DNA from: a virus
Lineage: Duplodnaviria > Heunggongvirae > Uroviricota > Caudoviricetes
IMG/VR virus record: IMGVR_UViG_2541047865_000003
DNA: 35,749 bases
Direction: 5' to 3' (one strand)
The notes under the pieces were generated by a model. That model was given only the letters and a program-made list of their open reading frames with translations, did no database searches and was not told the origin of the DNA. This document shows, one piece after another, positions 1 to 35,749 of the stretch (positions within the stretch are counted from its first letter, which is position 1; each line of letters opens with the position of its first letter). A program made the position numbers and the translations under genes.

Positions 1-1602
1 ATGTATAGAACTCACCGACAACACAGCCTGTTAAGCTCTGGTGGAGTGCCATCGTTTATTGGTGGGCTGGTGGTGTTTGTGTCGGCAGCGTTCAATGCAC
101 AAGCTGAAACCTGGTTCGATCCTGCCTTTTTCAAAGATGATCCCTCAATGGTGGCCGATTTGTCTCGTTTCGAAAAAGGACAAAAAATAACGCCAGGGGT
201 TTATCGTGTCGATATTGTTCTGAATCAGACAATTGTAGATACGCGCAACGTCAATTTTGTTGAGTTAACGCCAGAGAAGGGGATTGCCGCCTGTTTGACG
301 ACTGAAAGCCTGGATGCAATGGGTGTGAATACTGATGCGTTTCCGGCTTTTAAACAACTGGACAAACAAGCGTGTGCGCTATTGGCGGAGATTATTCCGG
401 ATGCCAGCGTAACTTTTAATGTGAATAAACTCCGTCTGGAAATTTCAGTACCGCAAATTGCTATAAAAAGTAACGCTCGTGGTTATGTCCCCCCTGAACG
501 TTGGGATGAAGGGATCAACGCGCTATTACTGGGATATTCATTTAGCGGGGCTAACAGTATTCATAGCAGCGCAGACAGTGATTCTGGCGACAGTTATTTT
601 CTGAATTTAAACAGTGGCGTTAATTTAGGCCCATGGAGATTGCGCAACAATTCAACATGGAGTCGTAGTAGTGGCCAAACCGCAGAATGGAAGAATCTCA
701 GCAGCTATTTGCAACGGGCGGTTATTCCTCTGAAAGGCGAACTGACCGTAGGTGATGATTATACTGCAGGCGATTTTTTCGATAGTGTCAGCTTTCGTGG
801 TGTGCAGCTGGCGTCAGATGACAACATGCTGCCAGACAGCCTGAAAGGGTTTGCGCCTGTGGTGCGTGGTATCGCCAAAAGCAATGCCCAGATAACGATT
901 AAGCAAAATGGTTACACCATTTACCAAACTTATGTATCGCCTGGTGCTTTTGAAATTAGTGATCTCTATTCCACGTCGTCGAGCGGTGATTTGTTAGTTG
1001 AAATCAAAGAAGCGGACGGCAGCGTCAATAGCTACAGCGTACCGTTTTCCAGCGTGCCATTACTCCAGCGTCAGGGGCGAATCAAATACGCGGTGACACT
1101 GGCGAAATACAGAACCAATAGTAATGAACAGCAGGAGAGCAAATTTGCCCAGGCCACGTTGCAGTGGGGCGGACCGTGGGGAACGACATGGTATGGTGGT
1201 GGACAATATGCTGAATATTACCGTGCCGCCATGTTTGGTCTGGGATTTAACCTTGGCGATTTCGGAGCAATTTCGTTCGATGCGACCCAGGCGAAGAGTA
1301 CGCTGGCAGACCAAAGCGAACATAAAGGTCAGTCATATCGTTTTCTGTATGCCAAAACGCTCAACCAATTGGGCACTAATTTTCAATTGATGGGCTATCG
1401 CTATTCGACGTCGGGTTTCTACACCCTTTCCGACACCATGTATAAACATATGGATGGCTACGAATTTAATGACGGTGATGATGAAGATACGCCGATGTGG
1501 TCGCGTTATTACAATTTGTTTTACACCAAACGTGGCAAACTGCAGGTCAATATCTCCCAGCAATTAGGCGAGTACGGTTCGTTTTATTTAAGTGGTAGCT
1601 GA
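1..1602 (+). CDS. Fimbrial outer-membrane usher protein (FimD/PapC family), 5' fragment; reading frame ends at the prophage junction
   Basis: 533-aa ORF with a signal-peptide-like N-terminus (…AAFNAQA) and FimD-like motifs (ADLSRFEKGQ, PGVYRVDI, RGYVPPERWDEGINA, LASDDNMLPDSLKGFAPV, GQSYRFLY, YRYSTSGFY, FYLSGS). Ushers are ~850 aa; here the frame stops at TGA 1600-1602, where Mu-end-like sequence begins. True start may lie upstream of the window. Confidence 0.8.
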   Translation: MYRTHRQHSLLSSGGVPSFIGGLVVFVSAAFNAQAETWFDPAFFKDDPSMVADLSRFEKGQKITPGVYRVDIVLNQTIVDTRNVNFVELTPEKGIAACLTTESLDAMGVNTDAFPAFKQLDKQACALLAEIIPDASVTFNVNKLRLEISVPQIAIKSNARGYVPPERWDEGINALLLGYSFSGANSIHSSADSDSGDSYFLNLNSGVNLGPWRLRNNSTWSRSSGQTAEWKNLSSYLQRAVIPLKGELTVGDDYTAGDFFDSVSFRGVQLASDDNMLPDSLKGFAPVVRGIAKSNAQITIKQNGYTIYQTYVSPGAFEISDLYSTSSSGDLLVEIKEADGSVNSYSVPFSSVPLLQRQGRIKYAVTLAKYRTNSNEQQESKFAQATLQWGGPWGTTWYGGGQYAEYYRAAMFGLGFNLGDFGAISFDATQAKSTLADQSEHKGQSYRFLYAKTLNQLGTNFQLMGYRYSTSGFYTLSDTMYKHMDGYEFNDGDDEDTPMWSRYYNLFYTKRGKLQVNISQQLGEYGSFYLSGS

Positions 1603-1677
1603 TGCGCCGCGCGATAAATGCGCCCATTTCCGTGAGATAAATGGCACCGCTGCGGCGTTTCAATATTTGAAAAAGAA
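1603..1677. repeat. Prophage terminal region with two direct repeats of a GATAAATG-containing motif (candidate transposase-binding sites)
   Basis: Begins 5'-TGATGCGCCGCGCGATAAATGCG, resembling the Mu right-end R1 consensus (TGAAGCGGCGCACGAAAAACGCG, recalled from memory). GATAAATG occurs at ~1613-1620 and ~1636-1643, about 23 bp apart; Mu end sites are ~22 bp units. Confidence 0.45.
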
Positions 1678-2259
1678 TTACAATCCTACCGCGTCATCCT
1701 TCCTCTGACTATCTACCGGAAAATACCGGTAGAGCGTCGATAACCCCACCCCGTAGATAATGGCCAGTTGCTGGCGGGTATGCCCCTTAGCCAATAGCCG
1801 CCCAATCTGTTCTCGCTCATGAGGCTTTAATGCGTTGGGCCTTCCACCTATGCGTCCCTGTGCTCTGGCTGCTGCTAACCCGGCCAATGTTCGTTCGACG
1901 ATCAACTCACGTTCCATTTCCGCCAGTGCCGACATCACATGGAAAAAGAAACGCCCCATGGCAGTGCTGGTATCAATACTGTCTGTTAAAGAGCGGAAGT
2001 GGGCACCGCGTTCATGTAACTCTGATATCAGTGCGATCAGGTTCTTAACGCTGCGCCCCAGCCTGTCCAGTTTCCACACGACCAGGGTGTCTCCGCTATT
2101 AACGCACTTTAAAGCGCGTTTCAGACCGGGGCGGCTGGCAACTTTTCCGCTCATACGGTCTTCAAAAATGCGGTCACAGTTTGCGCTTATGAGTGCATTA
2201 CGCTGTAAATCGCTGTTCTGGTCGATTGTTGATACGCGGATATAACCAATGACGGCCAT
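1678..2259 (-). CDS. gin: Serine-recombinase DNA invertase (Gin/Hin/Cin/Pin family)
   Basis: 193-aa product from MAVIGYIRVSTIDQNSDLQRNAL…, closely matching the Gin/Hin N-terminus (catalytic Ser in VST, C-terminal HTH …STLYRYF). ATG at 2257-2259 preceded by a GGAGGAG RBS. The track ORF 1678..2421 is an upstream in-frame extension. Confidence 0.85.
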   Translation of the reverse strand: MAVIGYIRVSTIDQNSDLQRNALISANCDRIFEDRMSGKVASRPGLKRALKCVNSGDTLVVWKLDRLGRSVKNLIALISELHERGAHFRSLTDSIDTSTAMGRFFFHVMSALAEMERELIVERTLAGLAAARAQGRIGGRPNALKPHEREQIGRLLAKGHTRQQLAIIYGVGLSTLYRYFPVDSQRKDDAVGL

Positions 2260-2321
2260 CAATTCTCCTCCTCTATGTCGCGGTGGGAGGATTTTTACAG
2301 ATTTCGCTATGTGTAACCGCT

Positions 2322-2347
2322 TTTCCAAAAACCTTGGTTTGGGAGAA
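2322..2347. repeat. gix/hix-like recombination crossover site (copy next to gin)
   Basis: 26-bp site TTTCCAAAAACC-TT-GGTTTGGGAGAA, resembling the Hin hix consensus TTCTTGAAAACC-AA-GGTTTTTGATAA. Inverted relative to the 4154-4179 copy, sharing a ~21-bp identical core. Confidence 0.75.
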
Positions 2348-2800
2348 GGTTCGGCATTACCCGTTGGTGTGCCTGTCCCGTGGCCTTCCGCCACTCCGCC
2401 AACAGGCTGGCTAAAATGCAATGGTGCGGCTTTTTCTGCTGAAGAATACCCGGAACTGGCAAAGGTTTATCCGACAAATAAATTGCCTGATTTACGCGGT
2501 GAATTTATTCGTGGCTGGGATGACGGACGTGGAGTGGATGCCGGGCGACAATTATTATCTTCACAGGGGGATGCAATAAGAAATATTGAGGGATTCGCAG
2601 ATGGCGGGATCGGTATGTCTTTTGATGCAATCAGAGGGGCTTTTTACGATGCAGGAACACGATCAGCGAGAATGCCGAATAACACAACTACTATAGACAA
2701 AACCGATGACCTTGGATTCGACGCCTCTCGTGTCGTGCCAACAGCTAATGAAAACCGTCCACGTAACATCGCCTTTAATTATATTGTGAGGGCTGCATAA
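2348..2800 (+). CDS. Alternative tail-fibre C-terminal variable segment (Sv'), no own start; would fuse to the constant S N-terminus after inversion
   Basis: Frame open through the crossover site, encoding the same NLGLGE junction as the S gene, then a receptor-binding-like region (PVGVPVPWPSATPPTGWLKCNGAAFSAEEYPELAKVYP). Stop at 2798-2800 overlaps the start of the downstream assembly gene. Confidence 0.65.
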   Translation, partial: GSALPVGVPVPWPSATPPTGWLKCNGAAFSAEEYPELAKVYPTNKLPDLRGEFIRGWDDGRGVDAGRQLLSSQGDAIRNIEGFADGGIGMSFDAIRGAFYDAGTRSARMPNNTTTIDKTDDLGFDASRVVPTANENRPRNIAFNYIVRAA

Positions 2801-3393
2801 TGAAACCTGTTTTTGATGAAAATGGGCTGGCTACAGTGCCGGGTGATATGCGTTGTTTTTATTATGATGCAGTAACGTCTGAATATACGGGCTGGTCTGA
2901 TGAATATATTAATACTGGCGTAAGTATGCCCGCCTGTTCCACTGGTATTGACCCGGGCGAATACATTCCGGGGAAAGTGGCAGTATTTACGGGTAAGGGA
3001 TGGAGCCATGAAGAAGACCACCGCAATGAGACTGTTTACTCAATCGAAAATGGCGCAGCTGTTACAGTGGATTATATCGGTGCCATCAAAGACGGTTATG
3101 TCACGCTTTCACCGTTAACGCCATACGATAAATGGGATGGTGAGAAATGGGTGACAGATACTGAGGCACAGCATAGTGCCGCACTAGACGCGGCAGAAGC
3201 ACAGCGCCAGTCGCTGATTGATGCTGCAATGGCTTCCATCAGTCTGATTCAACTGAAATTACAGGCCGGGCGGAAGCTGACGCAGGCAGAAACAACCCGA
3301 CTTAACGCCGTGCTGGATTATATTGACGCGGTGACGGTAACAGATACCAGCACTGCGCCGGATGTCATCTGGCCTGAACTGCCGGAGGCGTAG
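2800..3393 (+). CDS. Tail-fibre assembly protein (U'-like, alternative orientation)
   Basis: 197 aa with the conserved C-terminal assembly-chaperone motif (…DTSTAPDVIWPELPEA). TAATG overlap with Sv'. Confidence 0.75.
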   Translation: MKPVFDENGLATVPGDMRCFYYDAVTSEYTGWSDEYINTGVSMPACSTGIDPGEYIPGKVAVFTGKGWSHEEDHRNETVYSIENGAAVTVDYIGAIKDGYVTLSPLTPYDKWDGEKWVTDTEAQHSAALDAAEAQRQSLIDAAMASISLIQLKLQAGRKLTQAETTRLNAVLDYIDAVTVTDTSTAPDVIWPELPEA

Positions 3394-3805
3394 GCCATTC
3401 AATATCTGGCGCACCGGAAGTATCGACCAGTTCCAGTGTGTCCAGATAATCCAGCCACAAATTATATTGCGCCAGTTCCTCACCTTTCAGGCGACCAATC
3501 GCCGCTTTACCAGGCCATTGCTTACTGTTTATGTATTCGTTGACCTGATTAATCAATTGCTGCTTTTCCAGTTCGGCTGCGGCAATTTGTTCCTCATGAG
3601 TTGGCGGTGGAATATCAATCCATGCAGGCATTCCGTCGATGACACCTCTGTATTTTCCTTCTGGTGCTTCCTTCATAAATTCGGCGGCAACAGTGTCGTC
3701 AATTTCGATTCCATCATCGGGCCATTCGCCGGATTCCTGATAAGCGATTTTAAGCTCCACAGGGAAAAACGCATTTTTATCGGCACTGAAAATATATTTC
3801 TGCAT
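3365..3805 (-). CDS. Tail-fibre assembly protein (U-like, currently expressed orientation)
   Basis: 146 aa, C-terminus …DTSGAPDIEWPTPP. Immediately follows the S gene; 3' end converges on and overlaps the U' 3' end. Confidence 0.75.
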   Translation of the reverse strand: MQKYIFSADKNAFFPVELKIAYQESGEWPDDGIEIDDTVAAEFMKEAPEGKYRGVIDGMPAWIDIPPPTHEEQIAAAELEKQQLINQVNEYINSKQWPGKAAIGRLKGEELAQYNLWLDYLDTLELVDTSGAPDIEWPTPPAVQAR

Positions 3806-3807
3806 TT

Positions 3808-4653
3808 CTACCGTCCTATCGAAATATAACTGAATCTGTATTGCTGTGAGATATCACTGGTTGCCACACGCCACGCTGAATTACTGATATGTTCAAAATT
3901 TACAGACAAAACCTGCGGGGCAGGATTCGACGGGTCTGACTGAACGGCATCAGACATAACACTGACTGAAACCATCGGCTGATTAGGGAATGGTATAGGG
4001 AAGTGTCCACTGATAAAGCGGGTCGTGTTTCCTGAAAAAGTGCCAAACTGAACAATATATCCACCTGGTAGCCTGAACCATCCCGAACCAGAAGCGAATG
4101 CTCCCATATCCGGTATCTGATTATCTCCTGTGCCCACATCCCTTTTCGCCGCTTCTCCCAAACCAAGGTTTTGAAGAAAGGCTGCCTTATCGGGAATATC
4201 CGCACCGTTCTGGTCTTTGGCCAGTTTCTCCGCCAGCTTGTTCAGCACTGTGGTCGCAAAGTTCGGATCGTTGCCAAGGGCATCAGCCAGCTCTTTCAGC
4301 GTATCCAGTGTTTCTGGGGCTGTACCTGCAAGCGCAGCAATCGCCCTCGCCACAAATTCTGTCGTCACCAGCTTTTTGCTGTTGTCATTAGCTGCAGGCG
4401 TGGGGGCTGTTGGCGTACCCGTGAATGTTGGGCTGGCCTTCGTCGCATACTGGGTATGCGGGTCGGCCGCTGCGATGTGTTTCGCGAGATCTGAACCGCC
4501 TTTTTCAACCTGCTGTTTCAGGTATGAAGTACGGCTGGCCAGCTGTTTAGCCTGACGGTTAGAAATTCCATCAGGCCCACCCAGTACGGGGTCGGAGACC
4601 TCAATCTGGTAGATGCCGTCTTCCCACTGCGGGGTTTCGGGTAGATTTGCCAT
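3808..4653 (-). CDS. Tail-fibre protein (constant N-terminal part 4180..4653 plus variable part inside the invertible segment)
   Basis: 281 aa with a typical tail-fibre N-terminus (MANLPETPQWEDGIYQIE…) and the hix-encoded NLGLGE junction. Crossover site lies inside the coding sequence at 4154-4179. Confidence 0.85.
   Translation of the reverse strand: MANLPETPQWEDGIYQIEVSDPVLGGPDGISNRQAKQLASRTSYLKQQVEKGGSDLAKHIAAADPHTQYATKASPTFTGTPTAPTPAANDNSKKLVTTEFVARAIAALAGTAPETLDTLKELADALGNDPNFATTVLNKLAEKLAKDQNGADIPDKAAFLQNLGLGEAAKRDVGTGDNQIPDMGAFASGSGWFRLPGGYIVQFGTFSGNTTRFISGHFPIPFPNQPMVSVSVMSDAVQSDPSNPAPQVLSVNFEHISNSAWRVATSDISQQYRFSYISIGR
4154..4179. repeat. gix/hix-like recombination crossover site (copy inside the tail-fibre gene)
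   Basis: TTCTCCCAAACC-AA-GGTTTTGAAGAA. Inverted partner of 2322-2347. Confidence 0.75.
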
Positions 4654-4655
4654 AA

Positions 4656-5240
4656 TTAACTGCTCCCGTGGTTATAGCTGCCGTCATAGTTGACGGTGTT
4701 GTTGTAGCGAATGGCGACAGACTGATACTCCAGGCTCGCCAGATGGCAGCGGGCCGGAGCAAAGGCAGCGAGCGTCTGGCGTAACAGAGCCGCCTGATCG
4801 TTAGTGATGGGCTGTTGAAGGATGACGCGATAGACCGCCCAGGCTTCCGCATCGCCGTGGACAAAAAGCCCGTTATAAGTGTGTTTGCCGTCGTATCCGA
4901 TCTGGCCAGTGCCTTCAATCAGATCCACTTCGCCGAAGCCGAAACGGCGGATAATTTCCCGGATTGACCACGGCGTCCCTTTGTAGCGGTGCAACTCGAT
5001 AGCGGATTTGATAAGCGTGCGACGTACATCGTCTGACTCCGCCAGTTCCCAGCCGTCACCGAACAGCGAGAACTGTTCGCCCAGCCATGGCAGCGCAGAG
5101 CTGTCGACAATATCGACGAGGTAGACCATCAACACGCTCAGGTCGATGCTGTCCAGTCTTCCGGCCAGATTGCCCAGTGCCCTGAAGCTGATATCACCCT
5201 CAAGTGCTGGCGGGAGTTTTAGCGTCTCAGCCATCGACAA
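4656..5240 (-). CDS. Tail protein (P2 gpI-like / Mu gp48-like)
   Basis: 194 aa directly between the baseplate J-like gene and the tail-fibre gene. Call rests on position and size; start uncertain (overlaps upstream gene). Confidence 0.6.
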   Translation of the reverse strand: MSMAETLKLPPALEGDISFRALGNLAGRLDSIDLSVLMVYLVDIVDSSALPWLGEQFSLFGDGWELAESDDVRRTLIKSAIELHRYKGTPWSIREIIRRFGFGEVDLIEGTGQIGYDGKHTYNGLFVHGDAEAWAVYRVILQQPITNDQAALLRQTLAAFAPARCHLASLEYQSVAIRYNNTVNYDGSYNHGSS

Positions 5241-6330
5241 CTCCCGTGATAGTTACGTTGATGGCGGTACAGTTAGCCCACTCATTCTCTGCAAGAACAA
5301 CAAGTTCAAGGCCGGGTAGTTCAACCTGGTAAACACCGCTGACAGTCAACACGGCGTTAATTTGTCCGGGGACGATATCCACACCCAGCTTGGTTCTTCG
5401 GGCTGCAACCCAGTTCTGGATGGCGTTGTTTGCCTCGTCTTTTACCGAGTTTGCATCCTGATTGCGGTAGATGGTGATCTGGGCATCTATGGTGTAATCC
5501 ACCTGCACGGGCGTTTTAGCCCGGACGGTATCAGTGAGCGGCCTGACTTTTTCGCCTGAGCAGAAGCTCTCTACCAGCGTGAGGATGCTGTCGTCCGGCA
5601 GGCCGGTACTGAGCAGTGGATACAGCTCTACGGTGCCCGGAACCGGGGAGAGCACGGCGACGTCAACGATGTTGGGATGGGCCTGCATGGCATGAAAGCG
5701 GTATGCCATACGGCTTCCGGCATTTGTGAAAGACTCCGGGGCCAGTTTGATACGTTCCCGAAGTCTGTCATTGTCTTCCTGCTCTGAACCGCCAGAGCTG
5801 GCTGCCAGATTGGTTACCTGCAGGTCGACGTTATCAATCTCATCGAGCAACTGACTGACCTGCGCAGGTTGCCAGTCGTTGCCAGCGGCTCCTGGTTCGG
5901 TACAGGTGGCCGTGGCATTGACCAGCAGCAATCCGGCTTTCAGTACCACGTCCGTATCGGTGGCAAAAATAATGCTGTCGGAAGCGCTGACACGGGTACC
6001 TGCCGGGATCAGCACATCAATGGCCAGTTCCTCATCCACGGAGAACTGGAGCGTGGTGGTAGCAGGCTGCGCGGCAAGGCGGTACACACCAACCAGTTCA
6101 CCGAGGTAGTCAATCATCGGCTCACGGGCAAAGGCGACCAGATTCTGTTTGGCCGCTTCCTGCGCCGCCACCCTGACCAGCATTTCACGGTATGCCCACA
6201 GGTCAATCAGCAGGCGCTCAGCCTGAGCGGGGTACAGCGTTTTGCCGGTTGCAGCTTCGTACTGTGCAATCATTTCTGCCGTGATTTTGTCGGCATCACG
6301 TTCAATAAAGTCGGGTTCTGTCAGCGCCAT
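5227..6330 (-). CDS. Baseplate J-like protein (Mu gp47 / P2 gpJ family)
   Basis: 367 aa, positioned between the gpW-like and gpI-like genes. Overlapping stop/start couples it to neighbours. Confidence 0.75.
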   Translation of the reverse strand: MALTEPDFIERDADKITAEMIAQYEAATGKTLYPAQAERLLIDLWAYREMLVRVAAQEAAKQNLVAFAREPMIDYLGELVGVYRLAAQPATTTLQFSVDEELAIDVLIPAGTRVSASDSIIFATDTDVVLKAGLLLVNATATCTEPGAAGNDWQPAQVSQLLDEIDNVDLQVTNLAASSGGSEQEDNDRLRERIKLAPESFTNAGSRMAYRFHAMQAHPNIVDVAVLSPVPGTVELYPLLSTGLPDDSILTLVESFCSGEKVRPLTDTVRAKTPVQVDYTIDAQITIYRNQDANSVKDEANNAIQNWVAARRTKLGVDIVPGQINAVLTVSGVYQVELPGLELVVLAENEWANCTAINVTITGVVDG

Positions 6331-6668
6331 AGCAGCTCCTGAGTCCGGGTCTGTCCTTCAGAGCCTTTCCAGCTCACCCGGAGCGTAAGATGTTCGCCGT
6401 CGACGGCGGGTTTAACCGACATCAGCTGGCAGCGAGGCTCCCAGCGGCGGATGGCATCGACGGATTCGCGCACCACATGCGGGATAGCCCGGTCGATGGG
6501 CCAGTCGATATAAAGATGCAGATTGCTGCCGAACTCCGGGCGATGCGGGTCGCTGCCGCGAGGAGTTCGCAGGATGATTTGAATGGCCTGCCAGATATCA
6601 TCCAGCCCCCGGACGATTTCGCCGGGGGCCTGCAGTGCCGGTTGCCAGAATACTGAGGTTGTTTTCAT
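6321..6668 (-). CDS. Baseplate wedge protein (GPW/gp25-like)
   Basis: 115 aa, size and position typical of gpW/gp25 between spike and J genes. Confidence 0.7.
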   Translation of the reverse strand: MKTTSVFWQPALQAPGEIVRGLDDIWQAIQIILRTPRGSDPHRPEFGSNLHLYIDWPIDRAIPHVVRESVDAIRRWEPRCQLMSVKPAVDGEHLTLRVSWKGSEGQTRTQELLWR

Positions 6669-6722
6669 GGGGGCAGTATTGCCCCTGTGCGGGAACGCCG
6701 ATATTAAAGGCGTTTAAGAAGG

Positions 6723-7235
6723 TCAGTGGGAATGGTGATTGGAGTTCTGGCCGTCAGACAGCATGCTGCCTGTGGAGTGGGCATTGCCGTTGATTTCAAG
6801 GTTACCGTTCACCGTGGTGGTATCAGCGGTCAAATCAATGGTTTTCCCCTTCAGGCTGATACCTACCGCAACCTCGATCACCACATGCTCGATACCTCCT
6901 TTGACCGTCAGCGTATGGGTCGCGCGGTTATAGCTGAACTCTGCGCCATCCGCGTATTTCGTGCCCCGGACGTTTTTGTCGCTGAACGGCGGTTTATCGA
7001 CTTCTGAGTACACCGCGCCCAGAATGACACCATCCTCGCCGTTGGCATCGAGCAGCACCTCAACCTGCTCCCCCACGTCAGGGAGCCAGTAATCCTTGTT
7101 ATCCTGGGTATTGCGCTGTAGCACGTTAAGCCAGTTAGTGCGCAGGTTATCGCACTCAGGCAAACGAACGCGGGCCTGAACCTTGTCGGCATCGACGGCG
7201 CTGACCGTACCGACCTGACGGGTGACGCCTGCCAT
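6723..7235 (-). CDS. Baseplate spike / assembly protein V-like
   Basis: 170 aa after the gpD-like gene. His-rich C-terminal tip (NSNHHSH) as seen in metal-binding spike apexes. Confidence 0.65.
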   Translation of the reverse strand: MAGVTRQVGTVSAVDADKVQARVRLPECDNLRTNWLNVLQRNTQDNKDYWLPDVGEQVEVLLDANGEDGVILGAVYSEVDKPPFSDKNVRGTKYADGAEFSYNRATHTLTVKGGIEHVVIEVAVGISLKGKTIDLTADTTTVNGNLEINGNAHSTGSMLSDGQNSNHHSH

Positions 7236-8404
7236 TATTTCTTCTCCTTTATTACCGTGGACGTGCTGCCGTCCGGTTTATAGACGGTCAGCGTCTGGGT
7301 TTTTCCTGTCTTTTTACCTTTCTTCGCCTTGCCCTGCGTGACCGGCCCTCGTGCCACTTCCAGTTCTGTGATGTAGCCGTTGTTACGGTCAAACTCATGG
7401 CGGGCAGTAGTTATCAGCCATGGCCCGGATAACTGACCAAAGCCCACCAGTTCAATTTTGTTGCCTGCTGTCAGTTGAGGTGTCCCCATCAGCGTCAGGG
7501 AGCCGTTCTGCTGGTATTCGTTATGTCTGGCCAGCGCCGAATCTGCTTTAATCCGTGCGGTGTCCGGGTCGCTGACGCGGCTGTTGACCTTAAGTGAGTC
7601 GGCACTGGTGACCTTACCGCCTTTGGTTTGTTTGTCGCTTTCGCTGGTACCGCCATCAGCTTCATAAACGATCAACTTTTTATCACTGCTCTTCTGGTGT
7701 TTTACCTTCGCGGATTTGTAGACGCGGTTGATGGTGTCACGCAGGGAAAAACGGGCCACATCCTGCGGCTTAAGCTGCTTAACTGGCTCCTGACCGCGCA
7801 GCGTGGCCAGATGAGAAAAAACCAGCTGGTCGCTGACCACTTTTACGGCATAACCATACTCGCTGGCCAGTCGACGCAGGAAACCCACGTCCGTTTCAGC
7901 ATACTGGGTCACCCGGTCAATTTTGATGGACTCAATACTGCCAACCAGCTTCAGTTGATGCTTTTTGGCAATCCGTCCGGCGATGGCCGCCAGCGTGGTG
8001 CTCTCGAAACCACGACTGGATTTTGTCCGCAGGGCGTTGTTGACCGACGTGGCCACGCCCCGGATAGCGACAACGGACGCGGGCGAACTCACCTCGATCT
8101 CGTCTATAGAGAACGTACCGCAGGACAGCAGCTTCTCGCCCTGATAACCCATTTTCAGCGTCAGCGTGTCACCCTTGCCCGGATACCACTTATCCAGCCA
8201 GCGGCCATCGGTGTCGTCCAGTTCCACCTCAATGGTATCGGACTCGCTTTTGATGTTATCGCTGTAGGTTACGCGGGTGACATAGGGGGCGATATCGGTG
8301 GTGATGTTCTTCTGCAGATACCATAGCGTGAACACCGGACTCAGAACATCGCTGACGCCGGTTAACGCTGATGCGGCTTGTGCAGGGCTGTTTATCTCAG
8401 CCAT
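7235..8404 (-). CDS. Tail protein D-like (P2 gpD / Mu P-like baseplate hub)
   Basis: 389 aa; position after the X-like and U-like genes. 1-nt stop/start overlap with the V gene. Confidence 0.7.
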   Translation of the reverse strand: MAEINSPAQAASALTGVSDVLSPVFTLWYLQKNITTDIAPYVTRVTYSDNIKSESDTIEVELDDTDGRWLDKWYPGKGDTLTLKMGYQGEKLLSCGTFSIDEIEVSSPASVVAIRGVATSVNNALRTKSSRGFESTTLAAIAGRIAKKHQLKLVGSIESIKIDRVTQYAETDVGFLRRLASEYGYAVKVVSDQLVFSHLATLRGQEPVKQLKPQDVARFSLRDTINRVYKSAKVKHQKSSDKKLIVYEADGGTSESDKQTKGGKVTSADSLKVNSRVSDPDTARIKADSALARHNEYQQNGSLTLMGTPQLTAGNKIELVGFGQLSGPWLITTARHEFDRNNGYITELEVARGPVTQGKAKKGKKTGKTQTLTVYKPDGSTSTVIKEKK

Positions 8405-8607
8405 GGGGCAATATCCTCTTCTGTACTGGCTTCTTCAGCCTCGATAACCGGAATCAGTAACAACAGCCCGGAGGGCAGCACCGGCGTGATGGCCACGTGT
8501 GGATTGGCGGCAATTATCCGGGGATAGCCCAGCGGGTCGCCGTAGTACTGCCATGCGAGAGAGTCCCAGCGCTCTCCGTCACGGGTGACATGTTCAAGAA
8601 ACATCAC
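8392..8607 (-). CDS. Tail protein X-like (small LysM-like tail protein)
   Basis: 71 aa with the gpX-like motif (GERWDSLAWQYYGDP). Confidence 0.6.
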   Translation of the reverse strand: MMFLEHVTRDGERWDSLAWQYYGDPLGYPRIIAANPHVAITPVLPSGLLLLIPVIEAEEASTEEDIAPWLR

Positions 8608-9488
8608 ACACTCCTCGCCAGAATTTTGGCTGCCATGGTGCTTAACCCCGGCGACATACGGGTGAAGGTGGTGCTGGCGGAGTTAAGCTGCCCGGAAACG
8701 GCATCCAGCGCCGCTGCGATATTGCTGCCGTCCACGCCGCTCAGTGAAGACTGTGCCTGTTGTACATACGTGGCCGCATCACTGGTGGCTCTGGCCAGAC
8801 TGATGGCATCAGGCATGGATTCAGAAAGCGCATTAAATGCCGGAACGCTTTGACCCAACGCCCCGGACACGTTGCCCAGCCCGCTCATCAACCCCGGTAC
8901 GCGGGTCAGTGCAACGGCGGGGTTATCCTTCATTTTCTGCGCCACCCGAACGGCACTGATGGTGGTCTGGAGAACAGACTGCGCCTGTTTGGCGTAGTTG
9001 ACGCCGTCGCGGACGTACTGCGCTACCCCGGAAGGTGAAGGAACGGCACCGGAGACCGCCCCGACGCCGGGAACCTGCGTGCGTATTGCGGGTGGCTGTA
9101 GCGGGTTTTTCGGGTCGCCGATGTACTCCCGGAGAGACGCGGTGGCATTGACGGCCAGCACGTTGCCGGTGCTGTCGGTCTGCTCGCTGGTCGCAGTAAC
9201 ATCGGTAATCACGAACCAGCCGCGATAGTCACCGTTGCCGAAGACCAGCGCCAGCGCTTGATGGGCCTTCATGGCCGTTCGCAGTCTCGCCAGCTCCACG
9301 TCGGGCACACAATAGTGCTGATGGAAGACCAGGCTTATCTGGATTTCGTCCAGCTTATCGCCAACGAACTGCAGGCCGGGCTTACCCTCGATACGGGGAT
9401 GCTCCGCATAATCGACGCCGAACGTGACCTCGAAGCCGTCCCAGTAGGTAATCAGTTCAAACTCAATATCACCCAATACTGCAAACAT
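8604..9488 (-). CDS. Tail protein (P2 gpU-like / Mu N-like DNA-circularisation protein)
   Basis: 294 aa with a gpU-like N-terminus (MFAVLGDIEFEL…), immediately downstream of the tape measure gene. Confidence 0.6.
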   Translation of the reverse strand: MFAVLGDIEFELITYWDGFEVTFGVDYAEHPRIEGKPGLQFVGDKLDEIQISLVFHQHYCVPDVELARLRTAMKAHQALALVFGNGDYRGWFVITDVTATSEQTDSTGNVLAVNATASLREYIGDPKNPLQPPAIRTQVPGVGAVSGAVPSPSGVAQYVRDGVNYAKQAQSVLQTTISAVRVAQKMKDNPAVALTRVPGLMSGLGNVSGALGQSVPAFNALSESMPDAISLARATSDAATYVQQAQSSLSGVDGSNIAAALDAVSGQLNSASTTFTRMSPGLSTMAAKILARSV

Positions 9489-11953
9489 CAGCTGTACCTC
9501 CTGCGTTGTTGCTGAGCCAGCAGACGCTCCAGCATTTTCTCCAGCTCATGCAGGCTCATATTCAGTACGCCGGTCAACCCGTCAGGCGCTGCGGTTTCTT
9601 TGCCATTGAGGAAAAACTGAGGATTAAAGCTGACCTGGATACCGCCAGATGTTCCGCTGCCAGTTGCAGCTGCGCCACGACCTGAATATCCCGCCGCCAT
9701 GATTTCCGGCGACGGGATACGGGGAACATCCGGTGTCATTTCAGTGGCCAGACGCTGCCCGGCCAGTGCAGCAAGTGGTGTGGTGCGCTGCAGGCCGATA
9801 GCTGCTCCCTGCGCGATGTTGTCACCAAAGCCTATAAACACGCGGCTCGGCGAATGAATGCCCAGCTTTTCCTTGAACCAACCGCCGACGCTGTCGCCCA
9901 TATCTGTGACGGTGGTTTTGAGCGACTCCCATTTGTTTTTGATGCCGTTAATCAGGCCGTCGATAAGATGGCCACCGAAGTCGGTGAACTTCGCTGGCAG
10001 ATCAACACCGAGGTATTTCAGCGCAGCCGCAAAGGCTTTATAGAGCAGACCAACCGGCGACCAGTTAATCAGCAGCTTACCAATCCCCACGACACCGCCA
10101 TTAAACGCCTCTTTAATGTCAGCCCAGCGCTGTTTAAACCAGCTACTGACTGCGCCCCAGTTGCGATAAATAAGGTAAGCTGCTGCCGCGACGGCGGTGA
10201 TGGCGAGACCAATGGGATTCATCAGCAGCGCCCGGCCAATCCAGAGAACGGCCCGCCCGGCGATCATAATGCCGCGAACCAGCCCACCTGACAGCACACC
10301 ACCCAGTGTTCTGGCTCCTCTGGCGACGGCGCTGAAGCCGGTCACCAGCCAGCGGAGCTTACCGCCTTCACCGAGTGCAAGCGACAGTCGAAGCCAGTTG
10401 GCCCGCAGTAAAACGGCATTTTTCCAGACGTTAACAAAGGGGGAAATAAGGAGATTCAGCCCCAGCTTGAGACCGATAGTGGCCATCTTGAAAGCGAGTA
10501 ATGCTCCTACAACCTTTATGGTGCCGCTGACGATTTGCGGGTTTGCCGCTATCCATTTGCCGACACTGTCCATTAAAGGAATAAAAGTCTCACCCAGTTG
10601 GATCAAGGCCGGGCGTAGTGACTCACCAATGCTGATGGCTGCCTCGTTAAAACCAATCTGAGTTCTGCGCCAACGACCTTCGAGCGTATTATTTTGTTTT
10701 GCAGCATCCTTATCCAGCGTAGACATTGCTGACGGGGTATTCATTTCCTGCTTGCTGGAAAGGTATTTATCCCAGCCCTGACGCATTGACAGTAAATGGT
10801 TAACGGTCTGAATATCAGTGAAGACTTCTGCCAGACCAAATGACTCCATTAGCTTCTGCTGGCCTTCCTGATCGCCTCTTGAGCCTGCTGCTTTCCATTG
10901 CTGTAAAAACGCCTTACCTTTACCGTCGATAAAACGGTTGGCAATCATCAGTGAGGCTTCATACTGTGAGAAGCCCTGAGCGACGTAATTCTGCATTGAC
11001 CCCTGGTAATCCACCCCGGCTTTAGCATATTTCTGGATGGTATCTCCGCGCCCCATCGCCGCCAGCCAGTTTGACATATTGGTGACGGCCTCTTCCGCTG
11101 AGCCGCTGCCTTTACCAACTTCCAGACTGGCGACGATCTGGGTAATCGCATCTTTTCCATAAATACCACGAGCAGCGAAGGCTTTAGCCATACCGGGTAA
11201 TGCTTTTGCCATATCCTTCAGCTCAAATGACCCAAGTTTGGCTCCTGTTGCCGCAATACCAAATGCCTGTTCAAGTTCTTTCGCATCAGTGATTCTGAGT
11301 GCATCGCTGAAGGCATAAGTCATTTTGGCAAGGTCGGTCATATCGGCTTTGGTTGCTGTAGCGGTCTTTCCAAGCATCTCTGCAAACGTTGCTGCCCGTT
11401 CGGGGGCCATACCATCAGCAACTAATTGTCCGACTCCCCCTAACAGAGACTCCTGCAGTTGGTTAACCTTCAGCGAGGCCTGTCTGATAGCCAGGCCAAT
11501 TGCACGTTCCTGCCTTGAATCCAGATCACCAGTGACACTGATATCCCGCAACTGCGATTCAAACGAGGCATATTGTTTGACTGAGGCCATGACCGGTGCA
11601 CCCAGTGTTCTGACGATGGCATAGGTTTCTGCTCCCTGGCCATAGAGCGCCATGCGGTTAGCTTTCAGCGCGTCACTGGTGGTTGATACTGCTGACAAAC
11701 GGCGCTGCTGGCGCTCAATTTGCTCCATTGTGCGGCTTACCCGCAGCAGGTCGCTGTTGAGGCGCTGCATCCGGGAAGAACCCAACTGACCATAGCGTTC
11801 TGTTGCACGGGTTAAGGCGTTTTGGCGTTCCTGCAGGCGGCGCGATGTATCGCCCAGGGAATCAAGGGCGCGTCGGGTACCGCTGACGGCTGAGCGGAAG
11901 CTACTCCCGACAATGCCGCCAATAATGACGCCGACTGAAAATTCACTGGCCAC
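9488..11953 (-). CDS. Tail tape measure protein
   Basis: 821 aa; long helical N-terminal region, Gly/Ala-rich hydrophobic central segments; located after the chaperone pair. Confidence 0.85.
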   Translation of the reverse strand: MASEFSVGVIIGGIVGSSFRSAVSGTRRALDSLGDTSRRLQERQNALTRATERYGQLGSSRMQRLNSDLLRVSRTMEQIERQQRRLSAVSTTSDALKANRMALYGQGAETYAIVRTLGAPVMASVKQYASFESQLRDISVTGDLDSRQERAIGLAIRQASLKVNQLQESLLGGVGQLVADGMAPERAATFAEMLGKTATATKADMTDLAKMTYAFSDALRITDAKELEQAFGIAATGAKLGSFELKDMAKALPGMAKAFAARGIYGKDAITQIVASLEVGKGSGSAEEAVTNMSNWLAAMGRGDTIQKYAKAGVDYQGSMQNYVAQGFSQYEASLMIANRFIDGKGKAFLQQWKAAGSRGDQEGQQKLMESFGLAEVFTDIQTVNHLLSMRQGWDKYLSSKQEMNTPSAMSTLDKDAAKQNNTLEGRWRRTQIGFNEAAISIGESLRPALIQLGETFIPLMDSVGKWIAANPQIVSGTIKVVGALLAFKMATIGLKLGLNLLISPFVNVWKNAVLLRANWLRLSLALGEGGKLRWLVTGFSAVARGARTLGGVLSGGLVRGIMIAGRAVLWIGRALLMNPIGLAITAVAAAAYLIYRNWGAVSSWFKQRWADIKEAFNGGVVGIGKLLINWSPVGLLYKAFAAALKYLGVDLPAKFTDFGGHLIDGLINGIKNKWESLKTTVTDMGDSVGGWFKEKLGIHSPSRVFIGFGDNIAQGAAIGLQRTTPLAALAGQRLATEMTPDVPRIPSPEIMAAGYSGRGAAATGSGTSGGIQVSFNPQFFLNGKETAAPDGLTGVLNMSLHELEKMLERLLAQQQRRRYS

Positions 11954-12148
11954 GGTGGTTATCCTCTGAAAGCGGAAAAACGGAAGGAAAATGTCTGAGA
12001 GCCATGCAGAACAGCCGCGAGTAGCGGCTGTTAAGTGATGAGGAGTTAATGATTATCGCCGAACTCGCTTCTGATTTGCACTTCAGCCTGCTCCAGCCAC
12101 ATCTCCAGATCGTCAGTATCGAGGGCATCAATCTCCCCCGGCTGAAAT

Positions 12149-12463
12149 CTAAACCACCTCGCCAGCAGCCCCTGCGCCTGCATCAGCGTTTTCGTCGCTC
12201 TTGCCCAGCCCAGTGACTTGCTGAAATCGTTTCTGCAGCTCCATGTAGTCGGCAAGATCCATATTATCGAGGTCTTCCGGAAGAATACCGGTGCTACGGG
12301 CAATCAGCGGCTCGTCCCAGTCAGCCGGGTCTTTACTGATTTTGCGCACCTGCTTCAGGTCTTTGACCGTCAGGCGTTTCAGTTCAACCTGCTCAACTCT
12401 GGTGCCAGCAGCGGTGGTGAAGGGGTAAGACAGCTTAAAAGTATCGGATTGGGTTTGTGACAT
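12149..12463 (-). CDS. Tail assembly chaperone (gpE-like); overlapping frame 12046..12303 is the likely frameshift-extended form (E+E'-like)
   Basis: 104 aa upstream of the tape measure. A second frame overlapping its 3' end stays open to 12046 and encodes an E'-like tail (…DTDDLEMWLEQAEVQIRSEFGD). RBS CAGGAG before the ATG. Confidence 0.6.
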   Translation of the reverse strand: MSQTQSDTFKLSYPFTTAAGTRVEQVELKRLTVKDLKQVRKISKDPADWDEPLIARSTGILPEDLDNMDLADYMELQKRFQQVTGLGKSDENADAGAGAAGEVV

Positions 12464-12527
12464 GATCGTGCTCCTGTGTAAGTTCAGAGCAGTATGTCTG
12501 GTGGTGGGACTGGCAGATATTAAAGGG

Positions 12528-12554
12528 GATTAAGAAGAAAGGGGCCGAAGCCCC
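12528..12554 (-). terminator. Rho-independent terminator inside the tail gene cluster
   Basis: Minus-strand GGGGC-TTCG-GCCCC hairpin (at ~12541-12554) followed by TTTCTTCTT, just downstream of the 93-aa ORF stop. Confidence 0.55.
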
Positions 12555-12561
12555 TGTGATA

Positions 12562-12843
12562 TCAGTGAGTGCGAAAGCCTTTGCAGTTACGCAGGAAGGC
12601 GATAAGAAGTACCTTTCCTTCAGATTTGCCGATGCCGGTGAACCAGTGGTCAGGTGGCTCCCATGCCTCAATCAGGTCAGCGAGCTTTCGTGCTTTGGAG
12701 CGTGTGCAGTCAATCGGGTCATTGGTTTTCTGGGTATTAAAAAGGTTTTCCACCCCTGAAATATCAAGGATGGTAAACCACGTACCATTCCCCATGCCAA
12801 TCGAACCACAGTTCCCGCCTTTATCTTCAATCTCGACGGTCAC
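12562..12843 (-). CDS. Hypothetical protein (93 aa) between tail tube and chaperone genes
   Basis: GTG start 2 nt after the tube stop with a GGGGG RBS; followed by its own terminator; no recognisable motif; locally lower GC. Confidence 0.45.
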   Translation of the reverse strand: MTVEIEDKGGNCGSIGMGNGTWFTILDISGVENLFNTQKTNDPIDCTRSKARKLADLIEAWEPPDHWFTGIGKSEGKVLLIAFLRNCKGFRTH

Positions 12844-12845
12844 CG

Positions 12846-13367
12846 TCAGCCCCCGATGTTGATGCGGTAGTCGGTCAACTGGTCAATGCCGCCGACGCGG
12901 AAGATGTTGGCCAGATAGTCCAGCTCCAGCAACTCTTCACCATCCAGTACCTGCTTGATGTACGTGCAGGTGAAGCTACTGGAGAACTCGGCGTTCTCAT
13001 GCTGTTTGAACGTCCCCAGCGGGTTCTTCTTAAACATGATCGTCAGGAAAGTGACCAGCGGAATTTCGTCAATCAGCCCCTGCGAGCTGTAGCGCTGAAC
13101 GCTGGAACGGCACTGCAGCGCCAGCGACTTATACGGGTTCGCGGCAGACAGCATCGCGTCGCGGTAAAAGCTGTTCCACTTGATCTCGCCCTCAAGCTTG
13201 TCGAAGCCAGCAGGGAGTTCCACCTTGCCCACCATCCCCAGCGCCTTATGCTCCTGCATGGTCATGGAGACGTCAGGCAGTTTGACCTCCTCGGCCCGGC
13301 CCAGCAGGTTAGCGCCATCCAGGTAGATGTTGGCATTCGTGATGCGGTTGATCTCAATCTTTGCCAT
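12846..13367 (-). CDS. Tail tube protein
   Basis: 173 aa directly after the sheath gene with 1-nt stop/start overlap; size and position as for Mu M / P2 FII. Confidence 0.8.
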   Translation of the reverse strand: MAKIEINRITNANIYLDGANLLGRAEEVKLPDVSMTMQEHKALGMVGKVELPAGFDKLEGEIKWNSFYRDAMLSAANPYKSLALQCRSSVQRYSSQGLIDEIPLVTFLTIMFKKNPLGTFKQHENAEFSSSFTCTYIKQVLDGEELLELDYLANIFRVGGIDQLTDYRINIGG

Positions 13368-14794
13368 CAGCTATTCCCCTTCAGGGTTAACAGGTATTCC
13401 GAGGTGATCTCGGTCTCAAACGTCAGTCGCTCCAGCGGCGGTGGCGGCGTGTATTTGTAGCTCAGCAACAGATGACCGGCGGCCAGCTCCATCTCTTCAT
13501 TACGGGCCGGATCAAACCAGCAACTGAAGCCCAGCAGTGCACCGTCGCCAATCAGCTTGCGACCGTAGGCGTTGACCGACTCCGTCAGCGCATCAATCAG
13601 TGCCTGGGTAATCGGCATGTCGATGTACTGCTGGCTGAAATAACGCAGGGACTCGTTGATAACATCACCGGTGCGGCGAACGTTCTCAAAGTTGCGCATA
13701 TGGGTGACCGTTGGCCATGCTGCCGTCCGGTTGCCCCACAGACGCAGGCCGCTGCCGTAGCTGCTGAAGACCGTAGTGATGCCCTGTTCGTTGAGCAGGT
13801 TCACCTCGCTCTGCGGGTCATCAATCATTGCCGACAGCTGGCGCTCCACGCCGGTGATACCCAGAATCTCCTGGTTGGAGGACGACCACCAGTAGCCCTT
13901 GTCCAGGTCGACCTTGGCACGCAGACCTGCAGCACGCTGGCTCAGCGGCTCCAGCCGTTCGCTGTTGGTGGCCGCGTCGTACACCTTGACGTGCGGATAG
14001 CACAGACGGACGCGGTCGGAGCTGGTATTGAAGTTAATGGTGCCTTCCGGGCCACGCCCCGCCAGAGCCTGCGCAAAAGTGGTACCAATCGGCGCGTCGA
14101 TGTAGGTCACCGCGCCCAGCTTCTCAGCCATGGCGATAAGCTCAACCGAGACGCTGTTCTGGGTGCAGAATACCGGGGCAATCAGAATTTTGGCGAAGTA
14201 GCCAAACAGGTTGAAGCTGTCGTTAAGCAACTTCATGCCGGTACGGTTGCCTGCCGCGTTAACGGTACCGATGATATCAGCCGGGGTGACTTTGGTCGGA
14301 TCGGCATAGTTATAGCTGGCCTTCACCGTTGCATCTGCAGCAATGCTTTTACCAAGATTAGTAATCACCCCGGTCTGCGCATCAAGCGAGTAGTCCTGAC
14401 CTTCCACATAAGGCTGACCGTCGCTGTCCGGTTTCAGTACCAGCTGCGCGATCACCGGATTAGCCAGCTGTGCCTTGCCCGTCGCCTTGTCGAATGTTAC
14501 GTCTTCATCGGCCACAGCGGTTTTATGCACAGCCGGATCAAGCACGTTAATGACCAGAACGGTGCCTGCCCCATGGTCGTAGATCGCATCCAGTGCCTGC
14601 GGAATGGTAAAGCCAGTGAGCTGGCTGCCAAACGCCGCTGCATCTTTCTCAGACAGGCACTGCACCAGCGTATTGACGTCTCCCATTGGGGCGGTACCAA
14701 TCAGGCCAATGACGGCGGATTTCACCGTTTTAACCGGGCGGGCACCGTTTTCCACCTCAATGGTTTCGACGCCATGCAGATAGTTAGCTGACAT
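13367..14794 (-). CDS. Contractile tail sheath protein
   Basis: 475 aa with a typical sheath N-terminus (MSANYLHGVETIEV…IGLIGTAP). Confidence 0.85.
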   Translation of the reverse strand: MSANYLHGVETIEVENGARPVKTVKSAVIGLIGTAPMGDVNTLVQCLSEKDAAAFGSQLTGFTIPQALDAIYDHGAGTVLVINVLDPAVHKTAVADEDVTFDKATGKAQLANPVIAQLVLKPDSDGQPYVEGQDYSLDAQTGVITNLGKSIAADATVKASYNYADPTKVTPADIIGTVNAAGNRTGMKLLNDSFNLFGYFAKILIAPVFCTQNSVSVELIAMAEKLGAVTYIDAPIGTTFAQALAGRGPEGTINFNTSSDRVRLCYPHVKVYDAATNSERLEPLSQRAAGLRAKVDLDKGYWWSSSNQEILGITGVERQLSAMIDDPQSEVNLLNEQGITTVFSSYGSGLRLWGNRTAAWPTVTHMRNFENVRRTGDVINESLRYFSQQYIDMPITQALIDALTESVNAYGRKLIGDGALLGFSCWFDPARNEEMELAAGHLLLSYKYTPPPPLERLTFETEITSEYLLTLKGNS

Positions 14795-15038
14795 GGGAGT
14801 CCTCCGTTTTCACATCGCTGTCGCCGCCGTTCCTGCGCTTTGGTGACTGCACAGCCGGTATGCTGGCGGGTTTAGTCTCTTCAGATACCGGCGTCAGATG
14901 CTTCAGCGCCACCAGTACCTTCACATAGTCATGCTCCTCGGGCAGGGAAACATTCTTCCCCGGCCAGAGCAGGATTTCGGTTCCGTCCGACAGCGTGACG
15001 CCGCTGGCCGGGCCGGAATAGCGGTATTCTTTCATCAC
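14784..15038 (-). CDS. Hypothetical protein (84 aa)
   Basis: Small ORF coupled by ATGA overlap to the upstream gene, immediately before the sheath gene. Confidence 0.45.
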   Translation of the reverse strand: MMKEYRYSGPASGVTLSDGTEILLWPGKNVSLPEEHDYVKVLVALKHLTPVSEETKPASIPAVQSPKRRNGGDSDVKTEDSHVS

Positions 15039-15499
15039 TCGCTTTCCTCATAGTTCACTTCGGTTAACAGCGGGCCGGACGGTAAATCGCTGTCTTCGAT
15101 AAAGACGCTTTCGGTTGCGAAGTCGAGAGCGTACTGCCACAGCCCCTTGGCCTCACCGATAAACACCTCACGGGTCAGCCAGATACGGCGGCGGCAGTTC
15201 GGCGGGGTGTAGCCGCCGAGTATGCGGCGGACTGCATCCAGAACGTCAATCGCACCTCTTTTACCGTTGAGCTGGCGGAAGACCACCGTGACGCAGAGCT
15301 GGATAGTCTGAGGCTGGATCACCGCACCAATATCATCGGGTTTGTCGAAGCGTGAACCGGCATAGCTCAGCAGCAACGCCCCGACAGGATGATTCAGACG
15401 GTATTCGGACGGCTTTTCCGGGAAGTACTCCACCTGCAGCTGGGGCAGCTTCTCGCGCAACCGGGCCAGCACAGCATCGAGGACGGGCAGAACGTTCAT
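15035..15499 (-). CDS. Head-tail joining region protein (Mu gp37-like)
   Basis: 154 aa, positional equivalent in Mu-type head modules. Confidence 0.55.
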   Translation of the reverse strand: MNVLPVLDAVLARLREKLPQLQVEYFPEKPSEYRLNHPVGALLLSYAGSRFDKPDDIGAVIQPQTIQLCVTVVFRQLNGKRGAIDVLDAVRRILGGYTPPNCRRRIWLTREVFIGEAKGLWQYALDFATESVFIEDSDLPSGPLLTEVNYEESE

Positions 15500-15945
15500 C
15501 AGTATTTCTCCAGTAAGCCGTCGCGCCCGCCAAAGGTGGGGCGACGTGCCCGCGCCCGGATTTCACCGGACTCAGGTACGTCTTTTTGAGTGGACTGCAG
15601 CCCCAGCGTCAGCTTCCCGTCGCGGATAGCCTCAAGCTGACGCCGGGCCTCTTTGTTGTCGTCTTTGACGGTGTCAGGCAGATCACCTTCAGGACGACGG
15701 ACATACAGGCGGTAACGCACCAGCGTGATGGCAATATCCCGCAGAACGGTAGGCACTTCTGCCAGCGGCAGGGTATAGCGGCCACGAAGGTGCGCATCAA
15801 TCAACTCCCCGGCGTAGCGAACACAGCTGTCCACAACCGTCACATTCACCGTGGCAGGGGTGTCGAAATCCACGACCTCGTTAGTGAGCTGAATCAGCGT
15901 TGACTCAGGCACTTGTTCCTGTAAATCCGCCAGGGTGCAGTACAT
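15499..15945 (-). CDS. Mu gp36-like protein
   Basis: Start taken at MYCTLADLQE… 1 nt after the upstream stop; positional equivalent of Mu gp36. Confidence 0.55.
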   Translation of the reverse strand: MYCTLADLQEQVPESTLIQLTNEVVDFDTPATVNVTVVDSCVRYAGELIDAHLRGRYTLPLAEVPTVLRDIAITLVRYRLYVRRPEGDLPDTVKDDNKEARRQLEAIRDGKLTLGLQSTQKDVPESGEIRARARRPTFGGRDGLLEKY

Positions 15946-15946
15946 G

Positions 15947-16303
15947 TCACACCCCGCGCAGGATGCGGATAACATCGCCTTTGGCCAGTGCTTCATCCAG
16001 CGCAATCCCGGCTGAAATACCTGCCGGGGTGTCGCCTGATGCTGCTGTCTGGGGAACGGCGCAGGCATTTGCATCCGACTGAACGTTCAGCCCCCTGGCA
16101 ATCGCGGCACCGGCCTCGACGGCAACAATGCCCAGTACGTTGACCGGGGTTACATCACCGGCTGCGGCATCCACCTCTGCCACGCCGAGCGCGACGGCTC
16201 CGGCCTGACAGGGGGCGTTATCGGCACCGACAAAGCGCTGTTGCGTCAGCGCCGCACTGGCCGTCACGGTAGTGGTCAGAATGACCTGCTGTGTTGTACC
16301 CAT
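15947..16303 (-). CDS. Hypothetical head protein (Ala/Gly/Val-rich, 118 aa)
   Basis: Directly downstream of the major head gene; compositional bias typical of head decoration/cement proteins. Confidence 0.45.
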   Translation of the reverse strand: MGTTQQVILTTTVTASAALTQQRFVGADNAPCQAGAVALGVAEVDAAAGDVTPVNVLGIVAVEAGAAIARGLNVQSDANACAVPQTAASGDTPAGISAGIALDEALAKGDVIRILRGV

Positions 16304-16313
16304 GACCGTCTCC

Positions 16314-17267
16314 TTATTTCACGATGTTGGTGACGAGATACCCGGCATCGCCACCGACCACGGCGACTTTGTAGATATCGGTATAACGGCAGTACTTCAC
16401 CTTGCCGCCGACGCCGTCGTATTTATCCGCCACCGGCATCCCTTTACGGCGCAGGGTGTAGCCGAAGGACGGCTCGTTTTCGTCGGCGCTGTCGGTGCCC
16501 GGCTGGGGTTTGCCGACGTAATGCAGCATCAGGTTGTCGCCCCAGATATCAGCCGGGACTTTGTCCTTGTTCTGCGCGTCTTTCATGGAGGCCATAGAGA
16601 CCGGCTCGCCGATCACCACATCTTCCAACTGGAAAAGGTCTTTCAGAATTTCGATGGTGATACGCTTGCGCTCGTTGGCTCCAATCGCGGCCTGAATCGC
16701 CGGGTGGAACTTCAGCAGCGACATGACGCTGGCCCCCATGGTCATCAGGTTTGGGCGCAGGCCGGTTTTGTTACGTACCGCCTCAATGCCACCTTCAATG
16801 ATGCCAATTGGATCACCTTTACCACCGACCCAGCGTTCAGCAGCTGCCAGTGCTTTAACGGACGATGCCGGGTAAACGTTTTTGTCCTGCGCCAGACGGG
16901 CCGCATACAGTTCGCGCTTCAGGTTGACGCCACTGGTCACGCGACGAATGGCCTTGGCCTCTTCGTTGAACATCGACTCCGCCTGCTCGCGGTAGTCCAC
17001 CGGCGCGGCCAGATCGTGCTCGTTAAGAACCAGATCCAGTTTGCCGGTCTTCTCACGTACCAGGACGTTACTGTCAGCCCCCACGGCACGCTCGGTGTCG
17101 TACTCAACAAAGGCGGATTTACCGAAGGTCGGGACGGTCACACCTTCCTTATCGGTCTGGACAATGGGGAAGATGCGTTCGCCGATAAATGCGGCATTTT
17201 TATAACCGCGAGCGATGCTGGTCAGCACCGGGTCAACAACGCGCTTACCCTTTAAATAGTCAGACAT
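16314..17267 (-). CDS. Major head subunit (Mu T-like)
   Basis: 317 aa, N-terminus MSDYLKGKRVVDPVLTSIARGYKN…; follows the protease/scaffold gene. Confidence 0.85.
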   Translation of the reverse strand: MSDYLKGKRVVDPVLTSIARGYKNAAFIGERIFPIVQTDKEGVTVPTFGKSAFVEYDTERAVGADSNVLVREKTGKLDLVLNEHDLAAPVDYREQAESMFNEEAKAIRRVTSGVNLKRELYAARLAQDKNVYPASSVKALAAAERWVGGKGDPIGIIEGGIEAVRNKTGLRPNLMTMGASVMSLLKFHPAIQAAIGANERKRITIEILKDLFQLEDVVIGEPVSMASMKDAQNKDKVPADIWGDNLMLHYVGKPQPGTDSADENEPSFGYTLRRKGMPVADKYDGVGGKVKYCRYTDIYKVAVVGGDAGYLVTNIVK

Positions 17268-17280
17268 GTTCTCTCCTTAA

Positions 17281-18378
17281 TTACAGGCAGCGGGAGACAG
17301 CAGCGTCGTAGCTGATGCCTTCTTTTTTCGACAGTTCCAGCGCTTTCTGATGCAGCGCCAGACGTTCCGGGTCGGCTTCAGCGAACTCTGCTGACGTCGT
17401 TTTGATCTCCGTGTTCACGCGGTCTTTGGTCGCGTGCTCACTGAAATTCAGTACCGGCTCAGTGCTGTCCAGCAGCGTCTTAAACGCCGTGGCCAGAGGG
17501 GTGCGGATATCGCCTTCGGCAAACTCAACCGGCTTGTCGCCTGCAGAGACCGCGTCCAGAATGGCCACGACAACCGACTTCGCTTTAGGAGCCAGTCGGC
17601 CATCGCCAACCAGCTTCTCGGCAAAGGAGACGTTGTCCGCGTGCAGTTTGTCCTGCTTAGCCTTCGCTTCCTGTTCCGCCCGCTGGGTGGCTTCCGCTTT
17701 CAGACGCGTGTTTTCCGCCTGAAGCGCTTTGATTTCTTCTTCAGTCATGGTGCTGTTCTCTTTTTGAGGGGTGGGATTGTGTTCACTGAAGTCCGGTTCA
17801 GACTTCCCGGTGTCGCGGTAAGCCTCTTCACGCAGGGAGTCCACCTGCCATGAAGGAAGCACCTTGTCGGTCTCGTCCAGCCCGAACTGGGCGATCAGAA
17901 AATCGCGCAGACGGCCCCATAAAGAGGCATTGGTGATATCACTCCAGTCGGCAAACTCCACGACGCCTTCTTCTTTCTCACCAAACGAAACCTGCTTAAG
18001 CCCCTTAATGGACGGTGGCTGCGCCCCCAGAAAGCCGACATGACGCAGGTAAAGCGTGCCGGGCTTCGGGTTGTTCGGTGAGTCCGGGAGATAGAACGAG
18101 GCTGAGACCTTCTTGAAGCGCCCGTTGCCCACCAGTTCGGCAAACTGCGGGTCGAGCTGGTCAGGCTCAGCCAGCAGATCGCCGCCGTTAAGCGACAGGG
18201 ATTTCACCCAGCCCCACGCCGGGTCTTCCGTTTTGGGGTGGCCAATAACGAGTGGTGCTTCATGGACGGACGGGTCATAGGCTTTCACGCAGGCGGCAAG
18301 ATCGCTTTGCGTGAACGGCAGTTTCGTGCCGTGCATATCGGTATGAGTACCGGCTTTAAAAATGTGAATGGCTGGCAT
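17281..18378 (-). CDS. Head maturation protease / scaffold (Mu I-like)
   Basis: 365 aa, N-terminal protease-like region (MPAIHIFKAGTHTD…) and a charged, helical C-terminal scaffold-like region (EEEIKALQAENTRLKAEATQRAEQEAKAK…). Confidence 0.8.
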   Translation of the reverse strand: MPAIHIFKAGTHTDMHGTKLPFTQSDLAACVKAYDPSVHEAPLVIGHPKTEDPAWGWVKSLSLNGGDLLAEPDQLDPQFAELVGNGRFKKVSASFYLPDSPNNPKPGTLYLRHVGFLGAQPPSIKGLKQVSFGEKEEGVVEFADWSDITNASLWGRLRDFLIAQFGLDETDKVLPSWQVDSLREEAYRDTGKSEPDFSEHNPTPQKENSTMTEEEIKALQAENTRLKAEATQRAEQEAKAKQDKLHADNVSFAEKLVGDGRLAPKAKSVVVAILDAVSAGDKPVEFAEGDIRTPLATAFKTLLDSTEPVLNFSEHATKDRVNTEIKTTSAEFAEADPERLALHQKALELSKKEGISYDAAVSRCL

Positions 18379-18592
18379 TTTGCTGTCCCGCGTTACGTTG
18401 TCGGGGACAGTCTGTGGAAAAAGCGTCAGCAGCGCTTTTAATCTGCTTTAGAAAAAATCGGGGGTATCAGTACGGGGAATGTCACGCTGCGGGCGAATAG
18501 TGGTGCAAAGCGGGGGCTGTAAAGCCTTTATAAAGGTAATACAGCCCCTCAGCGGCTGGCAATGATAAATCACCCGCCTGCAGAGACAAAAC

Positions 18593-19051
18593 TCAGCGAC
18601 GGGCCGCTGCTTCAAGATGGCGGACAATCGTATCGAGGATAGGGACAACCACTTCAGGCTGCAGCTCACCGTCCCCCGTCAGCGGCAGGAACGGACGGGC
18701 AGGAAGTTCAACGGACTCATTACGCCCCGTTTTACCCCCAAACTGGTGAATCGGCCCATAAACGACATTAGTGCCAACCGCTGCCTGCCGGTCGTCATGG
18801 TCGGTTGATACCGACCCCATCAGACGCCCGGTATCCTGCAGCGTTTGCCCGTCGCGCTCCTGCGCTGCCAGCGAGGGAGTCCACCCCGGACGCCCCTCAT
18901 CGAGAAAGTTAAACTGCGTTTCCGCCAGCAGGGTTCCGGCGATTTTGCGCATCGCGGGTTCCAGGTCTGTGGCAGCAAGATCCAGCGCACGGAGGCTCCG
19001 GCGCAGGGATTCATCGTTAATGGTGACATTGACCAGGTTATCGGAAGCCAT
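18593..19051 (-). CDS. Virion morphogenesis protein (Mu G-like)
   Basis: Start at MASDNLVNVTIND… with a GAGG RBS, 2 nt after the F stop. The upstream extension in the track overlaps F and is not used. Confidence 0.65.
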   Translation of the reverse strand: MASDNLVNVTINDESLRRSLRALDLAATDLEPAMRKIAGTLLAETQFNFLDEGRPGWTPSLAAQERDGQTLQDTGRLMGSVSTDHDDRQAAVGTNVVYGPIHQFGGKTGRNESVELPARPFLPLTGDGELQPEVVVPILDTIVRHLEAAARR

Positions 19052-19053
19052 CG

Positions 19054-19875
19054 TTATCCTCTCAGTTCCTGCTGTGCCAGCGGTTGAAGCGTCCCCTGAT
19101 AGCGGGCAAGGTCGGGACGGTATGCTGCCCCCGGCGCATAAGACCAGCCGACGTCGGTAGCCACCTTCGTGGTGCCGGTATTGAAGGTGGCGACGTTCTG
19201 CATCTCGCCGGTTTTCTCTGAGACCAGCTTCAGCTCCCATCCCAGAGCTGCGCCAGAACCTGACACCTTCAGGCCACGGGCACGCACATCCGCCGCGCTC
19301 AGGGCAATCACGCCACAACGGCAGCGCCAGCCGTTCGGCGGATAGAACGCCTGCCAGAACGGGTCATCATAGCGCAGCACCAGACCATGCAGCGCCAGAT
19401 GGCTCTTGCGGGTATGGCTGTCGTTGATGCCGGTATACATCCAGTACGGCCTGTCGTCGACGTTCTCCATCTGCTCAGCCCAGCGACCGGCGCTGTAGAG
19501 TACGGACATATTTGTGCGAAAGATGGTGTCGAGACGCCATGGGCTGCCCTGCTGGATGGTGACCGGCTCGCCCGTTACCGGGTCGGTGGTGTCACGTGAC
19601 CCCCACCATCCCTTGCGCTGCAGCTCCGGCTCCAGCTCCTGCCGGAACCAGCGGCCTGTTTTTCCTTCATCGACAGCCTGCTGCAGTGCCCCGCGAATAT
19701 CTTCCAGGATATCAAGGCGGGTCACTTTGGCGACGGTAAAGGCGCGGGCATGGGCATCCTGCCACATCTCCTCCCAGTCCCACGTGAAGCTATACCCTTT
19801 GGACTTCAGGTAACTGATAGCCCGTTTGGGGGGCAACGTCATGCAGTACGCCAGTTCAGCCGTTGTCACGCTCAT
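19054..19875 (-). CDS. Head morphogenesis protein (Mu F-like)
   Basis: ~273 aa after the portal gene. Start chosen at MSVTTAEL… with a GGGGG RBS; exact start uncertain. Confidence 0.7.
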   Translation of the reverse strand: MSVTTAELAYCMTLPPKRAISYLKSKGYSFTWDWEEMWQDAHARAFTVAKVTRLDILEDIRGALQQAVDEGKTGRWFRQELEPELQRKGWWGSRDTTDPVTGEPVTIQQGSPWRLDTIFRTNMSVLYSAGRWAEQMENVDDRPYWMYTGINDSHTRKSHLALHGLVLRYDDPFWQAFYPPNGWRCRCGVIALSAADVRARGLKVSGSGAALGWELKLVSEKTGEMQNVATFNTGTTKVATDVGWSYAPGAAYRPDLARYQGTLQPLAQQELRG

Positions 19876-21352
19876 GCAGACGCCCCCAGACAGTTGCAAC
19901 AAACATAATCCGTGCCAGCCGTTCCTGCAGGTCTTCAGCGTTCATCTGCGGGTACAGCTCGGCCAGTTCGCCCAGCAGCTCAGACGGATTGACGCCATCT
20001 TCAACCCGCTTAAACAAAGGAGCCAGTACGGGTTCCAGCGTGCCATTTAACGCGCCTCCGTTCATCAGAATATCCAGCGCGTCGTCCAGGGCCTGCTGTG
20101 CCTGAATATCGGCATCAATAGCTTCGGCAAATGACAGCGGCAGCATGTTCTTCTGGCGTTCTGACGGTGGTGTCTCGTCAATATCACCGTCCTGCAGCTG
20201 GTACTCACGCTTGAAGTATTGCGGGGTGAAGACCACACCGGCGCGGCTGAGTTTCTCGTCGCGGGTTGCCTGGGTATCGTCGACCGTTCCCTGTTCCCAC
20301 ATCTTCCAGACGGGGCTGGCCACGTCGCCAAAGTTCATTGATACCGCCATCCTGATGGCCTGATTCACCGCGCTTTCCACGATATCAGCGTCAGCGTCAC
20401 GGATATCATCAGTAACCTCCAGTCCGGCCTGCGCGGAGGCGCGGTTACTGTTGGCCTCGGTGGTCTGGTTCTGCCCCAGCAGGGCGATGGAGATTTCACT
20501 GCGGGCAAGCGTTATCAGGTTCTGATAAATATCGCTGCTGTCGGCCTTGCCTGCGGCCTCCTTAATTTCAATGGAGGAATCGTCGGGGATAGCGGCCACC
20601 GCGTCTTCCACCATTGCCTCCATGGAATCCAGCAGCAGGTCAATCTCACCCTGAGCGGTACCGCGCGGATGCTTGCCGATAACCCACGGTGAGCCATATT
20701 TCTCGGCAAAGCGCACCCAGAACTTCATGCCGCCTTTTTTGAAGGTCACGGGCCAGAAGCACATCGACAGGTCAGGGAAGCCATACGGGTTATCGTAGGT
20801 CGCGTCCTGACGCGGTACCACAAACTTGTTCAGCGGTACCGGCTCGCCTTCCAGCCCGGCGTCCTTGGCGCGAAAGCGCAGCAGGTTGTCGTTGTCGAAC
20901 TGGAACCACTCAGGGGGTTTACCTACGATATCGGCAATGGCCCAGGATTTAACAGAGCGTCCCCACATGATCTCACAGGGCTGATACCCGTAGAGAACGG
21001 CGTCGGTCATCTCGCCGATGATGCGGGACAGATCCAGATCGTCGAGCATATCCCGGATGAAGCTGAATACCCGCGCCGGGGCATGACCACGTTCAAGACC
21101 GCGCTCCAGCGATTTGACCGCCGCCTTACGCCTGCGGATGCAGCCACCGACCAGCGGGTCGGTACGCAGCTCGCGATAGATGCGGATATCCCGGCCCTGA
21201 GATTTCAGAATGGGGTCAGGGTTAGGCAGGTACATCCCCAGCCCGAAGAAGTCGATGGAACGGCTGCGCGAGGCGATCTGCTCCGTCAGTGTTTTATTAG
21301 GTTCGGCAAATTTGACGAACTCACTGGGTGAAACCCAGAGTCCACGGGCCAT
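19856..21352 (-). CDS. Portal protein (Mu gp29-like)
   Basis: 498 aa directly after the terminase with overlapping stop/start. Confidence 0.8.
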   Translation of the reverse strand: MARGLWVSPSEFVKFAEPNKTLTEQIASRSRSIDFFGLGMYLPNPDPILKSQGRDIRIYRELRTDPLVGGCIRRRKAAVKSLERGLERGHAPARVFSFIRDMLDDLDLSRIIGEMTDAVLYGYQPCEIMWGRSVKSWAIADIVGKPPEWFQFDNDNLLRFRAKDAGLEGEPVPLNKFVVPRQDATYDNPYGFPDLSMCFWPVTFKKGGMKFWVRFAEKYGSPWVIGKHPRGTAQGEIDLLLDSMEAMVEDAVAAIPDDSSIEIKEAAGKADSSDIYQNLITLARSEISIALLGQNQTTEANSNRASAQAGLEVTDDIRDADADIVESAVNQAIRMAVSMNFGDVASPVWKMWEQGTVDDTQATRDEKLSRAGVVFTPQYFKREYQLQDGDIDETPPSERQKNMLPLSFAEAIDADIQAQQALDDALDILMNGGALNGTLEPVLAPLFKRVEDGVNPSELLGELAELYPQMNAEDLQERLARIMFVATVWGRLHERDNG

Positions 21353-22875
21353 CAGTAATCCTCCAGCATACGGGCCGCCTGACGACGACGGCGTGAGCTT
21401 GCCTTCACCGGCCCTTTGTTAATTTCACGACTGGCGAAGTACGCCAGCGCCAGTGCGATGGCTGAATCCCCGTGACGCTTGCCACTGTCAGACTTCGCTT
21501 TTGAGCGCTGTTCCGGCACGCGGGGAACGCCGTTTACCACCTGAACGGCCCGCAGGTCATCCAGCGTATCTTCATCCTTCGGTAAATCCACCAGGTTGCC
21601 ATCTTCCAGCGCAGCCTTGACCGGCGGCATATGCTCGCGATACCAGTTTTCAGTTGGCATCACCTGCTTAACCCGGCTGGAGCCGTAGCGCTGCATGGCG
21701 TATTCGGCGAGGTAAGAGCCGTTACCACGGGCATCAAACGCTGCACCCAGCAGACCGGGCAGGCCATCCATCAGGTACCAGGCGATTTGCTCCTGCTGTT
21801 TGAACGGCACGTTGCGCAGCTCCAGCACGAACGGCACGCGGCGAACCAGGTTCTTCTCCTGCAGCAGGGGATAGTCCACCGACAGGTCACCGCTGCGGCC
21901 AAAGTCGCGACCCAGGAAAGAACGTGCGTCAGCGGGGAGCGCCTCCAGCAACGGTTTCAGATGTGTATCAAGCCACTCCTGCGTCTCGCTCCAGCGGACA
22001 TCATCGGGCTTCAGCTCGTAACCCTCCGGGCAGGTCAGACGCAACACCGGCGTGCCAGCCGACATACGGGACTCAATCAGGGCGCGGGACAGCCAGGCTC
22101 CGCCACCGTTGGCCGGAACACAGTCAAGCTCCTCCGATGCACCGGCACCGTAGAATTTGTACACCGATGCCATCCACGCCTGCTCGGATGCTTCCGACCA
22201 TTCTTTCCCGGTACGCAGGCAGACGCGGTGGAACAGCCCTTGGGACACAGCCTCCTGAAAAGTAATGCGATGTACGCTGCCCCCCTGACGCCCGGCCCGG
22301 ATATCACCGATAAGCGTATTGAACGGGTTATCGTCACCGTCATGGGTGGAGATAACGCGCACTTTACCGCCCCAGATAAGCATCGCCAGCGCCGCCTTCA
22401 GCAGTTCGTCCAGTTGCTCATGGAACGCCGCTTCGTCGATAACGATGATGCCCTGACGGCCACGCAGGTTAGACGGACGGCTGGAGAGCGCGACAACGCG
22501 GAAGCCGGAGTCAGGGAATTTGATGGTGTAGGTCTTGATATGCTTGTCGTCTTCGTCCTCTTCCCAGAAACCCTCTTCGATTTCACTGGCGGCATAGTTG
22601 AATGCCCGCGCCCACATCGCACACGCCTGGATATATTCGACGGTCATGTCCTGGTTATAGGCGATGTAATACACGTTCATCCCACCCGCAGGGGCTGAAG
22701 AGGCTGCGGTCAGCACGTCATCGGACGCCTCAGCCCAGGTGATACCGGTTCGGCGGCTCTTCTCAATCACCTTGAGCGGAGACGTGTCAGCCACCCAGCG
22801 CTGCTGGTAGGGCATCAGAACGGCGGGGATATCCAGCGCCGAGGTGTCAGGCAAAACAGGAGCAAGCTGGCTCAT
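21352..22875 (-). CDS. Terminase large subunit (Mu gp28-like)
   Basis: 507 aa with an N-terminal ATPase region (…KSRRTGITWAEASD…) and acidic nuclease-like motifs. Confidence 0.8.
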   Translation of the reverse strand: MSQLAPVLPDTSALDIPAVLMPYQQRWVADTSPLKVIEKSRRTGITWAEASDDVLTAASSAPAGGMNVYYIAYNQDMTVEYIQACAMWARAFNYAASEIEEGFWEEDEDDKHIKTYTIKFPDSGFRVVALSSRPSNLRGRQGIIVIDEAAFHEQLDELLKAALAMLIWGGKVRVISTHDGDDNPFNTLIGDIRAGRQGGSVHRITFQEAVSQGLFHRVCLRTGKEWSEASEQAWMASVYKFYGAGASEELDCVPANGGGAWLSRALIESRMSAGTPVLRLTCPEGYELKPDDVRWSETQEWLDTHLKPLLEALPADARSFLGRDFGRSGDLSVDYPLLQEKNLVRRVPFVLELRNVPFKQQEQIAWYLMDGLPGLLGAAFDARGNGSYLAEYAMQRYGSSRVKQVMPTENWYREHMPPVKAALEDGNLVDLPKDEDTLDDLRAVQVVNGVPRVPEQRSKAKSDSGKRHGDSAIALALAYFASREINKGPVKASSRRRRQAARMLEDY

Positions 22876-23420
22876 GAGGCAATCCCCAGAATTTCACGAC
22901 GCAGCGCCTGTACCGCATCGGTTGACAGTCCACCCTTACGGGCAATTTTCTCGGCGTTGCTGGCCGCCTGCTGCGCTCTGGCCCGGACTTCAGACTGGAA
23001 CTTCTTGAGGTTGACGGAAGCGCGGGACAGCGTGGCCACGTTCTTTGCCACCTTCGACAACAGCGCCACGCGCTCTTTGGGGTCGACTTCGCCTTCTTCC
23101 GCTTCCTGCAGCTGGACGATGCTCTCGAACAGCTCGGTCTGAATCAGGGCGATCACCGCCTCCGAACGTGCATCCTGATCGTCAGCCGCACCTTCGGTCA
23201 GCATCCGGGCCGCTTCAGTGGCTGCACGGATAGCGCCATAGCGGCGCTCAATCTTCTGGCCATAGCGATGGATAGCCGATTTGCTGATGACATAACCCTG
23301 CTCACGCAGCAGGGACTCCAGCTCGTTATACCCGCTGAAGCCGGATTCAGTCAGCGCCCGCTCAAGCCAGCGACGCACGTCTTCCGGCAGCTTTTCTATC
23401 GTGCTGCGTCTGGCCATCAT
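22872..23420 (-). CDS. Mu gp27-like protein (putative small terminase / DNA-binding)
   Basis: 182 aa helical protein immediately upstream of the large terminase with ATGA overlap. Confidence 0.55.
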   Translation of the reverse strand: MMARRSTIEKLPEDVRRWLERALTESGFSGYNELESLLREQGYVISKSAIHRYGQKIERRYGAIRAATEAARMLTEGAADDQDARSEAVIALIQTELFESIVQLQEAEEGEVDPKERVALLSKVAKNVATLSRASVNLKKFQSEVRARAQQAASNAEKIARKGGLSTDAVQALRREILGIAS

Positions 23421-23728
23421 TCACTCCAGTACTTTTCCGGGCGGGCGATACCGGGGCCGCATTCCACGGTATATTCCACCAGGTCAACGCCGAGGCGGGT
23501 CAGGTCGGCAAACCAGTCGCCGGAGGGTTTTTTCTCCAGATCAACCATCTTGCGGTCGGACAGATAATCCAGCTCACGGCGCAGCTCCAGCGGAGTGGTG
23601 TCCGGGTAGATGGCGCGGGACACGTCCAGCAGCAGCGTCTCGCTGGCGGTGTACGGGCGGGTTTTGTTCAGAGCAACCAGCAGACTCCAGCGCAGGGATT
23701 CCCGGCGCACGCGGGCGATATCAACCAT
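23417..23728 (-). CDS. Hypothetical protein (~103 aa)
   Basis: Start at MVDIARVRRE… preceded by a GGAGG RBS; the track ORF start lies upstream and overlaps the preceding gene. Confidence 0.4.
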   Translation of the reverse strand: MVDIARVRRESLRWSLLVALNKTRPYTASETLLLDVSRAIYPDTTPLELRRELDYLSDRKMVDLEKKPSGDWFADLTRLGVDLVEYTVECGPGIARPEKYWSE

Positions 23729-24053
23729 GGTGACCTCCTGTATGACGATACTGCTGTACCACTTCCAGTTTGTTGTAGAGTGCGTCCAGCTTGGCCTCGA
23801 TGACCGTCTGCCCACGGATGTAATCCTCGCGGCGGACGTAGTTCAGCGGTAAATCCGCCTTAAACCGCATAAATTCTTTTTCCAGCTCGCCCCAGTTGGA
23901 AGCGGACTGTTGCAGCGACTGCTCAAGAGAGGCGAACCGCGCCGCCTGACGCTCCTCCGCTTTACTGAACAGCCACTTGGCCATACCGCCGACAAAGCTC
24001 ATGAAGGTGATGAGAAAGCCCACCACCGTCCAGAATTCAACCTGCAACGTCAT
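23721..24053 (-). CDS. Small membrane protein (1 TM, ~110 aa)
   Basis: Start MTLQVEFWTVVGFLITFMSFVGG… in ATGA overlap with the Rz-like stop. Confidence 0.45.
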   Translation of the reverse strand: MTLQVEFWTVVGFLITFMSFVGGMAKWLFSKAEERQAARFASLEQSLQQSASNWGELEKEFMRFKADLPLNYVRREDYIRGQTVIEAKLDALYNKLEVVQQYRHTGGHHG

Positions 24054-24703
24054 TTCTGTAATCCTTCCCGTTCGTCCAGCAGCCCGTTTATCTGGCTGCG
24101 CCAGATGCGGCACTGCTTCGCGTTGTCGATGATGTTGGCGAGGACATCACGCTGGGAGACGCCTGAGTTGCGTAGCCAGGCGTCAGCGGCTTCAGGTTGC
24201 CCGGACGCTGCGCCAGTGCCGGTGCCAGCGGCGGCAGTTGCGTCTGAATGACCGGTGTCGACGGATGCGTTGTCATATCCGAGCGCGGCGTTGTACTGGC
24301 GCACGAAACCGCGAGTAAACACGCACTCAATGGGATGGCTCTTACCTTTTTCATCAATCCAGCGCTGTGTGACATCGTTAATTTGCCCCTGTAGTTGTTT
24401 GTTCTGGCTCTCCAGTTGAGCAATCTGCTCAAGGTAACTGGCTTCAGCCTGCTGCCCGGCGGCTACCTGTTCCTGATACCGTTTCGCCCAGGCCCGCAAC
24501 GCAGCGTTCTCAAGCGTTGCCTGCTCCGTTTTGTACGTGTCGAATGCTGACTGCAACTCACTGACCGCCTTATCGCCGTCGCGCGTGGCGTTTTCATGCC
24601 CGCTTTTGTAGCCCAGGTAATAAAGCCCAATCAGAAAAGCATTTATGACCACCGCCAGCAGCAGACTGCGCCACGGCAGATTTTTTAGCAGGTTAGTCCA
24701 CAC
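24050..24703 (-). CDS. i-spanin (Rz-like)
   Basis: N-terminal TM (WRSLLLAVVINAFLIGLYYLGY), coiled-coil middle region, contains the nested Rz1 frame. Putative GTG start with a GGGGAGG RBS; start uncertain. Confidence 0.6.
   Translation of the reverse strand: MWTNLLKNLPWRSLLLAVVINAFLIGLYYLGYKSGHENATRDGDKAVSELQSAFDTYKTEQATLENAALRAWAKRYQEQVAAGQQAEASYLEQIAQLESQNKQLQGQINDVTQRWIDEKGKSHPIECVFTRGFVRQYNAALGYDNASVDTGHSDATAAAGTGTGAASGQPEAADAWLRNSGVSQRDVLANIIDNAKQCRIWRSQINGLLDEREGLQK
24088..24354 (-). CDS. o-spanin (Rz1-like lipoprotein) nested in the +1 frame of the i-spanin gene
   Basis: MKKVRAIPLSACLLAVSC… signal peptide with lipobox, then a Pro-rich short mature region; entirely inside the Rz-like gene. 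Confidence 0.6.
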   Translation of the reverse strand: MKKVRAIPLSACLLAVSCASTTPRSDMTTHPSTPVIQTQLPPLAPALAQRPGNLKPLTPGYATQASPSVMSSPTSSTTRSSAASGAAR

Positions 24704-25430
24704 AGCTGCCGCCTCCCCAGGTGAGATAACGCGGGGCCAGTTCGTGCAGGATGCGCTGCGGATAATGACGGTTCTCCCGCCAGTTGGCAGTGCTGCGTCC
24801 GGCATTCACCGTGGCGACATGACCAAACCAGCGGGTGCTGTCCAGCCCCTGCTGCGAGGCCAGCCGTTTGTCCCGCTGTACCCAGCCCAGACCACCGTTA
24901 TAGCCTGACAGCGTCATGGCCATACGCTCGCAGTCATTGACGGCGCTGACGCGTTGCCACAGCCAGCGGTCATAGCTGACCAGCGCCCGGATGGCCCAAG
25001 ACGGATTAAACGGTTCACGGCTGTTAAGCCCCGGCATCAGCTGACTTATCCAGTCAGCGGTGGTGGGCATAAACTGCGCCAGTCCCTGAGCGCCAACCGG
25101 CGAGACCGCATCAGGTCGCCAGCCGCTTTCCTGATGCAGCTGCGCGGCGAAGTCGGCCACCGGCGCAGACATTCCCCATTCAAGCCGGGCATTACGGATC
25201 ACATCGTCGCGATACTGCAGCGCGGTCTGCGGTGGCTGGGCAGCGCGGGCCTGACTGAAGAAGCCGCCACACCAGAGCAGCCAGGCTACCGTTACTGAAC
25301 CAAAGAGCTGCCACCAGAAACTGTGCTTACCCGTTCGGGCCTGCCCGTGGCGGGCCAGTTCGATGCCCAGCCCCAGCAGTACCAGCACGGCCCAGACAAC
25401 CTGAGGCCAGTACATATAGAGGGTCATCAT
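24693..25430 (-). CDS. Lytic transglycosylase (SLT domain) endolysin with N-terminal membrane anchor
   Basis: SLT catalytic motif (…LHQESGWRPDAVSPVGAQGLAQFMP…); hydrophobic N-terminal segments; sits between the holin-like gene and the spanins. Confidence 0.8.
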   Translation of the reverse strand: MMTLYMYWPQVVWAVLVLLGLGIELARHGQARTGKHSFWWQLFGSVTVAWLLWCGGFFSQARAAQPPQTALQYRDDVIRNARLEWGMSAPVADFAAQLHQESGWRPDAVSPVGAQGLAQFMPTTADWISQLMPGLNSREPFNPSWAIRALVSYDRWLWQRVSAVNDCERMAMTLSGYNGGLGWVQRDKRLASQQGLDSTRWFGHVATVNAGRSTANWRENRHYPQRILHELAPRYLTWGGGSCVD

Positions 25431-25780
25431 TAAAGCCCCATCGCTACGGCCAGACAGACTGCAGCAACAATCAGCGCACGGCGGATTAGCGCAGCAGAAA
25501 AGACCAGGTGAAGGCCAGTCTGGACAGGGAAGCGACCATCAGCCATCAGCCTGTCATCATGCTTCAGGTACTGACCGGGACGGGCTTTGGGGAAAAGCGA
25601 ACGGTCAAGCCAGTAGCCCAATACTGCCGCCAGCGTGATGAGTGATAGCTTGTAGACAACCACCGGCAGCTGCTGGGGCGATACCAGACCGATGGTGCCG
25701 AGCAGCAGCACAGCGGTCAGCAGCCAGCCGCTGAGACGTGGCTTTTTAACAGGGGGAATGAATTTTTTCAGGTTTTTCAT
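25430..25780 (-). CDS. Putative holin (three hydrophobic helices)
   Basis: Start at MKNLKKF… preceded by an AAGGAG RBS; three predicted TM segments; first gene of the late arm with ATGA overlap to the endolysin. Confidence 0.5.
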   Translation of the reverse strand: MKNLKKFIPPVKKPRLSGWLLTAVLLLGTIGLVSPQQLPVVVYKLSLITLAAVLGYWLDRSLFPKARPGQYLKHDDRLMADGRFPVQTGLHLVFSAALIRRALIVAAVCLAVAMGL

Positions 25781-26027
25781 GAGCGTCTCCTTGTGTAGTG
25801 GAGACAGCATCACAAATGGTCGGGGAAAGGGATTTTAAACAGCGTTAATAGTGAGGATGCAGACGTGAACCGCATGATGGCTTTGAAAGAACGACCAGCC
25901 CGGTGCGGTAACACCAGGCTGGTCATCAACCCACAGGTATGCACTGTGAGCCGACCAGGGTTCAGTCAGTCTCGCGAGACCAGACTAGCCTGCCATATTT
26001 TCATTGATTGCAAAAGGCTTACGGATA

Positions 26028-26798
26028 ATGAAAGAACAATCTTTACCCATCGTCCCATGGATTGGCGGTAAACGTCGTCTGGCGAAGCATATTTTACCAT
26101 TGTTTCCGGCCCATACCTGCTATGTGGAGCCGTTCTGCGGGGCAGCTGCGCTCTATTTCCTAAAGACTCCCAGCAAGACCGAAGTCATTAACGATATCAA
26201 CGGGGAACTGGTGAACCTCTATCGGGTGGTCAAGCATCATCTGGAAGAATTTATTCGCCAGTTCAAATGGGCGCTGGTCAGCCGTCAGATTTACAAATGG
26301 TTGCAGGATACGCCGGAAGAAACGCTCACCGACATTCAGCGGGCGGCCCGGTTCTACTACCTGCAGAAACAGGCATTTGGCGGCAAGGTCGCCGATCACA
26401 CATTCGGTACCTCTACAACCAGTGCGCCGCGCTTCAATTTGCTGCGTATTGAGGAAGAACTGTCGATGGCACACCTGCGCCTGTCGAGAACGCTGATAGA
26501 GCATCTGGACTGGCACCAGTGCATAGAGCGATATGATCGCCCGCATACGCTGTTCTACTGTGACCCACCGTACTGGGGAACGGAAGGCTATGGTGTGGAG
26601 TTCGGGCTGGAAAACTATGATCACATGGCAGATTTAGCGCGAAGGATCAAAGGGAAGATGATTATATCAGTGAACGATATCCCGGAAATGCGGCAGGTAT
26701 TCAACGGTCTGAACATGCAGTCGGTTGATATCAGCTACAACCTTAAGGTAACAGGCAAACCCAGCCCGAAGAAAGAGCTGGTAATTTGTAATTTTTGA
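26028..26798 (+). CDS. DNA adenine methyltransferase (Dam-like, N6-adenine)
   Basis: SAM-binding motif (FCGAAALYF) and catalytic DPPY motif. Start chosen at MKEQSLPIVPWIGGK…; the track ORF begins 24 nt upstream. Confidence 0.75.
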   Translation: MKEQSLPIVPWIGGKRRLAKHILPLFPAHTCYVEPFCGAAALYFLKTPSKTEVINDINGELVNLYRVVKHHLEEFIRQFKWALVSRQIYKWLQDTPEETLTDIQRAARFYYLQKQAFGGKVADHTFGTSTTSAPRFNLLRIEEELSMAHLRLSRTLIEHLDWHQCIERYDRPHTLFYCDPPYWGTEGYGVEFGLENYDHMADLARRIKGKMIISVNDIPEMRQVFNGLNMQSVDISYNLKVTGKPSPKKELVICNF

Positions 26799-26812
26799 AA
26801 GAGGTAGTTAAA

Positions 26813-26838
26813 GGTGGTGGTGCATCTGCAGCACCACC
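26813..26838. terminator. Hairpin between convergent Dam-like and lipoprotein genes (candidate bidirectional terminator)
   Basis: GGTGGTGGTGC-ATCT-GCAGCACCACC, 11-bp stem with one mismatch, between the two stops (26798 and 26846); flanking T-rich sequence on both sides but no clean U-tract. Confidence 0.45.
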
Positions 26839-26845
26839 TAAACAT

Positions 26846-27379
26846 TTAATCCTGCCTTGGACAAGTCCAATAATCATTATCTGGCTCTGGTGAATAAGCT
26901 TTCAAACAACCTGCTCGCGGGGTCTTACCATCATCTGTCATAGGAACTTTTTCCTTATCAAGTTTCACGGTCAGGTCTCCACCAGGAACATCCGTTTTAT
27001 CGAAAAAAACAGCCTGACATGCTGATTTAGATATTTTCACTTCGTGGGCATTATTTGATATGAACAAATAACAATTATGACCAGAGGCTATGTAGTCACT
27101 TGGAATATTATTTTCGTCTTTAATATGAAACTGCACCGTTGTCACCGGGCGTTCGCTATCCTCGGATACTTCGACTTTTTCAAAACTGTCCGCGTACTTA
27201 TCCAGGCCGGGGAGTTGTTGGCGAATAAACGGTAATTCGCGATTTACAACCGGATTATCTGTTTCAACGCTAAAAACCGCGTGCTCCTTAGCTGTGGTGG
27301 ACGTATCAGCAGGATCGGTATTATCTCCACACCCAGATAAAACAAATATCAACGGTAAAAATAATTTGCGCATAGTCAT
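26846..27379 (-). CDS. Lipoprotein of unknown function (177 aa), AT-rich moron downstream of the repressor
   Basis: Signal peptide MTMRKLFLPLIFVLSGC with lipobox; mature part has four more Cys; AT-rich codons; RBS ~35 nt after the repressor stop on the same strand. Confidence 0.65.
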   Translation of the reverse strand: MTMRKLFLPLIFVLSGCGDNTDPADTSTTAKEHAVFSVETDNPVVNRELPFIRQQLPGLDKYADSFEKVEVSEDSERPVTTVQFHIKDENNIPSDYIASGHNCYLFISNNAHEVKISKSACQAVFFDKTDVPGGDLTVKLDKEKVPMTDDGKTPRAGCLKAYSPEPDNDYWTCPRQD

Positions 27380-27414
27380 GTCCTTATACCTCTAATGTTC
27401 TTAATAGGAACAGA

Positions 27415-27825
27415 TTAACCCGTATTTTTTAATCTTTCGAACGCTGCGGACAGCTCCTTAAGCTGTTTTTCCATATCAATCATTCGCTGTTTTTCCTCAG
27501 CGCCTCGCAGCAACTCTTTTCGCACCTCTGGCTCCAGTTGGTTGAGCAGCTCCAATAACTTCAGATCAGACTGGTTGAAATGCTGCTCCTGATTAGCTGG
27601 CTGTGCTTTCTCTACCCCAACAGCTTCCCCTTTACCAGTAAGTAGCCAATCTATTGATATGTTCAAATGGGTGCTTAGCGCAACAAGAGCCTCTGCATTA
27701 GGTTCTCTCTCTCCACGCAGATAGTTTTGAAGTGAGCGATATGGAATTTTTGACAAGTCTGACAATGCCTTAATTGTCAGACCCTTAGCATCCATCGCTT
27801 CGCGCAATCTCTCTTTTATACTCAT
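27415..27825 (-). CDS. Prophage repressor (XRE-family HTH)
   Basis: Start at MSIKERLREAMDAKGLTIKALSDLSKIPYRSLQNYLRGER… (HTH), C-terminal coiled-coil-like region. Divergent from the early operon across an ~88-bp promoter/operator region. Confidence 0.7.
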   Translation of the reverse strand: MSIKERLREAMDAKGLTIKALSDLSKIPYRSLQNYLRGEREPNAEALVALSTHLNISIDWLLTGKGEAVGVEKAQPANQEQHFNQSDLKLLELLNQLEPEVRKELLRGAEEKQRMIDMEKQLKELSAAFERLKNTG

Positions 27826-27841
27826 TTGAACATATCTCAAT

Positions 27842-27869
27842 TTGACATACCCGTTTGGGTGCGTACAAT
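27842..27869 (+). promoter_or_regulatory. Candidate sigma70 early promoter (TTGACA-16-TACAAT) with overlapping operator dyad
   Basis: TTGACA at ~27842-27847 and TACAAT at ~27864-27869, upstream of the Ner-like gene. Inverted repeat TTGGGT(N11)ACCCAA straddles the -10; a further ACCCAA lies ~20 bp downstream. Confidence 0.5.
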
Positions 27870-27913
27870 AGACCCAATAGAGTACATCATAACCCAACAG
27901 GAACACGGTGCAT

Positions 27914-28138
27914 ATGAACAAACAACAAGTTCGGGCACGGCTGGTTGAAAGAGGCAGTAGCTTGCGCCAGTTCGCGCTTAACGCGGGCTATGAGCCACGA
28001 ACAGTCACCCAGGCTGTCAGCCGCTGGGCAGGCAAAAGCGAACTTCCACGCGGTCGTTTGACTTATCGGATTTTGCGAGACCTTTCGGTCGCAATAGGCA
28101 AAGAAGTTACCCCCGGCATCCTCAAGGAGGCGTCATGA
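27914..28138 (+). CDS. Ner-like DNA-binding early regulator
   Basis: …LRQFALNAGYEPRTVTQAVSRWAGKSE… resembles the Mu Ner core; first gene of the early operon, divergent from the repressor. Confidence 0.65.
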   Translation: MNKQQVRARLVERGSSLRQFALNAGYEPRTVTQAVSRWAGKSELPRGRLTYRILRDLSVAIGKEVTPGILKEAS

Positions 28139-28440
28139 GTAAACCAAATACATCAAGCTCAGGTACCCGTATTTTGCGTGTCCTTAAGGCTTTACGCGGT
28201 CACGCTCTGAACGGTGTTTCTAACGGCGAGCTGGCGTCAGCTCTGGGCGAGTCCCCGGCGAATATCAATCGGGCGCTCAATACCCTTATCGAAGAAGGAC
28301 TGGCCCTGAAACTGGATAACGGGCGTTTTGCCCCAGGAGTCCAGCTCTTACAAATCGCCATGGCGCACAGTACCGAAATGGCGCGGGCGCAGGATCGTAT
28401 CAATGAAATTAACCAGCGTGTTATGGCTGGTAGTCGCTAA
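28135..28440 (+). CDS. Winged-helix/HTH DNA-binding protein (IclR-N-like), 101 aa
   Basis: …VSNGELASALGESPANINRALNTLIEEGLA… HTH-like segment; ATGA overlap with the Ner-like stop. Confidence 0.5.
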   Translation: MSKPNTSSSGTRILRVLKALRGHALNGVSNGELASALGESPANINRALNTLIEEGLALKLDNGRFAPGVQLLQIAMAHSTEMARAQDRINEINQRVMAGSR

Positions 28441-28449
28441 GGAGTTGAA

Positions 28450-29358
28450 ATGGGACGCACAAAATCACAACCAGTTGAACTAGTGGAAGATGCACCGCTG
28501 ACCGATGGTCTCAGTGTCAGTCTTAATGCTATGTCCGAACATCGCCTCGAAATCATGCAGCAGTTTGGTGATGGCCTGCCGTATGAACGTGATCGTATTG
28601 TCCATGAAACACGTTTTTATATGGCTCAGAGTGCTGAAGCCATGCTGGAGGCGGGTAAACGACTGGTAATTCTCAAAGAAAATGAACCACATGGTGACTT
28701 CATCGACATCGTTGAGTCTCAGTTGTCCCTGTCCAAACGTACCGCGCAGGTGATGATGCAAGCATCCCTCAAATATTTGTCTCCCAAGCTTGAACCAAAA
28801 GCGCAAGCGCTTGCGCTTTTGGGTAAAACAAAGCTGTTTGAGTTGATGACGGAAGATGACGAAGACCTCGTCGAATTAGCCGATGGCGGCACGATTGCTG
28901 GTATGAGCCTCGATGATATTGATCGCATGACAAGCCGCGAACTGAAAGCGGCCCTACGCGAAGCGCGTGAAACCAACGCAGCACAACAGCGCGTGCTTGC
29001 CGACAAAAACGAAAAAATCGACTCGCTCTCCACAAAACTGGAGAAGAAATCCCGTATCCAGCCGCCCAAGCCTGACGAAGAGGTGAAGAAGCTGCGTGCG
29101 GAAGTTACAGCGTTAGCGGTTGAGGCGGAATCTGCCATCGCCGTTCGACTGTCCAGCGCCTTTGAGACCCTGTGCGCATACTGTGCTGAAAATATGATTG
29201 ATACCCCCAGAGACTTTATGGCCGGTCTGGTCTGCCAGTTGGAAAGCACCGCGCGTAGCCTGCGCTCCACATTTGACCTGCCGGACGAGCCGACAGGCAA
29301 CGCCGCCCCTTCATGGCTGACTGACCCGACGCCAGAGATTAACGGGCAGGAGGCATAA
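28450..29358 (+). CDS. Hypothetical early protein (302 aa)
   Basis: Strong RBS (AAGGAG); acidic/coiled-coil-rich; sits between the regulators and the transposase, where Mu has no gene. Confidence 0.5.
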   Translation: MGRTKSQPVELVEDAPLTDGLSVSLNAMSEHRLEIMQQFGDGLPYERDRIVHETRFYMAQSAEAMLEAGKRLVILKENEPHGDFIDIVESQLSLSKRTAQVMMQASLKYLSPKLEPKAQALALLGKTKLFELMTEDDEDLVELADGGTIAGMSLDDIDRMTSRELKAALREARETNAAQQRVLADKNEKIDSLSTKLEKKSRIQPPKPDEEVKKLRAEVTALAVEAESAIAVRLSSAFETLCAYCAENMIDTPRDFMAGLVCQLESTARSLRSTFDLPDEPTGNAAPSWLTDPTPEINGQEA

Positions 29359-29361
29359 CCC

Positions 29362-31131
29362 ATGAGTGCCGCCCTGACTGAACGACTGGTTTATGTTGCC
29401 CGCGCGGCACGTGACGCGGGGCATGGTAAGCGTGGTGCGATATATGATGCCGCCTGCGCCGAACTGGGCATTTCCCGCGCCACCCTGCTGCGCAAGCTGA
29501 AGGAGGTATCAGTGACTGACAAACGTAAAAAACGCGCCGATGCCGGGCGCAGTGCCCTGAGCCGCGACGAAGCCGCGCTGATATCTGCCACGCTGCGCGA
29601 GGCCACCCGTAAGAACGGTAAGCGCCTGTATTCCATCGCGGATGCGGTGGAGACCCTGCGGTCAAACGGCTTTATCACTGCTGGCAGAACGGACGAGGCC
29701 ACAGGCGAGTTTTTCCCGCTGTCCGAGGACACCATCAGCCGCGCCCTGCGGAACTATGGTCTGCACCCGGAACAGCTTGACGCACCGGCCCCGTCGTCCG
29801 AGATGGCCAGCCTGCATCCCAATCACGTCTGGGAGATTGATGCCTCACTTTGTACGCTTTACTACCTGAGCAACGGCCATAAAGGGTTGCAGGTGATGGA
29901 CAGCTCGAAGTTCTACAAGAACAAGCCTGCCAACATCGCCCGCATCGCCAGTGACCGCGTGTGGAGTTACGAGATTACCGACCATACCAGCGGCTGGATT
30001 TACGTTGAGTACGTGATGGGTGCGGAATCTGGTGAGAACCTCTGTTCTGTGCTTATCAACGCCATGCAGGAGCGCGGCGGCGCGGACGTGCTGCACGGCG
30101 TGCCGAAAATACTCTACCTTGATCCCGGTTCGGCGAACACCGCTGGCATGACGAAAAACATGTGCCGCTCGCTGGGCATCAATCTGATAGCGCACAAGCC
30201 GCATAACGCCCGCGCCACCGGGCAGGTGGAAAAGGCCCGTGACATTATCGAACGTAAACTGGAGCCGGGTCTCAAATTCCAGCCGGTTCATAGCCTGGAC
30301 GAACTGAACGCGCTGGCGGTGAAATGGCGCAGCCACTTTAACGCCACGGCGGTCCACAGCCGCCACGGTAAAACCCGCACGGATATCTGGCTGAAGATTA
30401 CTGCTGACCAGCTGAAAAAAGCGCCATCCGTTGAGGTTTGCCGCGAACTGGCGGTGGCCGCACCGGAACTCCGTAAGGTCACACCAAAACTGCGCGTCTC
30501 GTTCCGGGGCAATGAGTTTGACGTTTCGACGGTACCGGGCGTACTGGTCGGCGAAAAACTGATGATTACCCGTAACCCGTGGCGCAGCGATGTGGCGCAG
30601 GTGGTGCTGACCGGTGAGGACGGTCACGAGACGTTCTTCCTGGTCGAAGAGGTCAGAAAGAACGAGTTCGGCTTTGCCGAAAGCGCGGCGGTATTTGGCG
30701 AAAACTACAAAGCCCTGCCGGAGACCCCGGCGCAGACGGCGGCAAAAGAAATCGAAGAGCTGGTTACGGGCACCGATAACGCCACCGATGCAGCTGCTGC
30801 ACGCAAGGCGAAGGCGCTGCCGTTCGGCGGGCGACTTGACCCGTACAAACATATCGACGACACCACGCTTCCGGCCTATATGCCGAAGCGCGGTCAGGCT
30901 TCAGACGTGCGCGGGCCGCGTATTGAGCAGCGTCCGCTGACCCATGTGGAGGCGGCGAAAGCCCTGCGCGAGAAGTTTGGCGCTAACGGCCATATCTGGA
31001 CGCCGGAACATTACCGCCAGTTAACGGCGCAGTACCCGGATGGCGTACCTGAAGCCGCGCTGGATGAGGTGATGGTTACCCTGACCACTCCGGCCCGCAA
31101 CAGCGTTATCAGCATCGTTAACGGTAACTGA
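29362..31131 (+). CDS. DDE transposase (Mu A-like)
   Basis: 589 aa with an N-terminal DNA-binding region and candidate DDE residues (WEIDAS, LYLDPGS, HNARATGQVEKAR); followed by the AAA+ ATPase partner; RBS GGAGG. Confidence 0.8.
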   Translation: MSAALTERLVYVARAARDAGHGKRGAIYDAACAELGISRATLLRKLKEVSVTDKRKKRADAGRSALSRDEAALISATLREATRKNGKRLYSIADAVETLRSNGFITAGRTDEATGEFFPLSEDTISRALRNYGLHPEQLDAPAPSSEMASLHPNHVWEIDASLCTLYYLSNGHKGLQVMDSSKFYKNKPANIARIASDRVWSYEITDHTSGWIYVEYVMGAESGENLCSVLINAMQERGGADVLHGVPKILYLDPGSANTAGMTKNMCRSLGINLIAHKPHNARATGQVEKARDIIERKLEPGLKFQPVHSLDELNALAVKWRSHFNATAVHSRHGKTRTDIWLKITADQLKKAPSVEVCRELAVAAPELRKVTPKLRVSFRGNEFDVSTVPGVLVGEKLMITRNPWRSDVAQVVLTGEDGHETFFLVEEVRKNEFGFAESAAVFGENYKALPETPAQTAAKEIEELVTGTDNATDAAAARKAKALPFGGRLDPYKHIDDTTLPAYMPKRGQASDVRGPRIEQRPLTHVEAAKALREKFGANGHIWTPEHYRQLTAQYPDGVPEAALDEVMVTLTTPARNSVISIVNGN

Positions 31132-31141
31132 GGAGGAAGGC

Positions 31142-32308
31142 ATGCTGGTACTGAAGCAACAACTGAAAGAGGCCCGCATCCCGCAGGCGGTGGTGGCAAG
31201 AGCCGTCGCCGTTTCCGAGGCCACGCTGGCCCAGATTGTGAACCATAACGAGTGGCCACGCACCAGCCCCGAAGAGGTACGCCAGCGTCTGGCGTTGTAT
31301 CTGGAAAGTAAGGGGATTGATACAGCGAAAAGTTTTGATGCTGCACAGGGCGCTGTCACGCCCCGTACAGCGGGTACTACCGATAAAACCAACCTCAGTG
31401 AGGAAGAGAACATGTTACTCAAAAAGCAGGTGTTATTTCCAGCAACCAAAAAAGCGTTTGGCCTTTTCCGTGATCCGTTCGCCGATGAAGCCATGCAGGG
31501 CGCGGACGATGTGTTCACCACGCCGGATATCCGCTACGTGCGTGAGGCGCTGTTCCAGACCGCCCGCCATGGTGGCTTTCTGGCGGTTATCGGCGAGTCC
31601 GGTGCGGGTAAATCCACGCTGCGCCGCGACCTGATTGAACGCGTCAACCGCGAGAACGCGCCGGTGATTGTAATTGAGCCATACATCATCGCCATGGAAG
31701 ACAACGACGTGAAGGGCAAAACCCTGAAGGCGGCAGCTATCGCCGAGGCCATCATCAGCACCATCGCGCCGCTGGAGAGTATCAAACGCAGCCAGGACGC
31801 CCGCTTCCGCCAGTTGCACCGCGTCCTGAAGGACAGCAGTCAGGCGGGTTTCAGCCACGTTCTGGTGATTGAGGAGGCCCACAGCCTTCCCATTCCGACG
31901 CTGAAGCACCTTAAACGCTTCTTCGAACTGGAGTCCGGCTTCAAAAAACTGCTGTCCATCGTGCTGATTGGCCAGCCTGAACTGGCGGACAAACTGTCCG
32001 AACGCAACATGGAAGTCCGTGAGGTCGTCCAGCGCTGCGAGGTGGTTGAATTGCTGCCGCTGGACAACAGCCTCGAAGAGTTTCTGACGTTCAAACTGCA
32101 ACGTGCCGGTAAGCAGCTGGCCGACATCATGGACGCCAGCGCAGTGGAAGCCATCCGCGCCCGTCTGAGCAATCTGGGTAGTAGCCGTAAAAGCATGGTC
32201 AGCCTGCTGTATCCGCTGGCCGTCAGTAACCTGGTGATAGCCGCCATGAATCTGGCTGCTGAAATCGGGGTTCCGCAGGTCAACGCCGACGTCGTCAAAG
32301 GAGTTTAA
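31142..32308 (+). CDS. Transposition ATPase / target-DNA activator (Mu B-like AAA+)
   Basis: Walker A GESGAGKST, Walker B VLVIEEAH, N-terminal HTH-like region; immediately downstream of the transposase. Confidence 0.8.
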   Translation: MLVLKQQLKEARIPQAVVARAVAVSEATLAQIVNHNEWPRTSPEEVRQRLALYLESKGIDTAKSFDAAQGAVTPRTAGTTDKTNLSEEENMLLKKQVLFPATKKAFGLFRDPFADEAMQGADDVFTTPDIRYVREALFQTARHGGFLAVIGESGAGKSTLRRDLIERVNRENAPVIVIEPYIIAMEDNDVKGKTLKAAAIAEAIISTIAPLESIKRSQDARFRQLHRVLKDSSQAGFSHVLVIEEAHSLPIPTLKHLKRFFELESGFKKLLSIVLIGQPELADKLSERNMEVREVVQRCEVVELLPLDNSLEEFLTFKLQRAGKQLADIMDASAVEAIRARLSNLGSSRKSMVSLLYPLAVSNLVIAAMNLAAEIGVPQVNADVVKGV

Positions 32309-32310
32309 TC

Positions 32311-32580
32311 ATGAAATCCATCGCCGATATCAACCAGCAGATGAACAAGGTGCAGTCCGCCATTATGGCGCTCAACGCCATGAACACTACCGTGCAGAGC
32401 GTCATGATTGCTGGCAGTAAGCCGGTTATCCGTATCGCCCGCAACGGGCACTGTGCCCGCCTGCTGGAGCAGGGCAAAGCGAGTTATACCCATGTTGGCC
32501 ATGACGGCTCAGGGCGCTTCCGTCAGGGCGTCTTTGAGTTGCATGGCTGCCGTATTACCTGGTCAGAGTCGTTACATTAA
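32311..32580 (+). CDS. Hypothetical early protein (89 aa)
   Basis: AGGAG RBS; starts 3 nt after the B stop; several His/Cys residues. Confidence 0.45.
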   Translation: MKSIADINQQMNKVQSAIMALNAMNTTVQSVMIAGSKPVIRIARNGHCARLLEQGKASYTHVGHDGSGRFRQGVFELHGCRITWSESLH

Positions 32581-32597
32581 CCATAAGGTGAACAGAG

Positions 32598-33209
32598 ATG
32601 AGCGAAGTAAATAAAGAAAACTACATGAAAGACCGCAAGGGGCGTCTGGTGCCGGTTGACCAGGTGTCTGACTATGACCTTGCGATGGACTCTTTCGTTA
32701 AAGAACAGGTTGTCGCCGCGAAGGTTAAACGCGATGAACTCAGTGACTTCAAGCGTCGTGCCTTTGACGAGTGCTATGCCTGGCTTGACCTTGTGGCCGA
32801 GAAGTACGGCAGAACGCGTGGCGGTGCCAAAGGCAACGTGACCTTCAGCAGCTTCGACGGTGCTCAGCAGATCACCATCCGCGTGCAGGAAACCCTGACC
32901 TTCGGGCCAGAGCTGCAGATTGCCAAAGACCTGATAGACGAGTGCGTCACCGAGTGGTCGGAAGGCGCGAACGCCAACCTGCGGGCCATCATCAGCGATG
33001 CTTTTCAGGTGGACAAAGAGGGCCAGCTTAATACCGGACGTATTCTTTCCCTGCGCCGCGTCAAGATTCAGGACGAGCGCTGGAACCGGGCAATGGAGGC
33101 CATATCGGAATCACTGCAGGTGGCAATGTCCAAAACCTATATTAATTTCCGGGAGAAAGATAAACACGGGAAGCTAATTAATATTCCGTTAGATATCGCT
33201 GCCATTTAA
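32598..33209 (+). CDS. Hypothetical early protein (203 aa; possibly the DUF3164 family of Mu-like prophages)
   Basis: Occupies the semi-essential early region; family assignment is from memory only. Confidence 0.45.
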   Translation: MSEVNKENYMKDRKGRLVPVDQVSDYDLAMDSFVKEQVVAAKVKRDELSDFKRRAFDECYAWLDLVAEKYGRTRGGAKGNVTFSSFDGAQQITIRVQETLTFGPELQIAKDLIDECVTEWSEGANANLRAIISDAFQVDKEGQLNTGRILSLRRVKIQDERWNRAMEAISESLQVAMSKTYINFREKDKHGKLINIPLDIAAI

Positions 33210-33287
33210 TTTTAATTCAATTTCTTTTTATTTCGGCGTCAGTGCCGTGGGCTTCTGCACGCCGAAAACAGCATTAAGGAATAAATC

Positions 33288-33476
33288 ATGTCCATCAAAT
33301 GTATCAACTGCCAGAAAGGTATCACCACCCTGAAGTTCAGCGACGCCAGCGTCATTTCCTCCGGTAAGTACCGCGTACCAGCCGTCCTCATCACGCTGGT
33401 ATGCCCACACTGTAGCCAGCATTACTACACCGAAGTCCCGGCCATGGAATTCATCCCTTGTGAGGCAAAGAAATGA
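33288..33476 (+). CDS. Com-like zinc-ribbon protein (62 aa)
   Basis: Two Cys pairs (CINC…CPHC). Pattern and length resemble Mu Com as recalled from memory (MKSIRCKNC…CPRCKRH). AAGGAA RBS; 3' end overlaps the next gene (ATGA). Confidence 0.5.
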   Translation: MSIKCINCQKGITTLKFSDASVISSGKYRVPAVLITLVCPHCSQHYYTEVPAMEFIPCEAKK

Positions 33477-33745
33477 TTACTGCAAAAGAAGCCGAAAAAC
33501 GGACCCGTGAAATTGTCGCGGAATATATCAGTGAATGTGGTTGTGAAAATCCCAACCATATCCGGCAGGTATTAATCAAATTAATCAGCATGGCTTCACA
33601 CGCCATCGTAGCAACAAATGGCCTAGATCAGGCTATTTACGTTCTTCACGCCACCAGTGACCACCTGAGAAAAATGCCGCCGCTGTACGAGCTGGAAATT
33701 ACTGAGGACGGCCACGTGAAAGTTATCGGCGTATCACGCCATTGA
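33473..33745 (+). CDS. Hypothetical protein (90 aa), translationally coupled to the Com-like gene
   Basis: ATGA overlap with the Com-like ORF; no recognisable motif. Confidence 0.45.
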   Translation: MITAKEAEKRTREIVAEYISECGCENPNHIRQVLIKLISMASHAIVATNGLDQAIYVLHATSDHLRKMPPLYELEITEDGHVKVIGVSRH

Positions 33746-33760
33746 TTTGGGGAAGATAAG

Positions 33761-34057
33761 ATGAAAGGCATGAAATTATATAACCGTTCGACGATCTACA
33801 ATCTGGCCCTCAAAACCTTCGGCCCAGAAGCTCAGGCTCTGAAGCTGATGGAAGAAGCTGCCGAACTGGCCGCTGCTGCTGCCCGCAACATGAACGGACT
33901 GGGCAATGAAGTTGATCTGGCAGGCGAACTGGCTGACGTTGAAATCATGATTGAACAGTTCCGCCTAAACGGGATGGGCCTGATGATTGATTTTCATAAG
34001 CAGAAAAAGCTGGAACGCCTTGCCGAACGCCTGGGGGTGACTTATGCCGCAGAATAA
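33761..34057 (+). CDS. MazG-like nucleotide pyrophosphohydrolase-domain protein (98 aa)
   Basis: EExxEL (MEEAAELAAAA) and downstream ELADVE acidic motif typical of the MazG/HisE-like fold; size matches stand-alone phage MazG-like proteins. Confidence 0.5.
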   Translation: MKGMKLYNRSTIYNLALKTFGPEAQALKLMEEAAELAAAAARNMNGLGNEVDLAGELADVEIMIEQFRLNGMGLMIDFHKQKKLERLAERLGVTYAAE

Positions 34058-34733
34058 TGAAAAGCTGCTGGAGAAGTTAAAAAAGCTACTTGCGCTGGCT
34101 AAATCCGATAACCCCCATGAAGCGGCACTGGCACTGCAACGCGCCCAGAAACTGATGCAGGCCTATAACATCACCCAGGCTGACCTCGCACTCAGTGATA
34201 TTGATGAAAGCGTCAGTAACTACTGGGCTGCAGGTAGCGTTAATCCGCCGCGTTATATGCTGGGTCTGCTGGATATTATCCAGGTGGCATTTGGCGTTAA
34301 GTCTATTATTCACTCCGGCTTTAAACCCGGCGTTGGCTTTTACGGTAATAAAGACCGGGTTGAACTGGCCTCATATACATGGGAGGTACTGGCCAGACAG
34401 TTAATCATGGCCCGTAAAAACTATATTCGACAGCAGAATAAAAGAATCAAAAACACGACCAAGACCAGCCGTGGTGACAAATTTGCCGAAGGGTGGGTTC
34501 TGGCCGTGCGTAGCGAGGTTCATTTATTTGCTATGTCCCGCGAAGAACGGGAGCTGGCAAACCTCTGGCTTGAACAAAAATACCCTGATTCAGGAACAAC
34601 CTCTGGCCGCAAAGCCGGTAAATCCCGTGACGCGGACATGTCCCGCCACATCGGTTACAGAGAGGGAGAAAACGTCCGTCTACATCAGCCTGTCAGCGGG
34701 CAGGAACAGCGGAAGCTGGGGAGTGGCTTATGA
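34044..34733 (+). CDS. Hypothetical early protein (229 aa)
   Basis: Helical N-terminus (LLEKLKKLLALAKSDNPHEAALALQRAQKLM) and basic C-terminal region; GGGGGTGA RBS. Confidence 0.45.
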   Translation: MPQNNEKLLEKLKKLLALAKSDNPHEAALALQRAQKLMQAYNITQADLALSDIDESVSNYWAAGSVNPPRYMLGLLDIIQVAFGVKSIIHSGFKPGVGFYGNKDRVELASYTWEVLARQLIMARKNYIRQQNKRIKNTTKTSRGDKFAEGWVLAVRSEVHLFAMSREERELANLWLEQKYPDSGTTSGRKAGKSRDADMSRHIGYREGENVRLHQPVSGQEQRKLGSGL

Positions 34734-34945
34734 TGGCTGAATCAATTGTATGTGCCTTGTTCTGGTATGGTCTCGTGGGGTGGTGTACTGCTGAACTGCA
34801 CCGCCGTTCAGGGTTTTACTCACGTTACAGCGGTACCGGACACTGGATCAGTTGGGCCGTTATGTTCCTGTGCTGGCCTGTCGCGCTTCCTTTATATGTC
34901 GACTATATCGGTGGCGCAGGTAAAAGGAGTGGCAATGATGACTAA
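34730..34945 (+). CDS. Small hydrophobic protein (71 aa, two predicted TM helices)
   Basis: ATGATG overlap with the upstream stop; Trp-rich hydrophobic segments. Confidence 0.4.
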   Translation: MMAESIVCALFWYGLVGWCTAELHRRSGFYSRYSGTGHWISWAVMFLCWPVALPLYVDYIGGAGKRSGNDD

Positions 34946-35363
34946 GCAGCGTCTTATTCAACTCATTCATATTGCCCGCAGCGACCTCCAGATGGATGAG
35001 GACACCTACCGCCAGATGCTACAGGGGCTGACCGGCAAAGCCTCAACCAAAGGGATGGATACCCCACAGCTAAACCGCGTGCTGGAATCAATGAAAAAGA
35101 AAGGCTTTCGCATTAAGCCTGCCGGGAAAGCCAAGTCCGGCTTACCGCTCGACAGCCATCCGCAGTCAAAGAAAATCCGTGCGCTATGGCTTGAAATGGC
35201 TGCCGCAGGCATCGTCCGTGACAGTTCAGAGCAGGCGCTGGCGCTGTGGGTTAAACGGGAAACCGGCATCAGCGCGTTACGCTGGCTCAGCAATGAGCAG
35301 GCAAGTAGCGTGATTGAGAAACTGAAGAAGTGGCAGCGCAGAGCTGCGGGAGTGAAGCAATGA
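34935..35363 (+). CDS. GemA-like regulatory protein (Mu gp16 family)
   Basis: Start MMTKQRLIQLIHIARSDLQMDEDTYRQML…, preceded by an AAAGGAG RBS; located immediately before the Mor-like gene as in Mu. Confidence 0.55.
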   Translation: MMTKQRLIQLIHIARSDLQMDEDTYRQMLQGLTGKASTKGMDTPQLNRVLESMKKKGFRIKPAGKAKSGLPLDSHPQSKKIRALWLEMAAAGIVRDSSEQALALWVKRETGISALRWLSNEQASSVIEKLKKWQRRAAGVKQ

Positions 35364-35749
35364 GCGACCTGAATCAGTTTCGTAGTAAAGGGCCGGAACT
35401 GTTGGTGGAACTGGCACAGCATACCTCTGAGACTGTCCGCGAGATTATTGATATCGAACCCGCAGTTGCCGACCAGATTGGTCAGGCCGTCGCGAACCGC
35501 ATGATGCAGGTCTGGGGTGGGCAAAACGTCTATTTTCCGATGGGCATGGTCTGGAAGGTCAGCCAGCGCGACCGGGAAATTTTCCTGGAGTTTGACGGGC
35601 GCAACCATCACGAACTGGCCCGCAAATTTGGTGTTTCACTACAGTGGGTTTACAGCGTGGTGAAGCGGGTCAGAAAAGAAGAACTGGATCGGATGCAGGG
35701 CAAACTGTTTGATGGCGAACCTGATGCCGATACAGGGAAAAAGGAGTAA
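35360..35749 (+). CDS. Mor/C-family transcription activator (middle operon regulator-like)
   Basis: 129 aa from MSDLNQFRSKG…; C-terminal HTH (HELARKFGVSLQWVYSVVKRVRK) and central GGQNVYFP motif parallel Mu Mor (GGGQVYIP … NTVYKAIRR, from memory); ATGA overlap with the GemA-like stop. Confidence 0.65.
   Translation: MSDLNQFRSKGPELLVELAQHTSETVREIIDIEPAVADQIGQAVANRMMQVWGGQNVYFPMGMVWKVSQRDREIFLEFDGRNHHELARKFGVSLQWVYSVVKRVRKEELDRMQGKLFDGEPDADTGKKE

Follow-up and report, generated by a model that had tools for sequence, protein, structure and literature searches.

What does a solitary DNA methyltransferase do for a transposable prophage in which it lies beside the repressor, and when is it made? 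The question is raised by the 35,749-nt stretch of viral DNA analyzed here (hereafter the window), which carries an open reading frame (ORF) for such an enzyme at positions 26028–26798.

Prophage context of the methyltransferase gene

The ORF is real and far beyond chance. Its product matches PF02086 (D12 class N6-adenine MTase) with E = 1.1e-27 and 97.9 bits against a cut-off of 22, and narrowly passes the TIGR00571 "dam" subfamily model (117.2 bits, cut-off 114.85), while the best PADLOC model is PDLC03253, a generic Type II MTase (377.5 bits). The AdoMet motif I (EPFCGAAA, residues 34–41) is followed by the TRD (residues ~95–160) and then by motif IV (DPPY, residues 179–182), which is the order of the alpha class. 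Alignments with DpnM, EcoDam, and M.CbeI extend over the whole length of the protein, and the closest solved structures, all of them distant, are DpnM, E. coli Dam, T4 Dam, and 7M6B. Almost all matches in protein searches are at least 93% identical, and RefSeq holds the identical protein as "MULTISPECIES: DNA adenine methylase [Enterobacterales]", found on at least 1000 contigs. The gene and the features that surround it in the window are as follows.

1–1602: truncated host fimbrial usher gene
1678–2259, minus strand: Gin-type invertase
25430–25780, minus strand: holin (PF13272, E = 1.5e-41), which heads the leftward lysis/late operon and is divergent from the methyltransferase gene
26028–26798, plus strand: methyltransferase ORF with an ATG start, 256 aa, D12/Dam-family, alpha-class
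26807–26843 (core stem 26812–26839), either strand: GC-rich hairpin between the convergent genes
26846–27379, minus strand: lipoprotein gene, 177 aa, with a signal peptide and the lipobox LSGC (MTMRKLFLPLIFVLSGC); PHROG 10002 (unknown function)
27415–27825, minus strand: CI-type HTH repressor, start taken at MSIKERL; PF01381, PF07022, and PHROG repressor families
27842–27869: early-promoter-like site TTGACA-16-TACAAT
27908–28138, plus strand: ner-like gene
35330–35749: Mor gene

The window is a BcepMu-like transposable prophage. It encodes a DDE transposase with an AAA+ partner, Mor, GemA, an SLT lysin with a holin, and a gin-type invertase, and its early operon diverges from its late operon in the genome centre, as in Bcepmuvirus. 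The nucleotide identity of the region is 100% to Escherichia phage Phi06_2974 B, 97.5% to Klebsiella phage KP12, and 83% to PhiKM (Bcepmuvirus). Left of the methyltransferase gene, the holin (annotated as a 351-bp gene in KP12 and JJ1887), the SLT lysin, the terminase, and the head and tail genes all lie on the minus strand, and an invertible tail-fibre segment, including two oppositely oriented tail-fibre assembly genes, is found at the far left of the window. Right of the ner-like gene, the plus strand encodes an IclR-type HTH protein, DUF3102, the DDE transposase, the AAA+ partner, DUF3164, GemA, and Mor. The repressor gene, the early-promoter-like site, and the ner-like gene stand directly to the right of the lipoprotein gene, in agreement with the first-pass annotation, which had placed the methyltransferase in an "immunity centre".

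The methyltransferase and lipoprotein genes are convergent, as had also been noted, lying on opposite strands with 47 bp between their stop codons. The methyltransferase had further been credited with a terminator-like hairpin of its own. A hairpin is present between the two genes, with an energy of −21 kcal/mol (z = −3.6) on the plus strand and −18.8 kcal/mol (z = −4.4) on the minus strand; the plus strand of 26807–26843 has no U-run and the terminator scan made no call there. On the minus strand the hairpin is followed by UUUAACUACCUCUUUC, so that it could belong to the transcript of the lipoprotein and repressor genes no less readily than to that of the methyltransferase. The repressor gene precedes the lipoprotein gene by 35 bp on the minus strand. 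Pfam and PADLOC searches with the lipoprotein gave no match, PHROG 10002 being the only one. Homologues of 37–49% identity occupy the same slot in Photorhabdus and Xenorhabdus and the gene is missing in JJ1887; it is variable accessory cargo of the slot.

A homologue of the methyltransferase is present in 529 of 5426 complete E. coli genomes. It lies between holin and repressor in JJ1887 (ST131), where the homologue is 85% identical in amino acids at 81% nucleotide identity, and also in GON1437. A scan of one genome per species yielded 459 stretches that encode a relative, and at 34 Enterobacterales loci from such a sampling the gene occupies the same slot, with the holin and lysin to its left on the minus strand and, wherever the flank is long enough, early genes to its right on the plus strand. 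These loci include Mixta, Photorhabdus, Xenorhabdus, Serratia, Brenneria, Citrobacter, Salmonella diarizonae, Klebsiella, and Arsenophonus. The homologues in this slot are all in BcepMu-like transposable prophages, and this slot, with the leftward lysis operon on one side and the repressor on the other, is a fixed arrangement of the enterobacterial members of this group; the other genes of the slot vary between loci while the methyltransferase is constant. No nuclease gene adjoins the methyltransferase gene in KP12, PhiKM, JJ1887, GON1437, or any of the 34 syntenic loci. With a holin and a lipoprotein gene as its neighbors in the window, the enzyme is an orphan, as first described. Both the gene and its placement are already known, annotated, and common, and the position is not special. 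As a gene annotated in thousands of genomes, in a position that is the norm of its prophage family, it adds little by itself.

The position does differ from that of the modification gene in Mu, as the first-pass annotation stated. The invertase end lies at the left of the window and the mom position is empty, since the gap between invertase and usher gene measures only ~75 bp (1603–1677) and contains no gene. In Mu, gin is followed by com-mom, whereas no gene follows the gin-type invertase in the window. A position unlike that in Mu is the norm in the enterobacterial BcepMu-like family.

The leader of the methyltransferase gene and its link to com

Relatives of the enzyme are also widespread in other phages, 91 phage records containing one at E ≤ 1e-40 in tblastn. 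Those at 58–68% identity include ORF48 of Pseudomonas phage B3, Burkholderia phiE125 gp27 and phi1026b gp26, and proteins of Vibrio VP882 (gp37), Halomonas phiHAP-1, Shewanella MuM16-1, Curvibacter TJ1, KS9, and Stenotrophomonas S1. The enzyme of the window is in a tight clade with B3 ORF48, phiE125 gp27, and VP882 gp37, many members of which have a Mu-type com gene ahead of the methyltransferase gene. In most of the relative phages, the methyltransferase gene lies within or at the end of the late operon, and in MuM16-1 and TJ1 it occupies the mom position at the right end.

In phage B3, a Mu-type com gene (ORF47) overlaps the start of ORF48. A com gene is also located upstream in TJ1 and in 14 genome loci, mostly beta-proteobacterial; when checked, two com proteins among the 14 loci matched PF10122 at 60–78 bits. 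The methyltransferases of B3 (ORF47-ORF48, Com-Dam), TJ1, and the 14 loci are 64–68% identical to that of the window (68–71% in the TRD), and these cassettes share with it the same structured element upstream. They differ from the window, which is without com, in having com (PF10122) between this element and the methyltransferase gene, and in being part of a late operon or following one, on the same strand. Accordingly, no com ORF was found in 25781–26027 of the window. A zinc-ribbon ORF at 33288–33476 (PHROG 3401), the only small zinc-ribbon ORF in the window, was considered as Com and rejected, as it has no PF10122 match and an hhalign probability of 5.5%.

Between lineages whose genes differ further upstream, the ~150 bp before the methyltransferase start show stronger conservation than the coding sequence. 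A small ORF overlapping this leader (25865–26071) does not keep its frame or length between lineages and was hence taken as non-coding. The predicted fold of the leader consists of the following elements.

25893–25924: hairpin P1, a 13-bp stem with apical GGUGC-N3-AACACC, which reads better on the minus strand
25932–25948, plus strand: hairpin P2, CACAG-N7-CUGUG, invariant in Enterobacterales
25958–25991, plus strand: hairpin P3, with an outer stem GGGUU/AGCCU and the inner palindrome GUCUCGCGAGAC
25998–26015, plus strand: short hairpin U4CA/UG.A4, inside the long-range helix
25944–26024, plus strand: long-range helix of CUGUGAGCC (25944–25952) with GGCUUACGG (26016–26024)

The GGCUUACGG arm corresponds to positions −12 to −4 from the AUG, and the helix is predicted to cover the ribosome-binding region. 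It encloses P3 and the short hairpin at 25998–26015 and was found both in the MFE fold and in the RNAalifold consensus, the latter derived from an enterobacterial alignment of 31 leader sequences. The 3′ arm of P2, CUGUG, is common to the long-range helix, so that P2 and the helix are mutually exclusive. Across the clade, this arm has an alternative partner in the 9–10 nt directly ahead of the start codon.

We built a covariance model of P1–P3 and scanned the loci with it. The element was found on the plus strand, directly 5′ of the methyltransferase gene (or of com), in 49 loci, which include phages B3, phiE125, VP882, and MuM16-1. E. coli core DNA (50 kb scanned) gave no match, and neither did the loci of the more remote homologues in phages AM106, phiSM101, and CAM-P21. 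In the enterobacterial alignment, 91.2% of the cells are paired compared to 85.2% after shuffling (0/500; slid controls 33–48%), and in the wide alignment 87.1% compared to 67.6%, with a covariation of 0.461 versus 0.146 (0/500), 31 of 31 pairs showing changes on both sides, and slid controls at 24–45%; the covariation alignments were fitted to the model, and this fit favors the structure. In other lineages P2 occurs in the compensatory variants CGCAG/CUGCG, CACUG/CAGUG, and CACAU/AUGUG, and the inner stem of P3 is wholly different in sequence between lineages and keeps its complementarity. Changes in the 3′ arm of P2 are matched just before the start codon (CUGCAAGUC with GGCUUGCAG, CUGCUUUCAG with UGAAGGCAG). 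Duplexes of cognate arm and target have an energy of −11.45 kcal/mol versus −9.45 ± 0.33 when permuted (0/5000), and when each of the 13 distinct arms is represented once, the values are −8.68 versus −6.37 ± 0.67 kcal/mol (0/5000). The long-range helix is 98% paired, and its 68 G.U cells against 4 A.C cells identify it as plus-strand RNA.

Taken as an RNA structure, the long-range helix, and with it the leader, is probably a translational gate that hides the methyltransferase start. The new part of the locus is this conserved, folded leader, which appears to conceal the point at which translation of the methyltransferase begins. A broader proposal, which we put forward tentatively and which may well not hold, is that P1-P2-P3 (~125 nt; ~150 nt to the start codon) represents an undescribed family of cis-regulatory RNAs that would gate com/dam cassettes in Mu-like, phiE125-like, and VP882-like phages as well as in enterobacterial BcepMu-like prophages, and that would work without Com and with a non-GATC enzyme in Enterobacterales. 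If this is true, the enterobacterial switch answers to folding kinetics or to some other factor instead of Com. Searched against Rfam, the leader gave no match at gathering score or at E ≤ 1. We also considered the TCTCGCGAGA palindrome and CACAG-N7-CTGTG as repeated protein-binding sites and dropped this idea, as neither has a second copy above chance in the window; a second copy of TAAACAGCGTTAATAG at 2096–2111 is inside the invertase gene and was taken as chance.

P1 behaves differently from the other elements in its strand preference. Read on the plus strand, its cells comprise 74 A.C and 25 G.U, and its pairing is 93% on the minus strand versus 86% on the plus strand. On the minus strand the hairpin is followed by a U/C-rich run, GUUCUUUCA. 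Judged by these features, P1 is likely to be a terminator for leftward transcription that would come from the repressor-lipoprotein unit, run antisense through the methyltransferase gene, and end here, which would shield the lysis operon. Part of the leader may thus serve another role, given that P1 is better on the opposite strand.

Recognition site and target base

The description of the enzyme as "Dam-like" holds at the level of the family (PF02086, TIGR00571) and breaks down for E. coli Dam itself, as the Dam equivalog model NF008152 gives 69.8 bits where 441 are required. A true GATC Dam would keep fast-replicating phage DNA fully methylated or tune transposition or expression, rather than evade restriction; in a variant of this explanation, full methylation would avoid MutH nicking or meet a methylation-dependent step, as in P1 packaging. 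This explanation, which we consider unlikely, draws on the barely passed TIGR00571 cut-off and on the presence of the GATC enzymes DpnM, EcoDam, and T4 Dam among the nearest solved structures. In addition, the record of the phiE125 homologue notes similarity to M.AlwI, whose site we take to be GGATC, which contains GATC. [quoted passage not shown] This hairpin, NGLxRxN...FNVPxGRYK in EcoDam and DpnM, is absent from the methyltransferase according to conservation in our own alignment rather than published contact lists, in a part where the alignment is of low identity and loss of the function need not follow. Its place is taken by FGGKVADHTFGTSTTSAPRFNLLRIEE, a motif conserved in the clade, whose TRD motif reads FGGKV..FGT(S/A)TT..NLLR(I/L)EE. 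TRD identity is 17% to EcoDam and 23% to DpnM. Within the clade, by contrast with these values, the TRD (residues 95–160) is 68–71% identical and conserved as strongly as the catalytic parts, which suggests that the clade probably shares a single specificity.

The distribution of GATC sites also speaks against a GATC Dam. Their density is 2.0/kb in the prophage versus 3.9/kb in E. coli core DNA, about half, and the regulatory intergenic regions 25781–26027 and 27826–27907 contain none. This rarity does not favor a GATC enzyme or a Dam-dependent control of the Mu mom type. Moreover, tight translational control and linkage to com would be hard to explain for a harmless GATC enzyme. Were GATC the site, modification by the enzyme would be redundant in a Dam+ enterobacterial host, which already supplies GATC methylation; this would count against an anti-restriction role.

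Family membership offers little guidance on the target base. The structure 7M6B is that of M.CbeI, which belongs to the alpha class, methylates cytosine at N4, and has its DPPY at residues 179–182 (PMC8616854). The clade profile scores M.CbeI at 100 bits and EcoDam at 99.6 bits; as M.CbeI is as close to the profile as EcoDam, membership in the family fixes neither site nor base. "Dam-like" should therefore not be read as implying GATC, and the choice between N6-adenine and N4-cytosine does not appear to be set by the family. Since M.CbeI retains DPPY yet methylates cytosine, loss of this motif, proposed at first pass as a refutation, is a weak test. The label matters in practice, as the enzyme is encoded in about one-tenth of complete E. 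coli genomes, including ST131, and methylome studies may be led astray by the names "Dam" or "DNA adenine methylase".

We therefore also weighed a target other than adenine in a short specific site, which could mean N4-cytosine, as for M.CbeI, or a relaxed adenine enzyme like Hia5/Hin1523. M.CbeI resembles the methyltransferase in its alpha class, its equal distance from the clade profile, its DPPY residue numbers, and a TRD hairpin loop of similar or equal length; it differs as an N4-cytosine enzyme from a restriction-modification system of a thermophilic Firmicute, with a TRD identity of 25%. The mom position of Mu-like prophages in Haemophilus and Neisseria is taken by genes for Dam-related adenine methyltransferases of almost no specificity, which keep many restriction enzymes from cutting (PMC3299994). 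These enzymes (Hia5, Hin1523, Nme1821) are, like the one studied here, Dam-related DPPY enzymes that transposable prophages have instead of Mom, and they give anti-restriction protection (PMC3299994). They differ in their mom position and in belonging to a separate subfamily, judging from B3 ORF48, which is 64% identical to the window protein and is not among the 1000 nearest relatives of Hia5 (PMC3299994). Strict control of expression would suit a promiscuous and potentially harmful enzyme. Most characterized D12 enzymes, however, make m6A at defined sites, and overall we regard a non-standard target as quite unlikely.

Palindrome counts bear on the same question. In the prophage, 8 G/C-only hexamer palindromes were observed where 112 are expected (O/E 0.07), compared to an O/E of 0.52 for G/C-only palindromes in the E. 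coli core and 1.02 for non-palindromic G/C hexamers. This purge shows a genome under restriction pressure. The far weaker depletion of A/T-containing palindromes (O/E 0.71) would fit a non-standard target, but several A-containing palindromes are missing too, and coliphages and E. coli in general are poor in G/C-only palindromes. The avoidance of GATC and of several A-containing palindromes argues against blanket protection of the prophage by the methyltransferase. As a general feature of coliphages that is accompanied by missing A-containing sites, the G/C-only depletion says little on specificity.

Two characterized enzymes were considered and set aside. M.EcoGII was ruled out as the identity of this enzyme, as it is of class beta, and AamA of Acinetobacter was dropped as a characterized relative, as it is encoded by a chromosomal gene whose link to the methyltransferase could not be shown.

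Expression in the lysogen and a candidate role

The homologue with the most informative record is M.EcoMIV (EC958_1101) of prophage Phi2 in the ST131 strains EC958/JJ1886, a D12 orphan whose homologues are without a determined site (Forde et al., 2015, PMC4659465). It shares 85% protein identity with the methyltransferase, the same slot of a related BcepMu-like prophage, its orphan D12 status, and the same conserved leader. Its prophage belongs to another lineage (81% nucleotide identity) without an adjoining lipoprotein gene and, unlike the window, with other small genes between methyltransferase and holin. In mid-log culture of the EC958 lysogen, transcription of M.EcoMIV is well below that of dam (PMC4659465), and the SMRT methylome of EC958 contains no motif assignable to M.EcoMIV (PMC4659465). 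Our promoter scan detected no sigma-70-like promoter upstream of the methyltransferase gene of the window. Together, the low transcription, the missing motif (PMC4659465), and the lack of such a promoter suggest that the gene would be silent in the lysogen. Of the two functions first proposed, self-protective modification in the lysogen is disfavored by the behavior of the 85%-identical M.EcoMIV (PMC4659465), and an anti-restriction role is plausible.

An inactive enzyme would fit the lack of a motif assigned to M.EcoMIV, too. A decaying or inactive passenger gene, to which the same methylome result would point (PMC4659465), is nevertheless extremely unlikely in view of the intact frame, the presence of all catalytic motifs, an amino acid identity of 85–99% across genera, and 46 alignment columns that are invariant among 10 phage homologues with identities down to 36%.

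The neighborhood of the gene raises yet another explanation, namely a methylase of lysogenic conversion or lysogeny maintenance that is expressed at a low level from the prophage and acts epigenetically on phage or host promoters. The gene does lie close to the repressor, within the immunity region, its neighbor, the lipoprotein gene, is cargo of the lysogen type, and there is a precedent in Burkholderia cenocepacia H111, where a prophage methylase is reportedly needed to keep the prophage lysogenic (bioRxiv 10.1101/2020.03.09.983379). However, the methyltransferase gene and the repressor-lipoprotein unit are on opposite strands, members of the same clade are found at the end of late operons in other phages, and the poor transcription of M.EcoMIV and the absence of an extra motif from the EC958 lysogen methylome (PMC4659465) do not suggest activity in a lysogen. 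We judge this explanation very unlikely.

The reading towards which we lean, with modest conviction and from sequence comparison, is that of an active solitary methyltransferase, a fixed accessory gene of enterobacterial BcepMu-like prophages, which would be off in the lysogen, gated by its leader, and used to modify progeny DNA against restriction. The family membership and motifs, the strong conservation, the orphan synteny, the silence in the lysogen, the com linkage in relatives, the covarying leader, the precedent of the anti-restriction adenine methyltransferases of Mu-like prophages (PMC3299994), and the restriction pressure on this genome were counted in favor of such a leader-gated anti-restriction methyltransferase. 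By analogy with the M.EcoMIV literature, the enzyme would be silent in the lysogen and made only after induction. On the nascent RNA, P2 would fold first and leave the ribosome site free, allowing a burst of translation, and the more stable long-range helix would then shut this site; alternatively, some other factor may take the role of Com. Replicating phage DNA would become methylated, making the progeny harder to restrict on entry into the next host. The covarying leader thereby offers a testable explanation for silence in the lysogen.

On this reading the enzyme would do the same job as Mu com-mom, under the same style of translational control. The likeness would lie in the modification of progeny DNA, in being off until late, and in an RNA structure that blocks the start of translation. 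In contrast, Mom is an unrelated enzyme that makes N6-(1-acetamido)adenine and depends on Com and C, and its gene follows gin at the right end. As Mom is a different enzyme with a different modification, the likeness to mom is functional only (PMC3299994). The leader also provides a handle for switching the enzyme on and for measuring its specificity and its effect on restriction.

Leader element and com upstream of the methyltransferase

A covarying element composed of three hairpins (P1, P2, and P3) lies directly 5' of the orphan methyltransferase gene. We also found this element at the compared loci L003, L005 (phage B3), L006 (phiE125), L007, and L009 (VP882), as well as at about 40 genome loci; an Rfam search with the leader element returned no match. 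The 3' arm of P2 could alternatively pair with the 9–10 nt preceding the start codon.

The homologous methyltransferase has a Mu-type com gene, which encodes a zinc-finger protein, on its 5' side in two phages, B3 and Curvibacter phage TJ1, and at 14 genome loci, most of them beta-proteobacterial; com mostly lies ~150–205 nt upstream. Where com is present, the three-hairpin element sits 5' of com instead of directly 5' of the methyltransferase. Both of the two Mu-type com proteins checked matched PF10122. In the enterobacterial lineage, com has either been lost or was never present. A small zinc-ribbon gene in the early/middle operon of the window was considered as Com and ruled out by profile tests.

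25885–26027, three-hairpin leader element (window)
33288–33476, +, double-CxxC zinc-ribbon ORF, 62 aa, PHROG 3401, function unknown (window)
3834–4019, com (L005, phage B3)
~2793–2984, com (L008, Curvibacter phage TJ1)
com at genome loci L044, L048, L049, L051, L054, L055, L060, L070, L074, L079, L084, L086, L087, and L090

The Pseudocitrobacter cyperus locus (L015) carries a partial second copy of the leader element (2832–2916; 27.9 bits, E = 4.6e-7) close to the holin gene; the full copy lies ~1 kb further downstream.

Signals around the leader and the repressor start

The - strand gives the better pairing for P1 (25893–25924): A.C combinations occupy 74 cells on the + strand vs 25 for G.U. 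A U/C-rich run comes after the hairpin on the - strand. P1 may act as a terminator shielding the lysis operon from leftward read-through out of the repressor-lipoprotein unit.

The motif GGATTTTAAAC(A/G)GCGTTAA(T/G)AG (25832–25851), a candidate Mor-dependent late promoter, is kept across the E. coli-type and Photorhabdus-type prophages. Its - strand reads TAAAAT, ~50 nt 5' of where the holin gene starts, and no matching -35 box accompanies it.

An alternative TTG start codon at 27921 would lengthen the repressor ORF to 27415–27921, so that it overlapped both the early-promoter-like site and the start of the ner-like gene. Translation more likely begins at the ATG at 27825 (MSIKERL).

Sequence composition and the left prophage end

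Within 1603–35749, 6-bp palindromes of G/C only are nearly missing (8 observed vs 112 expected), and CCGCGG, GCCGGC, GGCGCC, GCGCGC, and GGGCCC do not occur at all; in E. coli core DNA, the observed/expected ratio for this palindrome class is 0.52. GATC density is 2.0/kb in the same interval vs 3.9/kb in E. coli core DNA.

The window opens with a host fimbrial usher gene (1–1602) that is disrupted by the prophage insertion and breaks off at profile position 320 of 549. Because the gene is truncated at 1602, the prophage end lies within about 1603–1677. In the adjoining region (1678–3805), an invertase gene borders a segment that encodes a tail-collar protein and carries two oppositely oriented tail-fibre assembly genes. 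The arrangement is similar to the G segment of Mu, which acts as a host-range switch.

1678–2259, -, Gin-type serine invertase
2800–3393, +, tail-fibre assembly gene
3365–3805, -, tail-fibre assembly gene

Follow-up and report, generated by a model that had tools for sequence, protein, structure and literature searches.

Putative repressor operators at the early promoter of a BcepMu-like transposable prophage

Genes and features at the locus

We analysed a stretch of viral DNA of 35,749 nt, called here the window, and focused on the gap between two of its divergent genes. Read off the sequence, this intergenic gap is exactly 88 bp long (27826-27913), with the repressor start codon (CAT on the plus strand) ending at 27825 and the ATG of the downstream gene at 27914. 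The same gap length was found in most relatives. On the 3′ side of the gap lies the early operon. It starts with the small HTH gene and also encodes an IclR-type HTH protein, DUF3102, a DDE transposase and a transposition ATPase. PHROG matches downstream were to a transposase and a DNA transposition protein. The coordinates of all features are collected in Table 1.

Table 1. Genes and sequence features in and around the divergent control region (positions in the window)
Feature	Positions	Strand	Description
Repressor gene, 136 aa	27415..27825	-	N-terminal Xre/HTH_3 domain and short helical C-terminal domain
Immunity module	27575..27878 (approx.)		from sliding identity profile against L005
O3, ACCCATTTGAAC	27661..27672	-	intragenic operator-like site; repressor codons 52-55 (T-H-L-N)
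O2, ACTCATTTGAAC	27820..27831		operator-like; over repressor start codon and codon 2
Divergent control region	27826..27913		repressor gene (-) on one side, first early gene (+) on the other
Pe -35 hexamer TTGACA	27842..27847	+	sequence, promoter scan
OA, ACCCGTTTGGGT	27849..27860		putative operator; perfect 4-bp arms; fills the -35/-10 spacer
Pe -10 hexamer TACAAT	27864..27869	+	16-nt spacer; promoter scan
OB, ACCCAATAGAGT	27872..27883		putative operator; over predicted start site
Shared block, ACATCATAACCCAACAGGAACACGGTGCAT	27884..27913		30 bp, present in every immunity type
First early gene, 74 aa	27914..28138	+	small HTH protein in Ner/Cro position

The window transposase was 93% identical to that of Escherichia phage PhiKM (filed under Bcepmuvirus), 68% to that of BcepMu, and 57% to that of B3/Fc02. 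The marks of a Bcepmuvirus-like element were all found: a DDE transposase of the BcepMu type, an ATPase for transposition, and an early operon running divergently from the repressor gene. Because of the gene layout, the downstream transposition genes and the transposase identities, the region is, as judged from sequence, the lysis/lysogeny (immunity/early) control region of a BcepMu-like (Bcepmuvirus-type) transposable prophage. Identical DNA is present in two phage records, and matches at >=80% identity were found in 62 of 5,426 complete E. coli genomes. The prophage group also occurs in Pantoea, Serratia, Pseudomonas, and Azotobacter. An Rfam search of 27300-28300 returned nothing at E <= 1.

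For comparison, we used a panel of about 180 related loci, 21 collected via the early protein and 160 via the repressor, aligned on a conserved motif at window position 27884. Repressors of the window's family contributed 74 distinct gaps in 14 recognition-helix groups. Nine further loci of the panel carry another, unrelated repressor N-terminal family (family Y). Since the 14 groups share phylogeny, the independent co-variation events are few (about 4-6). The gap of the E. coli relatives L002-L004 is 96% identical to that of the window, so they were uninformative for footprinting.

At the protein level, the repressor matched Pfam HTH_3 (3e-12) and Phage_CI_repr (2e-6), and its PDB matches were the N-terminal domains of ImmR, DdrO, and P22 C2, which bind short palindromes. 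It matched only HTH_3-type families, with no Mu repressor or MuA-type winged-helix domain among the matches. No S24 peptidase domain was matched either, which sets it apart from the LexA-like (S24) self-cleaving CI type. The layout is of the Cro/CI type, with an HTH_3/Xre repressor divergent from a small HTH early gene. Heteroimmune relatives share its C-terminal domain.

The original prediction called the first early gene Ner-like. At the sequence level the match was weak: Pfam HTH_35 gave E = 0.007 and 16.7 bits, below the cut-off of 25 for the Ner family, and reached E < 0.1 in two of 14 homologues. The BcepMu gp16 model TIGR04111 gave 29.1 bits against a cut-off of 34, over positions 3-34 of 55; BcepMu gp16 and Fc02 Ner score 88 bits each. 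Pairwise BLAST against Fc02 Ner was not significant, and sequence and profile searches of the PDB retrieved no Ner relative. The fold agreed somewhat better with the name. For the alignment-based model (pLDDT 94.3; a single-sequence AlphaFold model with pLDDT 58.6 was discarded), the best Foldseek match was EnrR (probability 0.96, TM 0.62-0.65, E = 0.15), with generic Cro/CI HTH proteins close behind. EnrR is a Ner-family protein, 45% identical to Mu Ner (PMC9023278). The modelled early protein would be compatible with Ner in fold and stands in Ner's position; it is at most a candidate member of the family. Some sources name its homologues 'BcepMu gp16 family'.

The early promoter and its operators

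The promoter TTGACA-16-TACAAT, placed upstream of the small HTH gene by the original prediction, was confirmed at its coordinates. It is the sole 11/12 sigma-70 match on both strands of the whole window, with hexamers near TTGACA/TATAAT at a spacing of 16 bp. In 5000 dinucleotide shuffles of the 88-nt gap, a match of at least 11/12 had P = 0.0018; the promoter match is far beyond chance. The -10 hexamer stands at the window's anchored position in 9 of 13 group representatives, as the only recurrent sigma-70-like site in 420 nt. Moreover, TTGAC and a TAnnnT hexamer hold their position in nearly all groups despite replaced surroundings, and every immunity type has TTGAC at the place of the -35. 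From the -10 hexamer, we predict a start site at about 27876-27877. These observations support Pe as a strong sigma-70 promoter that would drive the early operon, and the transposition genes downstream support its assignment to the early operon of a transposable phage.

A single operator dyad had been proposed across the -10 hexamer, with an additional half-site downstream. All of its parts are where they were placed: TTGGGT (27855-27860), 11 nt, ACCCAA (27872-27877), and a second ACCCAA (27892-27897) as the third half-site. ACCCAA occurs nine times in the window counting both strands, two of them in the gap. In the same shuffles, P was 0.012 for one 6-mer, or its complement, occurring three times inside 50 nt. 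For a perfect inverted repeat of 6 nt whose arms are at most 15 nt apart, P was 0.22, which is not significant alone.

Comparison among the relatives pointed to another arrangement. In all 14 helix groups, the Pe spacer contains a palindrome whose arms and centre are each 4 bp long; its mean arm symmetry is 0.74, against 0.25 by chance. In the window this palindrome is OA, the sole ACCC-N4-GGGT of the window, set within an imperfect 18-bp palindrome (27846-27863). The right half of OA is the TTGGGT of the proposed dyad, and the left half of OB is its first ACCCAA. The centres of OA and OB are separated by 23 bp, and the -10 hexamer falls in the interval. The dyad is present as a 6/6 repeat, but as a single operator dyad it is not supported: its complementarity has a mean of 0.41 across the 14 groups. 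Because the spacer palindrome is kept across groups and the pairing of the dyad is not, we read TTGGGT-N11-ACCCAA, on sequence comparison, as the inner halves of neighbouring operators, the right half of OA and the left half of OB. The conserved operator form would be a 12-18 bp palindrome, ACYC-N4-GRGT.

This consensus was derived post hoc from the same family. It has two matches in the 35.7 kb, OA and OB. As many (1.6) are expected by chance, and what is informative is only where they lie.

The sequence at the OA position changes with the group. L014 has ACTCGTTTGAGT there. Pseudomonas has ACTCGTTTGGGT, flanked by CGC/GCG; the groups with recognition helix YSSLQNW have TCCCATTTGGGA and GTTCCCGGTTGGGAAC, and the LSYSSLQNWV group has GCCCATTTGGGA. 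The outer bases of the YSSLQNW sites are exchanged symmetrically, from A..T to T..A; changes in the flanks likewise come in symmetric pairs. We dropped a compensatory reading of the (C,G)/(T,A) changes at positions 3 and 10 of the operator, as they are mostly one-sided in the window's group (L002, L004, L042, L044). Since these positions change on one side, they were scored as degenerate (Y/R) and excluded from the co-variation.

OB was less regular than OA. Its right half tracks the operator type in all groups (GGGA/GAGA versus GAGT, GGGT or AGGT). The left half often lacks conservation, and the mean arm symmetry is 0.35. In the Pseudomonas groups the right half alone fits the consensus. Some groups have a full palindrome at OB: ACCCCATTGGGT in L142, and GCCCAGTTGAGA in L092, where it is a near-duplicate of the OA of the same phage.

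One repressor dimer on a single dyad centred on the -10 hexamer, with the third ACCCAA as an extra half-site, is improbable in our view. It has the 6/6 repeat of the window in its favour, and a family-Y phage (L011) does have a 20-bp palindrome, TGAATAAGTACACTTATTCA, truly centred on the -10. Within the window's own helix group the dyad (5.3/6) and OA (3.4/4) are conserved equally well, and the two readings separate only across groups. There, the pairing of spacer positions 7-12 with the six bases after the -10, complementary at 5.3 of 6 in the window's group only, falls to 2-3 of 6 in the others, while the spacer palindrome persists. In L014, L042 and L044 the left arm has become TTGAGT, without a matching change in ACCCAA. 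A perfect 6-nt inverted repeat is also common in the shuffles (22%). Besides, its half-site centres lie 17 bp (1.6 turns) apart, a spacing unusual for a dimer of the Xre/434/P22 type. The two-operator and single-dyad readings predict different behaviour of half-site mutants. For the regulation of the early promoter, the outcome would be unchanged with two operators, because the repressor would still occlude Pe. More generally, a plausible-looking dyad can arise from two operators side by side.

The repeats could also be products of chance or base composition next to a real promoter, without any operator function. The frequency of the 6-nt inverted repeat in the shuffles and the number of consensus matches in the window agree with this. 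However, the palindromes hold their positions over the 14 groups and change symmetrically, and at three to four separate places, synonymous codon positions included, their variation follows that of the repressor domain. We give this explanation almost no credence.

Operator-like sites at and inside the repressor gene

Besides OA and OB, we found operator-like sequences at two places of the repressor gene. A pattern search of the window matched O3, O2, and OA only, against 0.17 matches expected. Different operator types recur in all three places: in the YSSLQNW groups, TCCCATTTGGGA in the spacer goes with TCCCATATGGGA at the start codon and TCCCAATTGGGA at codons 52-55. The YR[ST]LQNY groups have ACYC..GRGT at the spacer, the start codon and codons 52-55, and L123 has ACAC..GTGT at the same three places.

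Residue 2 of the repressor varies among Ser, Gly, and Cys. In the window, O2 comes with Ser2; its left half fits the consensus and its right half is degenerate. In other groups O2 is a perfect palindrome with codon 2 co-varying, TCCCATATGGGA with Gly2 and ACACATTTGTGT with Cys2.

For O3, the family encodes the residues T/S-H/Q-L-G as ACCCATTTGGGT, TCCCAATTGGGA or TCCCATTTGGGC, matching the type of the promoter operator, and the arm symmetry is 0.82 over the 14 groups. ACCCATTTGGGT, the L004 type, is a perfect site. O3 fits the OA of its own phage better than that of permuted partners (P = 0.0006; wobble positions alone, P = 0.045). We compared codon usage in 20 representatives (<85% identity). 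Leu54 was TTG in 19 of the 20, and the third base of Gly55 was T, A or C according to the operator type. Other synonymous third positions were saturated, with about 1.7-2.0 bits at four- and six-fold degenerate codons. A constraint on the third bases of Leu54 and Gly55 amid saturated sites argues for selection at the nucleotide level at O3 across the family. The window itself departs from this pattern, as the right arm of its O3 is degenerate because Gly55 has become Asn.

On this sequence evidence, O2 and O3 probably serve autoregulation or looping. That the repressor gene carries its own operator copies (at the start codon and codon 2, and at codons 52-55), co-evolving with specificity in at least 14 groups and fixed in position despite the domain swap described below, is a proposal to which we give even odds. 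If it is true, widespread BcepMu-like prophages of enterobacteria and pseudomonads would have in common a self-encoded, looped autoregulatory scaffold. The synonymous-site constraint in codons 52-55 would then be a clear case of a regulatory element inside a coding sequence.

A different role for the same two sites is in the repressor mRNA. The right arm of the window's O3 is identical to that of O2, which gives an inverted repeat between 27656-72 and 27820-36 with 16 of 17 matches. The initiation region (27836 to 27820) could thereby pair with codons 52-57 (27672 to 27656), hide the AUG and tune translation. For a model transcript of 239 nt, the minimum-energy and centroid folds both hold this helix (z = -3.5; 0 of 200 shuffles as stable), and pairing of the initiation region with codons 50-60 was predicted in the minimum-energy fold of 12 of 20 representatives from several groups. 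The change of Gly55 to Asn in the window's sub-lineage also shifted O3 from OA towards O2. However, two copies of a similar palindrome are automatically complementary, the folds depend on a transcript with an assumed 5′ end, and the pairing was not predicted in the other 8 representatives. In the Pseudomonas groups, O2 is ACTCATTTTTTC and O3 keeps a full ACTCATTTGGGT matching OA, which leaves its GGGT arm partnerless in the initiation region. Pairing in the mRNA would moreover account for O2 and O3 only, not for Pe, OA or OB. We consider it possible, though somewhat unlikely.

Extent of the immunity module

A second E. coli prophage group matched the query at both ends only. In L005, a heteroimmune prophage of E. 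coli, the early protein is 96% identical and the C-terminal third of the repressor is conserved; the N-terminal domain of the repressor is of a different HTH type. The gap of L005 differs from the start codon to about 27878, and homology resumes at about 27879. Identity against L005 was 33-63% within the module so delimited (33-53% for 27650-27878) and 70-100% on either side. The module covers the N-terminal domain of the repressor, O3, O2, Pe, OA, and most of OB. In the original prediction the entire region was the likely determinant of immunity specificity. This holds for 27826-27878, which is swapped in L005, but not for the third ACCCAA, which lies outside the module.

In L005, sites of the type TTATTCA-N3-TGAATAA replace OA. 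Phages with the unrelated domain have half-sites TTATTCA/TGAATAA with a 3-bp centre, and their sites are centred near +3, +32 and +55, counted from the start codon of the repressor; in the window, the centres of O2, OA, and OB are at +2.5, +31.5 and +54.5. Since the site positions survive a change of the repressor domain with the early protein nearly unchanged, the sites appear to go with the repressor domain rather than with the early protein. As in Cro/CI-type switches, the palindromes over Pe follow the recognition-helix group and are replaced outright when the domain is swapped.

These comparisons bear on whether OA and OB could be sites of the small early protein in the Ner position instead of the repressor. 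A Cro/Ner-type protein normally binds the same control region, and the early protein is an HTH protein with EnrR as its best fold match. Against this, OA, O2 and O3 change with the N-terminal domain of the repressor while the early protein stays 96-100% identical (window versus L005 and L010), the co-varying sequences include repressor codons, and the part co-conserved with the early protein is the block at 27884-27913. We find this assignment very improbable and retain the repressor as the protein that would bind OA and OB.

The shared block has the consensus G(T/A)ACATnnTAaCC(a/c)AnnnGGAACA in 20 representatives, which include family-Y repressors and all operator types. The third ACCCAA (27892-97) is the AACC(C/A)A part of this consensus. 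As a repressor half-site it is not supported: the block stays unchanged when the operators are of the TCCC/GGGA type or the DNA-binding domain of the repressor is an unrelated one. A sequence common to all immunity types is not a determinant of repressor specificity (immunity). The block may be a site for the early protein, carry transcription signals of the repressor gene, or be a 5′ UTR with a ribosome-binding site; AGGA at 27899-27902 is the likely ribosome-binding site.

For the promoter of the repressor gene itself, a promoter scan of the minus strand gave no sigma-70-like site in the gap, and no canonical minus-strand promoter recurred by position within 420 nt in relatives. A minus-strand TAnnnT resembling a -10 (27891 to 27886) is conserved, without a -35 or a TGn extension; its conservation is partly imposed by the anchoring pattern of the alignment, and we treat it as a tentative lead.

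Proposed switch

By layout and conservation, putative repressor-specific palindromes overlap Pe and lie divergent from a repressor gene of the Xre/P22-C2 type, in agreement with the repressor control that had been expected for this region. Our main reading, to which we assign a probability of about 70%, is that the repressor controls Pe via two adjacent palindromes, OA and OB, which flank the -10 hexamer, plus the weaker sites O2 and O3. A repressor dimer would bind palindromes of about 18 bp with a 12-bp core of the form ACYC-N4-GRGT. By analogy, the 23-bp spacing of OA and OB would permit cooperative binding of dimers through the conserved C-terminal domain, and with both sites occupied RNA polymerase would be excluded from Pe. 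The last 30 bp before the early gene would belong to shared functions and not to the immunity type. We infer repressor binding, the start site, cooperativity, and looping from sequence, conservation, co-variation and module boundaries. What results is an operator map open to experimental test, for transposable prophages that are common but unstudied as a group; it gives the bases to mutate, the boundaries of the module and the part that is not immunity-specific.

Relation to known switches

The layout found here is shared with the known Mu-like, B3/BcepMu-like, and lambdoid switches, and an element of this kind is expected at this place. In the literature on BcepMu operators and on phage PhiKM, we found no operator study for the window's lineage.

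BcepMu, a Burkholderia phage, is the closest named phage lineage. Its repressor gp17 and HTH protein gp16 are arranged as in the window, with a divergent layout, TTGACA-17-CATACT and flanking inverted repeats. However, the repressor, gp16 and the operators differ and the BcepMu gap is 127 bp. The regulatory module has been exchanged.

Mu has a repressor gene read leftward, an early operon read rightward (Ner, transposase A, B) and operators O1-O3 across Pe. As proposed for the window, it places several repressor sites over the early promoter and regulates the repressor gene from the same region. The Mu repressor has a MuA-like winged-helix domain, and its operators are long repeat arrays with an IHF site. 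The window repressor, in contrast, matches HTH_3, an Xre HTH, and by eye no match to the IHF consensus was seen in the control region of the window. The Mu switch lies near the left genome end, whereas that of the window is internal, with the late genes on the other strand.

In Fc02/B3, Pseudomonas phages of the transposable B3 family, the lysis/lysogeny region consists of repc, a gap of 106 bp with predicted overlapping promoters pC2/pE, and ner (PMC9936078). As in the window, a repressor gene and a small HTH early gene diverge from a short gap and the operon starts with the gene in Ner position. Fc02 also has inverted repeats around a near-consensus -35 (AAAGTCCC-N8-GGGACTTT). RNA-seq of Fc02 showed that the early promoter upstream of ner fires once a thermosensitive repressor is inactivated (PMC9936078). 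In the same phage, transcription of the repressor gene in the lysogen starts at pC1, a distal promoter that runs antisense to ner and gene 10 (PMC9936078). No such promoter was predictable in the window; given the distal promoter of Fc02, that of the window's repressor may also lie elsewhere. The two phages differ further: Fc02 is without defined operators, its repressor is shorter and, from an informal look at the sequences only, without evident similarity to that of the window, and its Ner scores 88 bits on TIGR04111 against 29 for the window's early protein.

Finally, compared with the OR regions of lambdoid phages, 434 and P22, the window repressor is without an S24 autocleavage domain and has a short helical segment as C-terminal domain. 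The window also has one operator-like position at the start codon of the repressor gene and another within that gene, and a PRM-like promoter was not recognisable in it. The similarities are the Xre/Cro-CI-type N-terminal domain with P22 C2 homology, the divergent genes, and short palindromes about 23 bp apart over the early promoter. Adjacent operators in lambda OR are likewise spaced about 23 bp.

Coding constraint and repressor architecture

Codon-level constraint suggests that the coding sequence for the repressor's own DNA-binding domain contains an operator-like palindrome (codons 52-55). Leu54 was encoded by TTG in 19/20 family representatives. At Gly55 the third codon position tracked the operator type across the repressor family, while all other synonymous sites of the N-terminal domain were saturated. 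It is this local constraint that argues for the embedded site.

The same codons belong to a 17-nt inverted repeat (16/17) with the start-codon region, and the repeat may act either at the DNA level, as a pair of sites, or at the RNA level, as a helix. The predicted fold of the repressor mRNA contained this long-range helix (z = -3.5), and similar pairing was predicted in 12/20 relatives. If formed, the helix would bury the AUG.

At the protein level, a C-terminal helical domain of ~55 aa was conserved beneath two unrelated, exchanged N-terminal DNA-binding domains (HTH_3-type vs. Phage_CI_repr-type). No S24 peptidase domain was present, so RecA-stimulated self-cleavage is probably not the induction route.

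Features in and around the repressor gene (L-numbers: related loci compared; L005: heteroimmune E. coli prophage)
Feature	Position	Strand	Remarks
C-terminal part of repressor	27415-27590		compared with L005, L010-L018
Constrained codons 52-55 of repressor	27661-27672		also in L004, L023, L092 and others
17-nt inverted repeat, 16/17	27656-27672 and 27820-27836		repressor codons 52-57 and start-codon region
Putative ORF, 67 codons	28200-28403	-	antisense to IclR-type HTH gene
Lipoprotein gene	26846-27379		content of the variable slot in the window
Dam-like methylase gene	26004-26798		bounds variable slot on the side away from repressor gene

Candidate operators and neighboring genes in related phages

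In a Pseudomonas psychrophila locus (L022), the block shared by all immunity types is present as tandem copies upstream of the early gene, reading GAGA ACATTCTAACCAAAT / GGGT ACATTCAAACCATG. This duplication suggests that the operator right half and ACATnnnAACCA together constitute a self-contained binding module.

The intergenic regions of BcepMu and Fc02 each place a near-consensus -35 hexamer between inverted repeats, GATTACC-N19-GGTAATC in BcepMu and AAAGTCCC-N8-GGGACTTT in Fc02, the latter with a third GTCCC. Both also carry ATTCACACC past the -10. These repeats are candidate operators, which the Fc02 paper leaves undefined (PMC9936078).

Fc02 also carries the antisense genes olg1/olg2, which face gene 10, are co-transcribed with the repressor in lysogens and shut out superinfecting phages. 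In the window, a putative antisense ORF lies opposite the IclR-type HTH gene.

The variable slot between methylase and repressor genes looks like an accessory-gene (moron) slot: two related loci (L003/L004) have a 'nucleoid-associated protein' gene and a hypothetical gene there, and L005 has other ORFs.

Finally, OM835952.1 (L001) was 100% identical to the BcepMu-like transposable E. coli prophage of the window over the 761-base stretch compared. GenBank titles this record 'Klebsiella phage KP12 clone KP12_2' and files it under Vequintavirinae, but the contig probably belongs to a prophage that was either co-induced or a contaminant.

Follow-up and report, generated by a model that had tools for sequence, protein, structure and literature searches.

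Two conserved early genes next to the transposase of a B3/BcepMu-type phage, and a palindrome that a DUF3102 protein may recognise in its own gene

In phage Mu, the ner gene (1099-1326) is followed directly by the transposase gene A (1328-3319), as the preliminary description of the present phage stated, and in the window (the whole stretch of 35,749 bp analysed here) two further genes separate a Ner-like gene from the transposase gene. What do these two genes encode, are they a local insertion, and do they serve immunity or transposition? We computed the reality of both genes, their folds and synteny, a palindrome inside the second gene, the covariation of this palindrome, and its association with a recognition helix. 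The explanation that we prefer as a whole, with about even confidence, is a pair of core genes, one of which, the DUF3102 gene, may form a cassette with a site in its own coding sequence, with a possible transposition-linked role.

Gene order, transposition module and immunity

The two open reading frames are real and had been delimited exactly (Table 1). The first encodes a winged-helix protein (wHTH) and the second a protein of the DUF3102 family. The good ribosome-binding sites and tight coupling reported for them are visible in the sequence: the Ner-like stop and the wHTH start overlap in an ATGA (28135-28138) that follows an AAGGAGG, the wHTH gene ends inside a TAAGGAG, 9 nt 5' of the DUF3102 start, and the TnpA start, preceded by GGAGG, lies 3 nt past the DUF3102 stop, with a gap of 10 nt between TnpA and TnpB. 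The early promoter-like site (Pe) is the sole promoter-like match within 27300-32400, and no terminator-like site was found after it on the + strand up to 32400. Judged from these signals, the Ner-like, wHTH, DUF3102 and transposase genes are a single predicted operon, read from Pe, which would be a strong promoter.

Table 1. Features of the early region, in coordinates of the window.
Feature	Position	Strand	Evidence
CI/Cro-type repressor, part of an exchangeable immunity cassette	27415..27825	-	Pfam HTH_3 3e-12, Phage_CI_repr 2e-6
Early promoter-like site (Pe), sigma-70-like	27842..27869	+	TTGACA-16-TACAAT, 11/12 matches
Ner-like small HTH gene, 76 aa, BcepMu gp16 family	27908..28138	+	phrog_8503 5.4e-35
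wHTH, 101 aa, basic; IclR-type DNA-binding domain and long C-terminal helix, no effector domain	28135..28440	+	phrog_1368 full-length, 1.6e-44
DUF3102 protein, 302 aa	28450..29358	+	phrog_1748 full-length, 4.5e-133
Inferred recognition helix (second HTH helix), codons 96-105, KRTAQVMMQA	28735..28764	+	residue-base association
Perfect palindrome, 28 bp, DUF3102 codons 116-125 (candidate DUF3102 site)	28795..28822		zero spacer
rve-type DDE transposase TnpA, 589 aa	29362..31131	+	phrog_310 8.2e-145, profile positions 129-687/696; Pfam rve 31.4 bits
AAA+ (AAA_22/ExeA-like) transposition ATPase TnpB	31142..32308	+	Pfam AAA_22 3.3e-20; phrog_296 2.5e-89

The Ner-like protein, whose start is annotated in relatives at ATG 27914, scores 17.6 bits with Pfam HTH_35 (cut-off 25) and 28.9 bits with TIGR04111 (BcepMu gp16 family, cut-off 34); Mu Ner, for comparison, reaches 95.8 bits. 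Since these scores are below the family thresholds, we regard the 76-aa gene as a positional Ner analogue.

To call the two genes inserted between ner and A, as had been done, is a misnomer, because the transposase of this phage is not MuA-like. No similarity between TnpA and MuA was found by BLASTP, and among the Pfam domains only rve was matched, the Mu-specific ones (HTH_Tnp_Mu_1/2, DDE_2 core, Mu-transpos_C) being absent; MuA and the A protein of D3112 do carry the Mu DNA-binding, DDE_2 and Mu-transpos_C domains. The comparison with Mu ner-A therefore pits two different transposition modules against each other. In this small sample the distribution is complementary, with Mu and D3112 having the MuA-type N-terminal DNA-binding domain and no pair, and the present phage the opposite.

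The pair had also been thought specific to this lineage, which is wrong: it is kept in B3, BcepMu, phiE255, PM105, JBD25, phiSHP3, Bise and the Microcystis phage Mae-JY22. The order wHTH-DUF3102-TnpA-TnpB was found across these 8 phages and in 74 genomes from many genera, down to Spirochaetia MAGs. wHTH lies directly upstream of DUF3102 in 259 of the 275 loci with enough flank, and TnpA is found downstream of DUF3102 in 239 of 280 loci, which range from Enterobacterales to Spirochaetia MAGs. Distance matrices of DUF3102 correlate with those of TnpA and TnpB (r=0.90 for each) nearly as those of TnpA and TnpB do with each other (0.915), and for wHTH and TnpA the correlation is r=0.71. BcepMu gp12/gp10, B3 ORF14/ORF13 and phiE255 gp42/gp41 are orthologous pairs with the same arrangement, immediately 5' of an rve-type transposase and an AAA+ protein, and their DUF3102 genes have a palindrome at the equivalent codon, as here; they differ by sequence only (35-58% identity for wHTH, 40-55% for DUF3102). 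Judged by synteny, the pair belongs to the conserved core genes of the early operon of B3/BcepMu-type transposable phages and is not an insertion, and wHTH, DUF3102, the rve-type transposase and its AAA+ partner are a four-gene block. Homologues at this position are thus clear, but we found no functional study of them or of DUF3102 in the literature outside the B3 and BcepMu genome papers. Those of BcepMu, B3 and phiE255 are annotated as hypothetical, as "transcriptional regulator" or as "DUF3102". Prophages of the BcepMu/B3 type are common, and DNA related to the window is present in 639 of 5426 complete E. coli genomes and also in Salmonella, Klebsiella, Burkholderia and Pseudomonas.

An immunity role for the pair, which had been put forward, is unlikely, and we rejected both genes as immunity determinants by the mosaic joint, which falls on the wHTH start codon. 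DNA homology with the relatives L015, L016, L017, L019 and PhiKM, which have another repressor/Ner cassette, begins exactly at 28134/28135. The wHTH protein is 97-100% identical across different immunity cassettes; among relatives that share the downstream block at 97-99% identity, the repressor either falls to 36-79% identity or is missing. Given the homology joint and this constancy of wHTH, the early operator (27826-27913) is an unlikely wHTH target. Neither the repeats of the operator region nor the GAGATAAATG motif near the end could be linked to wHTH or to the DUF3102 protein.

The two proteins

The wHTH protein has 1312 relatives, and at its N-terminus it has an IclR-type winged HTH. 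The C-terminal effector-binding (IclR/GAF-like) domain is absent, with no Pfam match to it and a single helix (69-99) past the wing in the model, and in this the protein, being just 101 aa long, differs from IclR-family transcription regulators. NCBIfam and PADLOC gave winged-helix matches below threshold only. The protein is by its fold a stand-alone IclR-type DNA binder, probably a dimer.

The description of the 302-aa protein as acidic and rich in coiled coil is borne out by its pI of 4.75 and by the AF2 model (pLDDT 92), where a 40+40-residue helical hairpin spans 162-247. A basic N-terminal tail is followed by a helical HTH-containing domain (47-145), the coiled-coil hairpin, a helix (254-274) and an acidic tail with a conserved Trp. 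Residues 64-171 match Pfam DUF3102 (PF11300) with 30.2 bits, against a gathering threshold of 24.4, and the family comprises 1505 representative clusters at 50% identity. The HTH domain is near neutral in charge. Such a domain within an acidic protein is unusual in DNA binders and counts against binding.

Foldseek found nothing at E<=0.001 for the DUF3102 model against the PDB, and NCBIfam and PADLOC gave zero matches for the protein. Sequence-profile matches in the PDB were MafG and coiled coils only, and were discarded as products of the LDDIDRMSxRELRxALR motif plus the coiled coil, with high compositional bias. The longer family members (430-545 aa), whose N-terminal extensions are Cys-rich and devoid of Pfam domains, are not wHTH fusions.

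A palindrome that covaries with the inferred recognition helix

The DUF3102 gene contains a perfect palindrome, CCAAAAGCGCAAGC followed directly by GCTTGCGCTTTTGG, with a conserved core of 26 bp (28796-28821). Its 14+14 nt arms, with zero mismatch, are the longest perfect arms among the palindromes listed for the window, where the palindrome is unique and its half-site is found nowhere else. Counting as palindromic those sites with at least 11 of 13 pairs matched, a palindrome occupies the same codon in 211 of 280 DUF3102 homologues (75%), against 4 of 1389 control windows (0.3%). The remaining homologues (~25%), without a good palindrome at that codon, include PM105, JBD25-type, TJ1 and Bise.

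The inner sequence varies among the homologues, with both arms shifting together. In 104 distinct 30-mers, 94.8% of the cells are paired and 9 of 13 pairs vary on both sides, giving a covariation score of 0.616 against 0.162 in shuffled data and 196 covarying cells, where shuffling leaves 59±9.

The half-site bases c4-c8 are best predicted by DUF3102 residues 97, 98, 100 and 101, among columns 40-274 and residues not encoded by the palindrome itself. Mutual information, to be read over a phylogenetic background of ~0.5-0.6, is 0.95 for residue 100 with c7, 0.86 for 97 with c6, 0.78 for both 100 with c8 and 101 with c4, and 0.65 for 98 with c5. GC(G) accompanies Q100 in 57 of 60 distinct HTH/arm combinations, CGN accompanies R100 in all 25, and A/V/H100 go mostly with GTN. 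R101 is always found with c4=C (60/60) and L/V/M101 with c4=A (23/23), with c5c4=CA in 22 of these 23. All four class combinations of residues 100 and 101 occur, each with matching sites, and on a tree of the remaining parts of the DUF3102 protein, 39 of ~41 class changes co-occur on the same branches. This tree test is also compatible with the cassette having been transferred as a whole. The recognition-helix codons are only ~45 nt from the palindrome, and joint inheritance or recombination could yield part of the association. The palindrome also encodes residues 116-125, and intramolecular coevolution (100 with 118, 101 with 119) is a possible alternative source of the pattern.

Among 44 distinct DUF3102 proteins at least 78% identical to that of the window, variability is concentrated at residues 81-125 and in the N-terminal tail, residues 31-80 and 171-260 being almost invariant. 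Identical wHTH proteins are accompanied by up to 7 site cores, each of which matches residues 100/101 of its DUF3102 protein, and on this ground wHTH was rejected as the reader of the core. Prophages of different types reside together in Pectobacterium CSR2 and Serratia Ag1.

We consider it probable that the DUF3102 protein recognises the palindrome in its gene. It would bind as an HTH dimer on the 26-bp core, just 3' of its own recognition-helix codons, with residues 97, 98, 100 and 101 reading c4-c8, which are 11 bp apart across the dyad, or about one helical turn. Protein and site would together be a hypervariable specificity cassette that differs among otherwise near-identical phages. These patterns, which point to a self-recognising pair of protein and site, previously undescribed, adjoining the transposase, suggest a two-residue/five-base recognition code in a widespread family for which we found no assigned function. 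A cassette of this kind would fit a cis-acting self-recognition element, comparable to ParB-parS, lambda O-ori and repressor-operator pairs.

ParB/Spo0J-parS and KorB-OB are HTH proteins with palindromic sites, and one parS of B. subtilis is inside spo0J. In the present gene there is a conserved covarying palindrome whose core tracks recognition-helix residues. The acidic DUF3102 protein, with its long coiled-coil hairpin and single site, has no sequence-level similarity to them, no ParA partner nearby and no N-terminal CTPase/ParB-Srx domain (no ParB-type match in Pfam or NCBIfam), its N-terminus being a disordered tail followed by a helix. In lambda, the origin iterons occupy the part of the O gene that separates its two domains, and they co-vary with O type among lambdoid phages. 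The likeness lies in a site inside the gene of its binder, just past the DNA-binding domain, and in a specificity cassette that varies between related phages; the fold is unrelated, and there is one palindrome here instead of the four iterons and AT-rich region of lambda. No origin is expected, since B3/BcepMu-type phages replicate by transposition.

Possible roles of the pair

The proposal that the two proteins regulate transposition remains plausible, since both are of DNA-binding type, co-transcribed with the transposase and tightly linked to it; the immunity and lineage-specificity parts of the same proposal did not stand. The DUF3102-palindrome complex may nucleate ~0.5 kb upstream of tnpA and govern, for the genome of its own phage, the neighbouring genes or machinery of transposition-replication. 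One option is an assembly or enhancer-type site to which TnpA/TnpB are recruited via the conserved coiled-coil C-terminal half; another is a transcriptional roadblock setting TnpA/TnpB dosage. This downstream role is speculative, and a direct part in transposition seems doubtful to us. The palindrome would give a testable handle on the non-MuA transposition module of these phages.

MuA domain I-alpha and the Mu transpositional enhancer (IAS) offer a possible functional analogy, in that transpososome assembly could be assisted by a module that binds a specific DNA site close to the early region. There is no homology; the Mu domain sits within the transposase and the Mu enhancer overlaps operators, whereas the candidate site here is intragenic and the immunity cassette separable.

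A further idea, which we hold more tentatively still, is that protein and palindrome might be a type-specific enhancer or organiser that licenses TnpA/TnpB only on a genome with the matching site, diversified against mutual exploitation by co-resident related prophages, and that in other phages and plasmids, Firmicutes ones among them, the module might have a general organising role in cis. If this were true, it would add an incompatibility-like layer to transposable phages and could offer engineers a source of orthogonal protein-site pairs. Plasmids and prophages of Firmicutes with no adjacent Mu-type transposase gene also have palindrome-bearing DUF3102 genes, and the generic function of DUF3102 therefore cannot be specific to transposition. 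An Enterobacter IncFIB plasmid with phage-type replication genes has DUF3102 genes and no transposase, but it is ambiguous, as the segment may be the remnant of a Mu-like element.

The two proteins could instead be ordinary early regulators, with DUF3102 binding the palindrome just to autoregulate, by blocking or attenuating read-through into tnpA/tnpB, with wHTH governing another promoter and neither acting in transposition itself. Both folds are indeed of regulator type, the palindrome is within the transcription unit upstream of tnpA, and elsewhere palindrome-bearing DUF3102 genes are promoter-proximal in early operons or beside replication genes, in elements where no Mu-type transposase is adjacent. 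Autoregulation, however, has no obvious need for many distinct specificities among near-identical phages, and the conserved coiled-coil half, together with the co-inheritance with TnpA/TnpB, suggests protein partners. Moreover, with the genes in a lytic operon, resident prophages would affect one another in trans only once induced. We regard this explanation as unlikely.

Less probable again is that the palindrome works as a hairpin in RNA or DNA, whether as attenuator, RNase III site or priming signal, or that it arose through template-switch "quasipalindrome correction" on a peptide-constrained stretch, with mere linkage to the HTH. Template switching (quasipalindrome mutagenesis) can change both arms jointly without selection; helix codons and palindrome are close together in one gene, and the A4-stem-T4 flanks resemble a weak bidirectional terminator. 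The palindrome was not called terminator-like and matched no Rfam family, and its mismatches (21 G:T, 46 A:C and 45 other) show no G:T excess. A reading as mRNA hairpin or terminator is thus disfavoured, and the lack of G·U bias makes a double-stranded DNA site more likely than an RNA hairpin. The centre is palindromic almost without exception, whereas the loop of a hairpin could vary freely. Conservation extends across phyla at a frequency far above that of the controls, and the association picks out residues 97, 98, 100 and 101 and not neighbouring or linked columns.

Finally, the two proteins might be host-takeover, superinfection-exclusion or anti-defence factors, roles that several small genes of the repressor-transposase interval have in Pseudomonas transposable phages. 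In the B3-like phage Fc02 most ORFs of the pE operon have no assigned function and the gene after ner has exclusion activity (PMC9936078). Such roles are very improbable for the present pair, as PADLOC and NCBIfam gave no matches above threshold, a cognate palindrome inside the gene is not expected of such factors, and the hosts span Enterobacterales, Burkholderia, Pseudomonas, Stenotrophomonas and Spirochaetia, which argues for a core phage function over a host-specific one.

Gene order and conservation of the early operon

Two ORFs lie between the Ner-like gene and the transposase, at exactly the coordinates of the preliminary description, encoding a 101-aa winged-helix protein (wHTH) and a 302-aa DUF3102 protein; both are tightly packed and preceded by a ribosome-binding site, and its statement that ner is directly followed by A in Mu was confirmed on Mu. 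The Ner-like and wHTH genes overlap by ATGA (28135-28138), gaps of 9, 3 and 10 nt follow wHTH, DUF3102 and TnpA, and every start has a GGAG-type ribosome-binding site. Since there is a single upstream promoter and no terminator-like site on the + strand from there to 32400, the genes from Ner-like to TnpB form one early operon. An 89-aa gene right behind the ATPase (32311-32580) occupies the position of kil in Mu and weakly matches the Kil septation-inhibitor family (phrog_6381, E 0.0048).

Features of the early region and of the palindrome inside the DUF3102 gene
Feature	Position	Strand	Remarks
Sigma-70-like promoter, TTGACA-16-TACAAT	27842-27869	+	Single, strong, upstream of the genes
Ner-like gene, 76 aa	27908-28138	+	Upstream of wHTH
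wHTH ORF, 101 aa	28135-28440	+	IclR-type winged helix
DUF3102 ORF, 302 aa	28450-29358	+	Pfam and phrog match
Perfect 28-bp zero-spacer palindrome, CCAAAAGCGCAAGC and GCTTGCGCTTTTGG	28795-28822		Codons 116-125 of the DUF3102 gene; blastn self-hit
Transposase TnpA, 589 aa	29362-31131	+	Directly after the DUF3102 gene
AAA+ protein TnpB, 388 aa	31142-32308	+	After the transposase

Escherichia phage Phi06_2974 B matches the region at 100% identity and Klebsiella phage KP12 at 98.6%; of 5426 complete E. coli genomes, 639 contain related DNA. Full-length matches link wHTH to phrog_1368 (1.6e-44) and the larger protein to phrog_1748 (4.5e-133), and the Pfam hits are an IclR-type winged helix (28.7 bits) and DUF3102 (30.2 bits), respectively. 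Orthologues of the pair are ORF14/ORF13 of B3, gp12/gp10 of BcepMu and gp42/gp41 of phiE255, and the order wHTH-DUF3102-transposase-ATPase is also present in PM105, JBD25, phiSHP3, Bise and a Microcystis phage. Both genes are already annotated, as conserved hypotheticals. A lineage-specific insertion, as initially proposed, is unsupported, since the block is kept across 74 bacterial genomes, ranging from Enterobacterales through Burkholderia, Bordetella, Cellvibrio and methanotrophs to Spirochaetia MAGs. Loci in this set that gave no tblastn match to wHTH contain it nonetheless, and it is directly upstream of the DUF3102 gene in 259 of the 275 loci with sufficient flank (280 loci in total). 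The families comprise 1505 clusters at 50% identity (DUF3102) and 1312 relatives (wHTH); our literature search found no functional study of homologues of either.

BLASTP found no similarity between the transposase and MuA, whose Pfam domains are all absent from it, and its match to phrog_310 begins only at profile position 129. The Mu-type N-terminal DNA-binding domain is carried by Mu and D3112, neither of which has the wHTH/DUF3102 pair. By sequence, the transposase is not MuA-like, and the two genes are not an insertion into a Mu-type operon.

In relatives with a different repressor/Ner cassette (loci L015, L016, L017 and L019, and PhiKM, classified as Bcepmuvirus), DNA homology begins at 28134/28135, in a sharp mosaic joint in this heteroimmune comparison. 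Because the joint falls at the wHTH start codon, the repressor/Ner-like/operator region can be regarded as an exchangeable cassette. As wHTH is also 97-100% identical across immunity types, both genes are best assigned to the conserved transposition block and not to that cassette, and the immunity role suggested earlier finds no support. Distance-matrix correlations favor the same assignment (DUF3102 with TnpA and with TnpB, r=0.90 each; TnpA-TnpB, 0.915; wHTH-TnpA, 0.71). The repressor gene contains, close to its 5' end, perfect inverted repeats of 10 nt separated by 6 nt (GTCTGACAAT N6 ATTGTCAGAC, 27757-27782).

A host gene, whose product resembles a fimbrial usher, occupies the start of the window (1-1602, ORF stop at about 533 aa; 1-1680 covered). 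In the 60 nt after it, a GATAAATG-type motif is directly repeated (1611-1620 and 1634-1643), and similar motifs, inverted, are present at the opposite end of the prophage in E. coli CFS3292. This is probably the left prophage end with transposase-binding sites.

A covarying palindrome in the DUF3102 gene

The palindrome has the longest perfect arms (14+14 nt) among those listed for the window, where it is unique. Homologues are palindromic at the equivalent codon position, with different inner sequences and both arms altered in step, as in B3 (CAAAACGGACAAC and GTTGTCCGTTTTG), BcepMu (TTCAAAAGCGGCGTT and AACGCCGCTTTTGAA), Photorhabdus (CAAAAGCGAAAAC and GTTTTCGCTTTTG) and Spirochaetia (TCAAATCGCTCAAC and GTTGAGCGATTTGA). 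In the 280 loci, 13 of 13 positions are paired in 118, 12 in 54 and 11 in 39; at least 11 pairs occur in 75% of loci, compared with 4 of 1389 control windows taken from these genes. A good palindrome is missing here in about a quarter of homologues. The second and third base of a codon always flank the dyad.

Covariation was measured in 61 distinct 30-mers pre-selected for at least 11/13 pairs, which inflates the percentage paired (94.8% of cells, against 69.9±1.2% shuffled and 33-41% slid) and leaves the control-window comparison unaffected. Pairs changing on both sides were 9/13 (shuffled, 7.7±0.7), cells with double-sided changes 196 (59±9) and the covariation score 0.616 (0.162). The half-site consensus, from c13 to c1, is C-A-A-A-W-S-N-S-N-M-R-D-C. 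An mRNA hairpin is disfavored relative to a duplex DNA site, since mismatches show no G:T excess (G:T 21, A:C 46, other 45), the centre is itself palindromic, and the palindrome has neither a terminator-like call nor an Rfam match. A 36-bp near-palindrome with overlapping 22-nt arms, 86% complementary, was also seen in the late region (18513-18548).

Association between protein residues and site bases

In the predicted model (pLDDT 92.2), the DUF3102 protein has a disordered basic N-terminal tail and a helical domain (47-145) with an HTH (…LSLSKRTAQVMMQA…). A small hairpin and an antiparallel coiled coil of 40+40 residues (162-247) follow, then one more helix and a disordered acidic tail in which a Trp is conserved. 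In 44 close relatives, which share at least 78% identity, most of the variability falls within the N-terminal tail and residues 81-125, covering HTH and site, while residues 31-80 and 171-260 are almost invariant. Residues ~150-167 (28897-28950, LDDIDRMTSRELKAALRE) form a motif, LDDIDRMSxRELRxALR, among the best-conserved parts of the family, Firmicutes members included. Together with the following coiled coil it resembles the MafG extended-homology/basic-zipper region (PDB profile match, E 1e-5, high compositional bias), a likeness that is probably convergent or compositional.

Across 114 distinct HTH/arm combinations, Q100 goes with GC(G) at c8-c6 (57/60), R100 with CGN (25/25) and A/V/H100 with GTN in most cases, while R101 goes with C at c4 (60/60) and L/V/M101 with A (23/23; c5c4 = CA in 22). 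All four combinations of the residue-100/101 classes exist, each with the matching site; the two codons being adjacent, this requires recurrent co-change and not recombination between them. A tree of the remaining protein places 39 of about 41 protein and site class switches on shared branches. When all protein columns 40-274 were scanned against all variable site positions, with palindrome-encoded residues set apart, the top pairs were 100~c7 (0.95 of site entropy), 97~c6 (0.86), 100~c8 and 101~c4 (0.78 each) and 98~c5 (0.65), over a phylogenetic background of about 0.5-0.6. In the second HTH helix, these residues make up the half nearer the N-terminus. Across the dyad, c4-c8 of one arm lie 11 bp from those of the other, as is usual for a dimeric HTH protein.

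Most economically, the DUF3102 protein would bind as a dimer to the palindrome in its own gene, although it is acidic. wHTH as reader of the core is out, since identical wHTH proteins go with up to seven different cores. The HTH codons are about 45 nt from the palindrome, so joint cassette transfer contributes to the association, and protein-internal coevolution is possibly part of it, as the palindrome encodes residues 116-125. Two genomes carry two such prophages of different type, Pectobacterium colocasium CSR2 (L024/L026, QR/GCGCC and QK/GCGAA) and Serratia sp. Ag1 (L033/L034, RL/CGGCA and AR/GTGCC), which fits incompatibility-like diversification, if only anecdotally.

Possible roles of the DUF3102 module

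Protein and site would constitute a diversifying specificity cassette. We suggest that their complex may serve as a cis-acting organiser or enhancer for TnpA/TnpB, because of the position directly upstream of tnpA, the co-inheritance with TnpA/TnpB, and the conserved coiled-coil C-terminal half beside a transposase without MuA's extra N-terminal DNA-binding domain. The main rival is a transcriptional roadblock, setting transposase dosage. wHTH is a predicted DNA binder, and a wHTH-DUF3102 complex is conceivable from their basic (pI 10.7) and acidic (pI 4.75) charge.

For a binding site within the binder's own gene, as proposed here, there are precedents in kind: parS in spo0J, lambda ori in O, and the repressor-operator types. 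We know of no self-embedded site with a specificity cassette in the DUF3102 family or transposable phages, and the conserved covarying in-gene palindrome with its apparent recognition code, which is directly testable, is new as far as we could find.

The palindrome also recurs in DUF3102 genes of Firmicutes plasmids and prophages, where no Mu-type transposase gene is adjacent. As the module occurs in such elements, its generic activity, predicted to be site-specific nucleation on its own gene, must be broader than transposition. Some DUF3102 proteins of 430-545 aa (P0163, P0183, P0201, P0207, P0213 and P0219) are extended by 150-260 aa at the N-terminus; the added part contains recurring Cys-rich motifs, which may be zinc ribbons, but no Pfam domain. 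Large IncF-type plasmids of Enterobacter hormaechei (L089/L094, at 7.6-14.3 kb of NZ_AP025814; also with phage-type replication genes for DnaE, primase, DnaB-like helicase and RecA) and Citrobacter (L090) contain a divergent pair of DUF3102 paralogues adjoining Mor and a tape-measure gene, with no adjacent transposase. The arrangement is either what is left of a Mu-like element or a separate use of the module.

What the first reader, a model, noticed from the sequence alone, without database searches (positions are those of the whole stretch)
33761..34057. Stand-alone MazG-like pyrophosphohydrolase in the early accessory region
The 98-aa ORF has the EExxEL plus acidic-motif signature of the MazG/HisE fold. 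Small phage MazG-like proteins are proposed to hydrolyse nucleotide alarmones or signalling nucleotides, so this is a candidate counter-defence or host-takeover function. It sits directly after the Com-like pair and may belong to the same accessory cluster.
Basis: inference. Interest (0 to 1): 0.5.

Follow-up and report, generated by a model that had tools for sequence, protein, structure and literature searches.

The report
Small MazG-type nucleotide pyrophosphatase in prophage
The 98-residue gene is a real, conserved early gene of a Mu-like prophage and belongs to a large, already annotated family of small MazG-type nucleotide pyrophosphatases, so the call is correct but ordinary and its substrate is still unknown.

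Summary
The ORF at 33761..34057 (+) is a real gene. It has an SD-like site and overlaps the next gene by 14 nt. dN/dS against a 68%-identical homologue is 0.15.

It carries the MazG metal-binding signature: E31-E32-x-x-E35, a 20-residue spacer, then E56-x-x-D59. These residues are invariant or nearly invariant across 50 diverse relatives.

The gene lies in the early operon of a Mu/BcepMu-like transposable prophage, between MuB and Mor. It is accessory: found in 271 complete E. coli genomes, against 639 with the MuB-like gene. Distant relatives lie in early or replication modules of unrelated phages.

The fold and the catalytic residues are supported. The counter-defence or alarmone role is untested. 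The protein is not an orthologue of the presumed Atd1, the one phage MazG shown to hydrolyse ppGpp. The "Com-like" label for the upstream zinc-ribbon ORF is weak.

Verdict: a new member of a known kind, of low to moderate interest.

The parts
33761..34057 (+). CDS of the 98-aa MazG-like nucleoside triphosphate pyrophosphohydrolase
33749..33755 (+). Shine-Dalgarno-like GGGGAAG, 5 nt upstream of the ATG
   Evidence: Read from the sequence.
33851..33868 (+). Codons E31-E32-A-A-E35-L36: first metal-binding motif (EExxE)
   Evidence: Sequence. E31 and E35 invariant, E32 and L36 >=90% conserved in A3.
33926..33937 (+). Codons E56-L-A-D59: second metal-binding motif (ExxD), 20 residues after E35
   Evidence: Sequence. 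E56 and D59 invariant in A3.
34007..34030 (+). Codons K83..R86..R90 of the C-terminal helix: conserved basic residues. Inferred, not shown, to bind the substrate's phosphates.
   Evidence: K83 invariant, R86 and R90 >=90% conserved in A3. The role is inference by analogy with MazG enzymes.
33288..33476 (+). 62-aa zinc-ribbon ORF (CxxC...CxxC), a conserved upstream neighbour. In most relatives its stop overlaps the MazG start (ATGA).
   Evidence: PHROG 3401, unknown function. Synteny in 17 of 22 Mu-like loci. Only weak similarity to Mu Com.
33473..33745 (+). 90-aa ORF of unknown function, a variable insertion between the zinc-ribbon ORF and the MazG-like gene
   Evidence: PHROG 3691. Present only in the window, L002 and L019 among 22 related loci. 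Absent in phage KP12.
34044..34733 (+). DUF2786/DUF7168 protein. Its start overlaps the last 14 nt of the MazG-like gene, so the two are probably translationally coupled.
   Evidence: Pfam 2.1e-13 and 1.5e-24. Adjacent in most Mu-like loci, and also next to a MazG-like gene in a non-Mu Chryseobacterium prophage.

Best explanation
The gene encodes a minimal, single-domain enzyme of the all-alpha MazG/HisE NTP-pyrophosphohydrolase superfamily. I put this class assignment at about 0.85. It is made early in lytic growth, as part of the early operon of a Mu/BcepMu-like transposable prophage. By analogy with solved MazG-type enzymes it should act as a homo-oligomer (inferred). In that model E31, E32, E35, E56 and D59 hold Mg2+, and the enzyme cuts the alpha-beta phosphoanhydride bond of a nucleoside 5'-triphosphate to give the monophosphate and pyrophosphate. 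The conserved K83, R86 and R90 would bind the phosphates. I commit to (d)NTPs as the most likely substrate class: house-cleaning of non-canonical dNTPs, or tuning of the dNTP pool while the phage replicates by transposition using the host replisome. The confidence figure below refers to this specific substrate reading. Shown here: the gene is real, the motif is conserved, the fold matches, and the genomic setting is as described. Inferred: the oligomeric state, catalysis and the substrate.
Confidence: 0.5

Rival explanations
1. Alarmone hydrolase, working like Atd1. The enzyme removes (p)ppGpp early in infection. This keeps the host out of the stringent response and blunts alarmone-dependent abortive infection such as TIR-effector toxicity acting through MazEF.
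For: Atd1 is a comparably small MazG-like protein from Pectobacterium phage PcCB7V. It hydrolyses ppGpp (Km about 50 uM), does not act on rNTPs or c-di-GMP, and protects against TIR-STING and retron-TIR (bioRxiv 10.1101/2022.06.09.495361). The gene here is early, accessory and present in only about 40% of related E. coli prophages, a pattern typical of host-takeover or counter-defence genes.
Against: The presumed Atd1 (QQG33500.1, 86 aa, two genes from the phage nucleotidyltransferase) shares only the EExxE..ExxD motif with this family. hhalign probability is 0.65% over 30 columns. The equation of QQG33500.1 with Atd1 is my inference. The cyanophage MazG, long assumed to degrade (p)ppGpp, neither binds nor hydrolyses it (PMC6850273). 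No nucleotidyltransferase lies nearby here.
Confidence: 0.25
2. Counter-defence by destroying a nucleotide made or used by a host immune system. Candidates are chain-terminating ddhNTPs from prokaryotic viperins, dITP-type signals, or other triphosphate-bearing messengers.
For: Its accessory, early-region position. The family is very widespread in phages. A pyrophosphohydrolase can in principle act on any nucleoside triphosphate analogue. This is inference; I found no paper showing it for a MazG-like protein.
Against: There is no direct evidence. Cyclic oligonucleotide messengers lack the alpha-beta pyrophosphate bond that MazG enzymes cut, and Atd1 did not act on c-di-GMP. No known anti-defence gene is adjacent, and PADLOC gave no hits for the gene or its neighbours.
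Confidence: 0.1
3. A mainly non-catalytic or regulatory protein. It would use the MazG fold as a binding or signalling module, for example acting together with the upstream zinc-ribbon protein or the downstream DUF2786 protein, in the way staphylococcal phage dimeric dUTPases moonlight as derepressors.
For: Tight, overlapping gene arrangement of zinc ribbon, MazG-like and DUF2786 genes in most relatives. Zinc-ribbon-like extensions are fused to 9 of 150 representative homologues. Moonlighting by dimeric dUTPases in SaPI induction is documented (PMC5608427, listed).
Against: All five metal-binding acidic residues and the basic C-terminal residues are invariant or nearly invariant over thousands of relatives. 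That is what selection for catalysis predicts.
Confidence: 0.05
4. A phage copy of HisE (phosphoribosyl-ATP pyrophosphatase) acting in histidine biosynthesis.
Against: The score is below the Pfam cut-off. The TIGR03188 equivalog scores 15.8 bits against a cut-off of 42.7. Only 3 of 50 family members hit PRA-PH, against 20 of 50 for MazG. There is no his-gene context: the neighbours are Mu early genes.
Confidence: 0.02

Closest known systems
Sulfolobus solfataricus MazG (PDB 1vmg) and the small single-domain MazG proteins BcMazG (5ie9) and B. subtilis YpjD (2gta)
   Different: They are chromosomal archaeal or Bacillus proteins rather than phage genes. The sequence relationship is sub-significant at single-sequence level. 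No shared genomic context.
Atd1, MazG-like ppGpp hydrolase of Pectobacterium phage PcCB7V (bioRxiv 10.1101/2022.06.09.495361)
   Same: A phage-encoded, stand-alone minimal MazG/HisE-type domain (86 aa versus 98 aa) with the twin acidic motifs and an accessory position. It is the precedent for the counter-defence reading.
   Different: No specific relatedness: hhalign probability 0.65%, with only the motif aligning and a shorter spacer. Atd1 comes from a 146-kb virulent Certrevirus and lies next to a nucleotidyltransferase. This gene is in a Mu-like temperate phage with no such neighbour.
Cyanophage S-PM2 MazG (PMC6850273)
   Same: A phage MazG-family pyrophosphohydrolase proposed to manipulate host physiology.
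   Different: It was shown to prefer dGTP/dCTP and to have no (p)ppGpp activity. It belongs to the canonical Pfam MazG family of marine phages. The window protein does not reach that model's cut-off.
iMazG, integron-cassette MazG of Vibrio DAT722 (PDB 2q5z, 2q73)
   Different: About 20% identity. It is an integron cassette rather than a phage early-operon gene. Its reported dCTP/dATP preference and tetrameric state are from my own knowledge and were not tested here.
E. coli MazG (PDB 3cra, 3crc)
   Different: The E. coli enzyme has two tandem MazG domains (chains of 220-239 residues in the PDB hits) and is encoded downstream of relA in the mazEF operon. The phage protein is one domain of 98 aa.
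PHROG 2245 and UniProt/BFVD phage proteins named 'nucleoside triphosphate pyrophosphohydrolase'
   Same: This is the family the protein belongs to by sequence (4.7e-31) and by predicted structure (TM 0.7-0.8, 23-34% identity). RefSeq PGAP and IMG already use equivalent names for some copies.
   Different: None in kind. I found no biochemically characterised member in the papers searched.

Membership tests
All-alpha NTP pyrophosphohydrolase (MazG/HisE) superfamily | Acidic metal-binding motif EExxE, a spacer of about 12-28 residues, then ExxD | tested here: met
   E31-E32-A-A-E35, 20 residues, E56-L-A-D59. E31, E35, E56 and D59 are invariant and E32 is >=90% conserved in 50 diverse relatives. 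The motif definition is from my knowledge of the family (Moroz et al. 2005, cited in PMC6850273).
All-alpha NTP pyrophosphohydrolase (MazG/HisE) superfamily | All-alpha fold superposable on solved MazG/HisE structures | tested here: met
All-alpha NTP pyrophosphohydrolase (MazG/HisE) superfamily | Score above the curated cut-off of a Pfam family of the clan (PF03819 MazG, PF01503 PRA-PH) | tested here: inconclusive
   The window protein scores PRA-PH 19.6 vs 21.3 and MazG 13.5 vs 22, both just below cut-off. Relatives link it to MazG: 20 of 50 hit at E<0.01, and P0088 scores 33.8 bits, above the cut-off.
All-alpha NTP pyrophosphohydrolase (MazG/HisE) superfamily | Homo-dimer or tetramer that completes the helical bundle and active site | not testable with these tools
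   Only single-chain prediction is available. The monomer model shows two long helices.
All-alpha NTP pyrophosphohydrolase (MazG/HisE) superfamily | Mg2+-dependent hydrolysis of a nucleoside triphosphate to the monophosphate and PPi | not testable with these tools
   Needs an enzyme assay.
Atd1-type phage (p)ppGpp hydrolase | Specific sequence relatedness to Atd1 of phage PcCB7V | tested here: not met
   hhalign of family alignment A3 against QQG33500.1 gave probability 0.65%, E 0.088, 30 columns covering only the motif. Equating QQG33500.1 with Atd1 is my inference and the paper.
Atd1-type phage (p)ppGpp hydrolase | Position within a few genes of a phage nucleotidyltransferase, which is how Atd1 was found | tested here: not met
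   The neighbours are MuB, DUF3164, a zinc ribbon, DUF2786, GemA and Mor. No NTase domain is present.
Atd1-type phage (p)ppGpp hydrolase | Hydrolysis of ppGpp or pppGpp | not testable with these tools
   Needs an enzyme assay or an in vivo alarmone reporter.
HisE (phosphoribosyl-ATP pyrophosphatase) | Equivalog-level match (TIGR03188) and a histidine-biosynthesis context | tested here: not met
   15.8 bits against a cut-off of 42.7. The context is a Mu-like early operon.
Known anti-phage defence proteins (PADLOC) | Match to any PADLOC-DB model | tested here: not met
   No hit at E<=0.01 for the protein or its five neighbours.
   No Com family among the Pfam hits at E<=0.1. BLASTP against Mu Com gave E 0.003 with a 14-residue gap, aligning only the two CxxC knuckles. 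No ORF fits between the gin-like invertase and the prophage end, where Mu carries com-mom. A mom homologue elsewhere was not searched for.

The most novel reading that the evidence does not exclude
The zinc-ribbon ORF, the MazG-like gene and the DUF2786/DUF7168 gene may form one translationally coupled functional module, in which the small zinc-ribbon protein partners with or regulates the pyrophosphohydrolase. Three observations point this way. In most related Mu-like prophages the three genes overlap end to end. Zinc-ribbon-like segments are fused to or directly precede MazG-like genes in several unrelated phages. A DUF2786 gene sits next to a MazG-like gene in a non-Mu Bacteroidota prophage. 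If the module's target were an alarmone or a defence-derived nucleotide, this would be a widespread, uncharacterised host-takeover or anti-defence module.
Probability: 0.1. Interest if true: 0.55.

Novelty: new member of a known kind. Interest (0 to 1): 0.22.

Why it matters
Small stand-alone MazG-like genes are among the commonest accessory genes in phage early and replication modules. The exhaustive profile search found 15,730 representative clusters at E<=1e-3. Only a handful have been assayed, and those gave conflicting answers: dGTP/dCTP for a cyanophage enzyme and ppGpp for Atd1. This subfamily has no characterised member that I could find. It occurs in about 5% of complete E. coli genomes (271 of 5,426) as part of inducible Mu-like prophages, so it is an easy experimental handle. 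It could help settle what such enzymes do for a phage that replicates by transposition with the host's own replisome. As a genome-scan finding it is a correct, routine annotation and no surprise.

Tried and rejected
1. Single-sequence search of PDB sequences found only designed helical-repeat proteins and an unrelated hydrolase. This reflects the Ala/Glu-rich helices and is uninformative.
3. Atd1 orthology was rejected.
4. HisE identity was rejected.
5. Defence-system membership: no PADLOC hits.
6. A promoter or terminator specific to the gene: nothing above the shuffled expectation, with 3 promoter-like sites against 3.1 expected and 8 terminator-like sites against 5.5 +/- 2.4.
7. tblastn against 50,697 phage records, even at E<=10, gave only 7 records, 4 of them convincing. 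The close subfamily is rare among sequenced phage isolates but common in prophages.
8. 'Com-like' identity of the upstream ORF: only weak knuckle similarity.
9. Zinc-ribbon association. Among distant loci a two-CxxC ORF lies upstream or is fused in roughly 6-7 of about 28, against 2% of mechanically called small ORFs. Among 150 representatives, 9 carry such an extension. This is suggestive only, because the mechanical-ORF background is a poor control and zinc ribbons are common in phage early regions.
10. Literature search for MazG in Mu-like phages found nothing specific.
11. A partner nucleotide-modification pathway: none among the early, end-region and lysis ORFs scanned. The structural late region was not scanned protein by protein.

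Full report
OBSERVATION. A GGGGAAG Shine-Dalgarno-like site ends 5 nt before the ATG. The next gene starts at 34044, inside the last 14 nt of this one, which is the usual sign of a tightly packed operon. The protein reads ...K-L-M-E31-E32-A-A-E35-L36... and ...G-E56-L-A-D59-V-E61..., so the described EExxEL and second acidic motif are both present.

The gene is under purifying selection. Against a 68%-identical E. coli homologue (locus L002) dN/dS is 0.15. Against Klebsiella phage KP12 there are 15 synonymous and 1 non-synonymous differences.

WHAT THE PROTEIN IS. At single-sequence level Pfam gives only near-threshold matches: PRA-PH at 19.6 bits against a cut-off of 21.3, and MazG at 13.5 against 22. 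NCBIfam gives nothing useful. PHROGs places the protein firmly in phrog_2245, 'nucleoside triphosphate pyrophosphohydrolase' (4.7e-31).

The word-indexed protein search found 85 relatives, mostly 'hypothetical protein'. A few are already named 'NTP pyrophosphatase (non-canonical NTP hydrolase)' by IMG or 'nucleoside triphosphate pyrophosphohydrolase family protein' by NCBI. An exhaustive profile search found 15,730 representative clusters at E<=1e-3 and 6,651 at E<=1e-10.

In a 50-sequence alignment of representatives (all but one at 32-51% identity to the query), G21, Q25, E31, E35, E56, D59, I62, Q66, K83 and L87 are invariant. Y13, A16, E32, L36, A58, V60, M63, R86 and R90 are at least 90% conserved. 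The conserved acidic pattern is EExxE, 20 residues, ExxD, which is the metal-binding signature of the all-alpha NTP-pyrophosphohydrolase superfamily (family definition from established knowledge: Moroz et al. 2005). Twenty of the 50 members hit Pfam MazG at E<0.01. One relative, P0088, exceeds the gathering score (33.8 bits). This ties the family to MazG by transitivity.

WHERE IT SITS. The window is a Mu/BcepMu-like transposable prophage. Lysis-gene, tail-fibre and terminase-sized ORFs run on the minus strand, and the rest of that arm was not scanned. A CI-type repressor lies at 27415-27921 (-). A rightward early operon then holds a small HTH protein, a DUF3102 protein, a 589-aa ORF whose homologue in L002 carries an rve (integrase-core) domain and which I read as the transposase (29362-31131), and the MuB-like AAA+ protein (31142-32308). 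These are followed by an 89-aa ORF, DUF3164, the 62-aa zinc-ribbon ORF, a 90-aa ORF, the MazG-like gene, DUF2786/DUF7168, GemA and Mor. No promoter or terminator of its own stands out above chance. The gene is therefore most simply an early-operon gene, silent in the lysogen and made on induction (inference).

In a scan of one genome per species, all 22 loci with 60-100% identical homologues, in Mixta, Pantoea, Pseudocitrobacter, Erwinia, Serratia, Pectobacterium, Dickeya and others, are the same kind of prophage, with the gene between MuB and Mor. The commonest arrangement is zinc-ribbon ORF, then the MazG-like gene with an ATGA stop/start overlap, then DUF2786, again overlapping. The 90-aa ORF seen in the window occurs only here, in L002 and in L019. 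The zinc-ribbon ORF is missing in four Pectobacterium/Dickeya loci.

Among 5,426 complete E. coli genomes, 639 carry a MuB-like gene of this group and 271 carry a detectable MazG-like gene. The gene is thus accessory, present in roughly 40% of these prophages.

THE WIDER FAMILY. Relatives at 30-48% identity lie in unrelated phages and prophages, in early or replication modules. One lies a few genes downstream of DNA polymerase A, DUF2800/PD-(D/E)XK nuclease and ssDNA-binding genes and upstream of primase-like and SNF2 genes. Another lies between DnaB/Dam and the terminase. A third lies next to RusA and a DUF2786 protein in a Chryseobacterium prophage. N- or C-terminal extensions are frequent and heterogeneous. 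9 of 150 representatives have at least two CxxC pairs in the extension, and one group is fused to a Lar-like zinc ribbon.

HOW IT PROBABLY WORKS. The conserved acidic residues predict Mg2+ binding. The conserved K83, R86 and R90 on the last helix are candidates for phosphate binding (inference). Y13 and the aromatic residue before G21 are candidates for base stacking (inference). The reaction expected for the superfamily is cleavage of the alpha-beta bond of a nucleoside 5'-triphosphate to give NMP and PPi.

The substrate cannot be read from the sequence. I rank (d)NTP house-cleaning or pool tuning first, at about 0.5, for two reasons. Most assayed minimal MazG domains act on (d)NTPs, including the cyanophage enzyme that was expected to degrade (p)ppGpp but prefers dGTP/dCTP (PMC6850273). 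The family also keeps company with replication genes.

I rank (p)ppGpp hydrolysis second, at about 0.25, on the strength of Atd1 (bioRxiv 10.1101/2022.06.09.495361). I located the probable Atd1 gene in phage PcCB7V: QQG33500.1, 86 aa, two genes from the phage nucleotidyltransferase. It shares only the catalytic motif with this family, with hhalign probability 0.65%. The precedent is therefore by analogy and not by orthology.

Destruction of a defence-derived triphosphate (about 0.1), a mainly non-catalytic role (about 0.05) and HisE (about 0.02) are less likely, for the reasons given under the rival explanations.

THE 'COM-LIKE PAIR'. The 62-aa ORF has two CxxC knuckles and the same length as Mu Com. 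No Com family appeared among its Pfam hits at E<=0.1. BLASTP against the real Mu Com aligns only the knuckles, with a 14-residue gap (E 0.003 for a single comparison). This phage has no room for com-mom after its gin-like invertase, where Mu carries them. The ORF's conserved, overlapping position directly upstream of the MazG-like gene in most relatives is real and unexplained. The 90-aa ORF is not part of a conserved pair.

NOVELTY AND VERDICT. The family is large, is already labelled NTP pyrophosphohydrolase in PHROGs, UniProt/BFVD, IMG and sometimes RefSeq, and follows the expected pattern for phage MazG-like genes. It is a new, uncharacterised member of a known kind. The functional suggestion of counter-defence or alarmone hydrolysis remains an open hypothesis that only an enzyme assay and a deletion mutant can settle. 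Interest is low to moderate (0.22). The most novel reading not excluded is a zinc-ribbon/MazG/DUF2786 module (probability about 0.1).

Noticed in passing
window 1-1602 (+) and about 1600-1680: The window opens with the 5' part of a host fimbrial usher gene (PapC_N plus Usher model positions 2-320 of 549). It stops at 1600-1602, where a Mu-end-like sequence begins (TGATGCGCC GCGCGATAAATGCGCC ... GAGATAAATGG, with a repeated GATAAATG). The prophage appears to have transposed into, and disrupted, an usher gene.
   Followed up: partly
window 1678-4653: A Gin/Hin-type serine invertase (Resolvase plus HTH_7; 1678-2421, minus strand) lies next to oppositely oriented tail-fibre and tail-fibre-assembly ORFs (2249-3829 on +, 3808-4653 on -). 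This looks like a G-segment-like invertible host-range region at the prophage end, with no com-mom after it.
   Followed up: partly
window, whole: The genome layout is BcepMu-like and unlike Mu: the late genes scanned are on the minus strand, and the repressor gene (minus strand, 27415-27921) faces a plus-strand early operon that ends with Mor at the window's last base.
   Followed up: partly
window 33288-33476 and loci L009-L016, L018, L020, L022, L024, L028, L029: The 62-aa zinc-ribbon ORF directly abuts or overlaps (ATGA) the MazG-like gene in most related prophages. Two-CxxC ORFs or fused extensions also precede or flank MazG-like genes in several unrelated phages (L036, L048, L055, L061, P0084, P0106, P0187 and others). 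This may be a functional pairing or may simply reflect how common zinc ribbons are in phage early regions.
   Followed up: partly
window 34044-34733; L033 and L041 5250-5960: A DUF2786/DUF7168 gene overlaps the 3' end of the MazG-like gene in the Mu-like phages. One also lies immediately upstream of a MazG-like gene in a non-Mu Chryseobacterium prophage that has RusA and a terminase. The adjacency therefore recurs in two unrelated phage types.
   Followed up: partly
window 33210-33287: This 78-nt stretch is the largest intergenic gap seen between the ORFs read in 32300-35749. It holds a stable hairpin (RNA MFE -22.9 kcal/mol, z -3.2 against shuffles) with no following T-run, just upstream of the zinc-ribbon ORF. 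Its function is unknown.
   Followed up: no
window 33473-33745: The 90-aa ORF (PHROG 3691, unknown function, no Pfam hit) is an insertion-deletion polymorphism. It is present in the window, L002 and L019, and absent from KP12 and most related prophages.
   Followed up: partly
protein P0074 (ENA metagenome contig, 94 aa): Its first 37 residues are identical to the window protein, and the rest is a typical HisE (PF01503) tail. This is probably a chimeric assembly, or less likely a natural recombinant between two superfamily members.
   Followed up: no
locus L017 (572-bp contig of a 'Halobellus sp. Atlit-31R' assembly): A contig in a haloarchaeal genome assembly is 100% identical at protein level to this enterobacterial prophage gene and to the start of the DUF2786 gene. 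This is almost certainly contamination of that assembly.
   Followed up: no
proteins P0022, P0025, P0026 (169 aa): These variants of the close subfamily carry an extra C-terminal segment of about 70 residues. In P0022 the sequence ends again in ...GVTYAAE, as if a segment had been inserted just before the original C-terminus.
   Followed up: no
locus L002 4900-5430: A sister Mu-like prophage in E. coli has a Mu Gam gene where the window has DUF3164 (32598-33209). The two appear to be alternative cassettes at the same position of the early region.
   Followed up: no
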